From IMG/VR virus record IMGVR_UViG_3300047160_005625, positions 6,562 through 70,561 of that record: a DNA stretch of 64,000 bases. One strand, written 5' to 3'. Positions 1 through 64,000 of the stretch are shown in pieces. The position numbers and the translations under genes were made by a program. Every line of letters begins with the position of its first letter. Position 1 is the first letter of the stretch. The notes under the pieces were generated by a model. The model was not told the origin of the DNA, searched no databases, and worked only from the letters and a program-made list of their open reading frames with translations. The stretch comes from a virus (Duplodnaviria; Caudoviricetes).

Positions 1-259
1 AATTTGCTGGAGACGTTCGAAACGGTGTGGAGATGCCGGACCAACGCCAAACAATGAGAAGGTTCCTCGACCGGCCCGCATGATTTATAATAGATAGGCA
101 TACCAACCTATGCTGCGGGGGAGTCGGTCCTGAGATCCGACAGGTTCCCGGACTCCCCCTCGAAAATTTCCCGCCGAGTTTGCTTTCCTGAATCGTCCCG
201 CCTTATAATCCACTCCATAGCCATCGGATCGTAGGATCGTAGAGTCTTCTCTGCATCCG

Positions 260-532
260 ATGAGCGTCCGAATCGAGAACCCCAAGGCCAACGGGCCGAA
301 GACCACCACTCAGCTTCGCGCCCAGTGGTGGATCGACCGGCGCGAGGCCGAAGTCACCATTCAGGAAGGTCCCCGTTACATCGCCATCCGCTTTCTGGAT
401 CGAGCCGCCAGAAATGATATGCGGGTCGCTACCCGTTTGGGCTATGATCGCATCGGGCGCAGAATCACCGAAAAAGAGGCTAAACGAATCCCCTTCGCCG
501 GAGACGTAACAAAATTGGGGCTAGATCGATAG
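260..532 (+). CDS. Hypothetical protein (90 aa)
   Basis: ATG ORF, co-oriented with and abutting the next ORF. Confidence 0.5.
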   Translation: MSVRIENPKANGPKTTTQLRAQWWIDRREAEVTIQEGPRYIAIRFLDRAARNDMRVATRLGYDRIGRRITEKEAKRIPFAGDVTKLGLDR

Positions 533-533
533 A

Positions 534-749
534 ATGCAAAAATATGAGTACTTTGCGTGTTCAGTGGATTGGGGGGATCTTTCTACCATCGAATCCTTTG
601 GAGAGTTAGGATGGCAAGTCGTTGGCGTCGCGCCCCGAGGGAATCACTCGTTCTGGGCTTTGCTCTGCCGGGAAAAAGACCCAGAGCCTCCACCGCCAAG
701 GAAATGGCGGATGTTTAGATTTGAGTGGTTGCGTCGAAAGAAATCGTAA
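534..749 (+). CDS. DUF4177-like small protein
   Basis: MQKYEY...FGELGWQVVGV resembles the DUF4177 pattern (KYEY...LG.EGWELV). Confidence 0.5.
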   Translation: MQKYEYFACSVDWGDLSTIESFGELGWQVVGVAPRGNHSFWALLCREKDPEPPPPRKWRMFRFEWLRRKKS

Positions 750-880
750 CATTTGACAGCCAACCTCTTTATTGTGTAGACTGAACCCACCACACCAAAG
801 ATGGACCGCGCGTTTCCGCCGCCATCAGTAGCGTAGAAACACCCTGTAGTCATAATTTCCCTAAAAATCTGACTCTGTCA

Positions 881-1465
881 ATGCGGCTGAAGCTCAGCAC
901 ATTGCCCAATTGGCCCCAAATTAAGGCTGAAATCCTCGATCCGGGGCGCACTAAGTCCTATCGCCAGATCGCCGAGGAATATAACGTTCGCGATTCCTCC
1001 GGCGCACTCGCGATCACCGCCCTGCTGAGTTATCACTCCAAGGTTCGGGGCCACAATATCTTCGCCATCGCTCGCGAAGCGACCCAAGATTTCCTTCGCA
1101 ATGAGGTGATCAATCGCTATCGGACGGTTTACGAGGCCGCCCAGGCGGATCACGATGCCGCCATGAGTCGCACCAAGATCGGCTTTCACCGGGGTCTGCG
1201 AAAAGACACTCCCGATCCCGATTTCGCAGCCGCCGACCTGTTTTTGAAGAACATGGCGGAGGCTACGGAGAAAATGAGCGCCTTTGCGAAGCCCGAAACG
1301 CCTGCGGTAAACACCGCTTCGGCCAACAACTTCTTTTTAGGGAAGACGCAAGTCATTGCCCTGCCAAAATTGCCTCAAACTGAGCCAAAACTGGCCCAAA
1401 ACGGGCCAAAAGCGCTGATCGAGGCCGAAAAACACGATTTTGAGCTCGTCCCGGACGAGAAATGA
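881..1465 (+). CDS. Candidate terminase small subunit / HTH DNA-binding protein
   Basis: N-terminal HTH-like KSYRQIAEEYNV, helical middle and low-complexity tail, at the head of the morphogenesis operon. The TerS role is inferred. Confidence 0.4.
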   Translation: MRLKLSTLPNWPQIKAEILDPGRTKSYRQIAEEYNVRDSSGALAITALLSYHSKVRGHNIFAIAREATQDFLRNEVINRYRTVYEAAQADHDAAMSRTKIGFHRGLRKDTPDPDFAAADLFLKNMAEATEKMSAFAKPETPAVNTASANNFFLGKTQVIALPKLPQTEPKLAQNGPKALIEAEKHDFELVPDEK

Positions 1466-1524
1466 CCAGCAGAGCCGTGTTTTTCGCGGTTTGACTCTAA
1501 AAAAGGCAGAAAAACCGCCTACTT

Positions 1525-1854
1525 ATGGCTGACAATGCCGATCTCCTCATCTATCAGGGCGACGACTATTCCGCCGTCGTCAATGTCACGAGTGGATCGA
1601 CGCCGCCTAGTCAAGTTTTGGCCGGTTATACGGCGCTTGCTCAGATTCGCAGGGGAGTCGCCGATCATAGCGATGTCGTCTTGACTATCGCTGCCAGCGT
1701 GAACTCGCCCTACATCAATCTCTTTATCTCGCATGCCGATACGACCAATCTGTCAGGAGGCTATTTCTGGGGATTGCAATTGACGGACGCCAACGGATAT
1801 GTGACCACCATCCTGACCGGTAAAGTGCAAGTCACTAGCGAGGTGACAAGATGA
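1525..1854 (+). CDS. Small virion protein (BppU-N-like beta-sandwich)
   Basis: LLIYQGDDY...YFWGLQLTDANG..TILTGKVQV pattern typical of phage fibre-attachment/baseplate-upper-like small proteins. Confidence 0.55.
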   Translation: MADNADLLIYQGDDYSAVVNVTSGSTPPSQVLAGYTALAQIRRGVADHSDVVLTIAASVNSPYINLFISHADTTNLSGGYFWGLQLTDANGYVTTILTGKVQVTSEVTR

Positions 1855-2366
1855 TGCAGCAGTTCAGCGCGACCTTGCTGCCCCAAGGGACTCCTGGAGG
1901 CCCCCCCGGACCCCAAGGCCCACAAGGCCCACAAGGCGATCCGGCTACGCAGACGCCTTGGGCGCAGGACATCGACGCGGCAGGCCATCAGTTGAATAAC
2001 GCGGGTGGCATCCATGTAAATGGCGATGTCGATATCACCGGCCACTATTACCGCAACGGCGTACAACTCTCCATTAGTACGCAGAACGTCGTCACCGCCT
2101 CCCGCGCCGCCAATACGGTTTATCAGAACACGACCGGCAAAACGATGTTCCTATCGGTCTGTTGGAATCTCGTGGGAACCGCCGCTACGCTTTCGCTTTT
2201 GAGCGACTCCTCCAATCCGCCGACAACTACGGTGGCGCAAATCGCCGATGCTTCGCCGCAATCGTTTACGGGTCAATTGTTTTGTTTGGTGTTGCCGGGA
2301 AACTACTATGAGTGCTCGGTGAGCGTTTCGGGACTCGCGCTGGTTTCCTGGGTGGAGTACGAGTAA
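1851..2366 (+). CDS. Short collagen-containing fibre/spike protein
   Basis: GPPGPQGPQGPQG triplets and a C-terminal SRAANTVYQNTTGK fibre-tip-like motif; ATGA overlap with the upstream gene. Confidence 0.65.
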   Translation: MMQQFSATLLPQGTPGGPPGPQGPQGPQGDPATQTPWAQDIDAAGHQLNNAGGIHVNGDVDITGHYYRNGVQLSISTQNVVTASRAANTVYQNTTGKTMFLSVCWNLVGTAATLSLLSDSSNPPTTTVAQIADASPQSFTGQLFCLVLPGNYYECSVSVSGLALVSWVEYE

Positions 2367-3976
2367 TGCCTGATACAGTCCTAGACGCTCCAGCCGTCCC
2401 TGCTGCTCCGGCGCAAGTGCCCGCGCTGCCGGTCGCGGTGCGCCCCGTCACGACCGTTCACAACCACGAGGATCACGTCACCAATCGGATCGCGGAGGCT
2501 CTTCAGAGGCATGCGCAGGCTGCGGCTCCCGCGCCGGTAGCCACATCTGCCGCGCCTACCCCCGCGCCTGAGGCGGCCCCTCCCCAGACCCCGCCAGCGG
2601 TTACGCCCGCTACCCCTGCGGAACCCGCCGCCCCGGAGCCGCTTTCGCTCGATGATATCGATTTCGACGCGCCCGAGGAGCCTGCCCAACCGAGTCCGGC
2701 CACTCCTCCAGCGCCGACTCCCGAGGGTGGCGGTGAAACACAGAGCGACCAACAAGCCATCGCCACCCTTCAGGAGATGCTCGACCGGGGCGAGATCCCC
2801 GAGAAAATCGAGTCGCAATTTCTTCGAACGCCGCGCGGTCGGGGAATGCTCGAAACCTATAAGACCTTCCGCGAGCTACGCAAGTCGCCGGAAGAGGGCG
2901 GGATCGGGCGCACTCCCACGGTCGATGAAATCAGGGAAGGCTATCACGCGAGCCAGCAACTCGAAGCCATGCGCTTTGAGGCTACGCAGAATCCCGATTC
3001 CTTCGTCGCCAATCTTTTTACGATCAACCCGCAAACGGGGCAGAGCTTTGTAGGCGATCCCGGCTCCACGCAAGCGGTCGTGGATCGCATCTATGGCCAC
3101 ATTGCCGAAGGTCTGAGGGTGTCGCGTGGCACCCCGATGGAGGGAGTATACGCAAACCTCCTTGCGTCCTACTCCCTCCCGGTGTTCAGCAATTTCCTCA
3201 ACCATCAGTACCGGAAAGCGATGGCCATGCCGCAGGCGTCGGATGTCGAAAAATCCGACAAAGCCCGAACGCTCGACGCCCTGCAAATTGTCGAGATGTT
3301 TGTCATGGGGAGGCCGCGACCCTTGAACCTGAATCAACCCGTCAACGGAACGCCCCAGCCAGGGATGATCGATCCCGAAAAAGAGGAGATGCGCAATCGT
3401 CTCCAGCAATACGATCAGTATTATCGGACCTCCCAGCAGCAGAATTATGACAACGTTCAAAACAACGTCATTCGTGGCAGCGAGGAAGCCGCCCTCAAAG
3501 ACATCGATCAGGTATTCCGCCAGCGCGGCATCACCAACGCCTACGACGCCGCCATGCTCGCCCCTCATCGCGAGGCCCTCTACAATCTGGTCGCCCGCTC
3601 CCTTCCTCAAGCCGATCCGAGAGGCTGGCAAACTTACGAACTCCAACTCCAACGTGCGGCGATGGGTCAGGCCGATCCCGCCGACGCGGCCAAGACGTAC
3701 CGAATTCTGTTTCAAAACGGGCTTCGTAATTTCCCGCAGGTGCGGGAAACTCTCGAAGTTCTCATTAGGAACGCTAAGAGCACCTCCGACCAACAGCATG
3801 CCCAACTCGCCGCTACGCAGAATCGTGTCGCGGTGAACGGGCAAGGCGCCCCCGCTCCTCAATCTGTATTGCCTGCCTCGCAGACCGCAAGGCAGCCAGG
3901 GCAATCCAAAGAGGACTTCTGGGCTGGCCGCATCGCGGACAAGCTGGGCGCCGCCGTCTCGAAGATGCGCACTTAG
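2366..3976 (+). CDS. Probable capsid scaffolding protein (536 aa from ATG 2366)
   Basis: Pro/Ala-rich N-terminus and helical acidic body, immediately upstream of the capsid gene. The start was moved from 2312 to the ATG overlapping the previous stop. Confidence 0.6.
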   Translation: MPDTVLDAPAVPAAPAQVPALPVAVRPVTTVHNHEDHVTNRIAEALQRHAQAAAPAPVATSAAPTPAPEAAPPQTPPAVTPATPAEPAAPEPLSLDDIDFDAPEEPAQPSPATPPAPTPEGGGETQSDQQAIATLQEMLDRGEIPEKIESQFLRTPRGRGMLETYKTFRELRKSPEEGGIGRTPTVDEIREGYHASQQLEAMRFEATQNPDSFVANLFTINPQTGQSFVGDPGSTQAVVDRIYGHIAEGLRVSRGTPMEGVYANLLASYSLPVFSNFLNHQYRKAMAMPQASDVEKSDKARTLDALQIVEMFVMGRPRPLNLNQPVNGTPQPGMIDPEKEEMRNRLQQYDQYYRTSQQQNYDNVQNNVIRGSEEAALKDIDQVFRQRGITNAYDAAMLAPHREALYNLVARSLPQADPRGWQTYELQLQRAAMGQADPADAAKTYRILFQNGLRNFPQVRETLEVLIRNAKSTSDQQHAQLAATQNRVAVNGQGAPAPQSVLPASQTARQPGQSKEDFWAGRIADKLGAAVSKMRT

Positions 3977-4086
3977 CGCGCCGATCCGCCTTTATGGGCG
4001 GAGTGTCATTCAAATTTCAGCCCTACACGCTAAGTGTGTGTGGACGGATCATGCACTAATTTAGGGATTAAAGGAATAAACAAGTT

Positions 4087-5743
4087 ATGGCTGCCGATAT
4101 CCTCAATACCGTAGCTACACAACTCGAAGTAGTTTTGCCTTAAAACCTTAGGGCCATGGCGAGGAAACTCGCCAATGCCAAGCTCGTGAATTGCTGGGAA
4201 GCCTACAGCTAGTAAGCCATGGTCATCAGCAGCCAAGCCTGTTTACAGGAAGGTTCAACGACTATCCCTTCGGGGAGTACCGCCAAGCGGCGGGAAGCGC
4301 GAGCCACCCTATATGGGGTGAAGATATAGTCTGGCCTGCATCGAAAGATGCAGAAGGCCGTGCGTAGCGAGCGCGGTCGCAACAAACGCGGAAATACAAG
4401 AAATTAATGCAGTTGATAACGATCAACTGTACGCTCGCGTAAAAAAGACAACCAAGGTCGAAAAGATCTCCCGCTACCTCCTGCGCTGGGCCTTGGAGCA
4501 GTATGTGGGCGGTAACTTTCAGAAAGTAGTCGCCGGAGGCGGCAACACCACCAGCGGCACTTCTCTGGGCCACGGCACCCAGATGAAACTCCAATACCTC
4601 CTTGCCGGGTACTTTACGTCCGACATCATCTTTCAGATGAGCGAAGAGCAGGCAGTTATTTCGCAGGGCCAACAAGCGATTATTGACGTGCTCTCCCGCC
4701 AGATCGCCAAGGCCGTCATTTCGCAGCAGGCGTATGACGACGTGACGTTCGCTCAAAACGGAAATGGGATTCTGACCAATTCCTCGTCGGCGGTGACTAA
4801 TGTCACTAATGCGACGTTGACATTCACGGCGGTCGGGCCGCCTGCCGACACATTGGGAGTGAACCTGTTGTTCGAAGGGATGACGGTAGACGTGTGGGAT
4901 TCGACGGGGTCGATCCTGCGTACCCCTGGCGTGGGCGCTCCTGTCCAGATTCTCGCGATTGATTATGACGCGCGACAGGTCACTCTGGATCAGACCATCA
5001 CCGGCTTGACGACCGGGGATATTCTCGCTCTGCGCCAGATGACCGTGTACGGTCCCGCCACTCTGACGAGCTTCCAGTCGGGGTATCCCGGCACGCAGGG
5101 CGGCTCGCCCACGGGCGGCATCGGCGGCGATTCGTTCCGTCACGGCTATCCGTACATGACGGACACCAACGCGTCGAATTACTTCTACGGCAAGCAGAAG
5201 TCGAGTTTGCCGCAGTTGAATCCGGTTCGGGTGAACGCCAATTCCGACACGCTTCAGTGGGAGCAAGGTCTGAGGGTGGTGGCCAAGATCAAGCAGAAGC
5301 GTCCGCAAAAGGAGCTTTGGCGGGATATCACCGGCATCGCTCACTCGACGCAGAAGGCGGCGGCGTTCGAACTCGGCATGTCGATCTCGCAGAAGCTTCT
5401 CCCCGGAAGCGAGTTCGGGCAATCGCTCGATCTGGTGCCCTCCAATCAAGCGAACTCGGATGAGTTTAACTTCGCGGGCATGCGCTGCATTGAGAGCACG
5501 CGGCAGGATCGGTCGCGCATCGACTTCATCAACTTCGACAAGATCGGGCGCGCGGAGGCGTCCGAGTATGCTCCCTACGCGCCAGGAGGCCAGACGATGC
5601 ACGTGGGCCGTGGCAGTGACGGCACATTGCAGACATGGTTTGAATGGGCATTCATGGCGTTCTACGAGAACGTCTGTTTCGATGCAGGCGCCTTTGCCCG
5701 CATCGATACGCTCGCTCCTCCGTCCCCCGCTTGGGACGCTTAA
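4087..5743 (+). CDS. Major capsid protein, join(4087..4140,4391..5743), 468 aa after splicing
   Basis: RBS AAAGGA then ATG 4087. Exon 1 MAADILNTVATQLEVVLP joins in frame to exon 2 EIQEINAVDNDQLYARVKK...ALEQYVGG. It follows the scaffold gene and has typical MCP size. The track ORF 4493..5743 is only the 3' part. Confidence 0.8.
4141..4390 (+). ncRNA. Group I self-splicing intron (IA2-like), 250 nt, no internal ORF
   Basis: P1 GCCU|UAA-AACC-UUAGGGC with a U.G pair at the splice site. Conserved P AAUUGCUGGGAA (4189), Q UCAGCAGCCAAG (4226), R GGUUCAACGACUAU (4252) and S AAGAUAUAGUC (4321). P7 GACUAU/AUAGUC, P3 GCUCGUG/CGCGAGC, terminal G4390. Removal restores the reading frame. Confidence 0.93.
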
Positions 5744-5809
5744 TCTCCCGCCTCCGTGGTATAGCCGTGTGGCCCCGAGCGGTCTTGGGAGGAATCGGGG
5801 CAAATACTT

Positions 5810-5995
5810 ATGGACTTAGTTCACATTCTCATTACGTTGGTCATCGTGGGACTGATTTTGTGGCTGGTCGAACGGTATATTCCCATGGGCGAGCCGGTGA
5901 AGACGATCTTCCACATCTTCGTCGCGATTGTCGCCATTCTCTGGCTGCTGAATATCTTGGGCATTTTTCATAGTCCCGGTTTGACCGTTCGGTAA
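5810..5995 (+). CDS. Small two-TM membrane protein (Thivi_2564-like)
   Basis: Two hydrophobic helices separated by ERYIPMGEPVKTI. Confidence 0.65.
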   Translation: MDLVHILITLVIVGLILWLVERYIPMGEPVKTIFHIFVAIVAILWLLNILGIFHSPGLTVR

Positions 5996-5996
5996 C

Positions 5997-6737
5997 GTGT
6001 CCCAACGAGAGCGCCAAATCAACGCCGCGAATCTGCTGCTTCGCGAATTGGACTCGCTTTACTCCGGCCCCAAGCCGCCAGAGGGCAAATACCAGTGGAA
6101 GTGGTCTGAGGATCTCTGGTCGCTGGTGCCGGAGTATCGCGTCTCCGATTACGAGGCGTGGGACCCGCAGCCGGTATTCGTCTACCGCTGTAAGTGTGGC
6201 GTGGATCGGAGGGTTCACGAGCCGCATTGCGACGGCCTTGTGCAGGCCAAAGTCAAGCTCCAGAAGGTGAGCGTGACGGAGGCCGAGTTCAAGTCTTTCA
6301 AGAACGTCTGGATGCTCTGCACTTGGATTGCCCCCCCCGATCTCGATAGCTGGGTGAATCAGATGGGGACGGACGAGGATTACCCCAAAAACGGTCGTTA
6401 CGTCCCCGTCCATAGGGGGCCGCACTGCATGGTCTTGCCTCCCACGACGGACCCGAAGGAATACGTCAGGCTCACCCAATACGTGGTGAAGAGGATGCGC
6501 GAGCACGCCGAAACGTGGCGCGAAGAAATTTTGAAGAGCAAGCAGAAGGCGGAGCGGCTATTGATTCCGATCACGGATTCGAAAGGAAACGTGCTGCGGG
6601 ATGCCGATCCGACTTCCAATTACCACAAGTGGCGCGACCGGATCAAAGACAAGCTCCGACGCTTCGATCCAGCCGGGACCGTAGGTTACACAAAGGAGAT
6701 CGCCGATGGCGGATGTAACGATGGCGCAGCGGTTTGA
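5997..6737 (+). CDS. Hypothetical phage protein (246 aa)
   Basis: Long ORF in the operon with a CKC...HEPHC putative metal site. Confidence 0.65.
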   Translation: MSQRERQINAANLLLRELDSLYSGPKPPEGKYQWKWSEDLWSLVPEYRVSDYEAWDPQPVFVYRCKCGVDRRVHEPHCDGLVQAKVKLQKVSVTEAEFKSFKNVWMLCTWIAPPDLDSWVNQMGTDEDYPKNGRYVPVHRGPHCMVLPPTTDPKEYVRLTQYVVKRMREHAETWREEILKSKQKAERLLIPITDSKGNVLRDADPTSNYHKWRDRIKDKLRRFDPAGTVGYTKEIADGGCNDGAAV

Positions 6738-7563
6738 GGCCCTGCGAGCATTTAACGAAACCGAATCCCCTCAGACCGCAGCCGATATAGAAGCGGAGGT
6801 GCGACATCGCGAGAGGATGTTCAACATTCCGGCAGAGTTTCAGAATGCGCGATTCGTGACGATCTGCTCCGTGTGGCCCGAGAGAATGGTTTCGCAAGCC
6901 TTTACTCATGCGGGCGTGGGCATACGTCGCTACACCATCGAGGCTGGCTCGCTGAACAAGCCTGCTTATCTGTTGCTGGAAAACACCTTCGATCTCGTGA
7001 TTCAGCAAGAAGGCGTGGGCGAGGTTGGCCATGGCGTGCGCACCATCACGGCGGTGAGCTACGGCGCCGACATCATCAAGCACTGGACCGGCGATCACAT
7101 CGCGAACAGGGTCGGAAAGAAGGGCATCGGCTTCATCAAAGGCGAGTATACGGGAGATCCCAACAATCCCGTGAGGGCCACTAAGGCCGAAGTTGAGGAA
7201 CTCTTCCAATTCCAGGTGGACTTTCTGAAATTCATGGTGGAAAGAGCAGATCGAAATTGGGATTCCGGTCGCCCTCAGGATATGGCAAAGGCTCCGACGC
7301 GCGAGAATCGCCGCGCGCTGGAGATGCTGGGTCTCGATGTCGAACAACATGCGTGGTACAAGAACCGCACCGTGCGGTACAACCGCTGCCCGCGCTGCGC
7401 GACCTCGATGGAGAGTGTGGCGTTCGGCTGCTTCAAGTGCGGCCTGGACATACCGAATTACTTCACGGACTTGGATCTCACTCCCGACCCTGCCGAGTGG
7501 CCGGGAGTCGTGAAGCAGATGCAGTTGCGGGCCGCCGCTAAGGCGAAAAAGAAGACTCAATAG
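6706..7563 (+). CDS. Hypothetical phage protein with C-terminal Zn ribbon
   Basis: CPRC...CFKC near the C-terminus. Confidence 0.65.
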   Translation: MADVTMAQRFEALRAFNETESPQTAADIEAEVRHRERMFNIPAEFQNARFVTICSVWPERMVSQAFTHAGVGIRRYTIEAGSLNKPAYLLLENTFDLVIQQEGVGEVGHGVRTITAVSYGADIIKHWTGDHIANRVGKKGIGFIKGEYTGDPNNPVRATKAEVEELFQFQVDFLKFMVERADRNWDSGRPQDMAKAPTRENRRALEMLGLDVEQHAWYKNRTVRYNRCPRCATSMESVAFGCFKCGLDIPNYFTDLDLTPDPAEWPGVVKQMQLRAAAKAKKKTQ

Positions 7564-7699
7564 AAGGCGGTTTTCGTTACCGCCAAACGCTGGCACTAAT
7601 TTTCTCCAGGCGCCACCACAGTTTTACGCCAGGGGTGAGCCCTTGTCGCGCGGGTAGCAACGCCGCGCTAGGCGAAGGATTGCGGCTCCTCTGAATATT

Positions 7700-8707
7700 A
7701 TGATCCCCACGGTTCAAAACGTCTACGATCTGGCGCGTTTCCACGTCGGCGATACGGTCATTAGCACAGGGCAAATCTTCACAAACGCGTTTCTTTCGAA
7801 CGCGTGGCCGGGAACCTATGCCGCGCTCTATCGTTGGCTCGAAAGGAATTCGAATAAGCGCATTCGCCGGACTTGCTTTTATAATCTCCCGGCGAATACC
7901 GGACGGCTGACGCCAGCTGATATGGGACTCGCGAATATGGGCAAGCCCGAGAATATCTGGGAACGGCCTATCGGCGTAGCGCTCACCGGCACAATACAGG
8001 CGATTCATCCCGCATCGCCGGGAGTTCCTTCGAATGTCTGGGTGACGGTTCCCTCGACTTCCGGGTTGGCGAATGGTCAGTTGGTCCTGACCTTCCAGTT
8101 CGGAATGTCGCCGACTACGATCACCGACGACATGAACGGCGAGTTCTATATCACCGTCATTAATGCGACGACAATCCAGATCAATGGTTGTTCCCCGACC
8201 GATTTGGGTTCGGGAGTTGGCTCTACCGGCATAGTGACTACCGGCGCGCAGGAATGGGGCATGTATCCCCTGGAGCAGGATTACAACCTGACATACATGC
8301 CGATGAACGCCAACAACGCCCAACTGAGCCAATGGAAATGGGAGGCCGGCGCGTTTTGGTTTGTTCCGGCCACGACGGCGAGACAACTGAAAATCTCATT
8401 CACTTTGTCCGGCGCGGCGCCGATGTCGCCCACCAGTTCCGTGGGGATTGATGACTCGCTCGATCCGCTTGCCTTATTTCTCGGCGCGTCCGCTTGCCAA
8501 TCGAAAGGCTTCCTTCCCAAGGCTGGATCGCTCTATGTGCGGGCGATTGGGAATGAGACGGGGGACACGACTCACATTGTCGGCGGCTCCTTTTACGAAC
8601 TCGCGCAGCTTGGCCTCCAGGAACTGAATCAGACTCCGATCATTTTGCCTCGGTACAGGCCGAGGCGCAACATTGGCCCTTTTCCGAACTTGGGATTTTC
8701 AAGATAA
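7700..8707 (+). CDS. Probable head-tail adaptor with inserted E1-FCCH-like beta domain
   Basis: N-terminal TVQNVYDLARFHVGD adaptor-like helix; insert TSGLANGQLVLT...MNGEFYITVINATTIQING; lies between the capsid and tail genes. Confidence 0.55.
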   Translation: MIPTVQNVYDLARFHVGDTVISTGQIFTNAFLSNAWPGTYAALYRWLERNSNKRIRRTCFYNLPANTGRLTPADMGLANMGKPENIWERPIGVALTGTIQAIHPASPGVPSNVWVTVPSTSGLANGQLVLTFQFGMSPTTITDDMNGEFYITVINATTIQINGCSPTDLGSGVGSTGIVTTGAQEWGMYPLEQDYNLTYMPMNANNAQLSQWKWEAGAFWFVPATTARQLKISFTLSGAAPMSPTSSVGIDDSLDPLALFLGASACQSKGFLPKAGSLYVRAIGNETGDTTHIVGGSFYELAQLGLQELNQTPIILPRYRPRRNIGPFPNLGFSR

Positions 8708-9087
8708 TGTCCATCTTTAGGAGGATACATATGGTGAATCAACCGGGCGCGCAGACCGCAAGCCCAACTTCTCACCCCGTGGAGCAGGCACTCGTTCACC
8801 ACGCTCAGGGGCAGCAGTCCACAGGGGACAAGGCACAGCAAGTAGAACAGGCTTTAGTTCACCGGACCGAGGCTGAGATCCAACAGGCCATCGACACCGT
8901 GAAGCAGGATCTGGATACGGTCAAAACCGGACTCCAGACGCTTTCGACCGATCTCTCTAAGGCGCCAGGCGTCATCATGGGCGAGGTAGATCAACTGTTG
9001 CTCGATTTCATGATGTCGGCTGATCCGAACCCGGAGCATCAGGAGATCTTCCGAAAGGCGTTGAACGCCCTTCGGTACGGTCAATAG
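8707..9087 (+). CDS. Hypothetical helical protein with internal VEQALVH repeat
   Basis: VEQALVHH and VEQALVHR are duplicated; the start overlaps the previous stop. Confidence 0.55.
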   Translation: MSIFRRIHMVNQPGAQTASPTSHPVEQALVHHAQGQQSTGDKAQQVEQALVHRTEAEIQQAIDTVKQDLDTVKTGLQTLSTDLSKAPGVIMGEVDQLLLDFMMSADPNPEHQEIFRKALNALRYGQ

Positions 9088-9175
9088 TCGCTCGCTTCTG
9101 AGCGGCTCCGATTTTTTTAACCACAAAAAAGGCAGGGGATTGCTGTACCCCTGCCTTCTCGTTCTAGGAGCAACT

Positions 9176-10516
9176 ATGGCAAGTAGAACATTGGACGAAC
9201 GAATCAGACAACCCTATCAGAAGGGCGCTGGGTTGTCGCTCAGAGGGTTGTTGGGGCAAGACAATGGCGGCATCCTCCGAGCGATGAATGCGGCGGGCAG
9301 TGGCGTCGTGGACCTTGCGGGGCTGAATACCTCCAACCAGCATTTGATCGGAGGAGCTTTTCAGCGACCGCTTCATAGGTCCATCACCTTCTATCTGGCG
9401 CCTAGCGCTGGACAGGCGACTCAGCGATTTTTCATCGCTCCGTCTCCGATGGAGATTCGGGCCATTTCCGTTTCCTATGCAACGGCGGATGGAGGTTCCA
9501 ACACGGCTTTCATCACGAAAGAAGGTCCGGCGCAGGTCCCAGGTTCGGGTGTATCGGTCATGACCGGCACTTTCAATATGTCGAGCACCATCAACACGGC
9601 TCAATGGGCCGTATTGCCAGTGCGCAGCAACCCAGGGGTTTACGGCGTGGGAGAGCCAGCCATCGCCCTCAATACGGGCGAGATGTTGTCGCTCAAGCTT
9701 GCGAATGCCCCCAGCACGCTCGCGGGTGTGGCTGTCACGGTTTATTGCACTCCCTCGACTGATCCTGGCCCGATTCTCTACAACGTGAATGCGAACGGGT
9801 CCTTGGCCACGCAGTACATTGGCCTCGTGAACCGCTATGTCACCATTACCGGCGTTCAAATGGTATGGAGCGCGCCGGGAACAGATCCTGGCGCCGTCAC
9901 ATTTGATATTACGCATGAGACGGGAACCACGGCCTCTGGCGCGGGCAATTCGATCCTGAGCGTCGCGCAGTCGATGAAAGGCGTGGCAAATACCCCAGTG
10001 AACGTGCCTCTGTCGGCCACGGCCTCCCGGCTCCTGATGGCTCCTGGAGACAGGCTCTCCGTCAAGCCGGCTGGCACGCTCACGGGTCTTCAAGGCGTCG
10101 TCATCGTCGTTTCGATAGCGCCTACAGCCGCTCTCATGGTTCCCGGATTCTCGGTTCCTCCCGATGTAACCTTCGCGGATTATATCCAAAATACCAACGC
10201 TTCCCAGACGAATCAGGCATTCTTTGGACCTTCCGATCAGGATTATGAGATCGCGGACGCCAGCTTCGTTTGGGGCACTGCCGGATCGGGCACGATCAAC
10301 GTGACAATAGATCCCCCCGGTACGGCTCCAGGGGCGGGCGCCACTGCTCTTACGGATGTGACCACAACGGGCACGAATACGGTTGCCGTTGGCATTCGGT
10401 CTGTTTCTCGACGGGCATTGCTTGTGCCAGCGGGCGGGTTGCTGAGCGTCAAGTATGGCGGCACGCTCGGCACTCTCGCGAACGTCGCTGCGTGTATCTC
10501 CCTCAGTCCTATTTAA
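9176..10516 (+). CDS. Virion structural protein with three related beta-sandwich modules (decoration-like)
   Basis: GGAG RBS before ATG 9176; three repeats of EI..IS..(W)...G....(F/V)I....G.A.G.G...LT...(GDRLSVK). Confidence 0.6.
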   Translation: MASRTLDERIRQPYQKGAGLSLRGLLGQDNGGILRAMNAAGSGVVDLAGLNTSNQHLIGGAFQRPLHRSITFYLAPSAGQATQRFFIAPSPMEIRAISVSYATADGGSNTAFITKEGPAQVPGSGVSVMTGTFNMSSTINTAQWAVLPVRSNPGVYGVGEPAIALNTGEMLSLKLANAPSTLAGVAVTVYCTPSTDPGPILYNVNANGSLATQYIGLVNRYVTITGVQMVWSAPGTDPGAVTFDITHETGTTASGAGNSILSVAQSMKGVANTPVNVPLSATASRLLMAPGDRLSVKPAGTLTGLQGVVIVVSIAPTAALMVPGFSVPPDVTFADYIQNTNASQTNQAFFGPSDQDYEIADASFVWGTAGSGTINVTIDPPGTAPGAGATALTDVTTTGTNTVAVGIRSVSRRALLVPAGGLLSVKYGGTLGTLANVAACISLSPI

Positions 10517-10537
10517 TCCCCCCTAGCCTTTCTGGCG

Positions 10538-10567
10538 GCCCCGGCTCCTTTGGGGCCGGGGCGTTTT
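10538..10567 (+). terminator. Intrinsic terminator-like hairpin
   Basis: GCCCCGGCTCC-TTT-GGGGCCGGGGC followed by GTTTT. Confidence 0.55.
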
Positions 10568-10603
10568 GGGCTTTAGCGCAAGTGGGTCAAACCTGCAAGT
10601 AGT

Positions 10604-12661
10604 ATGAGCTTCCTAAACGATTGCAGAACCGAGGACTTCACCGAATTCATTGGGGCGAACCTGCTCGTTGACGAGGAGGATATCGCTCAGCCCATGGCTC
10701 TTTATAACCGGAATAGTGAATTCATCGAAGGCCAAGCTCGCACGCGGCGTGGATTTGCAAACAAGTTTAATATCGGCGCTGTCGCCACGGTGCTCTACAA
10801 CTGGTTTCAGTCCAACTTCAATAGGCTTCTGTATCTGACGAGCGCGGGTGGTTTATTCTCGCTGGATCTGGTTTCCAAAGTCACCAGCACGGTGACTACG
10901 GGCCTTTCGAGCGTGGCCGGGATGACTTTCGCTCAGGCGGCCTATCGCGTCTACATGACGTTTTTCGATAGCGCCGGGAACGGGACACAGCAAGTTTCGG
11001 CTTGGGATGGAACCTTTACCGGCTCAACTCCTAATTTTAGCCCTGTCTTCACGGCTCCTCCTGATATCAGCGCCTTTGCCGGCGGCGCGAATTGGGCGAC
11101 GTTCAGTGAACCTTCTTCGGGGGTCGTGACCGCTGGACCTCACAAGTTCGCACTCGTCTTCACGGACTGGAATGGAAACGTATTGTCCCCTGGCCCTTTG
11201 AACGGTGGAAATTTTAACCCCGTCACGTTTACGGCCTCTGGTGGGAAGAATCTTCAGATCACCGTCGCCCCTAGTGGCGCATGGCCCAACAATGTGTATT
11301 CCGTCCAGCTTGCCATGACGACGGTGAATAATCCCAACCGCTGGTATCTGGTTCCTTCCAATGTTGGCGGGGGATCGTTATTCGTAGGGGCGCGGGGAAG
11401 CACCATCCCTGTCACATGGCAGATCAATATTGACGACGTGACGCTCTCCGGGGGTGGTCCCACGGAGATCACGAATACTCTGTTCAACCTGTTCTATGGG
11501 AACTGCTTTGCACATGTGGTTCTTCAGTACAACAATCGGATGGTTTATATCTGGAGGCAGGGAGGCGTCACTCCTGGTTCCGTGGTGGCGACTCTATTTG
11601 TTTCCGATCCATACAACCCTGGGTACGTTATACCTAGTCAGAACCAACTCAACCTCCCCGAGCTTAAAGACATCACTACAGCCGCCGTCTTAGGGGCCAC
11701 CATGTTTGTCTTCGGGCCGTCCTGGATTTTCGCCTTCACCGATAACGGCGCGATCCCGGTGCAGTGGGCGCCGCCGATTCAGGTATCCGGCAACGTTGGT
11801 TCTCCCTTCATTCGAGGCGTGGTCGTGAATCCCGGACGGGGACGTATGTGGATTTGCGACCACGCCGGTTTGTTCGCCTTCGTGGGAGGCTATCTGCAAG
11901 AAGTCCCCGCGAGCTATTGGCAGCAACCCGATTGGGATCGCATCAACTTTCAGGCTCCAGCGAACGCGCTCTCGATTAAGGAATACTCAGAGAGCCGTCT
12001 GGTGGTCGTGCGAGCGCCGCTTGACGGGGCGACCATCGCGACTCATCTGATGGTTTGGGATTTTACGAACGGTTTCGTTCCCGGAAAAATCAAATACTGC
12101 GGATTATGGAACATCGGCGATTTCCCCAACATCGGCGATATTGAGATCGTGGCGAATCCCGACAATGGCGTTGAGTCCAAGGAATTATGGATCAGCCAAG
12201 GCAATACCTCCGCGTCGAGCAAGACGATTCGCCGGCTGAAGAGCATCGAGGCCGGGGACGGCACCGATAAGAATCCTTCGCCGCTCTATGACGACCAGGG
12301 AGTCGGCATCGACTCCGCCTATAAGGTTCTGGCGGTCACAAAATCCCAAGAAGGCCCACAGATGCAGATTGGCGCACGGTTCCGCATTCGCGGCGTCGGG
12401 CCTGTGAATATTACAGCGTACTCTTACGATCAACAGCGGACGCATACGCTCGCTCCCATATCGGCTGCGGAGTTGCCGCAGGGTTTGAACGCGAATGGCC
12501 AAGTAGGCGGTTTACAGCCAGCACAAAGGTTTGACCGTTTTGTGGAAGAGCAATCTGAGGAAATAAGTTATCAGGTGGATAACGGAGCGCAGCCGGGACA
12601 TTACTTCTTTTGGTCGGCGGTGCGTTTTTATTACTTGCCGTGGATGGCAGAGAAGCCCTGA
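10604..12661 (+). CDS. Tail stabilisation/nozzle protein (P22 gp10/T7 gp12-like role)
   Basis: 685 aa beta-rich protein whose N-terminus FIGANL...YNRNSEF..G..RTRRGF matches the podoviral nozzle pattern; position after the adaptor. Confidence 0.55.
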   Translation: MSFLNDCRTEDFTEFIGANLLVDEEDIAQPMALYNRNSEFIEGQARTRRGFANKFNIGAVATVLYNWFQSNFNRLLYLTSAGGLFSLDLVSKVTSTVTTGLSSVAGMTFAQAAYRVYMTFFDSAGNGTQQVSAWDGTFTGSTPNFSPVFTAPPDISAFAGGANWATFSEPSSGVVTAGPHKFALVFTDWNGNVLSPGPLNGGNFNPVTFTASGGKNLQITVAPSGAWPNNVYSVQLAMTTVNNPNRWYLVPSNVGGGSLFVGARGSTIPVTWQINIDDVTLSGGGPTEITNTLFNLFYGNCFAHVVLQYNNRMVYIWRQGGVTPGSVVATLFVSDPYNPGYVIPSQNQLNLPELKDITTAAVLGATMFVFGPSWIFAFTDNGAIPVQWAPPIQVSGNVGSPFIRGVVVNPGRGRMWICDHAGLFAFVGGYLQEVPASYWQQPDWDRINFQAPANALSIKEYSESRLVVVRAPLDGATIATHLMVWDFTNGFVPGKIKYCGLWNIGDFPNIGDIEIVANPDNGVESKELWISQGNTSASSKTIRRLKSIEAGDGTDKNPSPLYDDQGVGIDSAYKVLAVTKSQEGPQMQIGARFRIRGVGPVNITAYSYDQQRTHTLAPISAAELPQGLNANGQVGGLQPAQRFDRFVEEQSEEISYQVDNGAQPGHYFFWSAVRFYYLPWMAEKP

Positions 12662-13167
12662 TGCCTGCTCCCCCTTTGCCTACAAAGTTGGCTCAAGTCA
12701 TTACGCGCCGTGGAGCGCTCAGCGTAGCGGATATTGTGAGCGCCCAGCGGTCCACCGGAACTGCGTACAATTCTCAGAACGCGGAGGCTCTCCAGCGGCT
12801 CAACCAGTACTCCGATCTGCTCAATGGGAGCGTGATTGATGTCGTCCGGTATTTGCAAGATCTATCGACCTATCTTCAGGCGTTCATCATTCCTGCGGCG
12901 GGGTCGGCGAGCACGGTCCAGAACGTATTCCTGGTCTCGGGGGGCAATACGATTGTTCCTGCGCCTGCGACTGCCAATGATGGCGATACTCTCTGGATCA
13001 TCACTCATCAACCGGCGACCGGAGACGGATTCATTACGTGGTCGAGCGGTTTTATAGGGGTTACAAGTAATGACAATCTGATGGCGCCGAATGCAGTCAA
13101 TCGCTATACATTCGTGCGCTCCGGTTCTTTTTGGAATTTGATGGCGCCTCCCAGTTTAGGCAAGTGA
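12661..13167 (+). CDS. Virion protein (168 aa) with C-terminal fibre-like beta domain
   Basis: ATG overlaps the upstream stop; C-terminal IITHQPATGDGFITWSSGF...NRYTFVRSG. Confidence 0.55.
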   Translation: MPAPPLPTKLAQVITRRGALSVADIVSAQRSTGTAYNSQNAEALQRLNQYSDLLNGSVIDVVRYLQDLSTYLQAFIIPAAGSASTVQNVFLVSGGNTIVPAPATANDGDTLWIITHQPATGDGFITWSSGFIGVTSNDNLMAPNAVNRYTFVRSGSFWNLMAPPSLGK

Positions 13168-16100
13168 GACTCGTTTGCTTTTTATTGTGGGCTGCGACAG
13201 TCCTTGCTCAGACCAACCTGAGTTCTCCGGCGACGGTGATTCGTGTCCCTACAAGTCCAGGAGTTTTCGGAGGGGGCGATTTCAGGGTACAAGCGCCGAA
13301 TGGGACGGATTATACTTCCATCACGCAAAGCGCCACGACTATGGCGATCTCCACGGGTATTTCGCCTTCTCCTACGCTCGCGATAAATGGATTCAGCAAC
13401 GTATCCGTATCGGGAAATATTATTCCGTCCATGGATCAGATGTACACTTTGGGAATTGGCGCGAATGCTTGGTTCTCCGTATTTACAGCGCAGTTGATTG
13501 GAGCAGGATCGGGGGCCGCCACAGGAAGGCCGATATCTTCCAGTCCCTTGCTCCCTTTCACGACCCTGACCGAGAATCTCGGGTCTTCCACTGTGCAGTG
13601 GAGTCACATTTATACAGGAGATATAACAGCGAGTAACCTCGGAGGTACGGGCACTCGTTGTGTGCAGGTGAATAATAACGGCGATTTTGGCGTGGCCTCT
13701 GCGGCCTGTGGCACGGGGGGAACTGGGTCTCCTGGCCCGCCGAATACTTCCATACAATTCAATTGCAGTGGCGTGTTCTGTGGAGATTCGCGGCTGGAAT
13801 ACGCCGCGCCTAACCTGGAACTCACGCAGGCGACTCTTCAGTTCTATTCCGCTCCCAGCACGCTCGCGATGCAATTGAAAGCGGGATCATCTGGGACAGG
13901 AATTTTGGATGTGGTCAATTCCTCCAATGCGACGATCTCTGAATGGAACGCGAGCACGACAGTCCCAAATTTTGGCATGCTAGGAACCATTAATATACAG
14001 CCTGGTTCTGGCCAGATCGTGCCGTCTCTCCAAATCACCGAAGCGGGCGGCGGCACGCAGGATGTGATTTATGCGCTGCTGCCCAGCGGGGCTATTGGAG
14101 TGGAGCTTGCTGCATCCGGCAACGTCACGATGAGCGGCTTATCCGGCACAGGGAATCGTATCGTGTGTGCGGGTCCGAGTGGTCTTCTCTTGTCGAATCC
14201 TGGAGGGGGCTGCACTGGGGCGGGTGTTCCAGGGACTCCTAATACCTCGATTCAGTTCAATTGTTCTGGCACGTTTTGTGGAGACGCTAGATTGGAGTAT
14301 GCCGCCCCCAATGTGGAATTAAATGATGCCGTTCTCCAATTTTATTCGAGTGGCGCGCTCGATATGCAAGTAAAAGGGGCTTCGACCAACATTTTACAGG
14401 TAGTGAATTCCAGCAACACAGTCATTTCGCAATGGAACTCCAATACGGCAGTCCCTAGTTTTGGGGTATTGGGAACGATGGCAGTGCAGCCCAGTTCCAG
14501 CGCTTCTCCTATCGTTCCGCTGCTTCAAATATCGGGGGGAAGCTTGTCTTCAACCGCAGACCTGATCTATGCCCTCCAGCCGGGAGGCGCTATAGGCATG
14601 GAGCTTAAATCGGATGGCACTACTACTTTAGGGAATCTTGCTGGAAGCGGCAACCGCATTGTCTGCGCTGGACCCAGTGGCCTTCTTCTGGCAAATCCTG
14701 GAGGCACGCCCTGCACGGGGGTTGGCGTTCCCGGTAATCCTACAACGTCGATTCAGTTTAACTGTTCCGGCCTATTCTGTGGAGACGCCAAATTGGAGTA
14801 TGCTTCCCCCAACCTTCTGCTGAACGATGCGGTTTTACAGTTTTATTCGAGTGGCTCGCTTGATATGCAACTGAAGGGGGCGTCCACAAATATCCTCCAG
14901 GTTGTGAATTCCAGTAACACGGTTATTTCTCAATGGAACTCCAATACTGCCGTGCCCAGTTTCTCGGTGGCTGGGACCGTAGCGGTGCAACCTGTGTCCA
15001 GCGCCTCTCCTATTGTTCCCATGCTTCAGATAAATGGAGGCGCCCTCTCATCAACCGCTGACCGTATTTACGCTTTGCAGGCGGGAGGGGCGATAGCTCT
15101 GGAACTGAAATCGGACGGCTCTACGGTTTTGGGAAATCTTGCCGGGACAGGAAACCGTATTGTATGTGCAGACCCGAGTGGTCTTCTGTTATCGAATCCA
15201 GGTGGATGTGCAGGGGCGAGCGGGGTTTGTGGCGCCGATACCCAAATCATCTACAACAATGCGGGCGCTTGTGGCGCGGACGCCGGATTGACCTGGAGCC
15301 ATACCAGTCCTGGCATATTCCTAGCGAACGGACTGATTGTGGCTACCGGATCAAATGGGGGGTTCGGCGCGAATCCCCGCTCTGGGTCTGGCGATCAGTG
15401 GCTTTTTTACAATCCATCCGGTACGGAAATGCGGCTTTACGATTCGGTTTCTGGAGATCATTTTTATTTTGAAAGCAACGGCAATTTCGACATCGATCCT
15501 CAAGGGCTGAATAATGGGCCGCTTACGCCGGGGATCGTTTTCGGAACGGGCGCTACGGGGGAAGGAATTGCGTCTAAGCGGACATCCGGGGGGAATCAGT
15601 TCGGTCTAGACTTTTACACAAGCAGCAATTCTCGCCTATCTATCGCCAACAACGGCGGCGCTCAATTCCTTGGACCCACCGTCGAGATGCACTCCACCGT
15701 ACTCATCGATCCGGCGTTTCTGCCCTCCGTTTCCATTCTGCGGGCTACTGCCCCTAGTGGCAACACTCAGGATTTGATCGACTTGGAGGCGTTTCCGGCT
15801 ACCAAGATTTTTGAAGTTACCTCCAACGGGAGCATGAACGTAGGATCGATGACCTGGAACCAACCGCTTCAGAGTTTGAATATCAGTGGAAACACGTCGA
15901 ATCCCACCTTGGTGCTTACAGGAGGTTCGGGGACGAATGCGCTCCAAGTGCTGAATACGCTCGGCGGCAACGGTCTGTCGGTCGGTTCTGGTCAACTATC
16001 AATGGCTTTGGGTGGGACTGTGACCACGCGGATCACTAATAGCGGCGTCATCGGAGGTCGTGTTCAAACGTCAGACGCAAGTGGAAATCCCCTATTCGAT

Positions 16101-16382
16101 TCCGCGCAGATCCCGACTCCCTTTCAGGTCATCGACGGCGGCGGCGTTATGCATTCCGCGAATCAGTTCGTAGCGACCGGCGCCTCCACCCCGCTCGTGG
16201 TGAATGCGGCCGGTATCGGCTCAGATTACGTGGCGGTCAATAACCTTAGTTCTGGCGTTTCTTATCTGAGAATTACGAATACTGGGACCTTTCTGTTGGG
16301 AGCCTACACAGGCACAGGCAATTCCGCTTTATGCGTGACTGGCGCCGGTCAGGTATACCGTTCAGGTTTTACCTCATGCTGA
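13164..16382 (+). CDS. Large repeat fibre/adhesin with N-terminal signal peptide (about 1072 aa)
   Basis: GTG 13164 overlaps the upstream TGA and gives MRLVCFLLWAATVLA|Q; three tandem Cys-containing modules; Gly/Ser/Thr-rich. Confidence 0.75.
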   Translation: MRLVCFLLWAATVLAQTNLSSPATVIRVPTSPGVFGGGDFRVQAPNGTDYTSITQSATTMAISTGISPSPTLAINGFSNVSVSGNIIPSMDQMYTLGIGANAWFSVFTAQLIGAGSGAATGRPISSSPLLPFTTLTENLGSSTVQWSHIYTGDITASNLGGTGTRCVQVNNNGDFGVASAACGTGGTGSPGPPNTSIQFNCSGVFCGDSRLEYAAPNLELTQATLQFYSAPSTLAMQLKAGSSGTGILDVVNSSNATISEWNASTTVPNFGMLGTINIQPGSGQIVPSLQITEAGGGTQDVIYALLPSGAIGVELAASGNVTMSGLSGTGNRIVCAGPSGLLLSNPGGGCTGAGVPGTPNTSIQFNCSGTFCGDARLEYAAPNVELNDAVLQFYSSGALDMQVKGASTNILQVVNSSNTVISQWNSNTAVPSFGVLGTMAVQPSSSASPIVPLLQISGGSLSSTADLIYALQPGGAIGMELKSDGTTTLGNLAGSGNRIVCAGPSGLLLANPGGTPCTGVGVPGNPTTSIQFNCSGLFCGDAKLEYASPNLLLNDAVLQFYSSGSLDMQLKGASTNILQVVNSSNTVISQWNSNTAVPSFSVAGTVAVQPVSSASPIVPMLQINGGALSSTADRIYALQAGGAIALELKSDGSTVLGNLAGTGNRIVCADPSGLLLSNPGGCAGASGVCGADTQIIYNNAGACGADAGLTWSHTSPGIFLANGLIVATGSNGGFGANPRSGSGDQWLFYNPSGTEMRLYDSVSGDHFYFESNGNFDIDPQGLNNGPLTPGIVFGTGATGEGIASKRTSGGNQFGLDFYTSSNSRLSIANNGGAQFLGPTVEMHSTVLIDPAFLPSVSILRATAPSGNTQDLIDLEAFPATKIFEVTSNGSMNVGSMTWNQPLQSLNISGNTSNPTLVLTGGSGTNALQVLNTLGGNGLSVGSGQLSMALGGTVTTRITNSGVIGGRVQTSDASGNPLFDSAQIPTPFQVIDGGGVMHSANQFVATGASTPLVVNAAGIGSDYVAVNNLSSGVSYLRITNTGTFLLGAYTGTGNSALCVTGAGQVYRSGFTSC
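13630..15210 (+). repeat. Tandem intragenic modules of about 166-167 aa (about 3 copies)
   Basis: The (S/G)xL(S/A)G(T/S)GNRIVCA anchor recurs at 14133, 14631 and 15132; each module has SIQFNCSGxFCGDxxLEYAxPN. Confidence 0.85.
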
Positions 16383-17053
16383 AAGCAGGGATATTCCTTT
16401 TTGCTCCGGCTTGCTTGTTGGCCCAAATCCCAACCGTTCATTTTGGGGTGCTTCCGTCAGGCGTAACGAGCGGTTCCACATTTACGCTTGCGGTGAGTAT
16501 CACGGCTTCAGCCATCGGTTGGGCCTCCGTTAGTTGGGGCATAACCATTACGAACGCAACGCTGATAAGTACGATTCCCGATGGTTCCCTGACGACGAAA
16601 TATTTGACGGCTGGAGTTAACGGGAATTGCGTGGTCAGCACCGCCCACATCATTGGGGGTCAAGGATATGATCTTGGGATCAATACGATTACTGCGGCTA
16701 CGGGACTGGCGGTTTATACCTTCCAGGCTGGCTCAAGCGGGACCATCACACTGAACCTAACAAACGTCTCATTAGCCGATGCGGTCGGCGCGGCGCTTTC
16801 TGTCAATGTAGGGCCGTCTGCTTCAATCTCAGTGGCGGCAAGTCCAACCATGAATTTCTGTGATTTGAGCGGGGCGGCTGGGCTTCCTGATGCGCAGGTC
16901 GATGGTTGGGACGTGGGAGCGGAGAATACCTGGATCGTATCCGGTCCTCCTCCTGGGAAAACGTGGGACCGTTTTGGGGATATGAATCCGGCGCGCAGCG
17001 CCCAAGCCATCATCTCGGCGGCGACGGGAGCGATGTGTACGGCAACGCAATGA
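16376..17053 (+). CDS. Secreted cohesin-like plus dockerin-like protein (225 aa)
   Basis: Signal peptide MLKAGIFLFAPACLLA|Q; cohesin-like GSTFTLAVSIT...YTFQA..SGTITLNLTNVSLADA.G; C-terminal CDL...VDGWDV...DRFGD...AQAIISAATG..C resembles degenerate dockerin repeats. Confidence 0.55.
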   Translation: MLKAGIFLFAPACLLAQIPTVHFGVLPSGVTSGSTFTLAVSITASAIGWASVSWGITITNATLISTIPDGSLTTKYLTAGVNGNCVVSTAHIIGGQGYDLGINTITAATGLAVYTFQAGSSGTITLNLTNVSLADAVGAALSVNVGPSASISVAASPTMNFCDLSGAAGLPDAQVDGWDVGAENTWIVSGPPPGKTWDRFGDMNPARSAQAIISAATGAMCTATQ

Positions 17054-17067
17054 AAAGGAGTATTTGA

Positions 17068-17388
17068 GTGAAGTTACTTGCAATATTGCTCTTGGCGGGC
17101 GGAGCTTACGCCCAAGACGGTTCGCCCCCTGCGGCGAAGCCGGATGCAAAAGCGGCCCCCGTGAATAAGGAAGTGGAAGACCTGAAGACCCAATTGGCGG
17201 GCATGAAGGCTACTCTGATTTCGCTTCAGGGGTCGCTCGTCACTTTGCAGAGGCAGGTAGCGGAGGCGAATCAAACTATCTTGATAGCGCGGATCTGCTC
17301 CGACGCCGGTCTGATCTGGGCGCAATGTCAAGTCGATCAAAACAATTGGACGGCAAAGCCCATCACCCCCGATCCCAAAAAACCCTAA
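17068..17388 (+). CDS. Secreted coiled-coil protein with a Cys pair
   Basis: AAGGAG RBS; signal peptide MKLLAILLLAGGAYA|Q; heptad stretch, then C..C. Confidence 0.7.
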   Translation: MKLLAILLLAGGAYAQDGSPPAAKPDAKAAPVNKEVEDLKTQLAGMKATLISLQGSLVTLQRQVAEANQTILIARICSDAGLIWAQCQVDQNNWTAKPITPDPKKP

Positions 17389-17876
17389 GCTACATGTTTC
17401 CACGTTCTGCGAAGGCGGATATGCGAGATCAGCCCTTTGGACACTCTCAATTCCTGAGCAAGACCAGTGCAACTACCCGGACTATTCCGAATGTACCGAA
17501 CTTGTTCTTCCGTAAGCTTGCTGCTCCTATGGCCTTCGCCCATAAGGAAGTTGAAGTTGTCTTTAAATGGAATGTACTCCAGGTTGTCTGGCCATCGATT
17601 ATCCAGCTTGTTGCGATTTATATGATTAACAATGTATCCAGGTGGACGTGGCCCCACAAAAGCTTGCATAACCATTTCATGGTTTGTTCGGGTGACTCTG
17701 CGTATGCCATCACTTAAGAGGACGTGGGCATATCCAGGTTTATTGTTGCTGACTCCTGGGCGCAAAACTTTCCCAGGTCTTGCTCCTTTTCCTCGGGAGA
17801 TGCGCCTTGTCCGACCTAAGTTCGAAACCTCGTAAAACTGTTCAAAGCCCTTAACCGGTAGCCATTTCTCATCCAT
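17385..17876 (-). CDS. NUMOD4-HNH homing endonuclease
   Basis: EKWLPVKGFEQFYEVSNLGR (NUMOD4), VNHINRNKLDNRWPDNLEY (HNH) and a C-terminal HTH; likely start MDEKW at 17876. Confidence 0.88.
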   Translation of the reverse strand: MDEKWLPVKGFEQFYEVSNLGRTRRISRGKGARPGKVLRPGVSNNKPGYAHVLLSDGIRRVTRTNHEMVMQAFVGPRPPGYIVNHINRNKLDNRWPDNLEYIPFKDNFNFLMGEGHRSSKLTEEQVRYIRNSPGSCTGLAQELRVSKGLISHIRLRRTWKHVA

Positions 17877-17898
17877 AGGTCCATAGGATAACCTCACC

Positions 17899-20800
17899 AT
17901 GGGCGCACTCGCAATCCCGCAAATCGGACAACCGCCTGGAACCTACAATTATCCATCATCGGCTTACAATCCGATGAATGCGCGTGATGTCTATAACATG
18001 TATGGTGGTCTGGGGCAGAGTTACTTTGATTGGGGTCAATCGTTCGGCACGCAGCAAGGGGCGCTCGCCAACTACTATGGCGGGAACGAGGCGGGTTATG
18101 GCAATCTCACGAATCAACTTTATTCCCCGATCTGGCAAGGGGGTGGAGGGTATACCCCCGAGCAGATGCAGAATGTTCTGCAATCGCAGGGTCTGCAAGA
18201 TGTGCTCGCGCAGAGTCCGAATAACTTCCTAAGCCAGGGTCAGCAGTCCGCGATTCTCGGCGATCCTTATTCTGCGTTTAAGGCCTTCATCCCGCAGGCG
18301 CAGGGAATCGCGCAGGGCGGGAATCAGATTCAGCAGAACTTCGCGAATGCGGCCCAACAGGGTCAGCAGGCCGGCACAGGCGTCCTGGGGCAATGGCAAT
18401 CGAACCTTCAGGGAGCGCTCGCCCCATTCGGCGGTCAGGTCAACACGGCTCTTAACACCGGAGCGGGCCAACTCGCAGCGGCGCAAGGCAATCCGCTGCT
18501 TTCTCCGACCGCGCAGTATTACCAGCAGGCCGGTGTTTCCGATCAGCAAGTGCAAGACATGGCCGAAGCTGCGGCGCGCGGTGTCGGCGCTCAATTCGGC
18601 GCGACCAAGGACCAAGTATTGGCCGCCGCGCAGGCGAGCGGTTATGGAACTCCGCTGGGAATCGCGTCCGCTATGGGCGCATTGGATCGGTCGAGCGCGG
18701 CGGGTCAATCCGATGCTCTGCTGAATGCGCGAATGCAGGCTCTCGCGGCGCAACGGCAAGCGGCGCAGAACATACAGAATACGCAGTTGAACGCGGGCCA
18801 ATATCAGGCGGGCCTCGCATCATCGAACGCTCTCGCCGAGCAGAATGCGCGGATCGCGGCGGCGCAGGCAGTCACGGGAATGAATGTCAATGCCGCGAAC
18901 ACCATCGGTCAGGCAGGCCAGCAGCAGACTCAATTCGACACCGGCCAAATGATGAATGCGATTGGCCAGGGCGGCACATTTGCACAGAACGCCGCCATGT
19001 GGGGTGCCGGGAATGAAGCGCAAATGCAGCAGGCCGCAGAAGCAGCGGCGGCGCAGCGCAATTGGAACCTGGGAACGAATGTCCAGCAGACCAATATGTA
19101 TAACCAGAACATGGGTTTGCAGGGCAATCAGATCATGTCCCAGCGGTATCAGCAAGCCTATCAGCCCTGGTTGCAAGAACAGTACATGGGGCTGCAAATG
19201 GCTCCGCAGCAGCAGAACTATTACGGCAGCCAAGCCAACAACGCTTATGGGCGGCAGTTGCAGGGGCAAGGAGTCATGCAGCAGGGCACGCTAGGGGCGG
19301 CGGGAGGCTACGCGGGCTGGGGAGAGAACCAACAGCAAACATCAGGAGCGACGGGCATTCTGAGAAATATCGGTCAAGGCGCGAGCGTGCTCAAACCCGG
19401 CGGCGGCGGCGGAGGTGGCGGAAATTACAGCGGCTATGGCGGCGCCAGAGGCGGCACGATTGATCATCACCAACTGATCGAAGTCGGCGAAGAGGACAAG
19501 CCCGAGATGATTCTGCCGCTCTCGCCGCGCACGCCCGACCATGGCCGTAATCCTTACGAAAAGATAGGCGCCGGCATCGGCGAAATGTTGGGCATTCCGC
19601 AACATGATGGATACCAAAAGGGCGGGATTGCGGGGGATAAGTGGGCCACGAATATTTTCCACGATCCGAACGCGGGCCAATTGCAATACGATCCGCTGTA
19701 CATGGCGCCAGGGCCAACGCAAGGCATGACGAAGCCTGGAACGATCAATTTGAAGACTCTGCCGCCCGTGGATCTTGGCGACGGTTATTGGGGGACGGTG
19801 AGGAGCGCTTCGCGCGAGGACGATAACGGCAACGAGGTCTTATACCCAACCATTGTCAACGGACGCCCAGTGGACGACGAGAGCGCATGGCGCTACGCGC
19901 AAGGTACGGGTCGCAATTTAGGCACGTTCAGGACTCCGCAAGACGCCGACGCCTACGCCGAGCGGCTGCACAGCGATTGGGAAAAGGGTCTGATTCCCGG
20001 CGTGCAAATGCATGGGAAGCCGAATGGTTACGCAACGGGCGGAATCGCGGATGACACAAACTCATTCGAGCACATTTTGGAGGGCGAAGAAATGGCTGAA
20101 GGGCGGGAATTACCAGATTATTTGACGCGAGGCGGTGGTTACGCGCGAGGCGGCACAACTCCGAGCGGCATTCATATTAAGCCATCTCATGCAGGCCGAC
20201 TCCACGAGAATCTGGGGATCGCGCAGGACAAACCGATTCCTCGGTCCAGACTTGAGGAGGCAAAACAGAGCGACAGCCCCGCCATCCGCAAGCAGGCGAA
20301 TTTCGCATTGAATGCTCGTGGCTGGGATCATGCTGCCCATGGCCTGATGGTGCCGAGTGTACGGGCTACCCCGAGGGTAGCGGCGATGCCGATGGCGAGA
20401 TCGGGAATCCATCTCAACATGCCGATCCGAGGCATGCGGCTTCAAGCGCCGATCCGACCGGCCATGCTGCCACGAGGGGGAGTGCAGCGATTCGCGCGTG
20501 GCGGAGTCCTGGGTTATGGTCCCCAAGGGAATGAATTCGGCTCGCAGGAGCGCGAAGCCGAGAACCTGCCGTGGGGCACGCACGACAACGATTACCGGGG
20601 CGCGGAGTATGGCGAGTTTCAGCGCTTCGGCAGGCCAGAGCCGTTTCAGGCCGGTGGAATTCTCGGGGCGATAGGAAGCGGACTAGGCGCTGTCGGCAAG
20701 GGCATAGGCCAGCAACTCTACAACCAATATGTACAGCCCTATTTGCCGCCGCCCTCGCAACCCGCGCCTCCGGCTCCACCTCCGTTAGCAATAGGCGGTC

Positions 20801-21690
20801 AGCCTCCGGGACCCATGCCTGGGACTCCTCCCGGAATGCCTCAAATGCCCCCAACTCCGGGAATGCCCCCGCCTCCTGGACCGCCGCCGCAGCAGTTCCA
20901 GCGCGGCGGCATTCCCGGAGGAAACTTCGCGGGGCAACCGCAACAAGGATGGGGCGGCGGTAGTTATGGTGGCGACTGGGGAGGCCAAGGAGGAGGTTGG
21001 GGACGCGGTGGCGGTGGTTGGGGAGGTGGAGGCGGTATGCCTTGGGGTGCCGGCGGCGGATACGGCGGTGGATATGGCGGCGGATACGGAAGCATGATGA
21101 GGCGTCCCATGGGGCCGGGAGGCTGGGGCGGCGGAGGTGGTGGGTGGGGTGGCCCGCAGCCGGGAGCAACCAATAATATCGCACAGGCAGGTCCGGCTTT
21201 CAGCGGGCAAGATCCGAGGACTATGGCCTATGCTAATTCAGTCATTAATGCTTTCAATACGCCTAATCCAGGGGGCACCGGAGGGATGGGCACTTTCGAT
21301 CAAACTCAAGCTCTCGCAAATGCTGGCGGACCTCCGCCGACTCCGTATGGTCAGACGGGCGGATTGACTCAGGATCAACAGAACGCGAATACGCGGGCCG
21401 TGAACATGGGCACTCCTGCTCCATTTCCAGCGGGGGATGGAACGCAGCAGAATCAGACCGCTGCGCAGGGATCGAATCAGGATGCCGAGAGGCAAGCGTG
21501 GTTGAACCAAAGGCGAAGCCTTTTGGGAACTCCGGCAGCAGGCGGATCTGCTTACAATCCGAGAGGATTCGCCCGAGGCGGCATTTCTCCCTGGACGCCC
21601 TCAATCCCACGAACCTATTACCAAAGCAACTTTAATACTCCGACGAGTCACGAACCTCCGTTCAGCGAGCGCACTCCCAGATATCGCTAG
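17899..21690 (+). CDS. Large internal virion/DNA-ejection protein, modular (1263 aa)
   Basis: Gln/Ala/Gly-rich N-terminal half; GGTI...EVGEEDKPEMILPL motif; several modules separated by (F/Y)xxGG motifs; low-complexity Pro/Gly tail. Confidence 0.65.
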   Translation: MGALAIPQIGQPPGTYNYPSSAYNPMNARDVYNMYGGLGQSYFDWGQSFGTQQGALANYYGGNEAGYGNLTNQLYSPIWQGGGGYTPEQMQNVLQSQGLQDVLAQSPNNFLSQGQQSAILGDPYSAFKAFIPQAQGIAQGGNQIQQNFANAAQQGQQAGTGVLGQWQSNLQGALAPFGGQVNTALNTGAGQLAAAQGNPLLSPTAQYYQQAGVSDQQVQDMAEAAARGVGAQFGATKDQVLAAAQASGYGTPLGIASAMGALDRSSAAGQSDALLNARMQALAAQRQAAQNIQNTQLNAGQYQAGLASSNALAEQNARIAAAQAVTGMNVNAANTIGQAGQQQTQFDTGQMMNAIGQGGTFAQNAAMWGAGNEAQMQQAAEAAAAQRNWNLGTNVQQTNMYNQNMGLQGNQIMSQRYQQAYQPWLQEQYMGLQMAPQQQNYYGSQANNAYGRQLQGQGVMQQGTLGAAGGYAGWGENQQQTSGATGILRNIGQGASVLKPGGGGGGGGNYSGYGGARGGTIDHHQLIEVGEEDKPEMILPLSPRTPDHGRNPYEKIGAGIGEMLGIPQHDGYQKGGIAGDKWATNIFHDPNAGQLQYDPLYMAPGPTQGMTKPGTINLKTLPPVDLGDGYWGTVRSASREDDNGNEVLYPTIVNGRPVDDESAWRYAQGTGRNLGTFRTPQDADAYAERLHSDWEKGLIPGVQMHGKPNGYATGGIADDTNSFEHILEGEEMAEGRELPDYLTRGGGYARGGTTPSGIHIKPSHAGRLHENLGIAQDKPIPRSRLEEAKQSDSPAIRKQANFALNARGWDHAAHGLMVPSVRATPRVAAMPMARSGIHLNMPIRGMRLQAPIRPAMLPRGGVQRFARGGVLGYGPQGNEFGSQEREAENLPWGTHDNDYRGAEYGEFQRFGRPEPFQAGGILGAIGSGLGAVGKGIGQQLYNQYVQPYLPPPSQPAPPAPPPLAIGGQPPGPMPGTPPGMPQMPPTPGMPPPPGPPPQQFQRGGIPGGNFAGQPQQGWGGGSYGGDWGGQGGGWGRGGGGWGGGGGMPWGAGGGYGGGYGGGYGSMMRRPMGPGGWGGGGGGWGGPQPGATNNIAQAGPAFSGQDPRTMAYANSVINAFNTPNPGGTGGMGTFDQTQALANAGGPPPTPYGQTGGLTQDQQNANTRAVNMGTPAPFPAGDGTQQNQTAAQGSNQDAERQAWLNQRRSLLGTPAAGGSAYNPRGFARGGISPWTPSIPRTYYQSNFNTPTSHEPPFSERTPRYR

Positions 21691-21696
21691 TTTCTA

Positions 21697-23574
21697 ATGG
21701 CCCCCCGTAATCTGAGAAATTTGCCCGCTATCTTTGGTAGCGATTGGAATGGCCTCACTGGGCAAGGTGAAATCTATGACGACGAACTGCAAGGAGGCGT
21801 GGCCGTAGACGCAAATGATGCCCCAGTTAATTATGCTCCGCTTGGCTCAGCGAAATACGACACAGGTGACTCATCGCCGATCCCCGATGTCCAACCCACT
21901 GCGCCCCAGCCTTCTCAATTACCGACGACAACGATGGCGCAGCTTCAACCGTCAGCACCTCCGCCTGGACCTCCGTCTACGCCGGAGTCTGCTCCCTCAG
22001 CGTCCGCGCCATCCATTTTGCCTCCTGAGAATCCACTTCTCACTGCGAATTTGAATCAGGGGCAAGGTCCGACGCGCGAGGCGGCAGCGCGAGCGACAGC
22101 GCGGGCGTCTCAACTTCCGCCTTCCCCCGATCTCCAGAGAATAGCGCAAATGGGTCAGAACGAACCTGAACTACCCGGCCATGTGCCATGGTGGCGGCAA
22201 GTTCTCGCAGGGATGGCGCCTCCCCAGTTTTCTGGTTTGGTTGCTTATGGCCCTAAAGGGGAGGAGCAGATTCGTAGACATCAGCTATGGGAACAGAATT
22301 TGCCTAGAGCGGAGGAGGCAGCGAAGGAGCTAAGTGCGGAACAGAATAGACGTTACTTGGCTGATATAACTCGATCTGAGTCAGAAGCCCGAATACAAGC
22401 GGAGCGGGACCGTGATAAAGCGACCGCTGCGCACCAATTGGCGGACGACCAATTGAATCAAGCTAAAGTCCGCCTGGAGTATCAGGACCCCACCAAGACC
22501 GGAGGCAAGATCGCGTATACGCCAGAGGCGGCGGAACAATTGGCTTCAATGAACCACATATGGCAGGAGACTGTACCTCCTTCTTTCGCCGGGAAGGACG
22601 AGAGATGGTTTAGTCCCGTGGAAAATACCGTTACGGCTGAGATGGCGGCCAGTCCCATAGGCAGGCGAATGGGATGGCAAGAGGGGCAGCATCTTAATGG
22701 TGAGGCATATAGGGCCGCTGTTACCGGAAATTTCGAGGCGATCCTTCATGGAGGCGGTCCAGGCGACCCGATGGAGGTAAAGAACGCGATCTTCGGGTCT
22801 ATTCCGGCGAAGTATCAGGATTTGAGAGATAGCACGTGGGCGCAGGCTCAATTCTACCTGAACGATAAAAGTGGCGACAAACTTAAAAATGCGGAAGCCG
22901 CCAGACAGGTGATGGAGAAAGGGTTCCAACTATCTGAGGAAAGACTGCGCCAGGAAAGGCAGCAACAATTTGAGAAGGAAAAAGAAGCGGCTAATCGTGG
23001 CGCTCTCGGAAAAGATCCAAACACGGGCTTGATTACCTGGACTCCTGTCGGGCAACGCCAAACTCCCGGCACGATGACTGTTGGGCAGGCGGGCCAGATA
23101 GCTCAACAGGCTGCTAAGGATGTCGGCAACGCTGTTAAGTCGGCTGAGGATATGCAGGAGTCCGCTAAAAACGCCGCTGGCTTAGTTGCCATGGCGAACA
23201 ATGGTAATCCCATGGCGGATAGGACGCTGCTATTTCAATTCCTGGGCGCGACCAAACCAGAAGGCATGGGGAAACTGAGGCTGAGCAATCAAGAGATAAA
23301 CTTTGTCCTCAGTGCCCGTAGCGCTTTAGGGGACCTGGATGCGCTTTGGAACAAAATTTCCAGCGGTGGAAATCTTGCGACCAAGGAGCGGCAGGACATC
23401 CTTGACATTATGAATTACATGGCTGCTCGCGCAGCAGAGCATGCCAAAGAGAAGCAGGCGGCAGCGCCGGGAGGTAGAGGAGTAACTACGACTCCAATAA
23501 CTCCGCCTTCTAGTACACCAGCCACTCCCCCGTCTGCCGAAGACGTAAAGAAGAAACACAACATCAACTATTAG
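21697..23574 (+). CDS. Probable internal virion/ejection protein (625 aa)
   Basis: Helical, Ala/Gln-rich; consecutive with the other ejection-like genes. Confidence 0.55.
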   Translation: MAPRNLRNLPAIFGSDWNGLTGQGEIYDDELQGGVAVDANDAPVNYAPLGSAKYDTGDSSPIPDVQPTAPQPSQLPTTTMAQLQPSAPPPGPPSTPESAPSASAPSILPPENPLLTANLNQGQGPTREAAARATARASQLPPSPDLQRIAQMGQNEPELPGHVPWWRQVLAGMAPPQFSGLVAYGPKGEEQIRRHQLWEQNLPRAEEAAKELSAEQNRRYLADITRSESEARIQAERDRDKATAAHQLADDQLNQAKVRLEYQDPTKTGGKIAYTPEAAEQLASMNHIWQETVPPSFAGKDERWFSPVENTVTAEMAASPIGRRMGWQEGQHLNGEAYRAAVTGNFEAILHGGGPGDPMEVKNAIFGSIPAKYQDLRDSTWAQAQFYLNDKSGDKLKNAEAARQVMEKGFQLSEERLRQERQQQFEKEKEAANRGALGKDPNTGLITWTPVGQRQTPGTMTVGQAGQIAQQAAKDVGNAVKSAEDMQESAKNAAGLVAMANNGNPMADRTLLFQFLGATKPEGMGKLRLSNQEINFVLSARSALGDLDALWNKISSGGNLATKERQDILDIMNYMAARAAEHAKEKQAAAPGGRGVTTTPITPPSSTPATPPSAEDVKKKHNINY

Positions 23575-23575
23575 T

Positions 23576-25120
23576 ATGGCGGATCTTTCCCCAGAGCGGC
23601 GCAAGCAGCTTGACGATATTGTCGTAAAACTCGATTCAGAGGGAGCGTCTACCCCAGAGATCCAGGCTGTGGTGGACGATTTCAAGAAGAAGTATACTCC
23701 GCAAACATTGCCACAGAAAGTCGGGTCTGCGATCTGGGAAGCGGCCAAAAATGCGTCTGCCGGTAAAGATGTTTATGGACAGCCGCTTTATCCACCCGAT
23801 CCACAGACAGGAAAGCCGACCGTGAGGCCACTCGATTTAGGCCCTATCGCGTATGGCGCTCCCGCCCCGGAAAGAGTGGCCACGGCTTTGGAACTGCTTA
23901 AAAACAGTGGAATCACCAAGAATCTAGCCAAGGCTGGACTCAAGGGTATAGGGGCGGGTATGCTGACGACCTTAAAAAGTCCATTCAGACACCCTTGGAC
24001 AGGTACGGCGATGGCGCTTAGTGGACTTGGGGATTTAGGGGATGCTGCGAAAACGCTATGGCAAGCATTCAAGGCTGCTGGCGGCGGCACACAAGAGGAA
24101 TTCGAGACGTGGCTCGCAAATCAGGATCGGGAAGCTATATGGAAAAAGGCGGGGGCTACTGGGCAACCTGCTCCAGCGTCTGCTCCTCCTGCCCAGATTG
24201 CTCCGGCACCCGCTCAATTGCCCTCTGGTAGGAGTCCTGGACCTGCACCGCCAAAACCTGCTCCAGTAGCAAAGCCTCCCATGTGGCAGGGAATCACGGA
24301 TGCGCCATCGCCATCTGGGCTACCCCCTAAGCCTGTTGTAGGATCAGCATCGCCGGTTCTTCCTTCCGGGAGAATTCCGGGTCGGCCTGTTCCTTCGGCT
24401 GGACCTGCGGGCGCAAGACCTCCTCTGTGGCAAGGTATCACGGACCAACCGGGGACTGTGCTGCCTGAAGTTCCCAATCTAGAGCCAGCCCCGGATATTC
24501 CAACTACTCCAGCTAATCCCCCCATCATGAGTAGCTGGAAGCCCACCGGGAAGATACCTGGGTCTTATGCGGCGCGAGGGGAACCACTCACGATGAGTGA
24601 GCCTAAGTGGAATAACCTCACTCCTGAGGAGCAGGCGGAGTGGCGCGACGCGGTAGCCACGCAGGACAAACCCAAAGCGGCCCCAGCGCAAGCCGCCGCT
24701 GCTGCCGCCGCCCCAACCCCAACTCCAGAGAACATCGCTCCTGCCACTAGTACGCCTGCGCCTTCAGATGCGGGCGATCTAAGTGATCCATTGAGGCGGA
24801 GTATCGCTCAAGCCAATGCACGGAAGGCGGCTGCAGAGCAACAACCGAAAATTCCACCTGAGTATCTGCAAAATAAGATCAACGTGGCGGATGCTGGCGC
24901 CAAGGTCTTACGCGATCTTGGCGTTACTCGGGAACATATGCAGAGGCTAAAGACTAGCAATCCGCAAGCTTATGAAGATGTATTTACCAATGTGGCCAAG
25001 CTTCCAGGAGTATCAAAGCAGGCTAATTATCCGCTAACCGACGAAGTGACTCGTGGTATGATGATCGACCGACTGCCATCGGAATCCACTCTGCCAGATT
25101 ATCCGCACTTCCAGCAATAG
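23576..25120 (+). CDS. Probable internal virion/ejection protein (514 aa), Pro-rich
   Basis: Amphipathic Gly/Ala segment and a repeated P.WQGITD.P motif (two copies). Confidence 0.55.
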   Translation: MADLSPERRKQLDDIVVKLDSEGASTPEIQAVVDDFKKKYTPQTLPQKVGSAIWEAAKNASAGKDVYGQPLYPPDPQTGKPTVRPLDLGPIAYGAPAPERVATALELLKNSGITKNLAKAGLKGIGAGMLTTLKSPFRHPWTGTAMALSGLGDLGDAAKTLWQAFKAAGGGTQEEFETWLANQDREAIWKKAGATGQPAPASAPPAQIAPAPAQLPSGRSPGPAPPKPAPVAKPPMWQGITDAPSPSGLPPKPVVGSASPVLPSGRIPGRPVPSAGPAGARPPLWQGITDQPGTVLPEVPNLEPAPDIPTTPANPPIMSSWKPTGKIPGSYAARGEPLTMSEPKWNNLTPEEQAEWRDAVATQDKPKAAPAQAAAAAAAPTPTPENIAPATSTPAPSDAGDLSDPLRRSIAQANARKAAAEQQPKIPPEYLQNKINVADAGAKVLRDLGVTREHMQRLKTSNPQAYEDVFTNVAKLPGVSKQANYPLTDEVTRGMMIDRLPSESTLPDYPHFQQ

Positions 25121-25141
25121 TCAATAACAGAATCACATCTT

Positions 25142-25171
25142 AAGAGCCCCGGCGAAAGTCGGGGCTCTTTG
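25142..25171 (+). terminator. Intrinsic terminator-like hairpin
   Basis: AAGAGCCCCGGC-GAAA-GTCGGGGCTCTT followed by T. Confidence 0.6.
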
Positions 25172-25178
25172 CTGCCCT

Positions 25179-25361
25179 ATGCCATCCGTTAGCCGAAATC
25201 AGCAAATTGTCGCCGCCATCGCAAAGCATCATCCCGAGCAACTATACGAGCGCAACAAGGGGATGGCAAAGATGTCGCCGAAGCAACTGGATGAATTCGC
25301 CTCCACACCCCGCAAGGGCCTGCCGAAGAAAGTCCAACACTATGAGCGCAATAAAGAGTAG
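25179..25361 (+). CDS. Small basic phage protein (MPSVS..QQ...KGLPKKV family)
   Basis: Pattern MP..S..QQ.......FAST..KGLP.KV is common in phage genomes. Confidence 0.65.
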   Translation: MPSVSRNQQIVAAIAKHHPEQLYERNKGMAKMSPKQLDEFASTPRKGLPKKVQHYERNKE

Positions 25362-25932
25362 TGTCGTCCTAGTCCTACTGGCGCTAGCAACTTATGCCCA
25401 GACGGGCGGGACGCCGGTAACGTTGAACGGCTATCCTCAGTCGCAGCCGACTCGCTTCCTCGATTACGACGCCAACGGGAACCTCGCCTATATCTGCTAC
25501 ACCACGCCATCGGGGATTGCTGCCTACTACAATTACTCTCGCTCCGTGATGGGCGGCACGCTCACGTCTATCGTGGTGGCCACGAATGTAGGCACGGTCA
25601 CGACCGTGGGCGCTCATGGCCTGATGGTCGGCCAGGGAGTGACCGTCTCGGGGGCCACGCTGGGCGCTTTGAACGCCACCTATATCATCGCGACTGTACC
25701 GTCCACTACCACTTTCACCATTACCACGACGGGCGTGGCGGATGGGACTTACAATAACGTCGCGCTTACCATATCAGGGAGTGCGCCGCTCCTGACTTCG
25801 CCTATCTGGTCAATAAATAAGCTCACATACTCTGCTGGAAATTCCCTGATCGGTTCGCAATGGGCCTTGGGCGCTGCCGGAAATTATACGAGCATTTGCG
25901 CGAATCGTGCCACGATTAACACCTACAAATAA
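25342..25932 (+). CDS. Secreted beta-rich protein with E1-FCCH-like domain (196 aa)
   Basis: Signal peptide MSAIKSSVVLVLLALATYA|Q; TVTTVGAHGLMVGQGVTVSGAT...LNATYIIATVPSTTTFT. Confidence 0.65.
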   Translation: MSAIKSSVVLVLLALATYAQTGGTPVTLNGYPQSQPTRFLDYDANGNLAYICYTTPSGIAAYYNYSRSVMGGTLTSIVVATNVGTVTTVGAHGLMVGQGVTVSGATLGALNATYIIATVPSTTTFTITTTGVADGTYNNVALTISGSAPLLTSPIWSINKLTYSAGNSLIGSQWALGAAGNYTSICANRATINTYK

Positions 25933-28900
25933 TCCTCCAGGATTCGTAATATCCCAAGAGGAGGCGGGCCGCTTATCGCAGGATCAGTACGAGATCATCG
26001 GTGGCCAGTCCCGACCCTGGTGGCCGTGGCAAATACGGGGCCTGACCTGTCTGTGCGACGAAATCGCGTTGTTGGGCGGCAAGGGGGGGGGCAAATCGGA
26101 ATTGATGCGTGCGTGGTTGGTCAGCGGTAATCCTCATTTATCGGATCGCGACGAACGCGGTAATGATATTTCCTGGAATCGAACATATACCGAACACCCA
26201 TACTATCGCGGTTTGATCCTCAGGAAAAATGAGGGAGACTTGGCGGATTTTATCAAGCGTGCCGCCCGAATGTGGAAGTCGTTGGCTGGCGAGTATAAGA
26301 ACGGCAGGTTCGAGTTCCCCTCTGGGGCCGTGATCGATGTCGGTCACATGAAAGATCAGACCGCATGGATGAAGTACGTCGGAATCGAGTATGTACGAAT
26401 CGCTATCGATGAAGTGGGCCTAATCAAGGATTACAGCCTGTTTGAGGAGCTTCGCTCCACGATGCGTACCCCCTACCCGGAATTGCGATGCCAGATCATG
26501 GTAGCTTCCAACGCGGGTGGCCCAGGCACTTCGTGGCTCATTGAGAGGTACATGAAAGCCAGGGATACGGACGGAAACATCATTCCTCACGACAATGTGA
26601 TCACTGAGGAATATATGCATCCCTTTACTGGGGAAAAGAGGTTTCGCACCAGGATATGGATGTTCAGCACCATCCAAGATAATCCGATTTACACCAAATC
26701 CGATTACGCCATAACGTTGATGTCGCTCTCCGATCCAAAGCTGCGACGAGCCTATTTTGAGGGGCATTGGGATGCACTGTTCGGCTCCTATTTCTGCTTC
26801 AAGAAAGGGACTGAGATTTTGACCGATCAGGGATGGATGGACATCACATCTGTAGTAAAAGGGCAGCCAGTCGCTACGCTCAGTCCATCCATGGAGATGA
26901 GTTTCGAACCATGCACCATGACCAAATCTTTTCCCTTTCTCGGGGAGATGCGCGAGTTCAATGGTAAATCGTTGAGGTTTTCAGTTACGCCGAATCACCG
27001 TATGTATTCGCGCTTATCTGGGAAAAACGAATACGCCATGATTCCGGTGGATGATTTGCCTAGCTCCAGCGAATATCTACGGGCAGCGGCTATTTACAGA
27101 GGCACTTCGCCCGAAGAGATTATTATAAAGGACGATTCGATTCTTTCCAAATGGGTGAAGCTGGCGTGCATCGTATGTGGATCATTGTATTTAGCCAAGG
27201 CTCACCGACTGCGGCATCGGCGTAGAACCACCTGTTCGCGTCCCTGTTCTTATGTCGCCAGAGTAGCATATCGTGGCCACAAGTCAGAATTTGCCCCGAC
27301 AGTCGTGGGGCATATCGACAGCATAGATTGGCATCGGTTTGACCCTGGAGACTGGGCAGAATTACTCGGCTGGTACATAACAGAGGGCAGTATTGAGCGG
27401 AGAAAAGGAGTTGTAATAGGGTTCACAATTTCGCAGTATGAGGCTGTCAATCGAGCAAAGTGTCAGCGGATCGCAACACTACTGAGACGCATGGGTTTAT
27501 CGTTCACCCGAGACGATATGCGGTTTAGAGTGCATTCCACGGCCCTCGGGAAAGTCCTGGCTCACCTTGGAACTAGCAGATCCAAGTACATTCCGAGGGA
27601 AGTGGTCAATTACAAAAAGGACCATTTAGAACGGTTATTCGAAGCCCTGATGCTGGGGGATGGATGCCCGAGCACCAATTGCCAGGGAGCATATGAGTAT
27701 TTTACTGTTTCCAAGCGATTGGCCGATGACATTCAGGAATTATGCGCTCGTCTTGGCAGGATATGTTTTATCGGAAGGAGGCCATCAAAGAACCCTAAGC
27801 ATGCGGATGGTTATTACTTGCATATTCGGAGGCCAGGGAAGCTAACATCGCACGTCAGGAAGACGGATATAGTGAGTGTTCCTTATGAGGGTCTGGTCGC
27901 CTGCGTAACTGTGGAACCGTATCATACGGTGTTGGTCAGATACGAAGGCTCTGCGATGTGGTGCGGAAACAGTGACCTATTCCGGCCAGATGGGCCGATT
28001 AAGGTCAATAATGAACCGCCCAACGCCAATCATGTCCTAAAGCCCATGCTCGCCGGGACGGAGAAGCGCTACCCGATAGAGATCAAACCTTGGCACCACA
28101 TTACGATGGGCGGCGATTGGGGCTATGCGCATGAGGCCGCGTTTCTATGGGCGCGGCAATTGCCGGATAAGCGCGTCGTGATTTACCGCGAGTTCGTGGC
28201 GGACCACACATCTCCGGTGCGGCTGGGTTTCGAGATCGCGCAGAAGTCGCTCAAGGAACTTGAAGGGCTGCCATCGCACTCGTTTACGTTGTGGCTCAGC
28301 CATGACGCCTTTCGCAACGACCGAGGGGAGCGATCCACGGCGGAACTGATCGCGGCGGGGATCTCCAAGGTGCTTGGCCCCAAGGCAGTCCATCTGCCGG
28401 ATCTGATGATTCGAAATTTGCGCGAATCCTTCGCGATGGAATCTTTCAACCGCTATACCGCAGAGCAACAGCAGGAGGCCATCGATCAGATATTGCTCCA
28501 GCGGCGCACTGGGATCACGATTCGGATTGCCGAGAAGACCGGCGTGATCGGCTGGCAGCATTGCCGCGAGCTAATGCAGTGGGAGTCGTTCGGAGAGCCG
28601 AATACGCAACGCGACCCAGAGTTCGCGCGGAAGCTCCTCCATGAGAATCCCAAGGCGTTTGAGGCTTACGTGGAGTCATTCCGGGATATTCCGGTCGAGG
28701 TCCGTCCGCGCTTGCAGATTTACGATTGCTGCCCCAGGCTAATTACCGCCATTCCTCGGGCGCTCCATGAAGACGGCACAGAAAACGTCGATAAGGCGCA
28801 TTTCATCGGCAAGGATTTAATCGACGCCTTTTCCTACTTAGTGAGTGGACTCATGGACGAGGCTCCGGCTGAGCCATTCGAGGCGTTCCGCGAGCGGCGG

Positions 28901-29116
28901 CTTGAAGAGAGTTCCCGGTATTACGGCAGCGATCTCACGACCAACGATCTCTGCCGGATTCACGAGTCCATCGAAGGCGAGTGGAAGGACATGCAACAGG
29001 ACTTCTCTCCGGTGACGCCGCCGCGCATGGCTCGCCTCGGTCGCCTGATGCGCCAGGGCAAGATCCGACCGGAGCAGAATATCGACCGCATTTTGGGAAT
29101 CGAACATTATGGCTAG
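25907..29116 (+). CDS. terL: Terminase large subunit containing an intein
   Basis: Walker A GGKGGGKS, Walker B IAIDE, ASNAGGPG coupling motif, RNase H-like nuclease GGDWGY...D...DLIDAFSY. Confidence 0.9.
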   Translation: MPRLTPTNNPPGFVISQEEAGRLSQDQYEIIGGQSRPWWPWQIRGLTCLCDEIALLGGKGGGKSELMRAWLVSGNPHLSDRDERGNDISWNRTYTEHPYYRGLILRKNEGDLADFIKRAARMWKSLAGEYKNGRFEFPSGAVIDVGHMKDQTAWMKYVGIEYVRIAIDEVGLIKDYSLFEELRSTMRTPYPELRCQIMVASNAGGPGTSWLIERYMKARDTDGNIIPHDNVITEEYMHPFTGEKRFRTRIWMFSTIQDNPIYTKSDYAITLMSLSDPKLRRAYFEGHWDALFGSYFCFKKGTEILTDQGWMDITSVVKGQPVATLSPSMEMSFEPCTMTKSFPFLGEMREFNGKSLRFSVTPNHRMYSRLSGKNEYAMIPVDDLPSSSEYLRAAAIYRGTSPEEIIIKDDSILSKWVKLACIVCGSLYLAKAHRLRHRRRTTCSRPCSYVARVAYRGHKSEFAPTVVGHIDSIDWHRFDPGDWAELLGWYITEGSIERRKGVVIGFTISQYEAVNRAKCQRIATLLRRMGLSFTRDDMRFRVHSTALGKVLAHLGTSRSKYIPREVVNYKKDHLERLFEALMLGDGCPSTNCQGAYEYFTVSKRLADDIQELCARLGRICFIGRRPSKNPKHADGYYLHIRRPGKLTSHVRKTDIVSVPYEGLVACVTVEPYHTVLVRYEGSAMWCGNSDLFRPDGPIKVNNEPPNANHVLKPMLAGTEKRYPIEIKPWHHITMGGDWGYAHEAAFLWARQLPDKRVVIYREFVADHTSPVRLGFEIAQKSLKELEGLPSHSFTLWLSHDAFRNDRGERSTAELIAAGISKVLGPKAVHLPDLMIRNLRESFAMESFNRYTAEQQQEAIDQILLQRRTGITIRIAEKTGVIGWQHCRELMQWESFGEPNTQRDPEFARKLLHENPKAFEAYVESFRDIPVEVRPRLQIYDCCPRLITAIPRALHEDGTENVDKAHFIGKDLIDAFSYLVSGLMDEAPAEPFEAFRERRLEESSRYYGSDLTTNDLCRIHESIEGEWKDMQQDFSPVTPPRMARLGRLMRQGKIRPEQNIDRILGIEHYG
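26795..27970 (+). mobile_element. Intein (392 aa) with LAGLIDADG homing endonuclease
   Basis: Starts CFKKGTEILT, block B VTPNHRM, LAGLIDADG blocks LLGWYITEG and ALMLGDG, ends WCGN|S. Exteins rejoin as WDALFGSYF|SDLF. Confidence 0.92.
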
Positions 29117-29585
29117 CAAACCGACGCACCATATTTTAATTGCCATGGGAATTCCACGACATGAGGCGCCCTCGGGCTTACCACCGTCCACACGCGGCCA
29201 CTTCATGCCCGATCAGGGAGAGCCTGACCAGGACGACATGGCGCCCACTCATGAAGAACCTGACGGGGACGAGGGAATAGATCAGTCCGGCATCCAGGGC
29301 GAACCGGGGACTGGCTACGAAGGGCCGGAGGGCGGCGCGTTCGCATGCGGGAATTGCCAGCACATGGAGCAGGAGGGCACTTGTAATGAGCCGCACATGA
29401 TCAAGCTCTCCCAACAGCCACGGGGTCAGAATGGACATCCCACCGTTGACGCGGGCGGATGTTGCGAATTCGTGAACCGGGGCGGGGCGGGCGGGGAAGA
29501 GGCGGGAGGCCAACCCGCAATGGCTTCCTCCCGCCAACCCCCCGGAATCGCCATCGGAGTGGGAACTTCTCCTAAAGGCCGATGA
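29109..29585 (+). CDS. Acidic low-complexity protein with a four/five-Cys cluster (HiPIP-like spacing)
   Basis: CGNCQH...TC...VDAGGCCEF. Confidence 0.55.
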   Translation: MASKPTHHILIAMGIPRHEAPSGLPPSTRGHFMPDQGEPDQDDMAPTHEEPDGDEGIDQSGIQGEPGTGYEGPEGGAFACGNCQHMEQEGTCNEPHMIKLSQQPRGQNGHPTVDAGGCCEFVNRGGAGGEEAGGQPAMASSRQPPGIAIGVGTSPKGR

Positions 29586-30004
29586 AGAAGTGGCTGAAAC
29601 GATTGCTTTGCGGCGAGGAGTTAGACCGGCTATATAACGAAATCTCCGTCCTCAAGATGACCGTGGACAATTACCAGCGCAATAATCTGGTGCTTCTGGA
29701 GCGGGTGAATACCCCCTGCAAAACGTGCGAGGACTTGCGGCAAGTCGTAAATTTCCACGTGCGGGCGGCAGGATCCAAGGTAGGCATATTCGATGGCTAC
29801 GGACCCGTGATGCCGGAGCCGAAGCCGGTGGAGATCGGCAAGGGAGAGGAAGGCCCCATGCGGGCAGCCCTGAAAGCGCGGCTCAGCAAAAGCGCCTTCA
29901 TACGAGATCAATACCCGCAACTGCTCCGGCAGGATGCCGAATGGGAGCGCAACCTGGAACACATGGCGGAAGAAGCGGCTAAACAACCGGAGGAGAATCC
30001 ATGA
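29582..30004 (+). CDS. Hypothetical coiled-coil protein
   Basis: ATGA overlap; CKTC motif. Confidence 0.6.
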   Translation: MKKWLKRLLCGEELDRLYNEISVLKMTVDNYQRNNLVLLERVNTPCKTCEDLRQVVNFHVRAAGSKVGIFDGYGPVMPEPKPVEIGKGEEGPMRAALKARLSKSAFIRDQYPQLLRQDAEWERNLEHMAEEAAKQPEENP

Positions 30005-30240
30005 CCTTGGAGGAGATCAGAGACCACCTCATTCATCTGAACAAAGACGGGGTTTACCTGCTTTTCGTAGATCCCGAGAAAATCAGCATTCGGGACTTGG
30101 ACAGACACTTAGAATCAACCGCTCCTGAGGATATGCCGAATATCATGATCGTCGCCTCCAAAGATGGGCATACTCCGGTTTACGTAGAGTCCGTGAATTA
30201 CATAAAGGATTGGATTTCCGCAATTGAGGGCGCCGAGTGA
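30001..30240 (+). CDS. Hypothetical protein (79 aa)
   Basis: GGAG RBS; ATGA and GTGA overlaps with its neighbours. Confidence 0.6.
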   Translation: MTLEEIRDHLIHLNKDGVYLLFVDPEKISIRDLDRHLESTAPEDMPNIMIVASKDGHTPVYVESVNYIKDWISAIEGAE

Positions 30241-30806
30241 CTGTACCGGATATCATCGAATACAGGGGCAAGGAGTATAGACGATATCCAGAATCTAAGG
30301 ACTGGCGGACGAGAACGTATTTCAGAAGGCGCTATAGAATAGGCCGCAAAACCGTCAACGAAGATTTACATCGCCTTATCTGGGAAGAGTTTAATGGATC
30401 TATTCCCGCCGGCCATCATATCCACCATATAGACGAGGACCCTTCTAATAATCTCCTTGAGAATCTGGAATGCTTGCCGGGGGCCGAGCATAACAGGCTT
30501 CACGCTCGTGGTTGGGGTAGATCGGAAAAGGGGCGTCAATGGAAACGCGATTGGTGGACCCGTAAGCCCTCTATCCTTCTATCCTGTAAATTGTGCGGCA
30601 CGTCATTTGAAGCCAGAATGTCTGATGCGGAATATTGATCATTCCGGTGCGCTCAGAGGGCCAGACGCGCCTCTGGAAAACTCAATGACAACAGAGTATG
30701 TGTGATCTGTGGTGGACACTTTTACACTTTGAAATACCGACCGACTCAGACTTGTAGCCCTAAATGCCGGGGTACGCTCCAAAGCCAGAACTTCAAGCGA
30801 TCTTAA
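30237..30806 (+). pseudogene. HNH endonuclease with Zn-finger tail, interrupted by in-frame TGA at 30636-30638
   Basis: LHRLIWEEFNG.IP.GHHIHHIDEDPSNN..ENL (HNH). The same frame continues past TGA as SFRC...CVICGG...TCSPKC to TAA 30804-30806, 3 nt before the portal start. Confidence 0.75.
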
Positions 30807-30809
30807 TTT

Positions 30810-33467
30810 GTGACTCCATTTTTGCCTCAACAGCCCCAGGCGGTCGCGCCCCAGGGCGTAAGCAGCGCCATCTCCATGGGAGCGCTGAAGAGAACATTAG
30901 CGCAATTCGTGGCAACCAGCGTGAGAAGCGTAACGGAGGTTGATAAAGCAACGCACAACGCCAAAGTGCGGAGAAATGAACTGTATTACAGGGGCCACCA
31001 AGACCTCATGTATTTAAGCTTCCCCAATGGGCGTGTGGATTTCGTGAGTGCTGCCAGCGCGACCACACCCAATGCTCCCCTTCAGCTTTCCGCGAATGCA
31101 TATTCGGGATTATATGACTACATTTTGAACGTCTATCAGGGGGACGTGGATGCATTTATTGCGGTTATAGGGGCGCGATCACCCAATGGGCAGGCGCAGG
31201 CGCTCGATCCTTCCAATGATGACCAAGTGCGGCTGAAGGCGAAGGCAGACCGGGTGGACGCCTACTTGGATCAACATTGGAATGTCCCACTGCTTCACAA
31301 TCAACTCGTGCGCGGCTTGGCCTTGTACGGGACGATGTTCTCGCATGTGTCCTACAACATTAATCCAAAATATGGGACAACGAAACAGCCGCAATTTAGC
31401 CTTCAACAAGCGCCGCAGGGACCGGCTTTGTATCGGTGCCCTTGGTGCGGGGCAGAAACTCCTGCGGAGCAGGCCAACGCCCTCGGGCCGCAGCCAGGGC
31501 ATCCTCCTGATACTGTCCCATGTTCTCAATGCGGCAGACCACTAGGGCGTGAAAGTCTGGAACAACCCGACTCAATACTGTCGCTGGTCGCAAATGGATA
31601 TCAGGAATTCGAGAATGGCGCGGTGGAATGCCAGATTTATAATCCCGCGCACATTACCACTCCAATGTGGGCGAAAGACTTAGATCATGCGCCATTCTTA
31701 GTGTGTGAAAGTGAGGAGAATAAAGGTTCGATCATTCGAGCGTACCCAGAGTTACGGGCACAGGCATATCTTGATACATACTCCATGGGTATTGACCAGA
31801 TGCTCGCGATGGGGCGTTACACCCGTGAGTTAATCACCTCACCTAGTTCGTATCAGATTCCACGCGTAAAAAACAATTGGCTATTGACTAAGTTGTGGAT
31901 AACACGGGCGGCGATTGAATATCTTCCGGGAGATCAAAACGGGGCTTTGAGGGAGTATCTTAGCGCAACATATCCTGATGGGTTCATGGTTCCATTCGTG
32001 AACGGTGAACCCTTATGTGGGGATGAGCGCAAGGGCTGGCCGAACCGGATTTTAGGCGAAAGGATGACATCAGTATGGACGGCTTGCAAACCTAAGCCGA
32101 GCGAAATGCTGTATTGCGACAGTTATTTCGAGTGCATGATTCAGGCCCAAGACACGATTAATGATTGTGTGTCCATGCTGGTTGAACAAGCGGAGCGTAG
32201 TAATCCATTCGTTATAGCCGATCCAGAGATTTTAAGCCCCACGATGTTGCAACAGTTTCGGTCGGTCCCCGGTGAATTCAAATTTGCCAAACCGGGATCA
32301 GTTGGATCTCTGGATAAAGGCTTCTTTCGCGTTCCCGCAGCAGAGTTGAATAATGTAATTATAGAATTCATCGATAAGTATATTTCGTGGGTTCGTGAGA
32401 TCACCGGAATTTTGCCTAACATCTTCGGGGCGCAACAGGGGGGGCCGCAGCAAACGGCCCGAGAAGCGGAAATCAACCGAAATCAAGCGATGATGCGATT
32501 AAACGTGCCGTGGACGCAGATCCAGCAGTTCTGGGCTACGACTAGGGAAAACGCGATCTATCAGGCTGCGAAATACTCGGGCGGCAAACTTATTTCAACG
32601 AATCAGCAGGGCACGCTTGAAACGATGCAGATCGATGGCATCTGGGAATTGGCGCAGGGCGGCTGGCATATCAGGTGCGAGGAGTCTACTCCATCGAGCA
32701 TCGGTCAGCGGCGGGATTGGGTGATGCACGCGCTCACGATGCCCCCGGAGGTACAGTCGAGTGTTCTGGGCGTTAATAAGCCAGGGAATATTACCAAAAT
32801 TCAGGAGGCTATTGGCATTGCTGATTGGGATACTCCTGGGTTCAAGCAGATTGTCCGGCTCAATATTATTTTGGGCAAGCTGAGCAATGGGCAGCCGACG
32901 CCGGGTCAGCCGGGACCTCCTGGACCGCCCGATCCGATGACGAGGATGCCGGGACCTCCTGGACCTCCGGGGCCGCCGCAGCCATCCATCCAATTCGACG
33001 GGAAACTCTTCGATCCGCAGTTGGCTTTGGAAATCGTGCGCGATTACATTTTGGATGACGCTCGCCAAGATATGGAGATGAGTAATCCGGGAGGCTACGC
33101 GAATATCCAGGCGTACATGGCGCAGATTCAGCAGGCGATTCCGCCGCAGGGACCGCCGCCTCAACCATTGAAGGCGTCTCTCGCAATGAATTTCTCGGAG
33201 TTGGCGCCGGAGGTTCAACAGGCCGTGGCGCAGATGGAGAATATTCCGATTCAGGGATTGCCACCGGGAGCGCCGCTGGCGATTCCGAAGCAGCCGCCTC
33301 CGCGCATGGGTCCAGGAGGTCCAGGAGGACCGCCCCCTGAAGCGCCGGGGCCGCTGAATCCTCCGAACCCGCTGGCGGCTCCGCCCCCTGAGGGGGTTCC
33401 GCCCGCCGATCAGGCCGCGAGGCCGCCGATATCTCCGTTAAGCACACCACCAGGGATGCTTCAGTAA
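30810..33467 (+). CDS. Portal protein (podoviral type) with Zn-ribbon insert and Pro-rich tail
   Basis: 885 aa downstream of TerL; RRNELYYRG..., AQDTIND...L.EQ, EITGI...GAQ..G.QTARE..I.R.QA..RL portal-type motifs; CPWC...CSQC insert. Confidence 0.75.
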   Translation: MTPFLPQQPQAVAPQGVSSAISMGALKRTLAQFVATSVRSVTEVDKATHNAKVRRNELYYRGHQDLMYLSFPNGRVDFVSAASATTPNAPLQLSANAYSGLYDYILNVYQGDVDAFIAVIGARSPNGQAQALDPSNDDQVRLKAKADRVDAYLDQHWNVPLLHNQLVRGLALYGTMFSHVSYNINPKYGTTKQPQFSLQQAPQGPALYRCPWCGAETPAEQANALGPQPGHPPDTVPCSQCGRPLGRESLEQPDSILSLVANGYQEFENGAVECQIYNPAHITTPMWAKDLDHAPFLVCESEENKGSIIRAYPELRAQAYLDTYSMGIDQMLAMGRYTRELITSPSSYQIPRVKNNWLLTKLWITRAAIEYLPGDQNGALREYLSATYPDGFMVPFVNGEPLCGDERKGWPNRILGERMTSVWTACKPKPSEMLYCDSYFECMIQAQDTINDCVSMLVEQAERSNPFVIADPEILSPTMLQQFRSVPGEFKFAKPGSVGSLDKGFFRVPAAELNNVIIEFIDKYISWVREITGILPNIFGAQQGGPQQTAREAEINRNQAMMRLNVPWTQIQQFWATTRENAIYQAAKYSGGKLISTNQQGTLETMQIDGIWELAQGGWHIRCEESTPSSIGQRRDWVMHALTMPPEVQSSVLGVNKPGNITKIQEAIGIADWDTPGFKQIVRLNIILGKLSNGQPTPGQPGPPGPPDPMTRMPGPPGPPGPPQPSIQFDGKLFDPQLALEIVRDYILDDARQDMEMSNPGGYANIQAYMAQIQQAIPPQGPPPQPLKASLAMNFSELAPEVQQAVAQMENIPIQGLPPGAPLAIPKQPPPRMGPGGPGGPPPEAPGPLNPPNPLAAPPPEGVPPADQAARPPISPLSTPPGMLQ

Positions 33468-33503
33468 ACCTTAACTCTTCCCAATTTTCCCTCTGAGGGC
33501 GCC

Positions 33504-36305
33504 ATGAGAAAGCTATTCGTGTTTCTATTCACACTCCCGATGTGGGGGCAAACCGTTCCCGTCTTCGATCCCTTCTCGGGTCAGATTTCGGTGACTTCGA
33601 AGCCCGTTCTCGGAGGAAGCACTTCGCAGGGGTGTAGTCCGGGATCGTCAGCACTTCTGTATTTCAGCGGTGGCTATTACGGCTGCACCAGCCCCGGCGT
33701 GTGGACTCTCTTTGCGGCTGGAACTGCGACCTCGTTCGGCACGCTCTCAGGTGGGTCGAATACGGCAGGTTCCGTTATGTCGGTCGGAGGCACGTCCAGT
33801 TTTACTTATGGGGCAGGTACGGCCCAAGGACCAGCCACAATTAATGCCTCCCATTTGGGCAACAATGCTGCGACCGCTTTTCCCACTCTGTCTTCCAATA
33901 ACGCCTTCACCGGGAGCAATACGTTCAGCGGCACTCAGACTTTCGCGAATGTCAGCGTGAGCGGAACCTGCACCGGCTGCGGAGTGACCAATGTGGCGAG
34001 TACTTTCACCGGGGGTTTGATCTCGGTGGCGGGCAGTCCGATCACCTCGACGGGCACGCTCGCTTTTACGGTGGCGGGAACGAGCGGTGGCATTCCCTAT
34101 TTCAGTTCGGCGACCGCTTGGGCCTCCTCCGCCGCGCTTGCGCTGAATGCGCCGGTCTTAGGCGGCGGCGCGGGCGCGGCTCCCACCACCGGCACGCGGA
34201 GCGGGAACACGACCTCGTTCGTGACGGCGGCTGGGACACTCACCTCCGGGACGTGTGCGCAGTGGGACGGAAACGGGAACATCACGGCTACCGGCACAGC
34301 CTGCGGCTCGGGCGGTGGCGGCATTACCTCTCTCAGCGGTGACGTCTCGGCTCCTGGACCTTCCGGCCCGCAAATGGCCACCATCCAGCCTGGAGTGGTC
34401 ACGCTCGCGAAGATGACCAACTTAGCGGCGAACTCCATCATTGGGAATAATACGGGAGTACCTGCAACGCCCCTCGCATTGACCCCCGCCCAAGTGAGTA
34501 CGTTTCTTGGTCTGGGCACTGCCGCCTCCGCAACCATTGGCACGATCGGAATGACGGTTCCCTACCTGAATGCTTCGCTCACGTTTGCCGGACCCGATGT
34601 CTTTCAGGGTGCAGTCACCATCCAAGGAAGTCTTACGACCAATGTGACAGGCGTTACCCCTTTTCAGTGTCTGCATGTGAACACTGCCGGAGTAATAAGC
34701 GGCCTCGGCGTCGATTGCGGCGCGGCGGGCGGCGCGATCACCCAGTTGAGTGGGGATGTCACGACCGGCACGGGGGGCGGCGTCCAGTCGGCGCCGATTT
34801 CGCTGAATGCAGTTACTTTTGCCAAGATGCAGCAGATTCCGGCCAATACCATCATGGGAAACAACACGGTTTCGACGGCCAACCCTCTTGCTTTAACGAC
34901 GGCTCAAGTAAGCACCTTGCTCAACCTGGGAACGGCTGCCAGTGCAACGATTGGCACAACGGGAATGAATGTCCCGTTACTGAACGGAAACCTGACTTTT
35001 AGCGGGACCGACATCTTCTCCAGCACTCTCGCCGTAAACGGGAGCTTGACGATCAACGTAACCGGCGTTGCGCAGAACTGCCTCCAGGCGAACGCCACGG
35101 GACTCGTCAGCGGCACAGGATCGCCCTGCGGCACTGGCGCTGGCAGCGGCATCACGGGTCTAGTTGGTGATGTGGTAGCTGGACCCAGCGCGAGCGGCAA
35201 TGGCGTCATGGCCACAATTCCGAACAATACGGTCACCTTCGCCAAGATGCAGACCATCGGCGCGAACACGATCATGGGGAACAACTCGGGCGTGAGCGCT
35301 GTACCGACTGCCCTCACTGCTTCTCAAGTCGGCACTCTGCTCGGAGTATTTCCGATTACCTCCACCGGCAATACGTTGACGCTTACCAGTTGCTCTACAG
35401 GACCGAGTTGCAATGTCGATGTTGCGTTCGGCGTGAGCACCCCCGCCTATGGGGCAAGTGGCACGACGACGTGCAACTTTACGAAACCCAATTACACCTG
35501 TCAACCAGTCGTGATGAGCGGCGGCAATACGACGCTAGCCATAACACCCGGCTCCATGACCACGGGCGTCGATTACGTTTTGATTTGGGTTCAAGACGGC
35601 ACCGGAGGCCGAACGGTCACCAATCCCGCGAGCTTCTCCGGCGTATGCACTCCGGGAGCTTGGACCGAAGCGAACGTAGTCATGACGATCCACCTGACCT
35701 GGGACGGAACGACGGCGCATGAAGCTTCGTGCGTAACCAATGCTGCGGCGACGTTCATGGTGGGGCCAGAGCGCGCGGCGTTCACCACGATTGCGGCAAA
35801 CCAGCAGATCTGGACATTCGATAGTGCAAGCCACACGATGGTGGGTTTTGCCAACGCCTCCGCGAATCGCCTGGCGGTTCCGCGTGTAGCGAGCGGAAAT
35901 CAGCTTCAGTGCTCGGACATTTTGAACGTGGCGGCCAGTTGCGGCACGGATGCGACCAATGCGACAAATATCACAGCGGGCACGCTCGCGGCGGCGCGGT
36001 TGCCAGCCTCCGCTATTCAGAGAGTGAATACTACGATTGCCGTCGCACTTCCGACTACGACAGTCAATGCCACCTCTTGCGATGCGGCCGCCACTCAAGG
36101 AACCATTACCGGCTTAGCCACTACCGATGGCGTGGCGCTCTCGCCGAATGCTGATCCAACTGCTATAGCTGGCTACGGCCCTGGCGGACTCTATGTCTGG
36201 TGGTGGGTTACCGCAAACACTATCAACTTCAAGCGATGCAATCCTACCGCGAGCAATATTACAACCGTAGGGGCGCTAACCTTCAACGTGGTGTCTCCCC
36301 GATGA
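33504..36305 (+). CDS. Secreted repeat fibre protein (933 aa)
   Basis: Signal peptide MRKLFVFLFTLPMWG|Q; three repeats of ITxLxGDV...VTxAKM...NxIxGNN..P.ALT..QV..LL; paired Cys. Confidence 0.75.
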   Translation: MRKLFVFLFTLPMWGQTVPVFDPFSGQISVTSKPVLGGSTSQGCSPGSSALLYFSGGYYGCTSPGVWTLFAAGTATSFGTLSGGSNTAGSVMSVGGTSSFTYGAGTAQGPATINASHLGNNAATAFPTLSSNNAFTGSNTFSGTQTFANVSVSGTCTGCGVTNVASTFTGGLISVAGSPITSTGTLAFTVAGTSGGIPYFSSATAWASSAALALNAPVLGGGAGAAPTTGTRSGNTTSFVTAAGTLTSGTCAQWDGNGNITATGTACGSGGGGITSLSGDVSAPGPSGPQMATIQPGVVTLAKMTNLAANSIIGNNTGVPATPLALTPAQVSTFLGLGTAASATIGTIGMTVPYLNASLTFAGPDVFQGAVTIQGSLTTNVTGVTPFQCLHVNTAGVISGLGVDCGAAGGAITQLSGDVTTGTGGGVQSAPISLNAVTFAKMQQIPANTIMGNNTVSTANPLALTTAQVSTLLNLGTAASATIGTTGMNVPLLNGNLTFSGTDIFSSTLAVNGSLTINVTGVAQNCLQANATGLVSGTGSPCGTGAGSGITGLVGDVVAGPSASGNGVMATIPNNTVTFAKMQTIGANTIMGNNSGVSAVPTALTASQVGTLLGVFPITSTGNTLTLTSCSTGPSCNVDVAFGVSTPAYGASGTTTCNFTKPNYTCQPVVMSGGNTTLAITPGSMTTGVDYVLIWVQDGTGGRTVTNPASFSGVCTPGAWTEANVVMTIHLTWDGTTAHEASCVTNAAATFMVGPERAAFTTIAANQQIWTFDSASHTMVGFANASANRLAVPRVASGNQLQCSDILNVAASCGTDATNATNITAGTLAAARLPASAIQRVNTTIAVALPTTTVNATSCDAAATQGTITGLATTDGVALSPNADPTAIAGYGPGGLYVWWWVTANTINFKRCNPTASNITTVGALTFNVVSPR

Positions 36306-37708
36306 AACGAATTATTACGCTCTTACTTTTACGGTCATTGCTGCCGACGCTCGCATGGCCTCAGATTCCTTTAGGCTATTCTGGCACGGGCACCGCGACA
36401 TGGAGCTTCATACAAAAAGGTTTCAACGATACTGATGCAACATGCAGCGCAACCACGACCACGTGCGCTGTAACCATGAATCAGCCGGTGGGCGCGAATC
36501 ACATCTTGATTGTCTGGGTAATGATATATGATCCTGGAGGCTCCCTCCACCTCAACTCCATTTCAGAGGAGTCTACCTCCTTACCGTGTTCTACCTGTTA
36601 CGTAATAAATTCATTCTTCAACCTGGACGTGCGGTACGTCCTCAACACAACCGGGACGGAATCTACAGTCACTTGCGTTTATAGCGCGGCAAGTATGCAA
36701 TACCAGAGTTGCATGGTGGCGGAGTTTGCCTATAGCGGCGGCGCGGTCTCGTTCGATGTGGGAAACAGCGCTAGCAATCTAAGTTGCGGGACGACGTGCG
36801 CGAGTGTTTCGCTCAGCTTGATCGGTGCGAAGGACTTGATTGTTCATGCAGCTGTAAGCGCCGGTGTCAATATTACGGCGATTAGTAGCCCTTATACGAA
36901 TCTATGCAGCGGCACCTGTGGCAATCAGGGTGGAGGCTATCTCCTCAATGCCACTTCCGGATCCACGGCCCCCAATTGGACAGTATCTGCAACGGCAGAT
37001 AACCTTTCGGCGGCGATTGCGATTAAGCCGGGTGGTGGTGGCAGTTGGTCAGTAATCCAATCCAAATTCAATGACAACCATGGCGCCGGAACGGGAGGGG
37101 GTAGTTGCACTGTCCCAGGCACTACCTGCAACGTCACGGTGTCTACAATCGCCCTGCATGACGTGATCATCGCGTTCGCGATTGACTACGGCTCTCAGAC
37201 AACCCTCGTCTCGATATCCGGCGAAACTTCGACGGACTGTACAGCCTGTGATGTCACCACCACTGGCGATAATTCCTCCATCGGAGTTCGCTACGTTCTC
37301 AACGCCACTGGCGGGGAAACGAGCTTTACCTGTACCTTGGGAGCCAGTTCTACCTACGTTAGTTGCGGGATTATTGTATTGCGGTGGTCGGGGGCGACTC
37401 CCACTTACGATACTGGCGGCAATGTTGGCATGGCGACTTGCACCACTTGCACAGGCCCCACCCTAACGCTTTGCGGGGGTAGTTGTACTGGAACTCCAGA
37501 TGCCCTTGTGAACATCATAAATCCAGACCTTACTGGCCCGAGCGGTGGAGTGAGCGGAACTGGATGGGTGGACGCCTTAAATGGAAGCACGTGTTGCAGC
37601 GGTATGGCGGCAGCCACCAAGATCAACACCAGTTCAGGAGCGCCCGCCTCTTGGCCTCTCTCTAGTGGTAACGCGATGTTGAGCGGCATCGCTCTAAAAG
37701 GGAATTAA
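36302..37708 (+). CDS. Secreted Cys-rich two-domain beta protein (468 aa)
   Basis: ATG 36302 overlaps the upstream TGA; signal peptide MKRIITLLLLRSLLPTLAWP|Q; duplicated WSxIQxxFND...C...TC.VT module. Confidence 0.7.
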   Translation: MKRIITLLLLRSLLPTLAWPQIPLGYSGTGTATWSFIQKGFNDTDATCSATTTTCAVTMNQPVGANHILIVWVMIYDPGGSLHLNSISEESTSLPCSTCYVINSFFNLDVRYVLNTTGTESTVTCVYSAASMQYQSCMVAEFAYSGGAVSFDVGNSASNLSCGTTCASVSLSLIGAKDLIVHAAVSAGVNITAISSPYTNLCSGTCGNQGGGYLLNATSGSTAPNWTVSATADNLSAAIAIKPGGGGSWSVIQSKFNDNHGAGTGGGSCTVPGTTCNVTVSTIALHDVIIAFAIDYGSQTTLVSISGETSTDCTACDVTTTGDNSSIGVRYVLNATGGETSFTCTLGASSTYVSCGIIVLRWSGATPTYDTGGNVGMATCTTCTGPTLTLCGGSCTGTPDALVNIINPDLTGPSGGVSGTGWVDALNGSTCCSGMAAATKINTSSGAPASWPLSSGNAMLSGIALKGN

Positions 37709-37729
37709 AAACTACCAACTGAGGCGATT

Positions 37730-40312
37730 ATGTTCGAGATCATCCTTTTTCTCATCGGTTTCTTTGCGCAGCAAGCGGTGTTTCCTTCGACGCCGTTCAG
37801 CAACGTCGGCGCGTTGCCGAGTTCAGTCACCAGCTTTTCCTTGAACGTGGGCGCAATGCCAACGACTTACTCGACACTCGGGGCGACGATCACGTATACC
37901 TACACGATTACGAATACTGGGACTACGACGGTCGGCCCGTTCACGATCAACGACAGTAAGTTTGGCATGTTTAGCTGCGGAAGTTCGGTTGGACCCGGCT
38001 TGCCGACTTCCTGCACGAAGCCGTATTCCATCGTCCAAGCAGATCTCGATGGCGGTTCGATCACGATCACATCATCGCAGGCGAGCTACATGGGCTTCAC
38101 ATCCAATATACCGCCTCCGCTCACCGTTACCGCAAACCAAATGCCATCGATCAGCCTGAGCATCGGCACCGTGCCCACAACGTTTAATATGTCGGGGCAG
38201 AACATCGCTATCACTTACACAGTGACCAACACGGGCAACGTCACGCTCACGATGACGGTCACTGTCTCGGACCCCAAGCTCAGCCCGGTAACATGCGGGA
38301 CGGGCTCGATGGCCCCCATGGGAACAAAGACCTGCACGGGCAGTTATTTGATATCTTCCACGGATATGACGGCTGGCTCGGTCACCAGCAACCCGGTGAC
38401 GGCGACTACGACTTTCACCGGAAGCGTTACCGCCACAAGTATGTGGACGATCAATTGTCCCACCTGCGGGGGGCCTACCATCAATCTCAGTGCATATTTC
38501 ACGACGGGCCAGTCCTGCGACGGCGTGAGCGACACTACCTCCGCTTTCAATAGGGCGTTCGCGGATGCGCCCAACCATTACAATTCCAGCACCGGGCTGC
38601 CCGTGATATTGCAGCTTCCCATGGGCACATGCGCGGTCTGGGGAACGAGCTTTACCACCTCCGTAGGCATCTGCGCTATGCTCGCTATGCCCAGCAATCT
38701 CAGCATTCAGGGCATGGGCATTAACAGCACCTTTCTCAAGATTATTCATTACCCTCCTTCCAGCGCCGGGTGTGGCAACCCGTTCCCTCTCATAAACTAC
38801 AATTACTATCAACGCTCCAACTACCACAACACCACTCCCTATAACACTCTGGGCGCCACGGCAGGCTCCAATACCGTTCAGATGCAGACTCCGAGCGACA
38901 CTTCTCACTTTGCTGTGGGGGACTACGTGATTCTTTATGAGCGAGAGCCTAACTGGCCGCAGATTCCTGCGCAATGCGCTAACCCGAGCAGCACCACCTG
39001 CTTCGCCCCCAAACCACCGCAATTCGGCGGTCCCAGCGCCAACCTTCAAGAATGCGACGTTTGCCCCAGCCAGCAGAACAAAATCACTGCAATTAACCCC
39101 GCTGGCTTCCCTAACGGAACGATTCAGTTTGTGCACCCCTGGGATCGCACGTACTCCCAGTACTCCTATCCTAATACGGGGGGATCAAATTTTATCAGCC
39201 CGCCTTCCACCTGGAACTTAACCCCTACGCTGGGGAATGTTTCTTACACCACCGTGAGCAACGGAGGCGTGCAAAATCTCACCCTGGACGCAGCGCAGCC
39301 GTTTAACATGAATGAAGTTTCTGATCTGACGTTCAAAAACATCAACATGGTCGTGGAGCAATTGATTCCTTCGGACGACGCCTCCCGTACTTACAACTTG
39401 AATATGCAATCAAATGGCGTATTTTACACTCTCTGGGATAACGTGAACTGGTCGATGGTCATCCACGGCTCCGCTAACGGCTTAGTCGGGGGCGAGTGGT
39501 GGCAGGACAATTCCTCTAACAATACCTGGCAGAACTCGACCTGGGGCGCGAGCGCAAGCAATGGCATTGGACAGTTCAGCTACGGAGAGTATGCCCATGA
39601 AAATTTTATCAACAACACGTTTTATCTCTTTGCACAATCGAACGGGTCGTTAGGGTTTGGGGGCCTGAACAGTAAATTCGACTTAAACACCGTGAATCAG
39701 GTCGGCGGAACCGTGAACTCAGCGAACACGGGGTTGTACTCGGATGGCCTTTCTGTAGGCTGCGTGTATCAATGCATTCAAAGCAACTACATGATCTATG
39801 AAAACGGCGCTCCGCAGTCCACTTCGACCTCCAACAACACGTTCAATAACTGTGCGACATCTTCCGGCGCTGCCTGTCTGATGTTGTTCGGGGGAGCGCA
39901 ACTCGTTCAGACCAATCACGTGACGGCCACCTCGGGCCCGGCCATTACTTACTTTGGAGACCCGAATGCGACCTATTGGGTGATCGACAATAATACACTC
40001 AGCGTGGCGAGTGGGTCTACGGTTTCCTTGTCGATTTCGAGTAACAACAACTGGAAATTCACTAACAACATGGGCAACGGACACGGAGCCTCTTTCTTCA
40101 ATCCGACCGGAGGAACCTGCACCGTGACCGGCAATATGGGCTTTGGAAGCTATAGTTTTCAGAACAGCGGCGTATGCACCTTTAACACAAACACGCGAAA
40201 CCTGATTCCTTTCCTGCGTGACCGTTTTATTCTGGCGATTGTTATTGCGCTCGGCGCGGGCGGGCTTGGCGTCTGCCGCTATCGGCGCCAGAGAAAGCCG
40301 GAAGTCGGCTGA
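37730..40312 (+). CDS. Secreted surface protein: two DUF11/Ig-like domains, pectin-lyase-like beta-helix, C-terminal TM anchor
   Basis: Hydrophobic N-terminus; TITYTYTITNTG and IAITYTVTNTGNVTL (DUF11-like); CDGVSDTTSAFNRA...LQLP.G (beta-helix start); tail IPFLRDRFILAIVIALGAGGLGVCRYRRQRK. Confidence 0.75.
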   Translation: MFEIILFLIGFFAQQAVFPSTPFSNVGALPSSVTSFSLNVGAMPTTYSTLGATITYTYTITNTGTTTVGPFTINDSKFGMFSCGSSVGPGLPTSCTKPYSIVQADLDGGSITITSSQASYMGFTSNIPPPLTVTANQMPSISLSIGTVPTTFNMSGQNIAITYTVTNTGNVTLTMTVTVSDPKLSPVTCGTGSMAPMGTKTCTGSYLISSTDMTAGSVTSNPVTATTTFTGSVTATSMWTINCPTCGGPTINLSAYFTTGQSCDGVSDTTSAFNRAFADAPNHYNSSTGLPVILQLPMGTCAVWGTSFTTSVGICAMLAMPSNLSIQGMGINSTFLKIIHYPPSSAGCGNPFPLINYNYYQRSNYHNTTPYNTLGATAGSNTVQMQTPSDTSHFAVGDYVILYEREPNWPQIPAQCANPSSTTCFAPKPPQFGGPSANLQECDVCPSQQNKITAINPAGFPNGTIQFVHPWDRTYSQYSYPNTGGSNFISPPSTWNLTPTLGNVSYTTVSNGGVQNLTLDAAQPFNMNEVSDLTFKNINMVVEQLIPSDDASRTYNLNMQSNGVFYTLWDNVNWSMVIHGSANGLVGGEWWQDNSSNNTWQNSTWGASASNGIGQFSYGEYAHENFINNTFYLFAQSNGSLGFGGLNSKFDLNTVNQVGGTVNSANTGLYSDGLSVGCVYQCIQSNYMIYENGAPQSTSTSNNTFNNCATSSGAACLMLFGGAQLVQTNHVTATSGPAITYFGDPNATYWVIDNNTLSVASGSTVSLSISSNNNWKFTNNMGNGHGASFFNPTGGTCTVTGNMGFGSYSFQNSGVCTFNTNTRNLIPFLRDRFILAIVIALGAGGLGVCRYRRQRKPEVG

Positions 40313-41298
40313 CCGGGGACGATGCAATTCCCAGTCACCCATCCGCTATCGTTGATCGACGTAGCGATCACGTTCGCGCACGGCCCTAAGTCGATCATGG
40401 TGGGCGTCCCGTCATAGTACACGTTCTCAATGACGGCAACGCCCAATTTATTGATACGCGCTGCAACGGGCGCTTTTTTAGGAAAAGGGGGATCATCGAC
40501 GTGGTTCGGAAGCGGGAATAACTTTATGGAGCCGGTGCGCAGTTGTACATAACCCTGCGACGGAGTCGGGGGAAGGAATGGGTTATTCGCATACCCCACT
40601 ACCGTTCCCGCATTGTTGATGCTTATCCCGGCATGATCGGCGATGCCCACTGGTCCTGTAAACGTAACCGTCCCGTTCGCAGCCCGCAGGAAGCTATTTA
40701 AGAAGTCGTTCCCAAATCGAATGACGGCTCCCGTCATCTCTCCCAGATCATTGATATCCGTGGCCAAGGCCCCCTTCGCGTTGGACGTGAGCGCGTCGAG
40801 TTGGGCGAAACTGCCATCGGCGTTACGCAAAAACGCTTGGGGGGCCAAGCTCTCTACCACGCCCACAATCTGGCCACCGGAGTTGATGGCGGCGGGAATG
40901 GTTTCATACCCACCGGGCGCCGTGCTGGTAGCAGAGAATTTGGTCACCACGCCGGAACGGGACCGCACGAATCCTTGCCGACATCCCCCTGGCGGCGGCG
41001 TAATCGGGGGCGGGCAGGTAGTGTAATAGTAGCCCGTGATCGCGCCCTGGCTATTGATGCCAGTGGGAATCAATCCCTCTGGCAACCGGGTAAATGAACC
41101 CAGCCTGATGGTGTCCCCATCACTAATAGTCGTAACTATAAAACCCCGGCCGCCGCAAACTCCGAGGACGACGCCGTTACTGTTTAAGCCGATTGAGAAA
41201 GTGCCGACGCAGGCCGGGGCCTGGAAAGTGATGAAGTGCGCTCCGAACAGTTGCGATCCGAAGAGCAACGCGATTGCAAATTTCATGGGTTCCTCCAA
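40279..41298 (-). CDS. Secreted HAF-like repeat protein (moron)
   Basis: Signal peptide MKFAIALLFGSQLFGA; repeats of (G/A)INxxG.(I/V)(T/V)G. Confidence 0.7.
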   Translation of the reverse strand: MEEPMKFAIALLFGSQLFGAHFITFQAPACVGTFSIGLNSNGVVLGVCGGRGFIVTTISDGDTIRLGSFTRLPEGLIPTGINSQGAITGYYYTTCPPPITPPPGGCRQGFVRSRSGVVTKFSATSTAPGGYETIPAAINSGGQIVGVVESLAPQAFLRNADGSFAQLDALTSNAKGALATDINDLGEMTGAVIRFGNDFLNSFLRAANGTVTFTGPVGIADHAGISINNAGTVVGYANNPFLPPTPSQGYVQLRTGSIKLFPLPNHVDDPPFPKKAPVAARINKLGVAVIENVYYDGTPTMIDLGPCANVIATSINDSGWVTGNCIVPGQPTSGFLWRR

Positions 41299-41385
41299 CT
41301 AATCATTTTAGGCCGCCGTCAAGGCGGGCGCATTATTGTGCCACGAACGCCGTCCTGCGTCAACCCTCGGGGGGTTGCTTTAAAT

Positions 41386-42411
41386 TTAAGTCTCTTCCTC
41401 AGGAATCATGGCGCCGAGGAACCCAACGAAGACCCCGCCGATAAAGTGCGGCGTCGCCAACTGCGCGACCCGCTGGTAACTCCCGTCCGCTTTGCGCATC
41501 CGGTAGGAAAACGAGTACGGCCGTTTTCGGGCGTAGTTGACCCCGTTGCGCGATTCCTCTGCCCAATCCTCTGGATGATAGCATCGTTTCCAGGCATCCC
41601 CCTCGAAGTCCTTCCGCCGCATCCCGGTGAACTCCAGCATCGTTTGGTTGACATGCAGGCATTGGCGTTGGGCGCTGGCGATCCAATGCATGAAGGGCGA
41701 GGCGTTCGTGAGATCTCCCAAACTTCTGAGAATGTCCCTTTCCTGAGGGGTGGCCAGGACGACCTTATTATCCGGTTTCTGGCGTAACCATTCGAGCGCT
41801 TCCGGCTGCGTGGAAAAGGTTTGAACGTCGAAGCCGCGCTCGCGCATTACGCGCCCGGTGATTCCCCTCGTCAAGAGCACTGCGGCTATTTTGGGCCGGT
41901 AGTTGTGCTCCTCCAGCCAGTCCGCCATGATCGTCCCCAAGTCAGCGCGATCTTGCGAGGAAAGGTCCAGATCCACCGCGAGGAAATTGATGAGCACCTT
42001 GCTCGCGCCTCGTTTCAGGGCCTCGGCATAGACCTGCATCATCACCGGCGCCGCTGTCATCGCGTTGAGCGATCCCCACATCATCGCCAGCAGAATTTCG
42101 TCATCCAAGGCCGTGAAATCGCAAAAGCTGGAATGCCAGTGATCTTCGGCGAGGGGCAAAAAACGGTCGATTTCGCGGGCGAGGGTCAGGTAGGAGATGT
42201 TGTGATAGTCGGCGATTTTCACCTGCGTGCTCAGGTGGGGGTCATGCTCGCCGCGCTCCATTCTTCTGATGTGCGCCCGATTCATTCCTTTCGCGACGAG
42301 TGAGGCGAGCGACAAGCCGGTTCGGTCCCGTAAACTGCGCAACGCCCTCGCCCAGGCGATTTGAATATCCGCATCTTTCACCCCACACCTCGTATTTTCT
42401 GTAGCTAGCAA
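41386..42411 (-). CDS. XRE-HTH regulator fused to STAS/SpoIIAA-like and PAS domains (candidate repressor)
   Basis: N: LRSLRDRTGLSLASL..KGMNRAHIRRMERGEHDPHLST (XRE). Middle: KVLIN...DL...KIAAV...F.T..EALEWL (SpoIIAA-like). C: SP..HWIA...C.HVNQ...EFTG...W...HPED...YRMRKADGSY (PAS_3). Confidence 0.8.
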   Translation of the reverse strand: MLATENTRCGVKDADIQIAWARALRSLRDRTGLSLASLVAKGMNRAHIRRMERGEHDPHLSTQVKIADYHNISYLTLAREIDRFLPLAEDHWHSSFCDFTALDDEILLAMMWGSLNAMTAAPVMMQVYAEALKRGASKVLINFLAVDLDLSSQDRADLGTIMADWLEEHNYRPKIAAVLLTRGITGRVMRERGFDVQTFSTQPEALEWLRQKPDNKVVLATPQERDILRSLGDLTNASPFMHWIASAQRQCLHVNQTMLEFTGMRRKDFEGDAWKRCYHPEDWAEESRNGVNYARKRPYSFSYRMRKADGSYQRVAQLATPHFIGGVFVGFLGAMIPEEET

Positions 42412-42743
42412 GATCCTTTTTGGATCATCCGCGCTACCAATCTGCCTTGTTTATAACTTTGGGCGACATGCAGCAATATTTTTTCTGGATATTTTTCGCC
42501 TAAAATAAGCCGCACCCGTTCCCCGAGGGCTGCGACTGATCCTCAACGCAATCATTAACTTAGCCTATCCAAAATGTCTGCATTTCCACAATACGTCATT
42601 ATGAAGCATAAATCAAGCAGAAATCATTTAGTCATTATGCTTGACCTCGAAAATCTTCTCGCCTAAAATCAGTTAGTCCTCAGCCCGAAGACGGCAAATC
42701 GGGCGTGGGGGGCCGAATTTTTGCTTCATCCCGAGGGGAATGT
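42412..42743. promoter_or_regulatory. Divergent AT-rich control region (immunity-region-like)
   Basis: The only long non-coding gap between divergent regulators; contains TTGACC (42642) and TATAAC/TAAAAT hexamers. Confidence 0.55.
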
Positions 42744-43004
42744 ATGCTACGCAACACGCGAGAATTCGATCTCGAAGACCAAGCGACCGTCACTCTGAGA
42801 GTGACAGCCGAGTTCAAGAAGCGGCTCCAGTTGTATTGCGATAAGCGATCCCAGGAATTAGCCTCCTATTGCTCGTTTGGCCGCGCTGTGCAAGATCTGC
42901 TGGCGCCGGTCCTGGCTAATATCCAACTAAGCGCCATCGGCGCGGTGAACGGCGCGACTAGAAAGCGCACCAAGCGAAAACAGCAACAAACCGTCGCCGC
43001 CTAA
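42744..43004 (+). CDS. Cro-like/ribbon-helix-helix DNA-binding protein
   Basis: ATVTLRVTAEFKKRLQLYC is RHH-like; first gene of the early operon; GAGGGG RBS. Confidence 0.55.
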   Translation: MLRNTREFDLEDQATVTLRVTAEFKKRLQLYCDKRSQELASYCSFGRAVQDLLAPVLANIQLSAIGAVNGATRKRTKRKQQQTVAA

Positions 43005-43030
43005 TTTTCCCCGGCGAGGCCAAAATCCCC

Positions 43031-43225
43031 ATGAACACCCACGCTCGAAGTGCGCCTAAAGACGCGCCGGCTAAAGAATGGCCGGTCGCCTGCGACCGCT
43101 GCCGCGCCCGTCGCCGCCTCGATTTCCTCAGGGGCTGGCGCCTTTGCCAACGTTGCCGCGACCGCCAACTCGCCGAGCTTGAAAGGGAGATCGATCCCCA
43201 CTGGCCGCCGAGAAAGCGCCTATGA
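43031..43225 (+). CDS. Small Zn-ribbon protein
   Basis: CDRC...CQRC. Confidence 0.5.
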   Translation: MNTHARSAPKDAPAKEWPVACDRCRARRRLDFLRGWRLCQRCRDRQLAELEREIDPHWPPRKRL

Positions 43226-43515
43226 GCTATATCATCCGTTTCGAGAGCCTCGCCGGCGTCGATGGCGGCGGCGCGCATGACGCGATTGGAAATTACCTGC
43301 GCAACTATGATCCCACTCCCCTTGCTGGTCGCCCCTATGACGGTGGTCTGCTCAAGACCACTAGATTTCGGCATCTGGCGCAGCTTTTCGAAAGCCCCCG
43401 CGAGGCCATCGAATGCTGGCGAACGCAGGCGCCCCCGCCCCATGATTTGCGGCCTGATGGCAAACCGAACCGGCCCTTGACCCCGTTTTCCGTCTCGATC
43501 CTGGAGGAAAAGTGA
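43222..43515 (+). CDS. Hypothetical protein (97 aa)
   Basis: ATGA and GTGA overlaps on both sides. Confidence 0.6.
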
Positions 43516-44546
43516 GCGAGTTCACAGCCGAACAGATCGACCTCATCAAGCGCCAGATCGCGCCTCCCGGCACGACCGACGACGAACTGCGATTGTTCTT
43601 AGCCTACTGTTACCGCACGGGTTTAGACCCATTCGCGAGGCAGATTTATTTGGCCGAACGCCGCAGCTTCGATCCAGACGTAAATCGGTGGGTTCTGAAG
43701 CGCCAACCTGAGACGACTATCGATGGATTTAGGTTAATCAGCGAACGCACTGGGCATTATGCCGGACAGGATGGTCCGTACTGGTGTGGCGTCGATGGCG
43801 ACTGGCGCGACGTCTGGACATCGGAGGAGCCGCCCGTCGCCGCGAAGGTCGGGATTCTGCGAAACGACTTCAAGCAGCCGCTTTATGCCGTAGCGCTCTA
43901 CCGGGAGTATTGCCAGAAGAAGAAAGACGGGCAGCCCAACAGCATGTGGCAGAAGATGCCCGCAGGTCAACTGGCGAAATGTGCGGAATCCCTCGCGCAT
44001 CGGCGCGCTTTCCCGAGAGAATTCAGCGGCCTCTACACCAATGAGGAGATGGCCCAAAGCTCGACGGAAGGCGTGAAAGAGTTGCAGGCCCAAGTAGCCG
44101 AAGAGAAGATCTCGGAGATCAAAATGCGCGCCGTTACGGCGGGGGAACAGCCGATCAGCCACATCGGCTTACAACACCTGCGCGAAACGAAAAAAGAGAT
44201 TGAGCAGTTCACTCGCTCCACCAATGATTATTACGAAGTTTTAAAAAAGTATGGCGTCGAGCACGCCAACCAGCTTGATCAGAAAAAAGGCCGAGAGGCT
44301 TACCGCGAATTGGCGGCGCTCGTGAATCGGCTCAAGGAAGAAACCGGCCTCCGGGATCTCTTAGAGGGACTGCGCGACAAGCTTGGCGTCCCCAAGTTTT
44401 ACGGCATTCTTGGGCGGGACTACGGGGTCGGGTCCTTCGAGGACGTGTTGGCGTTCGACGGCGAACGATTGCAGAACCTGCTCTCGCAATTGCAGGACGA
44501 GGTGAAGTTGACTGTGACGAGCGAGGATTTACATGGCGCCAGTTAG
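43512..44546 (+). CDS. bet: Phage recombination protein Bet (RecT family SSAP)
   Basis: [10 protein letters not shown]...TDDEL.LFL..C..TGLDPF.RQIY...TTIDGFR.I..RTG.YAG...W.KMP..QLAKCAE..A.R.AFP...GLYT.EEM. Confidence 0.9.
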
Positions 44547-44760
44547 AGTCGGCGAACGGGTTTATGCGGTGGGCGAGCGCGTCATGTTCTGCGGCTGGCC
44601 TAGCACGATTGTCTTGGTGACCCTGCCTCACCGTTGGGCGCCGCGCTACACCTACCGCGTCCAGATGGACGCTGAGTTCTGCTGCCGCACGACGGACCAG
44701 GACAGAATGGCGATTGGGGTTCGCAGCGAGGATTTGAAGCCGCTATGCGAGTGCAAATGA
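44533..44760 (+). CDS. Hypothetical protein (75 aa)
   Basis: GAGGA RBS; operon position. Confidence 0.5.
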
Positions 44761-44857
44761 AAACTTACATCGACCCGAAGAGTTTACGGCAGATCCTGGT
44801 GGCGATTGAGCATCCGCACCTGAAGTGGTGGGAGCGATTGTGGAGGTGCATCTGGGG

Positions 44858-45781
44858 ATGGGCAAACTAGAAGTCGTCCCGTTCGGCAAATACAAAGGCC
44901 AGCCTATGGAGGCCATGGCGCAGGACCATGAATACTGCGAGTGGCTCTCACAGCAGGATTGGTTCCGCGCCCGTTACCCAACCATCCACACTCTGATCGT
45001 CAACAATTTCGGCCAGCCCGAGGAGACGCCAGAACACAACGCGTTGCAGGCTCTGTTTGTGGACGAGGGCTTTCGTGTGCGTTTCATGGTTCACGTTCTC
45101 GGCGAGAAACGCATCCGCGAAATACTCCTAAGCGAGAGAAGATCGCACATCACGGCCAAGGAAGAAGGAATAGCCGAGTGCGAAAAGCATATCGCCGCAT
45201 GCGATAGGGAAATCCAGGAGCAGCCTGACGATTATGAAATTCGTTATCAGAAACATCTTGCATTCCTAACTGCATCGCAGTATTGCCGCTATGACCCGGA
45301 ACGCGATTCCAAAAAGGCGACCATCGCCAGATGGCAGGAAGACCATATCCGCAGGATCGAATGTGCGCGGAAGGCGAAGTCGGAATACCAAGAGAAAAAA
45401 TGCGGCATGGAGAATGCCCTTCGGGTCTTGAAGGAATCCAGCCTGCCTACGCTTCGAACCACCGTCGAATTTGAAGTCGGCGGCAGCGACGTGCAAATCG
45501 AATGCCGCGGGGCGCATGAGTTGTACGTGAGTCGTTTCTGGGAACGTGCGGATATCGAATGCAAGCCCTCGGTGGGCGATGACTATCCGGCGATTCTGCG
45601 GCAGATGAAAAGCGATGGCTCTCACATTCTTTTTATTGGCCAGGGCGGCTACAGGGGGACCGGGGCGACATTCCAGCAAGTCAACGCGATCTTCAAGAGC
45701 AGCAACATTCGAATCGTTTTGCAGCAAGAAATTACTTCGCTGGACGAAGACATAGAGGAAGAAGAGGAACCAACGCATTGA
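44858..45781 (+). CDS. Protein with PFGKYKG (DUF3820-like) N-terminus and PD-(D/E)xK-like C-terminus
   Basis: VPFGKYKGQP...Y.EWL; C-terminal FEV.GSDV...IECKPSVGDDYPAILRQM. Confidence 0.6.
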   Translation: MGKLEVVPFGKYKGQPMEAMAQDHEYCEWLSQQDWFRARYPTIHTLIVNNFGQPEETPEHNALQALFVDEGFRVRFMVHVLGEKRIREILLSERRSHITAKEEGIAECEKHIAACDREIQEQPDDYEIRYQKHLAFLTASQYCRYDPERDSKKATIARWQEDHIRRIECARKAKSEYQEKKCGMENALRVLKESSLPTLRTTVEFEVGGSDVQIECRGAHELYVSRFWERADIECKPSVGDDYPAILRQMKSDGSHILFIGQGGYRGTGATFQQVNAIFKSSNIRIVLQQEITSLDEDIEEEEEPTH

Positions 45782-45828
45782 ATCAGATCGACCTTGGCTA
45801 TGGGAGTACCGCTTGATTTTGAGGAAGG

Positions 45829-46158
45829 TTGCGTAATTTTATGTATGATCCTGCTCGACCGATCCGGTTCATCAGCGTAGATGCGGCGGTGGATCATTTC
45901 GTGTCTCATCTGCCCGTCTATCGGGCCGTTCTGAAAGAGATGGAGCGCCTGCATGACGACGTGAGGAATCCAGAAGCCTACCGGCAAACCAAGAGAGCGA
46001 TAGCGATGCTGGAAGATCCCGCCGACCTGAGGGCGCGATTTGAAAAACTAAAAGCCCCTGATGGGACGCTTAATTTCGAGAATTCCAGTGAGGTCGCCAA
46101 TCGCCTGCGGAAGACGATCCATGATACGGACTGGTATAAGACTGGGAATCGTGATTGA
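45829..46158 (+). CDS. Hypothetical protein
   Basis: 109 aa ORF in the operon. Confidence 0.55.
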   Translation: MRNFMYDPARPIRFISVDAAVDHFVSHLPVYRAVLKEMERLHDDVRNPEAYRQTKRAIAMLEDPADLRARFEKLKAPDGTLNFENSSEVANRLRKTIHDTDWYKTGNRD

Positions 46159-46185
46159 CGATTTGTGATACATATGCGATACAAT
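46155..46185 (+). promoter_or_regulatory. Sigma70-like promoter with GATACA direct repeats
   Basis: TTGACG (46155) N19 TACAAT (46180). The spacer is longer than canonical. Two GATACA copies overlap it, directly upstream of an RHH-like gene. Confidence 0.4.
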
Positions 46186-46192
46186 AGAGGGC

Positions 46193-46525
46193 ATGAAAAC
46201 AAAACTCACCAGTTTTCGCATGACGCCCCTGGGGCACAGCATGCTCCAACAGATCGCCAATGTGATGGGCATAGGACGGAGTGCGGCTTTAGAGATCGCG
46301 ATCCGCATGTACGCGCGGGAGGTGGGCATAAAGCAGATTCGGATGGAAGAGAGCGGCGATGAAGATCAAGCGCAAGCGCAAGTCGCCGACGGCGGAAAGG
46401 CCATTCCGGTCACGCACTCAGATCGAAGACGTTCACAACCCGGCGCTGGCGGCGGATCTGTACCGGCGAATCCGGCGGGCGCAGGAGAAAACTCGCGCCG
46501 ACGAAGCAAGGGGGCGCAAAGATGA
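46193..46525 (+). CDS. Ribbon-helix-helix regulator
   Basis: KLTSFRMT...MLQQIA..MGIGRSAALEIAIR. Confidence 0.65.
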   Translation: MKTKLTSFRMTPLGHSMLQQIANVMGIGRSAALEIAIRMYAREVGIKQIRMEESGDEDQAQAQVADGGKAIPVTHSDRRRSQPGAGGGSVPANPAGAGENSRRRSKGAQR

Positions 46526-46664
46526 CGCAGCCTAATGAGATGAGACGCGCTGTCCTCGCAGTTGCCGAGACTTTCGGATGGGATGGGATGACGAAGCGTG
46601 AAGTCGGGCTTCTCCTGTTTAGTTTGTTTCGCTACTACGCATGGTTTCGCGCAGAGGGGAACTC

Positions 46665-46928
46665 ATGATCAAATTCACTTACGGCAAAGGCAAGAAAGTC
46701 AGTCTTGGACTAGGGATCGCCCGAGAAAATGTAAACAGACTAATTGCAGGCAAGCCAATTCTGGTCAGGTTGAGCGAAGTCGGCACTCCAATAGATGACG
46801 AAATTTTACTTTATTTTGGCGAAACGGAACAAGATCTGATGGATCAGGTCCGCGAATTCCTCACGCCGGAAACCAAGATGAGCATTGATCCACGATTGAA
46901 CATTAAGGGTTATGACAACGACCACTAG
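46665..46928 (+). CDS. Hypothetical protein (87 aa)
   Basis: ATG overlapping the stop of a 48-aa upstream ORF (46522..46668). Confidence 0.55.
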   Translation: MIKFTYGKGKKVSLGLGIARENVNRLIAGKPILVRLSEVGTPIDDEILLYFGETEQDLMDQVREFLTPETKMSIDPRLNIKGYDNDH

Positions 46929-48510
46929 GCAACACGCACGCTCCGAACTGCGCCCAGTTCTCCATCCGGCCATCTATGCGCGGGTTTCCAGCTATGACCA
47001 AGATTGCGCAATGCAGCTTCGCGAGGGCCGCGATTGGTTCGCCCGCATGGGATACCCGAAGCCCGAAGAATTCATCGACCACGCCGTGAGCGGCGCAAAG
47101 CGGAGCCGCCCCGACTTCGACCGGCTGATGAAACTGGCTGCGAACCCGGTCGATTTGATTTGGGTGTCGAAGATCGACCGCTTCGGGCGCTCTGTTCTCC
47201 ACTTCAGCGAATCCATTGGGAGGCTCGACAATCTGGGCGTTCGTTTCGTCGCGCCATCGCAGGGCATCGATACCGACAACTCAAGTCCCACGGGGCGTCT
47301 GCTCCTTAACTTGCTGGCGTCCATCGCCGAATTTGAGCGGCAATTGATGATTGAACGCTCGACTGCGGGACGTATGCGGAAATTCGCGGACGGCGAACCC
47401 GACTCCTGGAATCTGATCTTCGGCTTCGAACGCGGCAAGCCCATCCTCAACGAGAAACATGCCCAGATCATGCGCCAAATCTTCGATTGGCGCGACCAGG
47501 ATCTTAGCTTCTACGAAATCGAGCCTATGGTGCTGGCGTTCGCTAATAAGTTGGGTGTCAAACCGCCTCGTGGCAAAACGTGGTGGCCGCAATCTATACG
47601 GAAATGGGTCGCCAGCCGCCAATGCATCGGGGAGTTCCATCGCAAAATCGACGGCAAGGTGCGAATGTACCCGCTGCCGGTCCTGATCGATCCGGTGAAG
47701 TGGACCCGCGTGAACCAAAAGGGCCAGGACATCGGGCGGCGCAAACGCGGCAACCCTAAACACAAGTACCTGCTCACCGGGTTTCTCCGTAGCGAACACG
47801 ATAAGCCTATGAGCGGCTGTACGGATCGCGGCTATAGGTACTACCGCTGCGAAGGCGTGCAGCGGCGCTCGAAGATCACGGCTTCTGGCCAAATGATTCG
47901 CAAGGGGGACTTCGTCGGTTGTGGATGCCCATATCGCAGAGCGGATATGCTAGAGGGCGCCGTGTGGCCAGAAATCTGGCATTACCTGATGTACCCGGCC
48001 AGGGCATGGAGCTTGGCGCAGGCCCTCGTGGACGAGGAAAACATGGACAAGCCCAAGAGTGGACGGGACGTACAAGCCGAACTGGATAAAGCTAAGCACG
48101 AAATCGGCGTGATTCAGCGCAGCGTGTTGGCGAAGGATGGCGGATGGACAGAGGAAGAAGGCTTCCCAGCAATCAGGAAGCTCCGCGAACAAATCGTCAC
48201 GCTAGAAACGGAGAAACGTGCGTTGGCGAATGTTGTGGAGATCCCGCCGCTCAATGCCGTCGAGCAGGCGTTTGACAGGCTCACTAAGGGCGGCGAGCCG
48301 CGGTGGGAGCATCGCCGCGAGGTGCTCGACGGGCTGGCCGAATTACGGATGCGCTTGGAGGGGGACGAGGTGATTATCAGTGGGAAGGTGCCGCTAACTG
48401 ATGCAAACACAGATACTTCAAAGGGCGACAAACGGAGCGAAAGGCTTACCCCTGGCTCTATTTGTCATGACCATATCCCGTTTGTTCTCAAAGCAAGGAT
48501 TGCGGCATGA
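46912..48510 (+). CDS. Large serine recombinase (integrase)
   Basis: AIYARVSS..Q catalytic motif, SG...RP.F..LM, VSKIDRFGRS, recombinase domain, C-terminal Zn ribbon (YRYYRC) and coiled coil. Confidence 0.93.
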   Translation: MTTTTRQHARSELRPVLHPAIYARVSSYDQDCAMQLREGRDWFARMGYPKPEEFIDHAVSGAKRSRPDFDRLMKLAANPVDLIWVSKIDRFGRSVLHFSESIGRLDNLGVRFVAPSQGIDTDNSSPTGRLLLNLLASIAEFERQLMIERSTAGRMRKFADGEPDSWNLIFGFERGKPILNEKHAQIMRQIFDWRDQDLSFYEIEPMVLAFANKLGVKPPRGKTWWPQSIRKWVASRQCIGEFHRKIDGKVRMYPLPVLIDPVKWTRVNQKGQDIGRRKRGNPKHKYLLTGFLRSEHDKPMSGCTDRGYRYYRCEGVQRRSKITASGQMIRKGDFVGCGCPYRRADMLEGAVWPEIWHYLMYPARAWSLAQALVDEENMDKPKSGRDVQAELDKAKHEIGVIQRSVLAKDGGWTEEEGFPAIRKLREQIVTLETEKRALANVVEIPPLNAVEQAFDRLTKGGEPRWEHRREVLDGLAELRMRLEGDEVIISGKVPLTDANTDTSKGDKRSERLTPGSICHDHIPFVLKARIAA

Positions 48511-48523
48511 AGGTATTGAGTCG

Positions 48524-49258
48524 ATGATTCGCTATCACGGAGGTCCGATTACCCCAAACAAGGCGGCCATTGCGGCTTGGCGCGATGGCCACGCTTGTGT
48601 TTCGTTTGCTTGGCCTGATCAGATTCAAATCGCCTTCGAATACGCCGCAGACGTGCTCATCGACAATGGAGCCTTTAGTTTCTGGGGCACGGGGAAAACG
48701 CTTGATGTGGCCGCTTATGTTGAGTTCGTTGACTTCTGGCGACATCATCCGGCGTTCGGTTGGTGCCTTGTCCCAGATGTCATCGACGGCGACGAACGGG
48801 AAAATGACGCTCTTGTTGAGGAATGGCCGTTAAGCAAATTCATCAGTACGCCCGTTTGGCATATGCATGAATCGTTCGAACGCCTAAAACGGCTCATCGC
48901 AGAATGGCCGCGCGTAGCCATTGGCAGCTCAGGCGACTTTGCGGAAATCGGGACGAAGCAATGGGAGATCCGAATAGGACAGGCAATGGATATCTGTTGC
49001 GACGCCGAAGGCTACCCCCGGACGAAACTGCACGGCTTGCGGCAGATGGATAACGCCATCACTTCCTGTTTGCCTTATGCCAGCGTCGATTCTTGCAATA
49101 TCGCACGTAATATCGGCATTGACTCATCTTGGCGCGGGCCATATGCTCCCAAATCCAAAGATCTGCGGGCGATGGTGCTGCGGGACCGAATCGCAAGTCA
49201 TGCCAGTTGTTCGCGCTGGACAGGGTGTTGGGGTCGCAATTTGGAGTTGTTCGGATGA
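48524..49258 (+). CDS. Phage TIM-barrel protein, TGT/DpdA-like (DNA modification inferred)
   Basis: MIRYHGGPITP...VLIDNGAFSFW...VPDVIDG...PVWHMHES...LHGLR...SVDS.N resembles motifs of queuine-tRNA-ribosyltransferase-fold phage proteins. Confidence 0.5.
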   Translation: MIRYHGGPITPNKAAIAAWRDGHACVSFAWPDQIQIAFEYAADVLIDNGAFSFWGTGKTLDVAAYVEFVDFWRHHPAFGWCLVPDVIDGDERENDALVEEWPLSKFISTPVWHMHESFERLKRLIAEWPRVAIGSSGDFAEIGTKQWEIRIGQAMDICCDAEGYPRTKLHGLRQMDNAITSCLPYASVDSCNIARNIGIDSSWRGPYAPKSKDLRAMVLRDRIASHASCSRWTGCWGRNLELFG

Positions 49259-49334
49259 CCATGAAGCCTGTTCGCTCCCTTGGCTCTATTTGTCACGACC
49301 GTATCCCCTTTCATTTGAGGGCGAAGGTGGCCGC

Positions 49335-49487
49335 ATGAAGCGAATCTTCAATGTCCTGAGTCTTGGGGCTGGCGTCCAATCGACGGCGCTGTATCTCAAG
49401 TTCGCTCGCGGCGAAATGCCGATCAAACTGGACGCCGCGATCTTCGCCGATACGCAGGAGGAACTCAAGGCGAGGATCGCCGCATGA
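49335..49487 (+). pseudogene. 5' fragment of a PAPS-reductase-family phage gene
   Basis: VLSLGAGVQSTAL...AAIFADTQEE PP-loop start, cut off by the LKARIAA repeat after about 43 aa. Confidence 0.75.
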
Positions 49488-49582
49488 AGCGGCCACGATG
49501 CCGACTCCGTCCCGCAGTAATGGCTTGCAGCCGTGGACCGAATGGCGGCACAAAAGGTCCACGGTTTGAAAGTGGTCGCAAT

Positions 49583-49813
49583 ATGAACGACAAATCTGAT
49601 CCCTTCGCCCTCTCGTTGGTGCCCGAAAACATCAGGCTGCGCGTAAGAACCGAGCGCCTCGCCGGAGAGATGAACGAATTTGCCGAACTCGTGGCGAAGA
49701 TGCGCGCCGCGCAGCGGCGCTACTTCAGCCAACGCGACCGCGATACGTTGATCGAATCGAAGCGGCTCGAAGCGGAGGTGGATCGGTTTCTGAAAGCGAG
49801 GATCGCCGCATGA
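49583..49813 (+). CDS. Small helical phage protein (paralog of 52541..52699)
   Basis: MNEFAELVAKMRAAQRRYF...ESKRLEAEVDRF. Confidence 0.6.
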   Translation: MNDKSDPFALSLVPENIRLRVRTERLAGEMNEFAELVAKMRAAQRRYFSQRDRDTLIESKRLEAEVDRFLKARIAA

Positions 49814-50331
49814 GAAAAACAATTGAAAAAGATCACCAGCCTATCTTCCACTGTCCGCTCTGCGGACAGAAAGCGAAATGGTACGACGACAAGATCGTGA
49901 ACCGATACTGCGCGAAGTGCAAACACTTGATCCCCGTACAGGTCGGGCGCGAATTGAAGATCAGCGACTTGCGGCCAGGAATGCTGGTGGTGCTCACGAG
50001 GCCGGGGACGCCGGTATACACGGCTTGGGTGACGCACGTGACGCCGGACTGGGTGTCGTTCAGTTTGGAATGGATGGCGCTGCATAAGAAGGGGCAATTA
50101 CACGACGAGCGCGGACAGATCGGGATGTATGCGATTGAGAAATACCGCGAGGATTACACGGAACTCAAGGAGACCAACAAAACCACTCGGGAACTCCTTC
50201 TTCCTGTCGAGTCGAAGCGACCGCAGAATCGACGGGTGGCGGAAAAGATGGTCGAGGAGCTTCGCGAAGGGGCGAAGGAGGTTGTCGAGGAGCTAATTCG
50301 CGAAGAGGTTGAGAAGGGCACTATTCAATGA
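49810..50331 (+). CDS. Zn-ribbon hypothetical protein
   Basis: CPLCG...CAKC. Confidence 0.6.
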   Translation: MRKTIEKDHQPIFHCPLCGQKAKWYDDKIVNRYCAKCKHLIPVQVGRELKISDLRPGMLVVLTRPGTPVYTAWVTHVTPDWVSFSLEWMALHKKGQLHDERGQIGMYAIEKYREDYTELKETNKTTRELLLPVESKRPQNRRVAEKMVEELREGAKEVVEELIREEVEKGTIQ

Positions 50332-51482
50332 TGACGCGGGAAGACCTTCCTCGTTCGCCCTACCTCGTCTGCGCGCATTGCGGCTGCGAGTTCCTGGCAA
50401 CCAACCGCCAACTCAAACGGTCGCGGGGAACCTTTCCCGGCAAGTCATACTGTTCTGCGATCTGTCAACACGCGGGGATGTCGGCAGGCAGGCCCAAGGT
50501 GCGGCATGAGGGAACATGCCGGAATTGCGGCAAGATCTTTGAATCCCGCTATGCCGGGAAAATCTATTGCGGCATAAAATGTTATACGTCCTCGCCGGAC
50601 TTTCTCAATAGACTCCGACTACAGGCAGTCAAAGCCAATGCGGCGCATATTCTGAAGCTAACGGGCGAAACCCCAAAACCAAAGGTCGAGATTAGCTGCC
50701 TGAATTGCGGCGTTGTGAAAATCGTCAGAGCTTCAAGAGGGAAAGAGAAATACTGTAATCACCGCTGTTACCGCCAATATATGGCGGGGCGGTTCGACCG
50801 CTGGATCGCTTCCCCGCAGGCGATTGCGCTGCCTCAAGCCTATGATGAATTTCTTTCGCAAGAAGAACTCCCGTGTTTAATTGAAGGCTGCGATTGGGTT
50901 GGCCGGGGTTTAGGAAACCATGTCAACTTCACACATGGCATCCAGGTGGAGGAATTCAAGCGGGCGGCGGGCTTTAACAAGAAAACTGGGCTAGTGACGC
51001 CAGCAACGTCCGAAGCGCTTTCTGCACGGCCGCACATTCATGACAATGCCTTTGGAGGACGAAGGGGCGCGAATGATTTTTCCACGACTCCACCGCCCAT
51101 TGTCAGAAACTATCGTTCGCTGGAAGGACGCGAACACTCAGCGAAAGCGCGGGCGTTGATGGAAGCGACGGTCGAGCTTCCGCCGCGCACGTGTGAAGGA
51201 TGCGGCGAGGAATTCCAGCCAGCACCGCTTGCCTGGAGCGCAAAATTTTGCTCGATCCAATGCAGGGATGCTTTCTACCAAAGGAACCGAAAGAATATCA
51301 AGTTTTGGATGAACTGCTCACAATGCCAAAAAGATTTTCAGGGACTAATCAACCAGAGGCGGCGGGCCGAACGGGGCTTAAAGGTGTTTTGCTCGATTAA
51401 ATGCCGTCAGAGTCACAATGGCAAAAAAGCTGGCGAGGCGCATCACCAGCGCTACCTGAAGCGTATCCAGGCGACTCTATGA
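50328..51482 (+). CDS. Multi-Zn-finger protein with central Ros/MucR-like finger
   Basis: Five CxxC-x(12-20)-(Y/F)CSxxC units plus CLIEGC...LGNHVNFTHGIQVEEFKRAAG. Confidence 0.7.
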   Translation: MMTREDLPRSPYLVCAHCGCEFLATNRQLKRSRGTFPGKSYCSAICQHAGMSAGRPKVRHEGTCRNCGKIFESRYAGKIYCGIKCYTSSPDFLNRLRLQAVKANAAHILKLTGETPKPKVEISCLNCGVVKIVRASRGKEKYCNHRCYRQYMAGRFDRWIASPQAIALPQAYDEFLSQEELPCLIEGCDWVGRGLGNHVNFTHGIQVEEFKRAAGFNKKTGLVTPATSEALSARPHIHDNAFGGRRGANDFSTTPPPIVRNYRSLEGREHSAKARALMEATVELPPRTCEGCGEEFQPAPLAWSAKFCSIQCRDAFYQRNRKNIKFWMNCSQCQKDFQGLINQRRRAERGLKVFCSIKCRQSHNGKKAGEAHHQRYLKRIQATL

Positions 51483-51709
51483 AGATCCACAAGCGCCAGC
51501 GCGGACAGACGGCGATCTACGAGACCTGGGAGTGGATCTACGCGCCGTATGGTCTGCGTCCTGCGACGTGGCGGCAGATCCAGGAGGAATGCCGCAAGGG
51601 GGCGCATATCCACGTGATCCAATGGCCCGAGGGCCGGGATGTCTTCCGCAACGGCTCCTTCCTGAACGCTGATTTGAAATCAAAATTCGACTACGAGGTG
51701 ACTACATGA
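51479..51709 (+). CDS. Hypothetical protein
   Basis: ATGA overlaps on both sides. Confidence 0.55.
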   Translation: MKIHKRQRGQTAIYETWEWIYAPYGLRPATWRQIQEECRKGAHIHVIQWPEGRDVFRNGSFLNADLKSKFDYEVTT

Positions 51710-51939
51710 AAAGCACGATACAGGTATTGGAGGAATGGGCGAAGAAGGCTAGCGATACGGATTTGACCTGGGCGATAGAAGTCCTGCGATTAGCCAAGAT
51801 GTATCGTTTTCCCAATGCGCACGAGACGCAAGAGCGTAAGGCGCGACGTGGGCGACCAGCGGGTTCGAAGAACAAGCCGAAGGAACAATCGCAGCTACCG
51901 CAATTAGACGGCTCTATCGAGGACGTTCAGTGGCGATGA
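51706..51939 (+). CDS. Small basic protein with AT-hook-like RRGRPAGSKNKP
   Basis: GRP..SKNK motif. Confidence 0.6.
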   Translation: MKSTIQVLEEWAKKASDTDLTWAIEVLRLAKMYRFPNAHETQERKARRGRPAGSKNKPKEQSQLPQLDGSIEDVQWR

Positions 51940-52217
51940 AGACGGCGGAAGAAAAACAGAAAGCGGTCCAGCGCAGCGCCGAAAGGCTGGAACTGCGCAC
52001 ACGCGATCTCCAATTGTGCGGCCAATGCCGACAGGCCCGGTGGGTGCATGACTGCATATATCCGCTAGATCACAAATTCCAAGATCCCCCTGTGTTGGGA
52101 GTCGGGGCCACCGATCCGCCCTGCCGATGCGGACAGCCGAAGTGGATGCATACGGCTTACTGGGCGCAGACGACTGGCGACGACCACGAATTCGTACCGA
52201 AGGAGGAAAACCCATGA
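51936..52217 (+). CDS. Cys/His-rich hypothetical protein
   Basis: Two C..C/CRCG...H...DHEF modules. Confidence 0.55.
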   Translation: MKTAEEKQKAVQRSAERLELRTRDLQLCGQCRQARWVHDCIYPLDHKFQDPPVLGVGATDPPCRCGQPKWMHTAYWAQTTGDDHEFVPKEENP

Positions 52218-52540
52218 GCAAGGAACAGGAACCGCCATGGCGAGACGACGACGAGGATGACGACGATGATGAGCAAGACGAGGACGGAGACGACGAAGCA
52301 GGAACGAAAGCGCCAGTTCCGTAACGACGCTTACTGCGAAGAGGAACCCTTCGAATTATTCGTATCCCCCGAAATCAAAAAGCGGTTCGACCTCAACTGT
52401 CGGACCACACCCGAATTCCTGGCGGAAGATTTCGCGGTGTCGCAAGGCGAGGAGCCGCTTCCGCCCGAGGACGCAGCGCGGGACGTGGAGGTGCATTTGG
52501 GCAAGCCGAAAAGCCAAAGGCAGCCGAGGAATTACTACAA

Positions 52541-52699
52541 ATGAACGAATTCATCGAACTCGTGGCGAAAATGCGCTCCGCGCAAAAGCACTATTTCAAA
52601 TTCAAGGACCGCGAATGGTTGATCGAATCCAAACGGCTGGAATCCGAAGTGGATCGGTTTTCTGGCCAACACTCAACACACAAAGGAGCTAACGCATGA
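52541..52699 (+). CDS. Small helical phage protein (52 aa; not in the ORF track)
   Basis: MNEFIELVAKMRSAQKHYF...ESKRLESEVDRF; ATGA overlaps. Confidence 0.6.
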   Translation: MNEFIELVAKMRSAQKHYFKFKDREWLIESKRLESEVDRFSGQHSTHKGANA

Positions 52700-53235
52700 C
52701 AAGTCGCCCGCCGTATCTGATTAGTTACGATTTTGGCGATAATCCTATCCCAGTGCCGGAGGAATTGTGGAAATATTTCGGCGCCGAGGAGGACTGTCAA
52801 CAGATCGATACACAAATGCAGGCATATCCCACTACCACCGGCAACCTCATCGATGGCACGAATATGTTCGGCGCAGTGTTAATCGAAGAAAGAAATCCGC
52901 TGAACGTTGCTATCTGGCTCGATCAGGGTTATGTTGCTAATCCCAGCGGATCATATCTCGAATTCGCGGGCTGGCTGTTCGACCGGGAGATTGCTCCCAT
53001 CCCATTCATCGATGAATCGCCGAGCACGGTGCTGACGCCCGCTCCCTGTGTTCCCGGTCTAGTTCAGTGGTACTGGGAGGATGCTGGCGCCGCCACTATG
53101 GCTGCCGCGCCTGCCAAGCCTCGGCCCAAGCCCCATGTTCCGCCATTGCAGCGGTTCCTCGAAGATCTCCGACAAGCGAAGCGGAATTGGAAGCGAGGGA
53201 ACGCGGTCACGATTGCACCACCGACTGGTTATTAG
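52696..53235 (+). CDS. Hypothetical protein (179 aa)
   Basis: AAGGAG RBS. Confidence 0.6.
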   Translation: MTSRPPYLISYDFGDNPIPVPEELWKYFGAEEDCQQIDTQMQAYPTTTGNLIDGTNMFGAVLIEERNPLNVAIWLDQGYVANPSGSYLEFAGWLFDREIAPIPFIDESPSTVLTPAPCVPGLVQWYWEDAGAATMAAAPAKPRPKPHVPPLQRFLEDLRQAKRNWKRGNAVTIAPPTGY

Positions 53236-53348
53236 CGCAAAAAAATCGCGCCGCTCGATACATTGGGAAATGTCGATTAGAGTGGCGCGAAGCGAGGCGT
53301 TGCCAAACACGTCGCTGCTTTTATTGATAGCACACACCAGCAGGGCGA

Positions 53349-53780
53349 ATGGGTTTCGAGGAGACAAAGGCGAAACGCCTGCGCCAACTAGAGCGCGACA
53401 TCGCCCGTGCGGCTACCGACTTTCTGGCGCTCGATGGCTGGCGTGCGCTCAAAACTGATCCCGTCTCGCGCCACGAGTGGGCAAAAGGCTTTGGCGAGAA
53501 GGGCATGGCGGATAGCTTGTATCTCCGTTACGGCCTTACTCAGGAGGTCTACACGAAAGGCCCCGCCTTCGGCGAAATCATGTGGATCGAGTGGAAGACG
53601 CCCATTGGTCGCGTGGCGCCGCACCAACGCGCGTGGCGCGAAGCGGAGCGCGCCCGTGGCGCATTGGCGTTGATCGCGGGCGTGGATTTCGACGCGACCA
53701 TCGAGGGATTCATCCTTTGGTATCAACAGAGTGGCTTGCAGCGGCTGCGGCTGCGCCTGCGCCTGATGGGAGGACCGTAA
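53349..53780 (+). CDS. VRR-NUC-like PD-(D/E)xK nuclease
   Basis: GMADSL...WIEWKTP.GRVAPHQRAW...RG. Confidence 0.7.
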   Translation: MGFEETKAKRLRQLERDIARAATDFLALDGWRALKTDPVSRHEWAKGFGEKGMADSLYLRYGLTQEVYTKGPAFGEIMWIEWKTPIGRVAPHQRAWREAERARGALALIAGVDFDATIEGFILWYQQSGLQRLRLRLRLMGGP

Positions 53781-54361
53781 TGATTCGCAGTGGTATCGCG
53801 ATACCTACAGAATTTCGGGGAATCACATTCAGATCTCGTTTCGAGGCCAACGTGGCTCAGTTCCTTGTGGATATAGGGATCAAATACGAGTACGAGACCA
53901 AGTCGTTCCTCGTATCAGGAGTCCACTATTGCCCCGATTTTTTCCTGCCGGAAAGCGGACAATTCGTGGAGGTGCGGGGCTACCAGACCGAGGGATCTGA
54001 GCAGACGCTCGAACGCTTCGCCCTGGAACATGGCGAGTTGATTGTTTTCTATCCAAATCAAGCCATCGTTATAACAAAAGTTCCGCAATCGATGGCTAAA
54101 GAATATGGACCTGTCTGGCGGACGGCCAGTCTGGAAGCCGTGATATGCAGTTATGGGCATGCTACGGCGATCACGCTCTTATCTCCCTTTACGATTCATG
54201 GATGCTTCATCTGCGGAGACCAGCGCAATAAGGAGGCAAGCCGCCAATCGCTGGAGGTTTGCGTTCGCGCTTCGGTCCCAATCCTCCGAACTGAACTTTC
54301 GCTAAATATAGAACGCGCTGGACGCGCTGGACGCGCTGGTGACGAGGAGGCGGAGTCGTGA
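53780..54361 (+). CDS. PD-(D/E)xK endonuclease (T7 endo I-like)
   Basis: FRSRFEA.VA.FL...GI.YEYE...Y.PDF.LP..G.FVEVRG. Confidence 0.75.
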   Translation: MIRSGIAIPTEFRGITFRSRFEANVAQFLVDIGIKYEYETKSFLVSGVHYCPDFFLPESGQFVEVRGYQTEGSEQTLERFALEHGELIVFYPNQAIVITKVPQSMAKEYGPVWRTASLEAVICSYGHATAITLLSPFTIHGCFICGDQRNKEASRQSLEVCVRASVPILRTELSLNIERAGRAGRAGDEEAES

Positions 54362-55092
54362 GCATCCCGAGACAGTGGATTCGCCTCTACACTTCGGTAC
54401 TGGACGATCCCAAAATTCAGACTCTCCCCGACGTGCTTTTTCGATTCTGGATCGACTGTCTTTTGCTCTGTGGATACTCCGGCGACTACCTTCCGACGAC
54501 CTCCCGATGCGCTTTTCGGCTCCGAATTACCGAAAAGCAGGTGGAATCGAGGCTCGCTGCGCTAGCTTCTCGCGGTCTAATCGATGAGACACCGAACGGT
54601 TTTCGCATGCACGATTGGGAACAATATCAATACGATAGCGACTCATCGACACCACGAGTGAAACGTTTCCGAAACGTTGCACGCGCCGTTACCGAAACGG
54701 ATAGAGCAGAGCAGAGCAGAGAAGAGCAGAACAGAGCAGAGCAGAACGCGCGCGCGAGCGGCGAACTCAGCTACGAAGACTTCCGGCGCATCGATGCGGA
54801 AAAACGCGCTTCGCGTACTGCCTCTGCTTCCGCTTCGCAAAATTCCTCTGCTGATGCGCTGCTGCCTGCTGCCGCCGAATCCGCCCGAGGTTTTTTAGAA
54901 CGGGTCGAACCCTCCGACAGACCGCGAGTGGAACAAGCGCTTAGGGAAGCACGCGAACGCATCGAGAGTGCCCACAACCCGGCTGGGTTGGCTGTTACCA
55001 TCATCCGCGAGGTCGGGCGCGTCCGCAAAAAGCCGTCCGCGAATGCTGATGTTCCCAAGGATCGGGTAGCTGAAATCCTTAAGAATCTATGA
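54358..55092 (+). CDS. Phage replication initiator / replisome organiser
   Basis: WIRLYTSVLDDPKIQTL winged-helix N-terminus, HDWEQYQ...STPRVKRFR, and an AGAGC-repeat linker. Confidence 0.75.
   Translation: MSIPRQWIRLYTSVLDDPKIQTLPDVLFRFWIDCLLLCGYSGDYLPTTSRCAFRLRITEKQVESRLAALASRGLIDETPNGFRMHDWEQYQYDSDSSTPRVKRFRNVARAVTETDRAEQSREEQNRAEQNARASGELSYEDFRRIDAEKRASRTASASASQNSSADALLPAAAESARGFLERVEPSDRPRVEQALREARERIESAHNPAGLAVTIIREVGRVRKKPSANADVPKDRVAEILKNL
54703..54747 (+). repeat. AGAGC/AGAAC pentamer run inside the initiator gene (candidate origin iterons)
   Basis: TAGAGCAGAGCAGAGCAGAGAAGAGCAGAACAGAGCAGAGCAGAAC. Confidence 0.5.
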
Positions 55093-55463
55093 CTGACGAT
55101 GAACGACTCAAAGACTTCGCCCAGAAACACCGCTTGCGCATCCGTCGCGACGAGTGTAGCGATCTGATCATCCCCGGTCGGCGCGGCCAATCGCAACTCT
55201 ACTTCGCCGGTAATGAGTTGTGCCTCATGGTGATAGATGGTCGGAGAGTGAAACGCTCTCGCTGGCAAGCGCTTGGTGGGAGGCTTTGGCTTGGCGACAT
55301 CAGCGAAGGCTTGCAGGATGTGAAGGTTACAGGGATTCCGCTAGAAAACGCCAAACTTGCGATTCGTCTCGCCAAAATCAAGACTAAGAGAATTTTATCG
55401 GAAGCTGATCTTGCCGCCAAACGGGAACGGATGGCCGCCATGCGCGCCAGACGTAGCGTTTAA
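55089..55463 (+). CDS. Hypothetical protein (124 aa)
   Basis: ATGA overlap; last gene of the + strand early operon. Confidence 0.6.
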   Translation: MTDDERLKDFAQKHRLRIRRDECSDLIIPGRRGQSQLYFAGNELCLMVIDGRRVKRSRWQALGGRLWLGDISEGLQDVKVTGIPLENAKLAIRLAKIKTKRILSEADLAAKRERMAAMRARRSV

Positions 55464-55578
55464 AATCCTCGTACTCATGAGTAGAACGCATCTAGACGGC
55501 GTAGAACGCGTCGGAAGCGCCCCGGAGGTAGTCGGGGGCCTCTGCCCCTTACCAGAATGCGTTCTAGCGCGTCCTATA

Positions 55579-55845
55579 CTAGACACCACTCATCGGTTGT
55601 GGCGGTTCAGAGCGCACCTGCCTCGCCCGCTTCCGCGTCGCTGATCGGTTCGAGGATGTTTTCGTCGTCCTCGCACTCATCGCAGCGGACGTTTTTGCCC
55701 GGCCAAGAGCGGCGTTTTTGCGCTTGCGCTTTCGCTTGGGCCAGTCGGGTCTTTTTTTGCATTTGGGGGTGTGGCTGCGAAAGTCGCGGGCGCTCAATGG
55801 CAAACCGCAGAACGGACACGGGGTTATTTTTTGGGGCGCTGGCAT
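55579..55845 (-). CDS. Small Zn-finger/basic protein
   Basis: CPFCG...H..KC followed by a Lys/Arg-rich tail. Confidence 0.5.
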   Translation of the reverse strand: MPAPQKITPCPFCGLPLSARDFRSHTPKCKKRPDWPKRKRKRKNAALGRAKTSAAMSARTTKTSSNRSATRKRARQVRSEPPQPMSGV

Positions 55846-56023
55846 GAGGGCGATTGTGCCACTTACCGCGATTTTGGCACAATCGCCCCCCGGTCGTCAA
55901 TCAAGCTTTTCCAGGAATTCGACGATAAAAGGTCGCTGGCGCTCCTCCTTGGGCACGCCCGCCCAGCGGGCGTGCGCCATCGCCCGAGCCAAGGCGCGCT
56001 CGCCGCGCTGCGCTTCTCAGTTT

Positions 56024-56491
56024 TCATTTCGCCTCCTCCATTTCCGCTTTCAAGATCGGGTACACTTCCCGCCAATGCCAAAACTCCCAGAGCATCGACA
56101 GCTGCTTGGTGAGTTTGCGGATACGGCGCACCAGATCCAAATCGAACGCCATGCCGAAGTAATCGACGGGACGCTTGCCCTCGATGAGATTGAAATCCTC
56201 GCCCCAAGTCGGATCTACGATGCGCCCCTGTTCATCGACGCACCATGCATGCTCCATCGGGATCACGCTCAGCGCAAAGCCTTCGACGTACCGCAGCCGC
56301 GCTCTGCGCCGCGCCAGATGGTAGGCGTTGTAATAGCACGCCTTCGGAATGCCCAGCCGTCGCGGCAGCCTGCCGCGAACTTGCATCACGCTTCCATGCG
56401 CCAGCAGGAATTGAATAGGAGTAGGAAGCGGCGGGCGATTCATGGCCTGAAGTTGCGCCATCAATTCGCAGTGCTGCTTTGTCAGGCTCAT
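56024..56491 (-). CDS. Transglutaminase/papain-fold-like protein
   Basis: KACYYNA...YVEG...EHAW.VD..G.IVDPTW: candidate Cys-His-Asp triad. Confidence 0.55.
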   Translation of the reverse strand: MSLTKQHCELMAQLQAMNRPPLPTPIQFLLAHGSVMQVRGRLPRRLGIPKACYYNAYHLARRRARLRYVEGFALSVIPMEHAWCVDEQGRIVDPTWGEDFNLIEGKRPVDYFGMAFDLDLVRRIRKLTKQLSMLWEFWHWREVYPILKAEMEEAK

Positions 56492-56512
56492 GCTATCCCT
56501 TCCACGCCGCCC

Positions 56513-56785
56513 TCAACGCCATCGCCGCTGGCGGCGCTGGCGACGCTTCTGGCCATGAGGCCGTTGCCCTACAACATGGCGGCACCCTTCAACCCCGCCT
56601 CCCGCATCAGTTTCCTGGCGGTCGAGAAGCGCGTTTCTGGCTTCCATGTGCAGAACGAGATTTTGGCAATAATCCATAGGCTCCCGCCCCCCCGCAATCG
56701 CAGTAAGCGTTGTCCTAAAAATCCCAGCAAGCATTTGATCCAATTCGGCTTCCTGCGCTGCATCTAGTTTTTCTAACTGGTTCAT
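56513..56785 (-). CDS. Hypothetical protein
   Basis: AGGAGG RBS before ATG 56785. Confidence 0.45.
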   Translation of the reverse strand: MNQLEKLDAAQEAELDQMLAGIFRTTLTAIAGGREPMDYCQNLVLHMEARNALLDRQETDAGGGVEGCRHVVGQRPHGQKRRQRRQRRWR

Positions 56786-56858
56786 TTTTGGTTGCCTCCT
56801 GTTTGAAACGGCCCATCCGTCTATGCGAGCGGGCCGCTCCAAGTCCGCCAAACTAAAT

Positions 56859-56927
56859 TCAATCCCCGATGGGGCCGGGTCCACCGAAGAATGACGCCAG
56901 CCATCCGATCAAAGTCCACAAGCCCAT
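56859..56927 (-). CDS. 22-aa hydrophobic peptide MGLWTLIGWLASFFGGPGPIGD
   Basis: Strong AAAGGAG RBS; below the ORF-track cutoff. Confidence 0.45.
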   Translation of the reverse strand: MGLWTLIGWLASFFGGPGPIGD

Positions 56928-56949
56928 TTAAATTCTCCTTTCTCCTCCG

Positions 56950-57105
56950 TTAGATTCCAAAATCCCTTCTATGGCCTTGATAATATTCAGCTAACTGCCG
57001 CTCTCGGCGCCGAATTTCCGAAGCGCGACCCAACCACAAGCCGAGGCTAAAACATAGAACGTTGCTAACGAGAACGCTCAGCGCAATGTAATCGATCAAA
57101 TCCAT
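56950..57105 (-). CDS. 51-aa single-TM peptide
   Basis: MDLIDYIALSVLVSNVLCFSLGLWLG followed by a charged tail. Confidence 0.5.
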   Translation of the reverse strand: MDLIDYIALSVLVSNVLCFSLGLWLGRASEIRRRERQLAEYYQGHRRDFGI

Positions 57106-57116
57106 TTTTTGCTATC

Positions 57117-57188
57117 TCAACCCTCTATATCTTCGTGCGGGTTATACACGAAAATCGCAATCGCGATCAGTTCCCATAACCAATCCAT
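57117..57188 (-). CDS. 23-aa hydrophobic peptide MDWLWELIAIAIFVYNPHEDIEG
   Basis: AGGAGG RBS. Confidence 0.4.
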   Translation of the reverse strand: MDWLWELIAIAIFVYNPHEDIEG

Positions 57189-57313
57189 CGGCACCGCCTC
57201 CTTTCTCCCTCTTGCAGATAATAGCCACGCAGCCACCACCCCCATCCCATCCCTAACGCAAGGGAAAAAACACAGGCAGCCAAAATCCACCAAAACCTTG
57301 GATCTTGCAACAT
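57167..57313 (-). CDS. 48-aa Trp-rich single-TM peptide
   Basis: AGGAG RBS; MLQDPRFWWILAACVFSLALGMGWGWWLRG. Confidence 0.5.
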   Translation of the reverse strand: MLQDPRFWWILAACVFSLALGMGWGWWLRGYYLQEGERRRCRWIGYGN

Positions 57314-57535
57314 GGTTGAACTCCTGTCCGCATTTGGCGTGACACAATCAAACGCTCGCCGTCAAACTGCCTTTTCACGCGGTCCCGTTGGGAAGTCCTC
57401 ATCTTCCTCATCGAGTCTTAGCCGCGATTGTGACACAATGATCGGGCAGCGTCAAGGGGGGGAAATGATTGCGTCACGATCAACTCCAAACCCCTCTGGG
57501 CGCACGCTTTCACGCAAAGCGCGTATAATGTCCGC

Positions 57536-57733
57536 GTGCTCGCCGTCACCCTTTTGCTCGTCCTTTGCATCGCGCTGTTTCTGTCCTACACCGTCTGGGC
57601 GCTGGTCGTGGGTCTTCGCGAGAGCCGCGAGGCCGATGCGCAACGCGAAGCTTTCCTCCGCGAAATGCGGGGCGATCTCAACCGGCGCGTTTCCTGGTTA
57701 ATGGCGCCAGAAACCGAAGACCGAAACCAGTAG
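57536..57733 (+). CDS. Single-TM small protein on the opposite strand
   Basis: TATAAT at 57524-57529 just upstream; hydrophobic N-terminus. Confidence 0.5.
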   Translation: MLAVTLLLVLCIALFLSYTVWALVVGLRESREADAQREAFLREMRGDLNRRVSWLMAPETEDRNQ

Positions 57734-57955
57734 GCCGAACGCCACAAACCCCAAGACGACGAGGCCCGGAAGCAGAAACGCGAGCCGTGGATTTTCGAAC
57801 CACCGATAGTGCAGGGTGAGCTTCCATCGCGTCGGCGCCCCGCAAAAAGCACACCCCTGCTCCTGATCCTGCTTCACCTTAAAAAACGGGTCGCGCTCCA
57901 ACGAGCGCCCTGGTCGATGCTCCCGCTCCCAGCACTCCTCGCAAATGGGGTGCAT
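57698..57955 (-). CDS. Small Zn-ribbon membrane protein
   Basis: CEEC...CAFCG plus a C-terminal TM. Confidence 0.55.
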   Translation of the reverse strand: MHPICEECWEREHRPGRSLERDPFFKVKQDQEQGCAFCGAPTRWKLTLHYRWFENPRLAFLLPGLVVLGFVAFGLLVSVFGFWRH

Positions 57956-57959
57956 TTTT

Positions 57960-58433
57960 TTAACTCCTCGCCTGCGCTAGTCGTAGCGCCATCGATCTGA
58001 GCCAACTGCGGCTTTCCGAGGGAGGGAGATCGTCGCAACAGGCGAAGTAAAGAGCCAGAACTATAAACCACATCGTGATGCGCCACAATCGGAATCCATT
58101 CAGCAGCCATAGTGGCACTGTGAATCCCGTTAAAATAAGATAGATTATCCTGAGCGCATAGGCCGAGATCTTTCTGGGATTAGAAAACATCGGATTCAAA
58201 AATTTTTCTAGTATTACTGACCAAATGGCACTCAGGAAAATGATCGTCATAAGAAGAATATCCAGCGTCTTCAAGATCGGGTCCTCGTTCACCGTCCAGT
58301 CAGCCAGCATCAAACAGACTGCGATCAGATAACTCAGCCGCTCCCAAAATTTGGAAGTTAGGCCGAAAAGCTTTTGCGTGAAGTGAGAGAATGCTTCCAG
58401 CTTCGTTATAATCCACGAGTCGATTGCCTTCAT
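57960..58433 (-). CDS. Multi-TM membrane protein (157 aa)
   Basis: ATGA overlap at 58430-58433; about four hydrophobic segments. Confidence 0.6.
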   Translation of the reverse strand: MKAIDSWIITKLEAFSHFTQKLFGLTSKFWERLSYLIAVCLMLADWTVNEDPILKTLDILLMTIIFLSAIWSVILEKFLNPMFSNPRKISAYALRIIYLILTGFTVPLWLLNGFRLWRITMWFIVLALYFACCDDLPPSESRSWLRSMALRLAQARS

Positions 58434-58885
58434 GGTGCGGTCTTCTGATCCTCGATCCACTTCAGAAAGGCGTGGATCTGCGAGACGCTTTCCTCGGGAG
58501 CGCGCCGGCGTGCGCCGGTCCACTTGGTTTTGTAAAACACAACGCTGCCCTCGATTTTCAAAATTGTCCGAGTGGAGTATTTCCCTTGCAGAACTTTCCC
58601 CGGAGCAAGGCCAGATTCGAGTAACGCGGCTTCCGTGATTTGAGCCTGACGCCGCCGGGATATCCGGCTCAAGTGTTCCACGCGTTTGCTGAGTTGCTCC
58701 GGTTGTCCTGAGCGCATGTCGGCCCAAACTTTGCTCGCGCGTTTGCTCCGCTGCTTCGAAGTCGATTGATCCCGCGCCCTCAACATTTGGCCGAGAGTAA
58801 TCCACTCGCCACCCGGACGGCGTGTGGCTCCGCAGATGGCGCACTCCTCCACCGGGATCGGTATGTGTTCGTGCTTTTGCTCCAC
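58430..58885 (-). CDS. Hypothetical protein (151 aa)
   Basis: Operon-coupled; CAICG motif. Confidence 0.55.
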   Translation of the reverse strand: MEQKHEHIPIPVEECAICGATRRPGGEWITLGQMLRARDQSTSKQRSKRASKVWADMRSGQPEQLSKRVEHLSRISRRRQAQITEAALLESGLAPGKVLQGKYSTRTILKIEGSVVFYKTKWTGARRRAPEESVSQIHAFLKWIEDQKTAP

Positions 58886-58886
58886 T

Positions 58887-59156
58887 TCAGTCCCCTAGGT
58901 CTGAATACTTGCGGAGCCACCACGCGCGCGCTTGCTCTGGCGTCTGGCATTCTTGCTCGCGTAGACTTATTTGATCGTCTAACGCTCCGTCAATCCAGTG
59001 GGGGATCAAGTCGGGACTGTTGCCGTCTGCCGCTTCCGCGTGCATCTTTACGGTTTCGCCCAGAACGGGATCGAGCATCGTTACGCGAGCCGCGAAGCCC
59101 TCAAAGTCTCGTGGCCCTAGCCCGTTGGTTAGATTCAATAGCTCCAGTTGTGTCAT
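58887..59156 (-). CDS. Hypothetical protein (89 aa)
   Basis: AGAAAGGAC RBS within a structured leader. Confidence 0.6.
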   Translation of the reverse strand: MTQLELLNLTNGLGPRDFEGFAARVTMLDPVLGETVKMHAEAADGNSPDLIPHWIDGALDDQISLREQECQTPEQARAWWLRKYSDLGD

Positions 59157-59160
59157 TTTC

Positions 59161-59241
59161 GTCCTTTCTGTCGAGGCGTCAAGCCGCTGGCAACCACCAG
59201 AAAGGACATTCAGAATAGCCGCCGAGCGGCTTTGACGCCTC
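59161..59241 (-). promoter_or_regulatory. Structured 5' leader with alternative RBS-sequestering pairing
   Basis: 59198-59207 is the exact reverse complement of the RBS region 59161-59170; 59173-59188 pairs with 59225-59241. Confidence 0.55.
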
Positions 59242-59292
59242 TTCCAATGGTGCCACGTATCCCGTTAAAATTGCAAACCTACACCCACTCAA

Positions 59293-59496
59293 TCACGCAG
59301 ATCCGAGGCGGGCCGGAATCTCGCCCACCTCGATCTCTTGCGCGCCCTGTTGGCGATACTTCTCAAAGAGCCGCTCCAGTTCTTTGCGGACGGTCCACGT
59401 CATCGCACACGATTGCTCGCGAAAGCTTCCGTCCACGATGACGCGAATCACGTAGCGATCCAATTGCCGATACTCGGCTAGGATTCGAACTTTCAT
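59293..59496 (-). CDS. Hypothetical protein (67 aa)
   Basis: TGATG coupling with the upstream gene. Confidence 0.55.
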   Translation of the reverse strand: MKVRILAEYRQLDRYVIRVIVDGSFREQSCAMTWTVRKELERLFEKYRQQGAQEIEVGEIPARLGSA

Positions 59497-59834
59497 CAGC
59501 CTTCATCAATCGAATCGTCGGTCGCCGCGTCGAAGGCGGCATCGCCGTCGTCGTTCTCGTCTTCCGCCAGATCGGTTTCGATCTCGGAGATAGTTTTGGC
59601 GATGCTCTCCACAATCTCGCCGAGAGCCGTGCGAAACGCTTCTACTTCGACAGGCGACAGCATGGTATGCGCCGCCATGCTGAGAGGGGAAAGGAACCGC
59701 TGGACTTCGCGGAGCGCTTCGAGTTCCTCGGGGAGTTTTAAACTCTCAAACAGCGCTCGGCCGTTGCGCCGCGCCTCGCGCAGCATGCCTCTAAAAATTT
59801 GGCGGAAATTGGGCGTCAACTCGAATGCGGTCAT
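59496..59834 (-). CDS. Hypothetical helical protein with acidic tail
   Basis: GGAGGA RBS; ATGA overlap. Confidence 0.6.
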   Translation of the reverse strand: MTAFELTPNFRQIFRGMLREARRNGRALFESLKLPEELEALREVQRFLSPLSMAAHTMLSPVEVEAFRTALGEIVESIAKTISEIETDLAEDENDDGDAAFDAATDDSIDEG

Positions 59835-60280
59835 TGTAGCTGTTCCTCCCGTTTCTCAATCTCGATTACATAGTTTGGGTCTCCGTAGTCGCTGTGCGTC
59901 CAAACCCGCAAGAGCATATGGCGCTCTTCTCCCTCGTCTTTGACGTTTCCGGCATCGAGCAGCGCCACCGTCTGACCCTGCCATTCCCAGAAGATGCCGG
60001 GATAGTCGCGGTCCACGGAGCGTAACGCCCTGATTTCGCCGAGCGGGGTCTGAACCTCAATGGCTTGCGCTTTGCGCGCCGCCTCGATGGATTCGGGATT
60101 GTCGAGCAGCCGTTTCCAGCGGCGATATTGCCCAAGCTGCGCGCGTATCCAGATGGGTTGCTCGTCGTCCAGGTCCGATGCGCCGGGATCTTCGAGAAAT
60201 CCCGCTACCGCCTCGTGCAAGGCCGCTTCGAGCGCGGCGATGCGTTTGTCTCTCTGATCTGGCTCGCTGGGGCGTTTCAT
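59831..60280 (-). CDS. Hypothetical protein (start reassigned to MKRPSE)
   Basis: GGAGGTG RBS before 60280. Confidence 0.55.
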   Translation of the reverse strand: MKRPSEPDQRDKRIAALEAALHEAVAGFLEDPGASDLDDEQPIWIRAQLGQYRRWKRLLDNPESIEAARKAQAIEVQTPLGEIRALRSVDRDYPGIFWEWQGQTVALLDAGNVKDEGEERHMLLRVWTHSDYGDPNYVIEIEKREEQLQ

Positions 60281-60504
60281 CGCTTCACCTCCGTAAGCAA
60301 GTCGCTCGGCTTGCGTCCAATGGCTTGGAGCAACTCGCAAAACTCGCGCAACATGGCGATTTTTTTCTGATTGTAAGCAGAATCGTACAGCGGATCGCGC
60401 CTCATGGCTGCTTGGCGCCGCGCATTCTTCCAAACCTGCAAGATGTGTTGCGGAACGGGCGCAAAGTCCTTCCGCCGTTGCTGGACAATAGAATCAGATC
60501 TCAT
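60277..60504 (-). CDS. Hypothetical protein (75 aa)
   Basis: GAGGTG RBS; ATGA overlap. Confidence 0.55.
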   Translation of the reverse strand: MRSDSIVQQRRKDFAPVPQHILQVWKNARRQAAMRRDPLYDSAYNQKKIAMLREFCELLQAIGRKPSDLLTEVKR

Positions 60505-60625
60505 TTCGATGCACCTCGATCTGGGATTTAGGGCTAGGCCGCTGTTAGCGCAGCGGTCTAGCCCGCTTGGGCGAATCGCCCGCCCAGCCCCGCACGCGAG
60601 GCTGTGGCGCGCGGCTCACCGCGCT

Positions 60626-61675
60626 TTAGTTTTTCGTCGCTGGTTCCGCGCTCTGCTGCGGAATCAACTCGATTCGCCGTTCGAACAAGAACGGTCCATA
60701 TGGCAGCTTTAACATGGCGTGATAGTACGCCTTGGATTGTGTTTCAATGTCCTCGTCATTGCGATGACAGTAACGCACTTTCCGAAAAGTCGCCGTTACA
60801 TCGGCCGGAAACTTGCCGCTGAGTTCGCGCCACGATGCATAGACCTTGGTTGGCAGCGTCTCGACTGACTCGTCTTGGCAGACGCATTCGCGGTTATCAC
60901 AGACGATGGGCGCGATTGCCTCCTTGGGAACGCTTGCTTCGTTAAAGGCTCGTTCGGCAATCTTGCTCACAATTGTTTTGCGCGCCAATAAACCATCGGC
61001 GAATTGCGCTTTGAGCACATCATCGCCGTGTTCCGCTACCCACGCCGCGATGAACTTCTGTTTGGTCGCTTCTATCGCGTCTCTCTCGGCTTCGGCAGCG
61101 GCCTTTAGCGCTTCTTCCGCTTTGCGGTCCAACTCGTTGCGGCGTTTAATCTCCGCGATAACCTCTTCTCGGCGCGGACTATGCTGAAGCGAGATTTCAT
61201 ATCCGCTCTTGCCATGCGAGATTTTTGTTTCCCAGTAATAGATCTCGCCGTAATTGCGATATGTGCCGCGCGCCTCGCGATCGGCTAGGAATGCATCAAT
61301 CCATCGCTCACGCTTGACCGCGCCCTCTTGCTCTTGTGTGGCGGCTAGCTCGGCTTTTTGCTTTTTTTCCGCCTCCACTTTCGCCCGACCTGCCCGCAAA
61401 AGGGCGATTACATCGGGATTCGCCTTTCGGAAGTGCCTCACATCTCCGTCGAATTCGCCTGTGGCGCTGAGCCACTCGCATTGTGGCGAGATCCATTCTT
61501 TCGCCAGATCCAAATATGCGTCGCCATTCTCATCTATGTGCATGAAGACCAAATCCTCTGGCTTAATTTCGACGGTAACCGTCTGTTTGCGGGCGAGTGG
61601 TTGGCCTGTGGCCTGCATCGCCTCGCGTTGGGCCTGCTCAGTGAGCAGAAATGTGACGGTCGCAAACACATGCAT
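60626..61675 (-). CDS. Hypothetical protein (349 aa) with coiled coil
   Basis: AAGAGGA RBS. Confidence 0.65.
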   Translation of the reverse strand: MHVFATVTFLLTEQAQREAMQATGQPLARKQTVTVEIKPEDLVFMHIDENGDAYLDLAKEWISPQCEWLSATGEFDGDVRHFRKANPDVIALLRAGRAKVEAEKKQKAELAATQEQEGAVKRERWIDAFLADREARGTYRNYGEIYYWETKISHGKSGYEISLQHSPRREEVIAEIKRRNELDRKAEEALKAAAEAERDAIEATKQKFIAAWVAEHGDDVLKAQFADGLLARKTIVSKIAERAFNEASVPKEAIAPIVCDNRECVCQDESVETLPTKVYASWRELSGKFPADVTATFRKVRYCHRNDEDIETQSKAYYHAMLKLPYGPFLFERRIELIPQQSAEPATKN

Positions 61676-61746
61676 CGTTTTTCCTCTTTCTGGGCGAATC
61701 GCCCGCCCAGCCCCGCACGCGAGGCTGCGGCGCGCGGCTCACGCGC

Positions 61747-62181
61747 TCATAACTCGACTGCCGGTAAATCGGCGATGCACTCATGCACGAGGCGCGGAAA
61801 CACGCTAGGGCCGTATCCGTCGTCGTCGGGCATCCGCTCCTCAATCTCGCGGCCCACATCCTGAATCGCTGCAATGATCGGCTCCGCATCGCCAATCGAG
61901 TCGGCGTCTGCGTTAGGAACCTGGATCAATTTGCCGCCGCGAATATCGCTTGCGTTCGCACCGCCGAAATAGATATAAGTCGCATAGACTATGGTGCGCC
62001 CATCTGCATGTTGTCGGACGGTGAGCTTCCACGTCGCTTTGCGGTTCGCCTGAAACTCATATTGGTTATCAAAGTTCTTATCTTCTGCGCTCGCAATGAC
62101 GGGCCAGTCGTCCTTTTTGATTTTCACCGGCTGCGCGCCGGTTAGTGTGATGGTCAGGTATGGGTTTTCTTGTTGTGACAT
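61747..62181 (-). CDS. Hypothetical protein (144 aa)
   Basis: Start MSQQENPY with AGAAG upstream. Confidence 0.65.
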   Translation of the reverse strand: MSQQENPYLTITLTGAQPVKIKKDDWPVIASAEDKNFDNQYEFQANRKATWKLTVRQHADGRTIVYATYIYFGGANASDIRGGKLIQVPNADADSIGDAEPIIAAIQDVGREIEERMPDDDGYGPSVFPRLVHECIADLPAVEL

Positions 62182-62263
62182 CTTGTCTTCTTTCTGAGTG
62201 GTTACGGCCACTCGCCGGGGGCGAATCGCCCGCCCGGCCCCCGGTGGAGGCTAGGCGCGCGGC

Positions 62264-64000
62264 TCACGCGCTCGGTTTGGTTACGGACAGTAGCACGGTC
62301 CTAACGCCCGTTCCCGCCTCTTCGAACGTCTCGGGCGGCAGTTCTTCCCACGTTCCGCCGTACTGTGCCACTATCGGCCTGAGCTTATCTTGCTGCCGGG
62401 GACCGCCAGCGCAGATTGCCACTAGACGCCCGCCCGGTTTCAGCATGTGCAACGCATGCTCGATGTGGTCAATATCCTGCGCATGGACAAACGGCGGATT
62501 CATCAGAATCACGTCGAATGTCCCCAGGTTGCCGTTACAAGTCAGAAAATCAGCCTGTAAGACGTTGCGGCAAATCCCCTGCGCAGCATCGGCAGCGGGC
62601 GTAAAACGCTGGCTCAAAGATTCCGCCAACTTGCCGTTAACCTCGACCATGAACAAATCAGCGTTTGGGCGGGCGGCCTGAACCGCTCGGCAGATGGCCC
62701 CTGTACCGGCGCTCGGCTCTAACACCGTTTCGCCCGGTTGGATATCGGCCATATCCACCATGCGCGCGGCTAGATCGCGAGGCGTGGGGAACAACTGCGG
62801 TGCGCTCACAACGTGGATGCCCTGCTTTAGCGTGTCTTTGAGCGCGTCGAACTTGGTAGGCTCGGGCGGCGTGTAGGTTTTCGATTCAGGCGGCGTGACA
62901 AACTCGCTCTTCACCGCTGCCGGGGTTTCCGGCGCCGGAACCACCGGCGCCGCTGGGGGCTTCACCTCCTTTGCATCGGTGATAAATACCGGAATGCGCG
63001 CCCAGTCGCGACCGGACACGGAGCGCTGCCGGTAAGCAATCGCCGTTTCTCCTTGTGATGGCCGCCCATAGGTGTGGCGCCCATTGGCGTCAAAAGTCGC
63101 GGCGAAGCTGCTATCGCTCCATTTGGTTTTCTGTTTCCATTCGGCCATGGTCATCTCGACGCAATCGGGCGCGCGGAAATTCACGAGCGGCGGTTTTTGC
63201 ATCACCGCTTTCACCTTGGCGGCGTCCTCCGCGCTCGGCGGGCGGTAATCCTTGATTTCCTCGATGCCTGTAGGCCAAACGCCCAAATAGCGGCGGGTAA
63301 CGCTTACGCTTACGATTTTGCCAGCGCTCTTGTTGATTTTGAGCACCGGCGACCACTCGTTGCCGATCAAAACGCGCCCGCCCACCTCGATCTGGAATCG
63401 ATCCGCAGCCAATCCGCCCGATTCGGCGAGCATGGCGCGCTCATATTCGAGTCGGTTTTCATAGTGGCGAATCCAGCGTTCACAATGCGCGATCCAGCGG
63501 GGATAGGTGGCCTGTGCAACCGGGAAAACTTCGTCTAACGCCCGGGGTGCGTACAGATTCGGATAGGAATTATTCAAAGCGCTGTACACGTCCGGGCATT
63601 GGTCGAAATCCGGTTTATCGCCTTCCTTGCGCGGCAGCCGGAGATGACACATCCCTGCGAGCCGCAGCGCAACGCCCTTTTGCAATTCTTTGTCTGGTTC
63701 GTTTTCGCAGTCCGTCCAAAGTTTCAGCCACATTTCGGCCTCTTGCTTGTATTTGTCTTGCTTGCGCCTATCCGCTTCGAGTCCCTTGATGCGCCGGGCG
63801 CGCACGTCGGGCCGTTCCTTGTACTTCGCGGCAGCAATCGCGCCCGCCGCGCGAGATTTCCAATACTTCGAGGTTTCCCACATCTGAACGGCCTTTCGCA
63901 TTCCGTTTTCGATTCGCTCCGCGTCCTTCCGCGCGTGGCGCTCGCTGTGATGGCCTACTAGAATCGGCTGCCCTAGCGGGATTCCGTCCGTAATGCGTTT
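62264..64000 (-). CDS. DUF3560-domain protein fused to an N6-adenine-type SAM methyltransferase (5' partial)
   Basis: The frame is open to the window edge: GIPLGQPILVGHHSERHARKDAERI (DUF3560); QLFPTP, VLEPSAGTG (motif I), ILMNPPF (motif IV). Confidence 0.85.
   Translation of the reverse strand, partial: KRITDGIPLGQPILVGHHSERHARKDAERIENGMRKAVQMWETSKYWKSRAAGAIAAAKYKERPDVRARRIKGLEADRRKQDKYKQEAEMWLKLWTDCENEPDKELQKGVALRLAGMCHLRLPRKEGDKPDFDQCPDVYSALNNSYPNLYAPRALDEVFPVAQATYPRWIAHCERWIRHYENRLEYERAMLAESGGLAADRFQIEVGGRVLIGNEWSPVLKINKSAGKIVSVSVTRRYLGVWPTGIEEIKDYRPPSAEDAAKVKAVMQKPPLVNFRAPDCVEMTMAEWKQKTKWSDSSFAATFDANGRHTYGRPSQGETAIAYRQRSVSGRDWARIPVFITDAKEVKPPAAPVVPAPETPAAVKSEFVTPPESKTYTPPEPTKFDALKDTLKQGIHVVSAPQLFPTPRDLAARMVDMADIQPGETVLEPSAGTGAICRAVQAARPNADLFMVEVNGKLAESLSQRFTPAADAAQGICRNVLQADFLTCNGNLGTFDVILMNPPFVHAQDIDHIEHALHMLKPGGRLVAICAGGPRQQDKLRPIVAQYGGTWEELPPETFEEAGTGVRTVLLSVTKPSA

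Follow-up and report, generated by a model that had tools for sequence, protein, structure and literature searches.

An ORF-less, IA2-like group I intron in the predicted HK97-fold major capsid protein gene of an uncultured phage

Introduction

Group I introns in phage capsid genes are already known. In mycobacteriophage LittleE, a temperate phage with GC-rich DNA, the gene of the major capsid subunit carries an intron of ~820 bp with an endonuclease ORF. RT-PCR together with N-terminal sequencing proved that this intron is spliced (Pope et al. 2013, PMC3706429). An ORF-less intron of 265 bp in a tail gene of BAKA is also described there, and the lactococcal phage Tuc2009 is cited as a further case of a capsid-gene intron. 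In the LittleE and BAKA introns, exon 1 ends with U and the intron ends with G, and both genomes also contain inteins and free-standing HNH genes (PMC3706429). Among the crAss-like phages (Crassvirales), in the Delta and Zeta phages the MCP gene has group I introns and TerL has an intein; an MCP gene with three introns is reported, and introns are also present in PolB and primase (PMC10136315).

The locus described here lies in a window of 64,000 nucleotides, the whole stretch of DNA analysed, from an uncultured phage. Like LittleE, it has an intron in the major capsid gene of a GC-rich, probably temperate phage, and the exon 1 terminal U and the intron terminal G are those of the LittleE and BAKA introns. 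At 250 nt and without an ORF, the intron is close to that of BAKA. In contrast to the LittleE intron, which is much longer, encodes an endonuclease and is proven to splice, it is known from sequence alone. The pairing of an MCP intron with a probable TerL intein is shared with the crAss-like phages. However, these belong to an unrelated lineage with an unrelated MCP family and have introns in several genes, whereas the present record has one group I intron only. The original prediction had started from the classic view that phage group I introns lie in DNA-metabolism genes. With capsid-gene cases published in two studies (PMC3706429, PMC10136315), the premise that confines them to such genes is out of date, and the window intron is an ordinary new example. 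It is one more data point for the view that, in environmental phages, small group I introns are common in essential late and structural genes and not just in DNA-metabolism genes. Its genome also has a terminase gene with a LAGLIDADG domain and free-standing HNH genes, and alone the intron opens no new question.

The phage record

The record, an IMG/VR contig, is linear and 70.6 kb long, has 56% GC, and is estimated by CheckV to be 83% complete. The phage is probably temperate, judging from its gene content, because the record encodes a serine recombinase and RecT. The capsid region had no match among 50,697 phage records by DNA comparison and tblastn, which leaves the phage without a cultured relative in that set. 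Prophage copies, sought in bacterial genomes with a single-protein query in order to infer the host, were also not found.

Intron boundaries and reading frame

Exon 1 of the capsid gene occupies 4087-4140 (+) of the window. It starts with the ATG at 4087, which is preceded by a Shine-Dalgarno-like AAAGGAA motif ~10 nt upstream, and comprises 18 codons (MAADILNTVATQLEVVLP) with the last base at 4140. The intron spans 4141-4390 (+) and is 250 nt long, and its first three bases (4141-4143) form a TAA that is in frame with exon 1. Exon 2 begins at 4391 (EIQEINAV...) in frame +1 relative to exon 1, and runs through 450 open codons to the stop at 5741-5743 (4391-5743, +). Joining 4087-4140 to 4391-5740 gives a protein of 468 aa. 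The insert of 250 nt after codon 18 and the TAA at its first base had been proposed at the outset, and both the coordinates and the arithmetic are correct.

The Rfam family RF00028 matches 4131-4353 over the entire model (positions 1-253) with 101.5 bits and an E value of 3.7e-25, well above the gathering cut-off of 50 bits. It is the sole Rfam family in the 64-kb window, and the capsid-gene intron is the sole group I match in the whole 70,561-bp virus record. The covariance-model check suggested with the original prediction is thereby answered in its favour.

The 5' splice site is placed after U4140, which forms a wobble pair with G4151 within a P1 of 9 bp. Given this site, the terminal G4390 lies directly 5' of exon 2 and restores the frame. 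The splice sites are set at 4140 and 4390 because of the U.G pair and the terminal G, as protein colinearity alone permits a one-base shift of both. The predicted junction (VVLP/EIQE, the slash marking the junction) is colinear with intron-less homologues at both the protein and the DNA level, in agreement with the claim that excision gives an uninterrupted ORF. In the alignment of the spliced product, ~90 uninterrupted homologues run across the junction without a gap. The uninterrupted homologue P0002 is 69% identical, shares 16 of the 18 residues of the exon 1 N-terminus, and reads ...QLEVVLPEIQEINAVDNDQLY... across the junction. Its DNA, on contig L013, is the nearest intron-less allele and is colinear, with ...CTGCCC/GAGATT... 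against ...TTGCCT/GAAATA... in the window. The search for intron-less capsid alleles proposed earlier has thus been productive. The exact 24-mer of the spliced or intron-less junction is absent from the viral contig and metagenome contig collections, and therefore no near-identical intron-less allele is present there.

Fold and covariation of the ribozyme core

The sequence, the fold, the covariation and the colinearity of the exons are direct observations on this locus. The unconstrained minimum free energy (MFE) fold of the intron has -108.6 kcal/mol (z = -4.83), none of 200 shuffles is as stable, and it recovers every named helix except the P7 pseudoknot. Covariation was scored on this intron and six related introns from IMG/VR contigs. 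In this set 91.6% of the cells are standard pairs, compared with 31-45% in slid controls, in which the 3' partners were moved by 1-3 columns. Compensatory changes occur in 32 of the 57 pairs, and none of 500 shuffles reaches any of the observed measures. The covarying helices are P3, P6a, P7.2, P8, and P9. P4, P7, and P7.1 are invariant, and for these covariation is silent either way; the invariance of P7.1 is partly due to the relatives having been found with a 26-mer that covers it.

All elements of the core are on the plus strand. P1 (4135-4143 with 4148-4156) is present in the Rfam alignment and in the MFE fold. P2 (4158-4173) has 6 bp and a GAAA tetraloop and is supported by the same two sources; the relatives have this helix, although it is poorly aligned among them and 66.7% of its cells are paired. 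P3 (4182-4188 with 4298-4304) encloses P4-P6, the 5' strand of P7, P7.1, and P7.2, and has 100% of its cells paired with compensatory changes in 5 of 7 pairs. The P4-P6 domain (4192-4254) is found by the comparative alignment and the MFE fold. It consists of P4 (4192-4197 with 4226-4231), P5 (4202-4203 with 4221-4222), P5a (4208-4210 with 4215-4217), P6 (4232-4233 with 4253-4254), and P6a (4238-4241 with 4246-4249), and three of the four pairs in P6a covary.

The P7 pseudoknot (4260-4264 with 4327-4331) is invariant in 7 of 7 related introns and conserved in the introns of Staphylococcus phage Twort, and it is expected to be the guanosine-binding helix. It is followed by P7.1 (4265-4276; 4 bp, UUCG loop), which appears in the comparative alignment, the MFE fold and the Twort alignment, and by P7.2 (4280-4293; 5 bp, AAGC loop), in which 97% of the cells are paired and all five pairs show compensatory changes. 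The P8 hairpin (4305-4320) has 89.5% of its cells paired and 3 covarying pairs, and J8/7 lies at 4321-4326. P9 (4336-4353) is a 7-bp helix with a GAAA tetraloop, with 91.8% of its cells paired and 6 covarying pairs, and the MFE fold adds a P9.1 of 8 bp (4356-4378). A possible P9.0 of 2 bp (4334-4335 with 4388-4389), immediately 5' of G4390, and a weak P10 of ~2 bp were noted by inspection. Every element of the full group I core named in the original prediction is accordingly found in the Rfam alignment, the comparative count or the MFE fold.

Subgroup and comparison with the Twort introns

The criteria for the group I classes have been described (PMC3984707). In Staphylococcus phage Twort, three RF00028 matches cluster at NC_007021 16606-17506, adjoining an ORF annotated 'virion structural protein' beside the tail sheath gene. 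We take this cluster to be the classic Twort orf142 introns, the archetype of IA2. A hallmark of the IA introns is a pair of helices, P7.1 and P7.2, that separates the 5' strand of P7 from the 3' strand of P3. The window intron has both helices at this place and is colinear with the Twort introns, and on these grounds it is classed as IA2-like, as had been proposed; the class is a well-supported resemblance drawn from the general RF00028 model, and IA1 or IA3 is possible.

The Twort introns are likewise small phage introns with an identical order of helices, including P7.1 and P7.2. The J8/7-P7 string GATATAGTCT is common to them and the window intron, and both have a P9 hairpin with a GAAA-type loop. 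The RF00028 score of the window intron (101.5 bits) is similar to those of functional Twort introns (100.9 and 97.4 bits). A helix-for-helix alignment was obtained with Twort 16973-17197 and 17248-17506, but identity over the aligned positions is only 52-55%. Moreover, Twort has three introns in one gene, whereas the window capsid gene has one, and Twort is a low-GC Staphylococcus myovirus, in contrast to the uncultured phage with 56% GC.

The interrupted capsid gene

Sequence-profile searches of the capsid protein against Pfam, PHROGs and the PDB gave no match. An AlphaFold2 model built on 54 homologues has a pLDDT of 85.4 and a pTM of 0.83, and Foldseek returned 245 PDB matches at E <= 1e-3, for example 9ny2_A (4e-10) and HK97 (2ft1). 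Among the matches listed, every one is a capsid protein from a phage or a phage-like particle. The interrupted gene is, by its modelled fold only, that of an HK97-fold major capsid protein. Hence the earlier naming of a major capsid gene stands on the fold, while no curated sequence family recognises the protein.

With exon 2 as the query, 96 homologues were recovered, almost all of them uninterrupted and 447-468 aa long. No group I intron was found in 11 related capsid loci of 33-43% identity, and every other full-length homologue examined is uninterrupted at the insertion site, so that the insertion is sporadic within the capsid family. The site lies a few codons 3' of a nearly invariant E-x-V motif. 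A 370-aa homologue (P0021) was considered as a second interrupted allele and rejected, as its gene runs off the contig end. A core-less mini-intron or a second interruption in the capsid gene was also rejected, because both exons align to the homologues without extra gaps.

The public gene call (P0001) is an ORF of 416 aa starting at TTG 4493, which is the first in-frame start in exon 2. This start has no Shine-Dalgarno-like motif before it and would drop 52 residues, including family-invariant positions such as R32 of exon 2. The main value of the present analysis is annotation, in that the spliced capsid protein of 468 aa replaces this N-terminally shortened call. In addition, a very divergent HK97-fold capsid family with no Pfam or PHROG model is recognised. 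The HK97 fold of this family is recognisable by structure prediction alone, and the family is a candidate for a new family model. The family has ~96 members, mostly metagenomic, on contigs of up to 76.7 kb.

Directly 5' of the capsid gene is an ORF of 554 aa (2312-3976, +) with a Pro/Ala-rich N-terminal third and no family match. Judging from where it lies, it may encode a scaffold or protease-scaffold protein. The intron-less contig L013 carries an ORF of 534 aa at the matching position.

Proposed splicing and origin of the intron

The reading preferred here, with a probability of about 0.92, is that 4141-4390 is a functional, ORF-less, IA2-like group I intron after codon 18 of a single HK97-fold capsid gene, and that it is a selfish passenger. 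The chemistry, the splicing in vivo and the release of ribosomes would be as established for group I introns in general. Once the late transcript is made, its ribozyme core would fold into P3-P8, P4-P6, P7 with P7.1 and P7.2, P9, and P9.1. P7 would bind an external guanosine, which would attack after U4140, held in P1 by the U.G wobble, and the freed exon 1 would then attack after the terminal G4390. Ligation of ...TTGCCT to GAAATA... would create the 468-aa frame. Ribosomes translating exon 1 would terminate at the UAA that opens the intron, before they could reach and disrupt the core; stop codons in frame shortly after the 5' splice site are well known from the group I introns of bacteria and phages (PMC3984707). 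The capsid gene is present in a single copy in the record, which, at an estimated 83% completeness, leaves some room for another capsid gene beyond the contig. Since the intron interrupts the copy present, capsid synthesis would require splicing, as had been anticipated. The lineage would have picked up this passenger sporadically, and, with the capsid gene being essential, the intron would have retained its ability to splice.

The distribution of related introns bears on this origin. Over its conserved half, the core is 70-79% identical to introns of many cultured phages, among them Alteromonas AD45, Campylobacter phages, Staphylococcus phages, and several Escherichia phages of ~137-144 kb, as well as to the terL intron of DSS3_VP1. 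Ten IMG/VR contigs share, without a mismatch, a stretch of 26 nt that covers P6', P7, and P7.1, and nine of them carry RF00028 matches. The related environmental introns (IMG/VR contigs L016-L024) have the same architecture as the window intron. Three relatives in one alignment (A4) are 67.9-69.0% identical to it overall, and local BLAST matches reach 72-78%. However, they lie in other genes or other capsid families and at non-homologous positions. On L017 and L018 the intron is in a ribonucleotide reductase gene (RNR, phrog_367) and is followed by an endonuclease ORF, and on L019 and L022 it interrupts the major head protein genes phrog_3437 and phrog_283, respectively, both unrelated to the window capsid. 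The occurrence of the same intron lineage in unrelated genes points to a horizontally moving selfish element and not to a lineage-specific regulator.

How such an element without an endonuclease would move is a separate matter. No endonuclease ORF is present within the intron, where the only ORFs, of 58 and 36 aa, overlap core helices, as the original prediction had held. It had also suggested mobilisation in trans by two HNH genes and an intein endonuclease in the window, and these genes are indeed there. Both HNH genes belong to the HNH_3 type (PF13392, 41.8 and 64.6 bits), at 17385-17900 (-) with the domain at 17556-17681 (-) and at ~30237-30806 (+) with the domain at 30366-30497 (+), while PF01844 (HNH) gave no match in the genome. 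An ORF of 1069 aa at 25907-29116 (+) matches PHROGs of the terminase large subunit at residues 34-298 and LAGLIDADG_3 at residues 579-640, and is probably a TerL gene split by an intein that carries a homing endonuclease. Cases are on record in which an ORF-less intron homes in collaboration with a free-standing endonuclease (PMC3984707), and the ORF-less intron described here shares its genome with candidate enzymes of the free-standing and the intein type. However, the HNH_3 genes lie ~13 kb and ~26 kb from the intron and not beside the insertion site. In the documented cases of collaborative homing, the endonuclease gene is reported to adjoin the intron-bearing gene. No endonuclease gene or other extra gene adjoins the capsid gene, whose neighbours appear, from ORF sizes only, to be ordered as in the intron-less L013. 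Moreover, LAGLIDADG intein endonucleases, the type found in the terminase gene, normally target their own intein-less allele. Mobilisation of this intron by any of the three enzymes is therefore unlikely.

Still less probable is a regulatory role, in which splicing would be modulated, for example by the GTP level, by the state of translation, or by a factor of the phage or the host, to time or throttle capsid production. The dependence of a single-copy capsid gene on splicing fits such a gate, and the UAA at the 5' splice site could place a terminating ribosome on P1 and thus couple exon 1 translation to P1 folding. For the introns of T4, splicing in vivo is reported to vary with translation and with the growth state of the host. 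If GTP level or translation load determined how efficiently the intron is spliced, splicing would serve in this temperate phage as a checkpoint tuning capsid output to the host state, which we consider improbable. The claim that splicing gates late-gene output found no supporting sequence feature, as the Rfam search of the window yielded the intron and neither a riboswitch nor any other ligand-sensing or regulatory RNA beside it. Over 90 homologous capsid genes work without the intron, which argues against a conserved role for it in the control of late genes, and the occurrence of its lineage in unrelated genes such as RNR is as expected for a selfish element.

The least probable reading is that of a decayed or protein-dependent intron or a defective-prophage pseudogene, with the capsid protein made from TTG 4493 or not at all; the public 416-aa call favours it, but the core equals the functional Twort introns in its RF00028 score, all helices are intact, both exons are open and conserved, and the TTG start has the defects noted above.

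Further observations on related introns

The window intron (4125-4160) and the L019 intron (1613-1650) have a near-identical P1 design, ...GCCT/TAAA...TTAGGGCC, although outside P1 the two are only ~68% identical and their insertion positions are non-homologous. The shared P1 could be due to chance or could hint at the choice of reverse-splicing sites by a short guide-sequence match.

On L022, an IMG/VR contig of 74.8 kb, the phrog_283 gene is split after ~48 codons (~3973-4860, -), with ~670 nt between the end of the Rfam match and the next capsid ORF. This head gene may have a long 3' extension, a second intron, or small exons. L020 and L021, which both have the 26-nt core motif, each have two closely spaced RF00028 matches. 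On L020 an ORF for a GIY-YIG/HNH-type homing endonuclease lies just 5' of the first match, and L021 also has six tRNA genes.

What the first reader, a model, noticed from the sequence alone, without database searches (positions are those of the whole stretch)
41386..42743. Repressor-position XRE protein fused to STAS-like and PAS sensory domains
Seen: the only regulator divergent from the early operon is XRE-HTH, then a SpoIIAA/STAS-like domain, then a PAS_3-like domain. It has no S24 autoprotease motif. Established: lambdoid CI uses a RecA-stimulated S24 domain, PAS domains bind small ligands or cofactors, and STAS domains act in partner switching. Inference: the lysis-lysogeny decision may respond to a metabolite, redox or host partner-switching signal instead of SOS.
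Basis: partly seen in the sequence, partly recalled or inferred. Interest (0 to 1): 0.75.

Follow-up and report, generated by a model that had tools for sequence, protein, structure and literature searches.

The report
Phage repressor-position HTH–STAS–PAS protein
A temperate-phage contig carries, where the lysogeny repressor normally sits, a very rare DNA-binding protein fused to two signal-type domains (STAS-like and PAS) instead of the usual self-cleaving domain, so its lysis-lysogeny switch may respond to something other than DNA damage, though this is untested.

Summary
ORF 41386-42411(-), more likely starting at GTG 42381 (331 aa), encodes three domains:
- an XRE helix-turn-helix (aa 13-82);
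- a STAS/SpoIIAA-like domain (aa 91-211; AF2 pLDDT 91; RsbS Z 10.3);
- a PAS_3 domain (aa 222-337; Pfam E 9e-11; Foldseek E 2e-7).

It is the only XRE-HTH hit in the 70.5-kb IMG/VR virus record. That record has no S24, ImmA, Ant or Bro hit and no RsbW- or PP2C-type partner. The gene diverges from a rightward operon encoding RecT and a large serine recombinase.

Relatives are very rare, and they are modular:
- one other three-domain protein;
- about 8 HTH+STAS proteins;
- about 10 HTH+PAS proteins.

In all five other contigs with DNA (one nearly a duplicate of another), the two-domain forms also diverge from runs of small genes. Two of these runs are followed by a serine recombinase.

Candidate operators (TSAAGCADAA, four copies) cluster around the only sigma-70-like rightward promoter.

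The repressor role rests on position and synteny alone. Signal sensing through PAS or STAS is inference. A conserved D-x-S/T lies at the STAS phospho-site position, and a Cys is present in 7 of 8 PAS domains. The two domains could simply be oligomerisation modules. The record is about 83% complete, so another regulator cannot be excluded. I class it as a new variant of a known kind.

The parts
41386..42381 (-). Gene for the XRE-HTH / STAS-like / PAS protein. It is 331 aa from GTG 42381; the longest ORF runs to TTG 42411, giving 341 aa. Residue numbers in this report use the 341-aa frame.
   Evidence: GAGG lies 6 nt before the GTG.
42166..42375 (-). XRE-type helix-turn-helix domain, aa 13-82, five helices.
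   Evidence: Pfam HTH_31 and HTH_3. A family profile hits PDB C.BclI at E 4.8e-11. AF2 helices 13-31, 35-40, 45-52, 60-69 and 74-82.
41779..42141 (-). STAS/SpoIIAA-like domain, aa 91-211. It has the family-conserved D149-x-S151 at the N-cap of helix alpha2.
   Evidence: AF2 pLDDT 91.3. Foldseek and VIA matches to RsbS, SpoIIAA and STAS. PF11964 hits in 2 of 10 relatives. Motif table.
41401..41748 (-). PAS N-cap helix (aa 222-237) plus the PAS_3 core (aa 241-337). Cys251 is conserved in 7 of 8 family members.
   Evidence: Pfam PAS_3 E 9.3e-11. Foldseek 8px4 E 2e-7, TMt 0.78. 10,412 HMMER hits, nearly all to this part. Alignment.
42382..42743 (.). 362-bp AT-rich divergent intergenic region, the presumed operator/promoter region.
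   Evidence: No Rfam match.
42641..42669 (+). Sigma-70-like promoter candidate for the rightward operon: TTGACC, 17 nt, TAAAAT.
   Evidence: 10 of 12 matches. A consensus match only.
42602..42644 (.). Three copies of the candidate operator half-site TSAAGCADAA: 42602-42611 (+), 42613-42622 (+) and 42635-42644 (-). The last two form an inverted repeat 12 bp apart whose right arm overlaps the -35 hexamer.
   Evidence: (I5). Unbiased shuffle test: 2 of 150 shuffles reach 3 copies.
42719..42728 (-). Fourth copy of the candidate half-site, just upstream of the first rightward gene.
42744..43004 (+). First gene of the rightward operon (86 aa from ATG 42744, GAGGGGA 4 nt upstream). It sits in the Cro position; its function is unknown.
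   Evidence: No Pfam, PHROG or PDB match.
43512..44546 (+). RecT-like single-strand annealing protein in the rightward early operon.
   Evidence: PHROG 2780 E 2e-70 and Pfam RecT E 3e-27.
46912..48510 (+). Large serine recombinase (integrase) in the same rightward operon. It marks the phage as temperate.
   Evidence: PHROG 95 E 5e-65; Pfam Resolvase, Recombinase and Zn_ribbon_recom.
40279..41298 (-). 339-aa gene immediately downstream of the regulator on the same strand. Its N-terminus looks like a signal peptide. It may be a lysogeny-expressed accessory gene.
   Evidence: No Pfam hit. Promoter-like site at 41363-41335 on the minus strand.

Best explanation
This is most likely the immunity-type (CI-analogous) repressor of a temperate phage, built as a one-component regulator.

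Proposed mechanism:
- The N-terminal XRE helix-turn-helix binds repeated TSAAGCADAA-like sites. These lie around the rightward promoter in the 362-bp intergenic region, and binding shuts off the early operon (Cro-position gene, RecT, serine recombinase and others).
- The STAS-like and PAS domains replace the S24 self-cleaving domain of lambda-type repressors. They provide dimerisation or oligomerisation.
- They probably also serve as the input through which repression is relieved. The input could be a ligand or redox change sensed by PAS (Cys251 is nearly invariant). It could also be phosphorylation or partner binding at the STAS D-x-S site. RecA-stimulated cleavage is not involved.

What is shown: the three folds, the lack of S24, the position, the synteny in relatives, and the clustered repeats.

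What is inferred: DNA binding at these sites, the repressor role, and any sensing.
For: - Domains.
- It is the only XRE-HTH in the whole 70.5-kb virus record. The record has no S24 (47), ImmA/M78 (72), Phage_CI_repr (85), ANT (86) or Bro-N (87).
- PHROG hits are to transcriptional-repressor families (phrog_3 E 1e-5).
- The gene diverges from an operon with RecT and a large serine recombinase.
- The same position recurs in relatives. HTH+PAS relatives in L003 and L006/L007, and HTH+STAS relatives in L002 and L013, all diverge from runs of small genes. In L003 and L006 a serine recombinase follows.
- The three-domain fusion is conserved in an independent sample: P0002, 59% identity.
- The HTH is 25-48% identical across all three architectures, and the PAS is 36-41% identical to that of the HTH+PAS family.
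- Four of the six window-wide TSAAGCADAA matches lie within 127 bp around the promoter, against 0.72 expected in the whole window. The unbiased test gives about 2 of 150.
- D/E-x-S/T is conserved in all ten STAS-like domains, at the N-cap of alpha2.
Against: - There is no experimental or direct computational evidence of DNA binding or repression.
- The operator motif was defined post hoc, and the unbiased test is only modest.
- No leftward (PRM-like) promoter was found.
- The record is linear and about 83% complete, so another regulator could be missing. Most neighbouring genes have no recognisable family, so an unrecognised repressor or antirepressor could be present.
- No cofactor-binding signature was identified in the PAS domain.
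- No kinase or phosphatase partner for the STAS domain is on the record.
- HTH+STAS and HTH+PAS both exist alone. This fits plain dimerisation domains as well as it fits sensors.
- The host is unknown.
Confidence: 0.45

Rival explanations
1. It is the maintenance repressor, but STAS-like and PAS act only as oligomerisation scaffolds, like the C-terminal domains of TP901-1 CI or 186 CI. Induction, if any, comes from an unrecognised antirepressor or another route. No ligand or phospho-signal is read by the protein itself.
For: - HTH+STAS (about 200 aa) and HTH+PAS (about 220 aa) each exist as complete proteins in the same genomic position. Either domain alone therefore suffices for the C-terminal role, and dimerisation is the simplest such role.
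- The PAS N-cap helix (aa 222-237) is conserved. From general knowledge of PAS domains, such helices commonly form dimer interfaces.
- No cofactor motif or partner enzyme was found.
Against: - Carrying two different dimerisation modules in one protein is redundant.
- The D/E-x-S/T at the STAS phospho-site position and the Cys in 7 of 8 PAS domains are conserved beyond what packing alone requires, although the Ser/Thr could be a helix cap.
- No antirepressor family was found.
Confidence: 0.28
2. It is not the lysogeny-maintenance repressor. It is an accessory sensor-regulator, comparable in role to VqmA of phage VP882. It activates or tunes the early operon or the downstream 339-aa gene in response to a signal. 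The true repressor is either unrecognised or lies in the missing part of the genome.
For: - The record is about 83% complete.
- Most small genes are unannotatable.
- XRE regulators can be activators.
- The known phage PAS regulator VqmA-Phage is an activator of an antirepressor gene (PMC8284805).
Against: - It is the only XRE-HTH in 70.5 kb.
- The divergent position next to the early operon recurs in all five other contigs with DNA, two of them near-duplicates.
- The candidate sites overlap the -35 region of the rightward promoter, which suggests repression.
Confidence: 0.17
3. The middle domain is a cryptic Ser/Lys self-processing protease domain that stands in functionally for S24.
For: - K138 is invariant and S151 is conserved (Thr in P0156) across the family.
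- VIA-align also lists S41 Ser/Lys proteases (Prc, CtpB, CtpA) at Z 8.4-8.7.
Against: - STAS proteins match better and over their full length (RsbS Z 10.3, 110 of 116 residues). The protease matches cover only part of much larger chains.
- PF11964 sequence hits occur in relatives.
- One member has Thr in place of the Ser.
- There is no Ala-Gly-type site in the HTH-STAS linker (sequence).
- K138 and S151 lie at opposite ends of the beta3 segment in the model.
Confidence: 0.03

Closest known systems
Lambda CI / LexA-type phage repressors (XRE or LexA HTH + S24 peptidase)
   Same: N-terminal HTH DNA-binding domain. The gene diverges from the early lytic operon across an operator/promoter region. 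The C-terminal part is presumably responsible for oligomerisation and for the inducing input.
   Different: There is no S24 domain in the protein or the record, and no Ala-Gly linker site. The C-terminal part is STAS-like plus PAS.
MmyB/MltR family (Xre-type HTH + PAS-related ligand-binding domain; PDB 3pxp, PMC3406030)
   Same: The same domain order for a one-component regulator: N-terminal Xre HTH and C-terminal PAS-type module. MltR binds a fatty acid and forms dimers.
   Different: No hit to the MltR ligand-binding family at E up to 10. Here the PAS is a classical PAS_3. A STAS-like domain is inserted between the HTH and the PAS. The context is phage, not actinomycete secondary metabolism.
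VqmA-Phage of vibriophage VP882 (PMC8284805)
   Same: A phage-encoded PAS-containing transcription factor that links the lysis-lysogeny decision to a small-molecule signal.
   Different: From general knowledge, VqmA has an N-terminal PAS and a C-terminal LuxR-type HTH. It activates qtip and does not occupy the repressor position. VP882 additionally has a cI repressor.
STAS / SpoIIAA-like proteins (SpoIIAA, RsbV, RsbS; PF11964 proteins 2ook and 2q3l, PMC2954212)
   Same: The fold. A conserved acidic-x-Ser/Thr lies at the N-terminus of helix alpha2, where SpoIIAA-type proteins are phosphorylated (general knowledge). PF11964 hits occur in relatives.
   Different: It is fused to a DNA-binding domain. 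No anti-sigma kinase or PP2C phosphatase is nearby. The query itself falls below every Pfam STAS model.
Uncharacterised XRE-HTH+PAS proteins (about 220 aa: P0027, P0162 and others) and XRE-HTH+STAS proteins (about 200 aa: P0155, P0154 and others) from metagenomes
   Same: Homologous HTH (25-48% identity), homologous PAS (36-41%) or STAS (25-60%), and the same divergent position next to runs of small genes.
   Different: They carry one C-terminal domain, not both. Only the window protein and P0002 combine them.

Membership tests
XRE/Cro-CI helix-turn-helix (PF01381, PF13560) | Sequence match to the HTH models and a five-helix fold | tested here: met
   HTH_31 scores 27.5 bits against a cut-off of 27, which is marginal; HTH_3 scores 18.9. 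The family profile hits C.BclI at E 4.8e-11. AF2 gives five helices at aa 13-82.
PAS (PF08447 PAS_3) | Sequence match above the curated threshold and a PAS fold | tested here: met
   42.3 bits against a cut-off of 25.6. TIGR00229 scores 26.2 against 22.9. Foldseek finds PAS and LOV structures at E 2e-7 and weaker, TMt up to 0.8.
STAS / SpoIIAA-like (PF01740 clan; PF11964) | STAS alpha/beta fold | tested here: met
   The domain model has pLDDT 91.3. RsbS Z 10.3 with rmsd 3.0 and 110 aligned; 4xs5 Z 10.0; SpoIIAA and RsfB by Foldseek at E 1e-5.
STAS / SpoIIAA-like (PF01740 clan; PF11964) | Sequence membership in a Pfam STAS-clan model | tested here: inconclusive
   The query domain gives no hit at E up to 10. 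Two of ten relatives hit PF11964, best E 4e-4.
Partner-switching anti-sigma antagonists (SpoIIAA/RsbV type) | Phosphorylatable Ser/Thr at the N-terminus of helix alpha2 | tested here: inconclusive
   D/E-x-S/T is conserved in all 10 family members at that topological position. No residue-level structural alignment to SpoIIAA was available, and the residue could be a plain helix cap.
Partner-switching anti-sigma antagonists (SpoIIAA/RsbV type) | Cognate RsbW/SpoIIAB-type kinase and PP2C phosphatase encoded nearby | tested here: not met
   No PF13581 or PF07228 match in the 70.5-kb record. Host-encoded partners cannot be tested because the host is unknown.
Lambda CI / LexA self-cleaving repressors | S24 peptidase domain with a Ser/Lys dyad and an Ala-Gly cleavage site | tested here: not met
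   No PF00717 hit in the protein or the record. There is no AG in the aa 83-95 linker.
MmyB/MltR-like regulators | MltR-type PAS-like ligand-binding domain after an Xre HTH | tested here: not met
   The Pfam scan at E up to 10 lists only generic PAS families. A STAS-like domain intervenes between the HTH and the PAS.
Temperate-phage immunity repressor (functional class) | Gene divergent from the early lytic operon in a phage that encodes an integrase | tested here: met
   Gene map, RecT and serine recombinase, and the same layout in L003 and L006.
Temperate-phage immunity repressor (functional class) | Binds operators and represses lytic promoters; confers immunity | not testable with these tools
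   Only candidate sites are available.

The most novel reading that the evidence does not exclude
A small, previously undescribed family of phage and mobile-element lysogeny repressors joins one conserved XRE DNA-binding head to interchangeable signal-input domains: STAS-like, PAS, or both in series. In the three-domain form, one polypeptide would gate prophage induction on two SOS-independent inputs. One input would be a small-molecule or thiol-redox cue read by PAS. The other would be phosphorylation or partner binding at the STAS D-x-S site by the host's partner-switching (general stress) machinery.
Probability: 0.2. Interest if true: 0.8.

Novelty: new variant of a known kind. Interest (0 to 1): 0.58.

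Why it matters
Most textbook prophage induction runs through RecA and an S24 domain, and how phages read other host states is an active question. VqmA-Phage is the only PAS-containing lysis-lysogeny regulator that my library searches returned.

A repressor that carries sensor-type domains directly would be a one-protein route from a host signal to induction. The either/or/both pattern (HTH+STAS, HTH+PAS, HTH+STAS+PAS) gives natural domain-swap controls for testing what each module does.

No paper in the library links a STAS domain to a temperate-phage repressor. The family is tiny and known only from metagenomes, so the practical impact depends on expressing it heterologously.

Tried and rejected
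Searches for relatives that found nothing:
- IMG/VR scans with the family alignments.
- A scan of 185,579 species genomes with the closest-family alignment.
- tblastn against 50,697 GenBank phages.

The surveyed contexts therefore come only from exact-protein look-ups. Two of those look-ups failed, and P0002's contig has no DNA available.

Sequence-only PDB searches with the middle domain and with P0156 gave only spurious repeat or TIM-barrel matches. The fold had to be established by structure.

Rfam found nothing in 41000-43600.

The Cro-position protein has a strand-then-helix pattern that looked like a ribbon-helix-helix to me, but Pfam, PHROGs and PDB gave no support. I do not claim it.

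Host inference from RecT relatives failed. The hits were Bacillota and Chloroflexota MAGs and actinobacteria at 37-54% identity, with no other shared genes.

Two direct repeats were considered as operators: TCGCCTAAAATMAG and AAATCAKTTAGTC. Neither is enriched beyond chance window-wide. The first contains the -10-like TAAAAT and may reflect promoter duplication.

A LOV-type or heme-type PAS was considered. LOV and heme PAS structures appear among many generic PAS matches, with no specific signal.

The Ser/Lys protease idea is kept only as a low-probability rival.
Full report
**What is there**

The finding covers ORF 41386..42411 on the minus strand (341 aa from TTG) plus the intergenic region up to 42743.

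The true start is more likely GTG 42381, giving 331 aa:
- GAGG lies 6 nt upstream of it.
- The database gene call P0001 is this 331-aa form.
- Homologues begin at this point.
- Residues 1-8 of the long form are disordered in the model.

Residue numbers below use the 341-aa frame.

**Domains**

*N-terminus.* Pfam places an XRE-type HTH at aa 21-71. HTH_31 scores 27.5 bits, just over its cut-off of 27. A profile of the N-terminal family hits the controller protein C.BclI at E 4.8e-11, along with many phage, antitoxin and SinR-type HTH structures.

*C-terminus.* Pfam places PAS_3 at aa 253-322 (42.3 bits against 25.6). NCBIfam sensory_box agrees.

*Full-length model.* An AlphaFold2 model built on a 16-sequence alignment has mean pLDDT 84.6. 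It shows:
- five helices at aa 13-82;
- an alpha/beta domain at aa 91-211;
- a helix at aa 222-237;
- a PAS core at aa 241-337.

Foldseek matches the PAS part to solved PAS and LOV domains (8px4 E 2e-7, TMt 0.78).

*Middle domain.* It has no Pfam hit of its own. Folded alone it reaches pLDDT 91.3 and pTM 0.86. The evidence that it is STAS/SpoIIAA-like:
- Foldseek's best matches are anti-sigma antagonists and RsbS (E 1e-5 to 5e-5).
- An independent all-against-all structural search puts RsbS first (Z 10.3, rmsd 3.0, 110 of 116 residues), followed by STAS 4xs5 (Z 10.0) and stressosome RsbR (Z 9.8).
- Two of ten family members hit Pfam PF11964 SpoIIAA-like (best E 4e-4).

**Context**

The assembly is a single 70,561-bp IMG/VR virus record. 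It is linear and about 83% complete by CheckV. I saw no host flanks.

The gene map:
- a + strand block of very divergent, presumably structural genes, with terminase-like and tape-measure-like hits;
- a two-gene minus-strand unit: this regulator and a 339-aa gene at 40279-41298;
- a + strand operon from 42744 with RecT (43512-44546), a large serine recombinase (46912-48510), a DpdA-like transglycosylase and an HNH endonuclease.

The serine recombinase marks the phage as temperate.

Six-frame family searches of the whole record gave:
- one HTH_3 match, which is this gene;
- no S24, M78/ImmA, Phage_CI_repr, ANT or Bro-N;
- no RsbW-type kinase or PP2C phosphatase.

**Relatives**

The full architecture is extremely rare. 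Among 5.8 billion protein clusters, only P0002 shares it (337 aa, 59% identity, from an independent ENA sample).

An exhaustive HMMER search gave 10,412 hits. Nearly all are to the PAS part alone, from large multi-PAS proteins. The same search also revealed two small families:

| Family | Size | Members |
|---|---|---|
| HTH+STAS | about 200 aa | P0004, P0014, P0146, P0152-P0155 |
| Stand-alone STAS-like | 127 aa | P0156 |
| HTH+PAS | about 220 aa | P0027, P0072, P0082, P0124, P0136, P0143, P0160-P0163 |

Identity to the window protein:

| Region | Compared with | Identity |
|---|---|---|
| HTH | HTH+STAS family | 39-48% |
| HTH | HTH+PAS family | 25-36% |
| PAS | HTH+PAS family | 36-41% |

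By comparison, most PAS hits from multi-PAS proteins are 25-33% identical. The window protein thus reads as one conserved DNA-binding head carrying both of two alternative C-terminal modules.

**Synteny**

Every relative for which DNA could be fetched sits divergent from a run of small genes.

| Protein | Type | Locus | Neighbours |
|---|---|---|---|
| P0027 | HTH+PAS | L003 (40-kb contig) | faces about 11 small genes, then an AcrVA2-like gene and a large serine recombinase |
| P0162 | HTH+PAS | L006 (42-kb contig), L007 | faces seven small genes, then a 532-aa serine recombinase, a methylase and a phage-type primase |
| P0155 | HTH+STAS | L002 | divergent from small genes |
| P0154 | HTH+STAS | L013 | divergent from small genes |

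L007 is a near-identical shorter copy of L006, so these are four independent contexts. These elements are only distantly related to the window phage: the recombinases are 23-26% identical. The shared position is therefore not just common descent of one phage. This is the main support for the repressor reading, and it remains positional evidence.

**Intergenic region**

The region 42382-42743 is AT-rich. It has no credible ORF and no Rfam match.

The only sigma-70-like site in the intergenic region is rightward: TTGACC, 17 nt, TAAAAT at 42641-42669.

A 13-mer, ATGAAGCATAAAT, recurs with at most 2 mismatches at 42612 (+) and 42717 (-). In an unbiased test, only 2 of 150 dinucleotide shuffles of the region contained any 13-mer with three such copies.

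The shared core TSAAGCADAA occurs six times in the window. Four of these lie at 42602, 42613, 42635 (-) and 42719 (-), against 0.72 expected window-wide. That pattern was derived post hoc, so the enrichment is inflated.

The copies at 42613-42622 and 42635-42644 form an inverted repeat separated by 12 bp. Its right arm overlaps the -35 hexamer (I5). These are reasonable operator candidates and nothing more.

**How it probably works**

I commit to this model: an immunity-type repressor that binds these sites as a dimer or higher oligomer and blocks the rightward promoter. The STAS-like and PAS domains replace S24 as the oligomerisation and input part.

Features compatible with input functions:
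- An acidic-x-Ser/Thr motif (D149-L-S151 here; E-L-T in P0156) is conserved in all ten STAS-like domains. It lies at the N-cap of helix alpha2. From established knowledge of SpoIIAA and RsbV, that is the topological place of the phosphorylated serine.
- Cys251, in PAS strand B-beta, is present in 7 of 8 members.

Neither feature proves sensing. The Ser may be a plain helix cap, and no cofactor motif or partner enzyme was found.

Each two-domain form exists alone in the same position. The most economical role for either C-terminal domain is therefore dimerisation, and this is the main rival.

My estimates are about 0.65 for the repressor role and about 0.4 for the protein itself reading a non-SOS signal.

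**Comparison with known systems**

- It works like a CI-type repressor but fails the defining S24 test.
- It shares domain order with MmyB/MltR regulators, which have an Xre HTH plus a PAS-like ligand-binding domain that binds a fatty acid (PMC3406030). It is not a member of that family.
- VqmA-Phage of VP882 is a phage PAS-containing regulator of the lysis decision (PMC8284805). From general knowledge it has the reverse domain order and a LuxR-type HTH, and it activates an antirepressor gene.
- PF11964 SpoIIAA-like proteins have been proposed to carry small non-polar ligands (PMC2954212).

Library searches found no paper that links a STAS domain to a temperate-phage repressor. They returned only VqmA-type work for PAS in phage lysis-lysogeny.

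The ESM Atlas lists uncharacterised HTH+PAS clusters in Bacillota and Pseudomonadota. BFVD holds 195-205-aa 'PAS domain' proteins from uncultured phages that align over about 200-225 columns. HTH+PAS as such is therefore not unique.

I did not test that note.

**Verdict**

This is a new variant of a known kind: a phage XRE repressor with unusual sensor-type C-terminal domains. The modular family pattern is interesting, but there is no functional evidence.

Caveats:
- the genome is incomplete;
- the host is unknown;
- the operator motif was defined post hoc.

Noticed in passing
window 40279-41298 (-): A 339-aa gene lies directly downstream of the regulator on the same strand. Its N-terminus looks like a signal peptide and it has Gly-rich repeats. 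It has no Pfam hit and its own promoter-like site at 41363-41335. It may be a lysogeny-expressed conversion or exclusion gene.
   Followed up: partly
window 46912-48510 (+); L003 2233-3900; L006 5546-7144: The large serine recombinase lies inside the rightward early operon, downstream of the small genes, and not next to the repressor. The same layout appears in two distantly related contigs that carry HTH+PAS regulators.
   Followed up: partly
window 25907-29116 (+): A 1069-aa ORF whose N-terminal 300 aa or so match terminase large subunit PHROGs. The rest is unassigned. It sits in the middle of the + strand block.
   Followed up: no
window 48401-49258 (+): A strong hit to the PHROG 887 queuine tRNA-ribosyltransferase family (E 4e-64). 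This suggests DpdA-like 7-deazaguanine DNA modification. The ORF overlaps the 3' end of the recombinase ORF.
   Followed up: no
L002 1829-3805; L003 4215-5300: AcrVA2-like (PF26125) genes sit in the operons beside the HTH+STAS and HTH+PAS regulators of related elements. This suggests anti-defence cargo under the control of these regulators.
   Followed up: no
window 42493-42509 and 42656-42672 (+): A 17-nt direct repeat, TTYTCGCCTAAAATMAG, occurs twice 163 bp apart. Each copy contains a -10-like TAAAAT, and the second copy is the -10 of the predicted rightward promoter. It may be a duplicated promoter element.
   Followed up: partly
window 62264-63901 (-): A DUF3560 + methyltransferase fusion protein lies at the right end of the record, in a leftward operon. 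No host-like genes were seen at either end of the contig.
   Followed up: no
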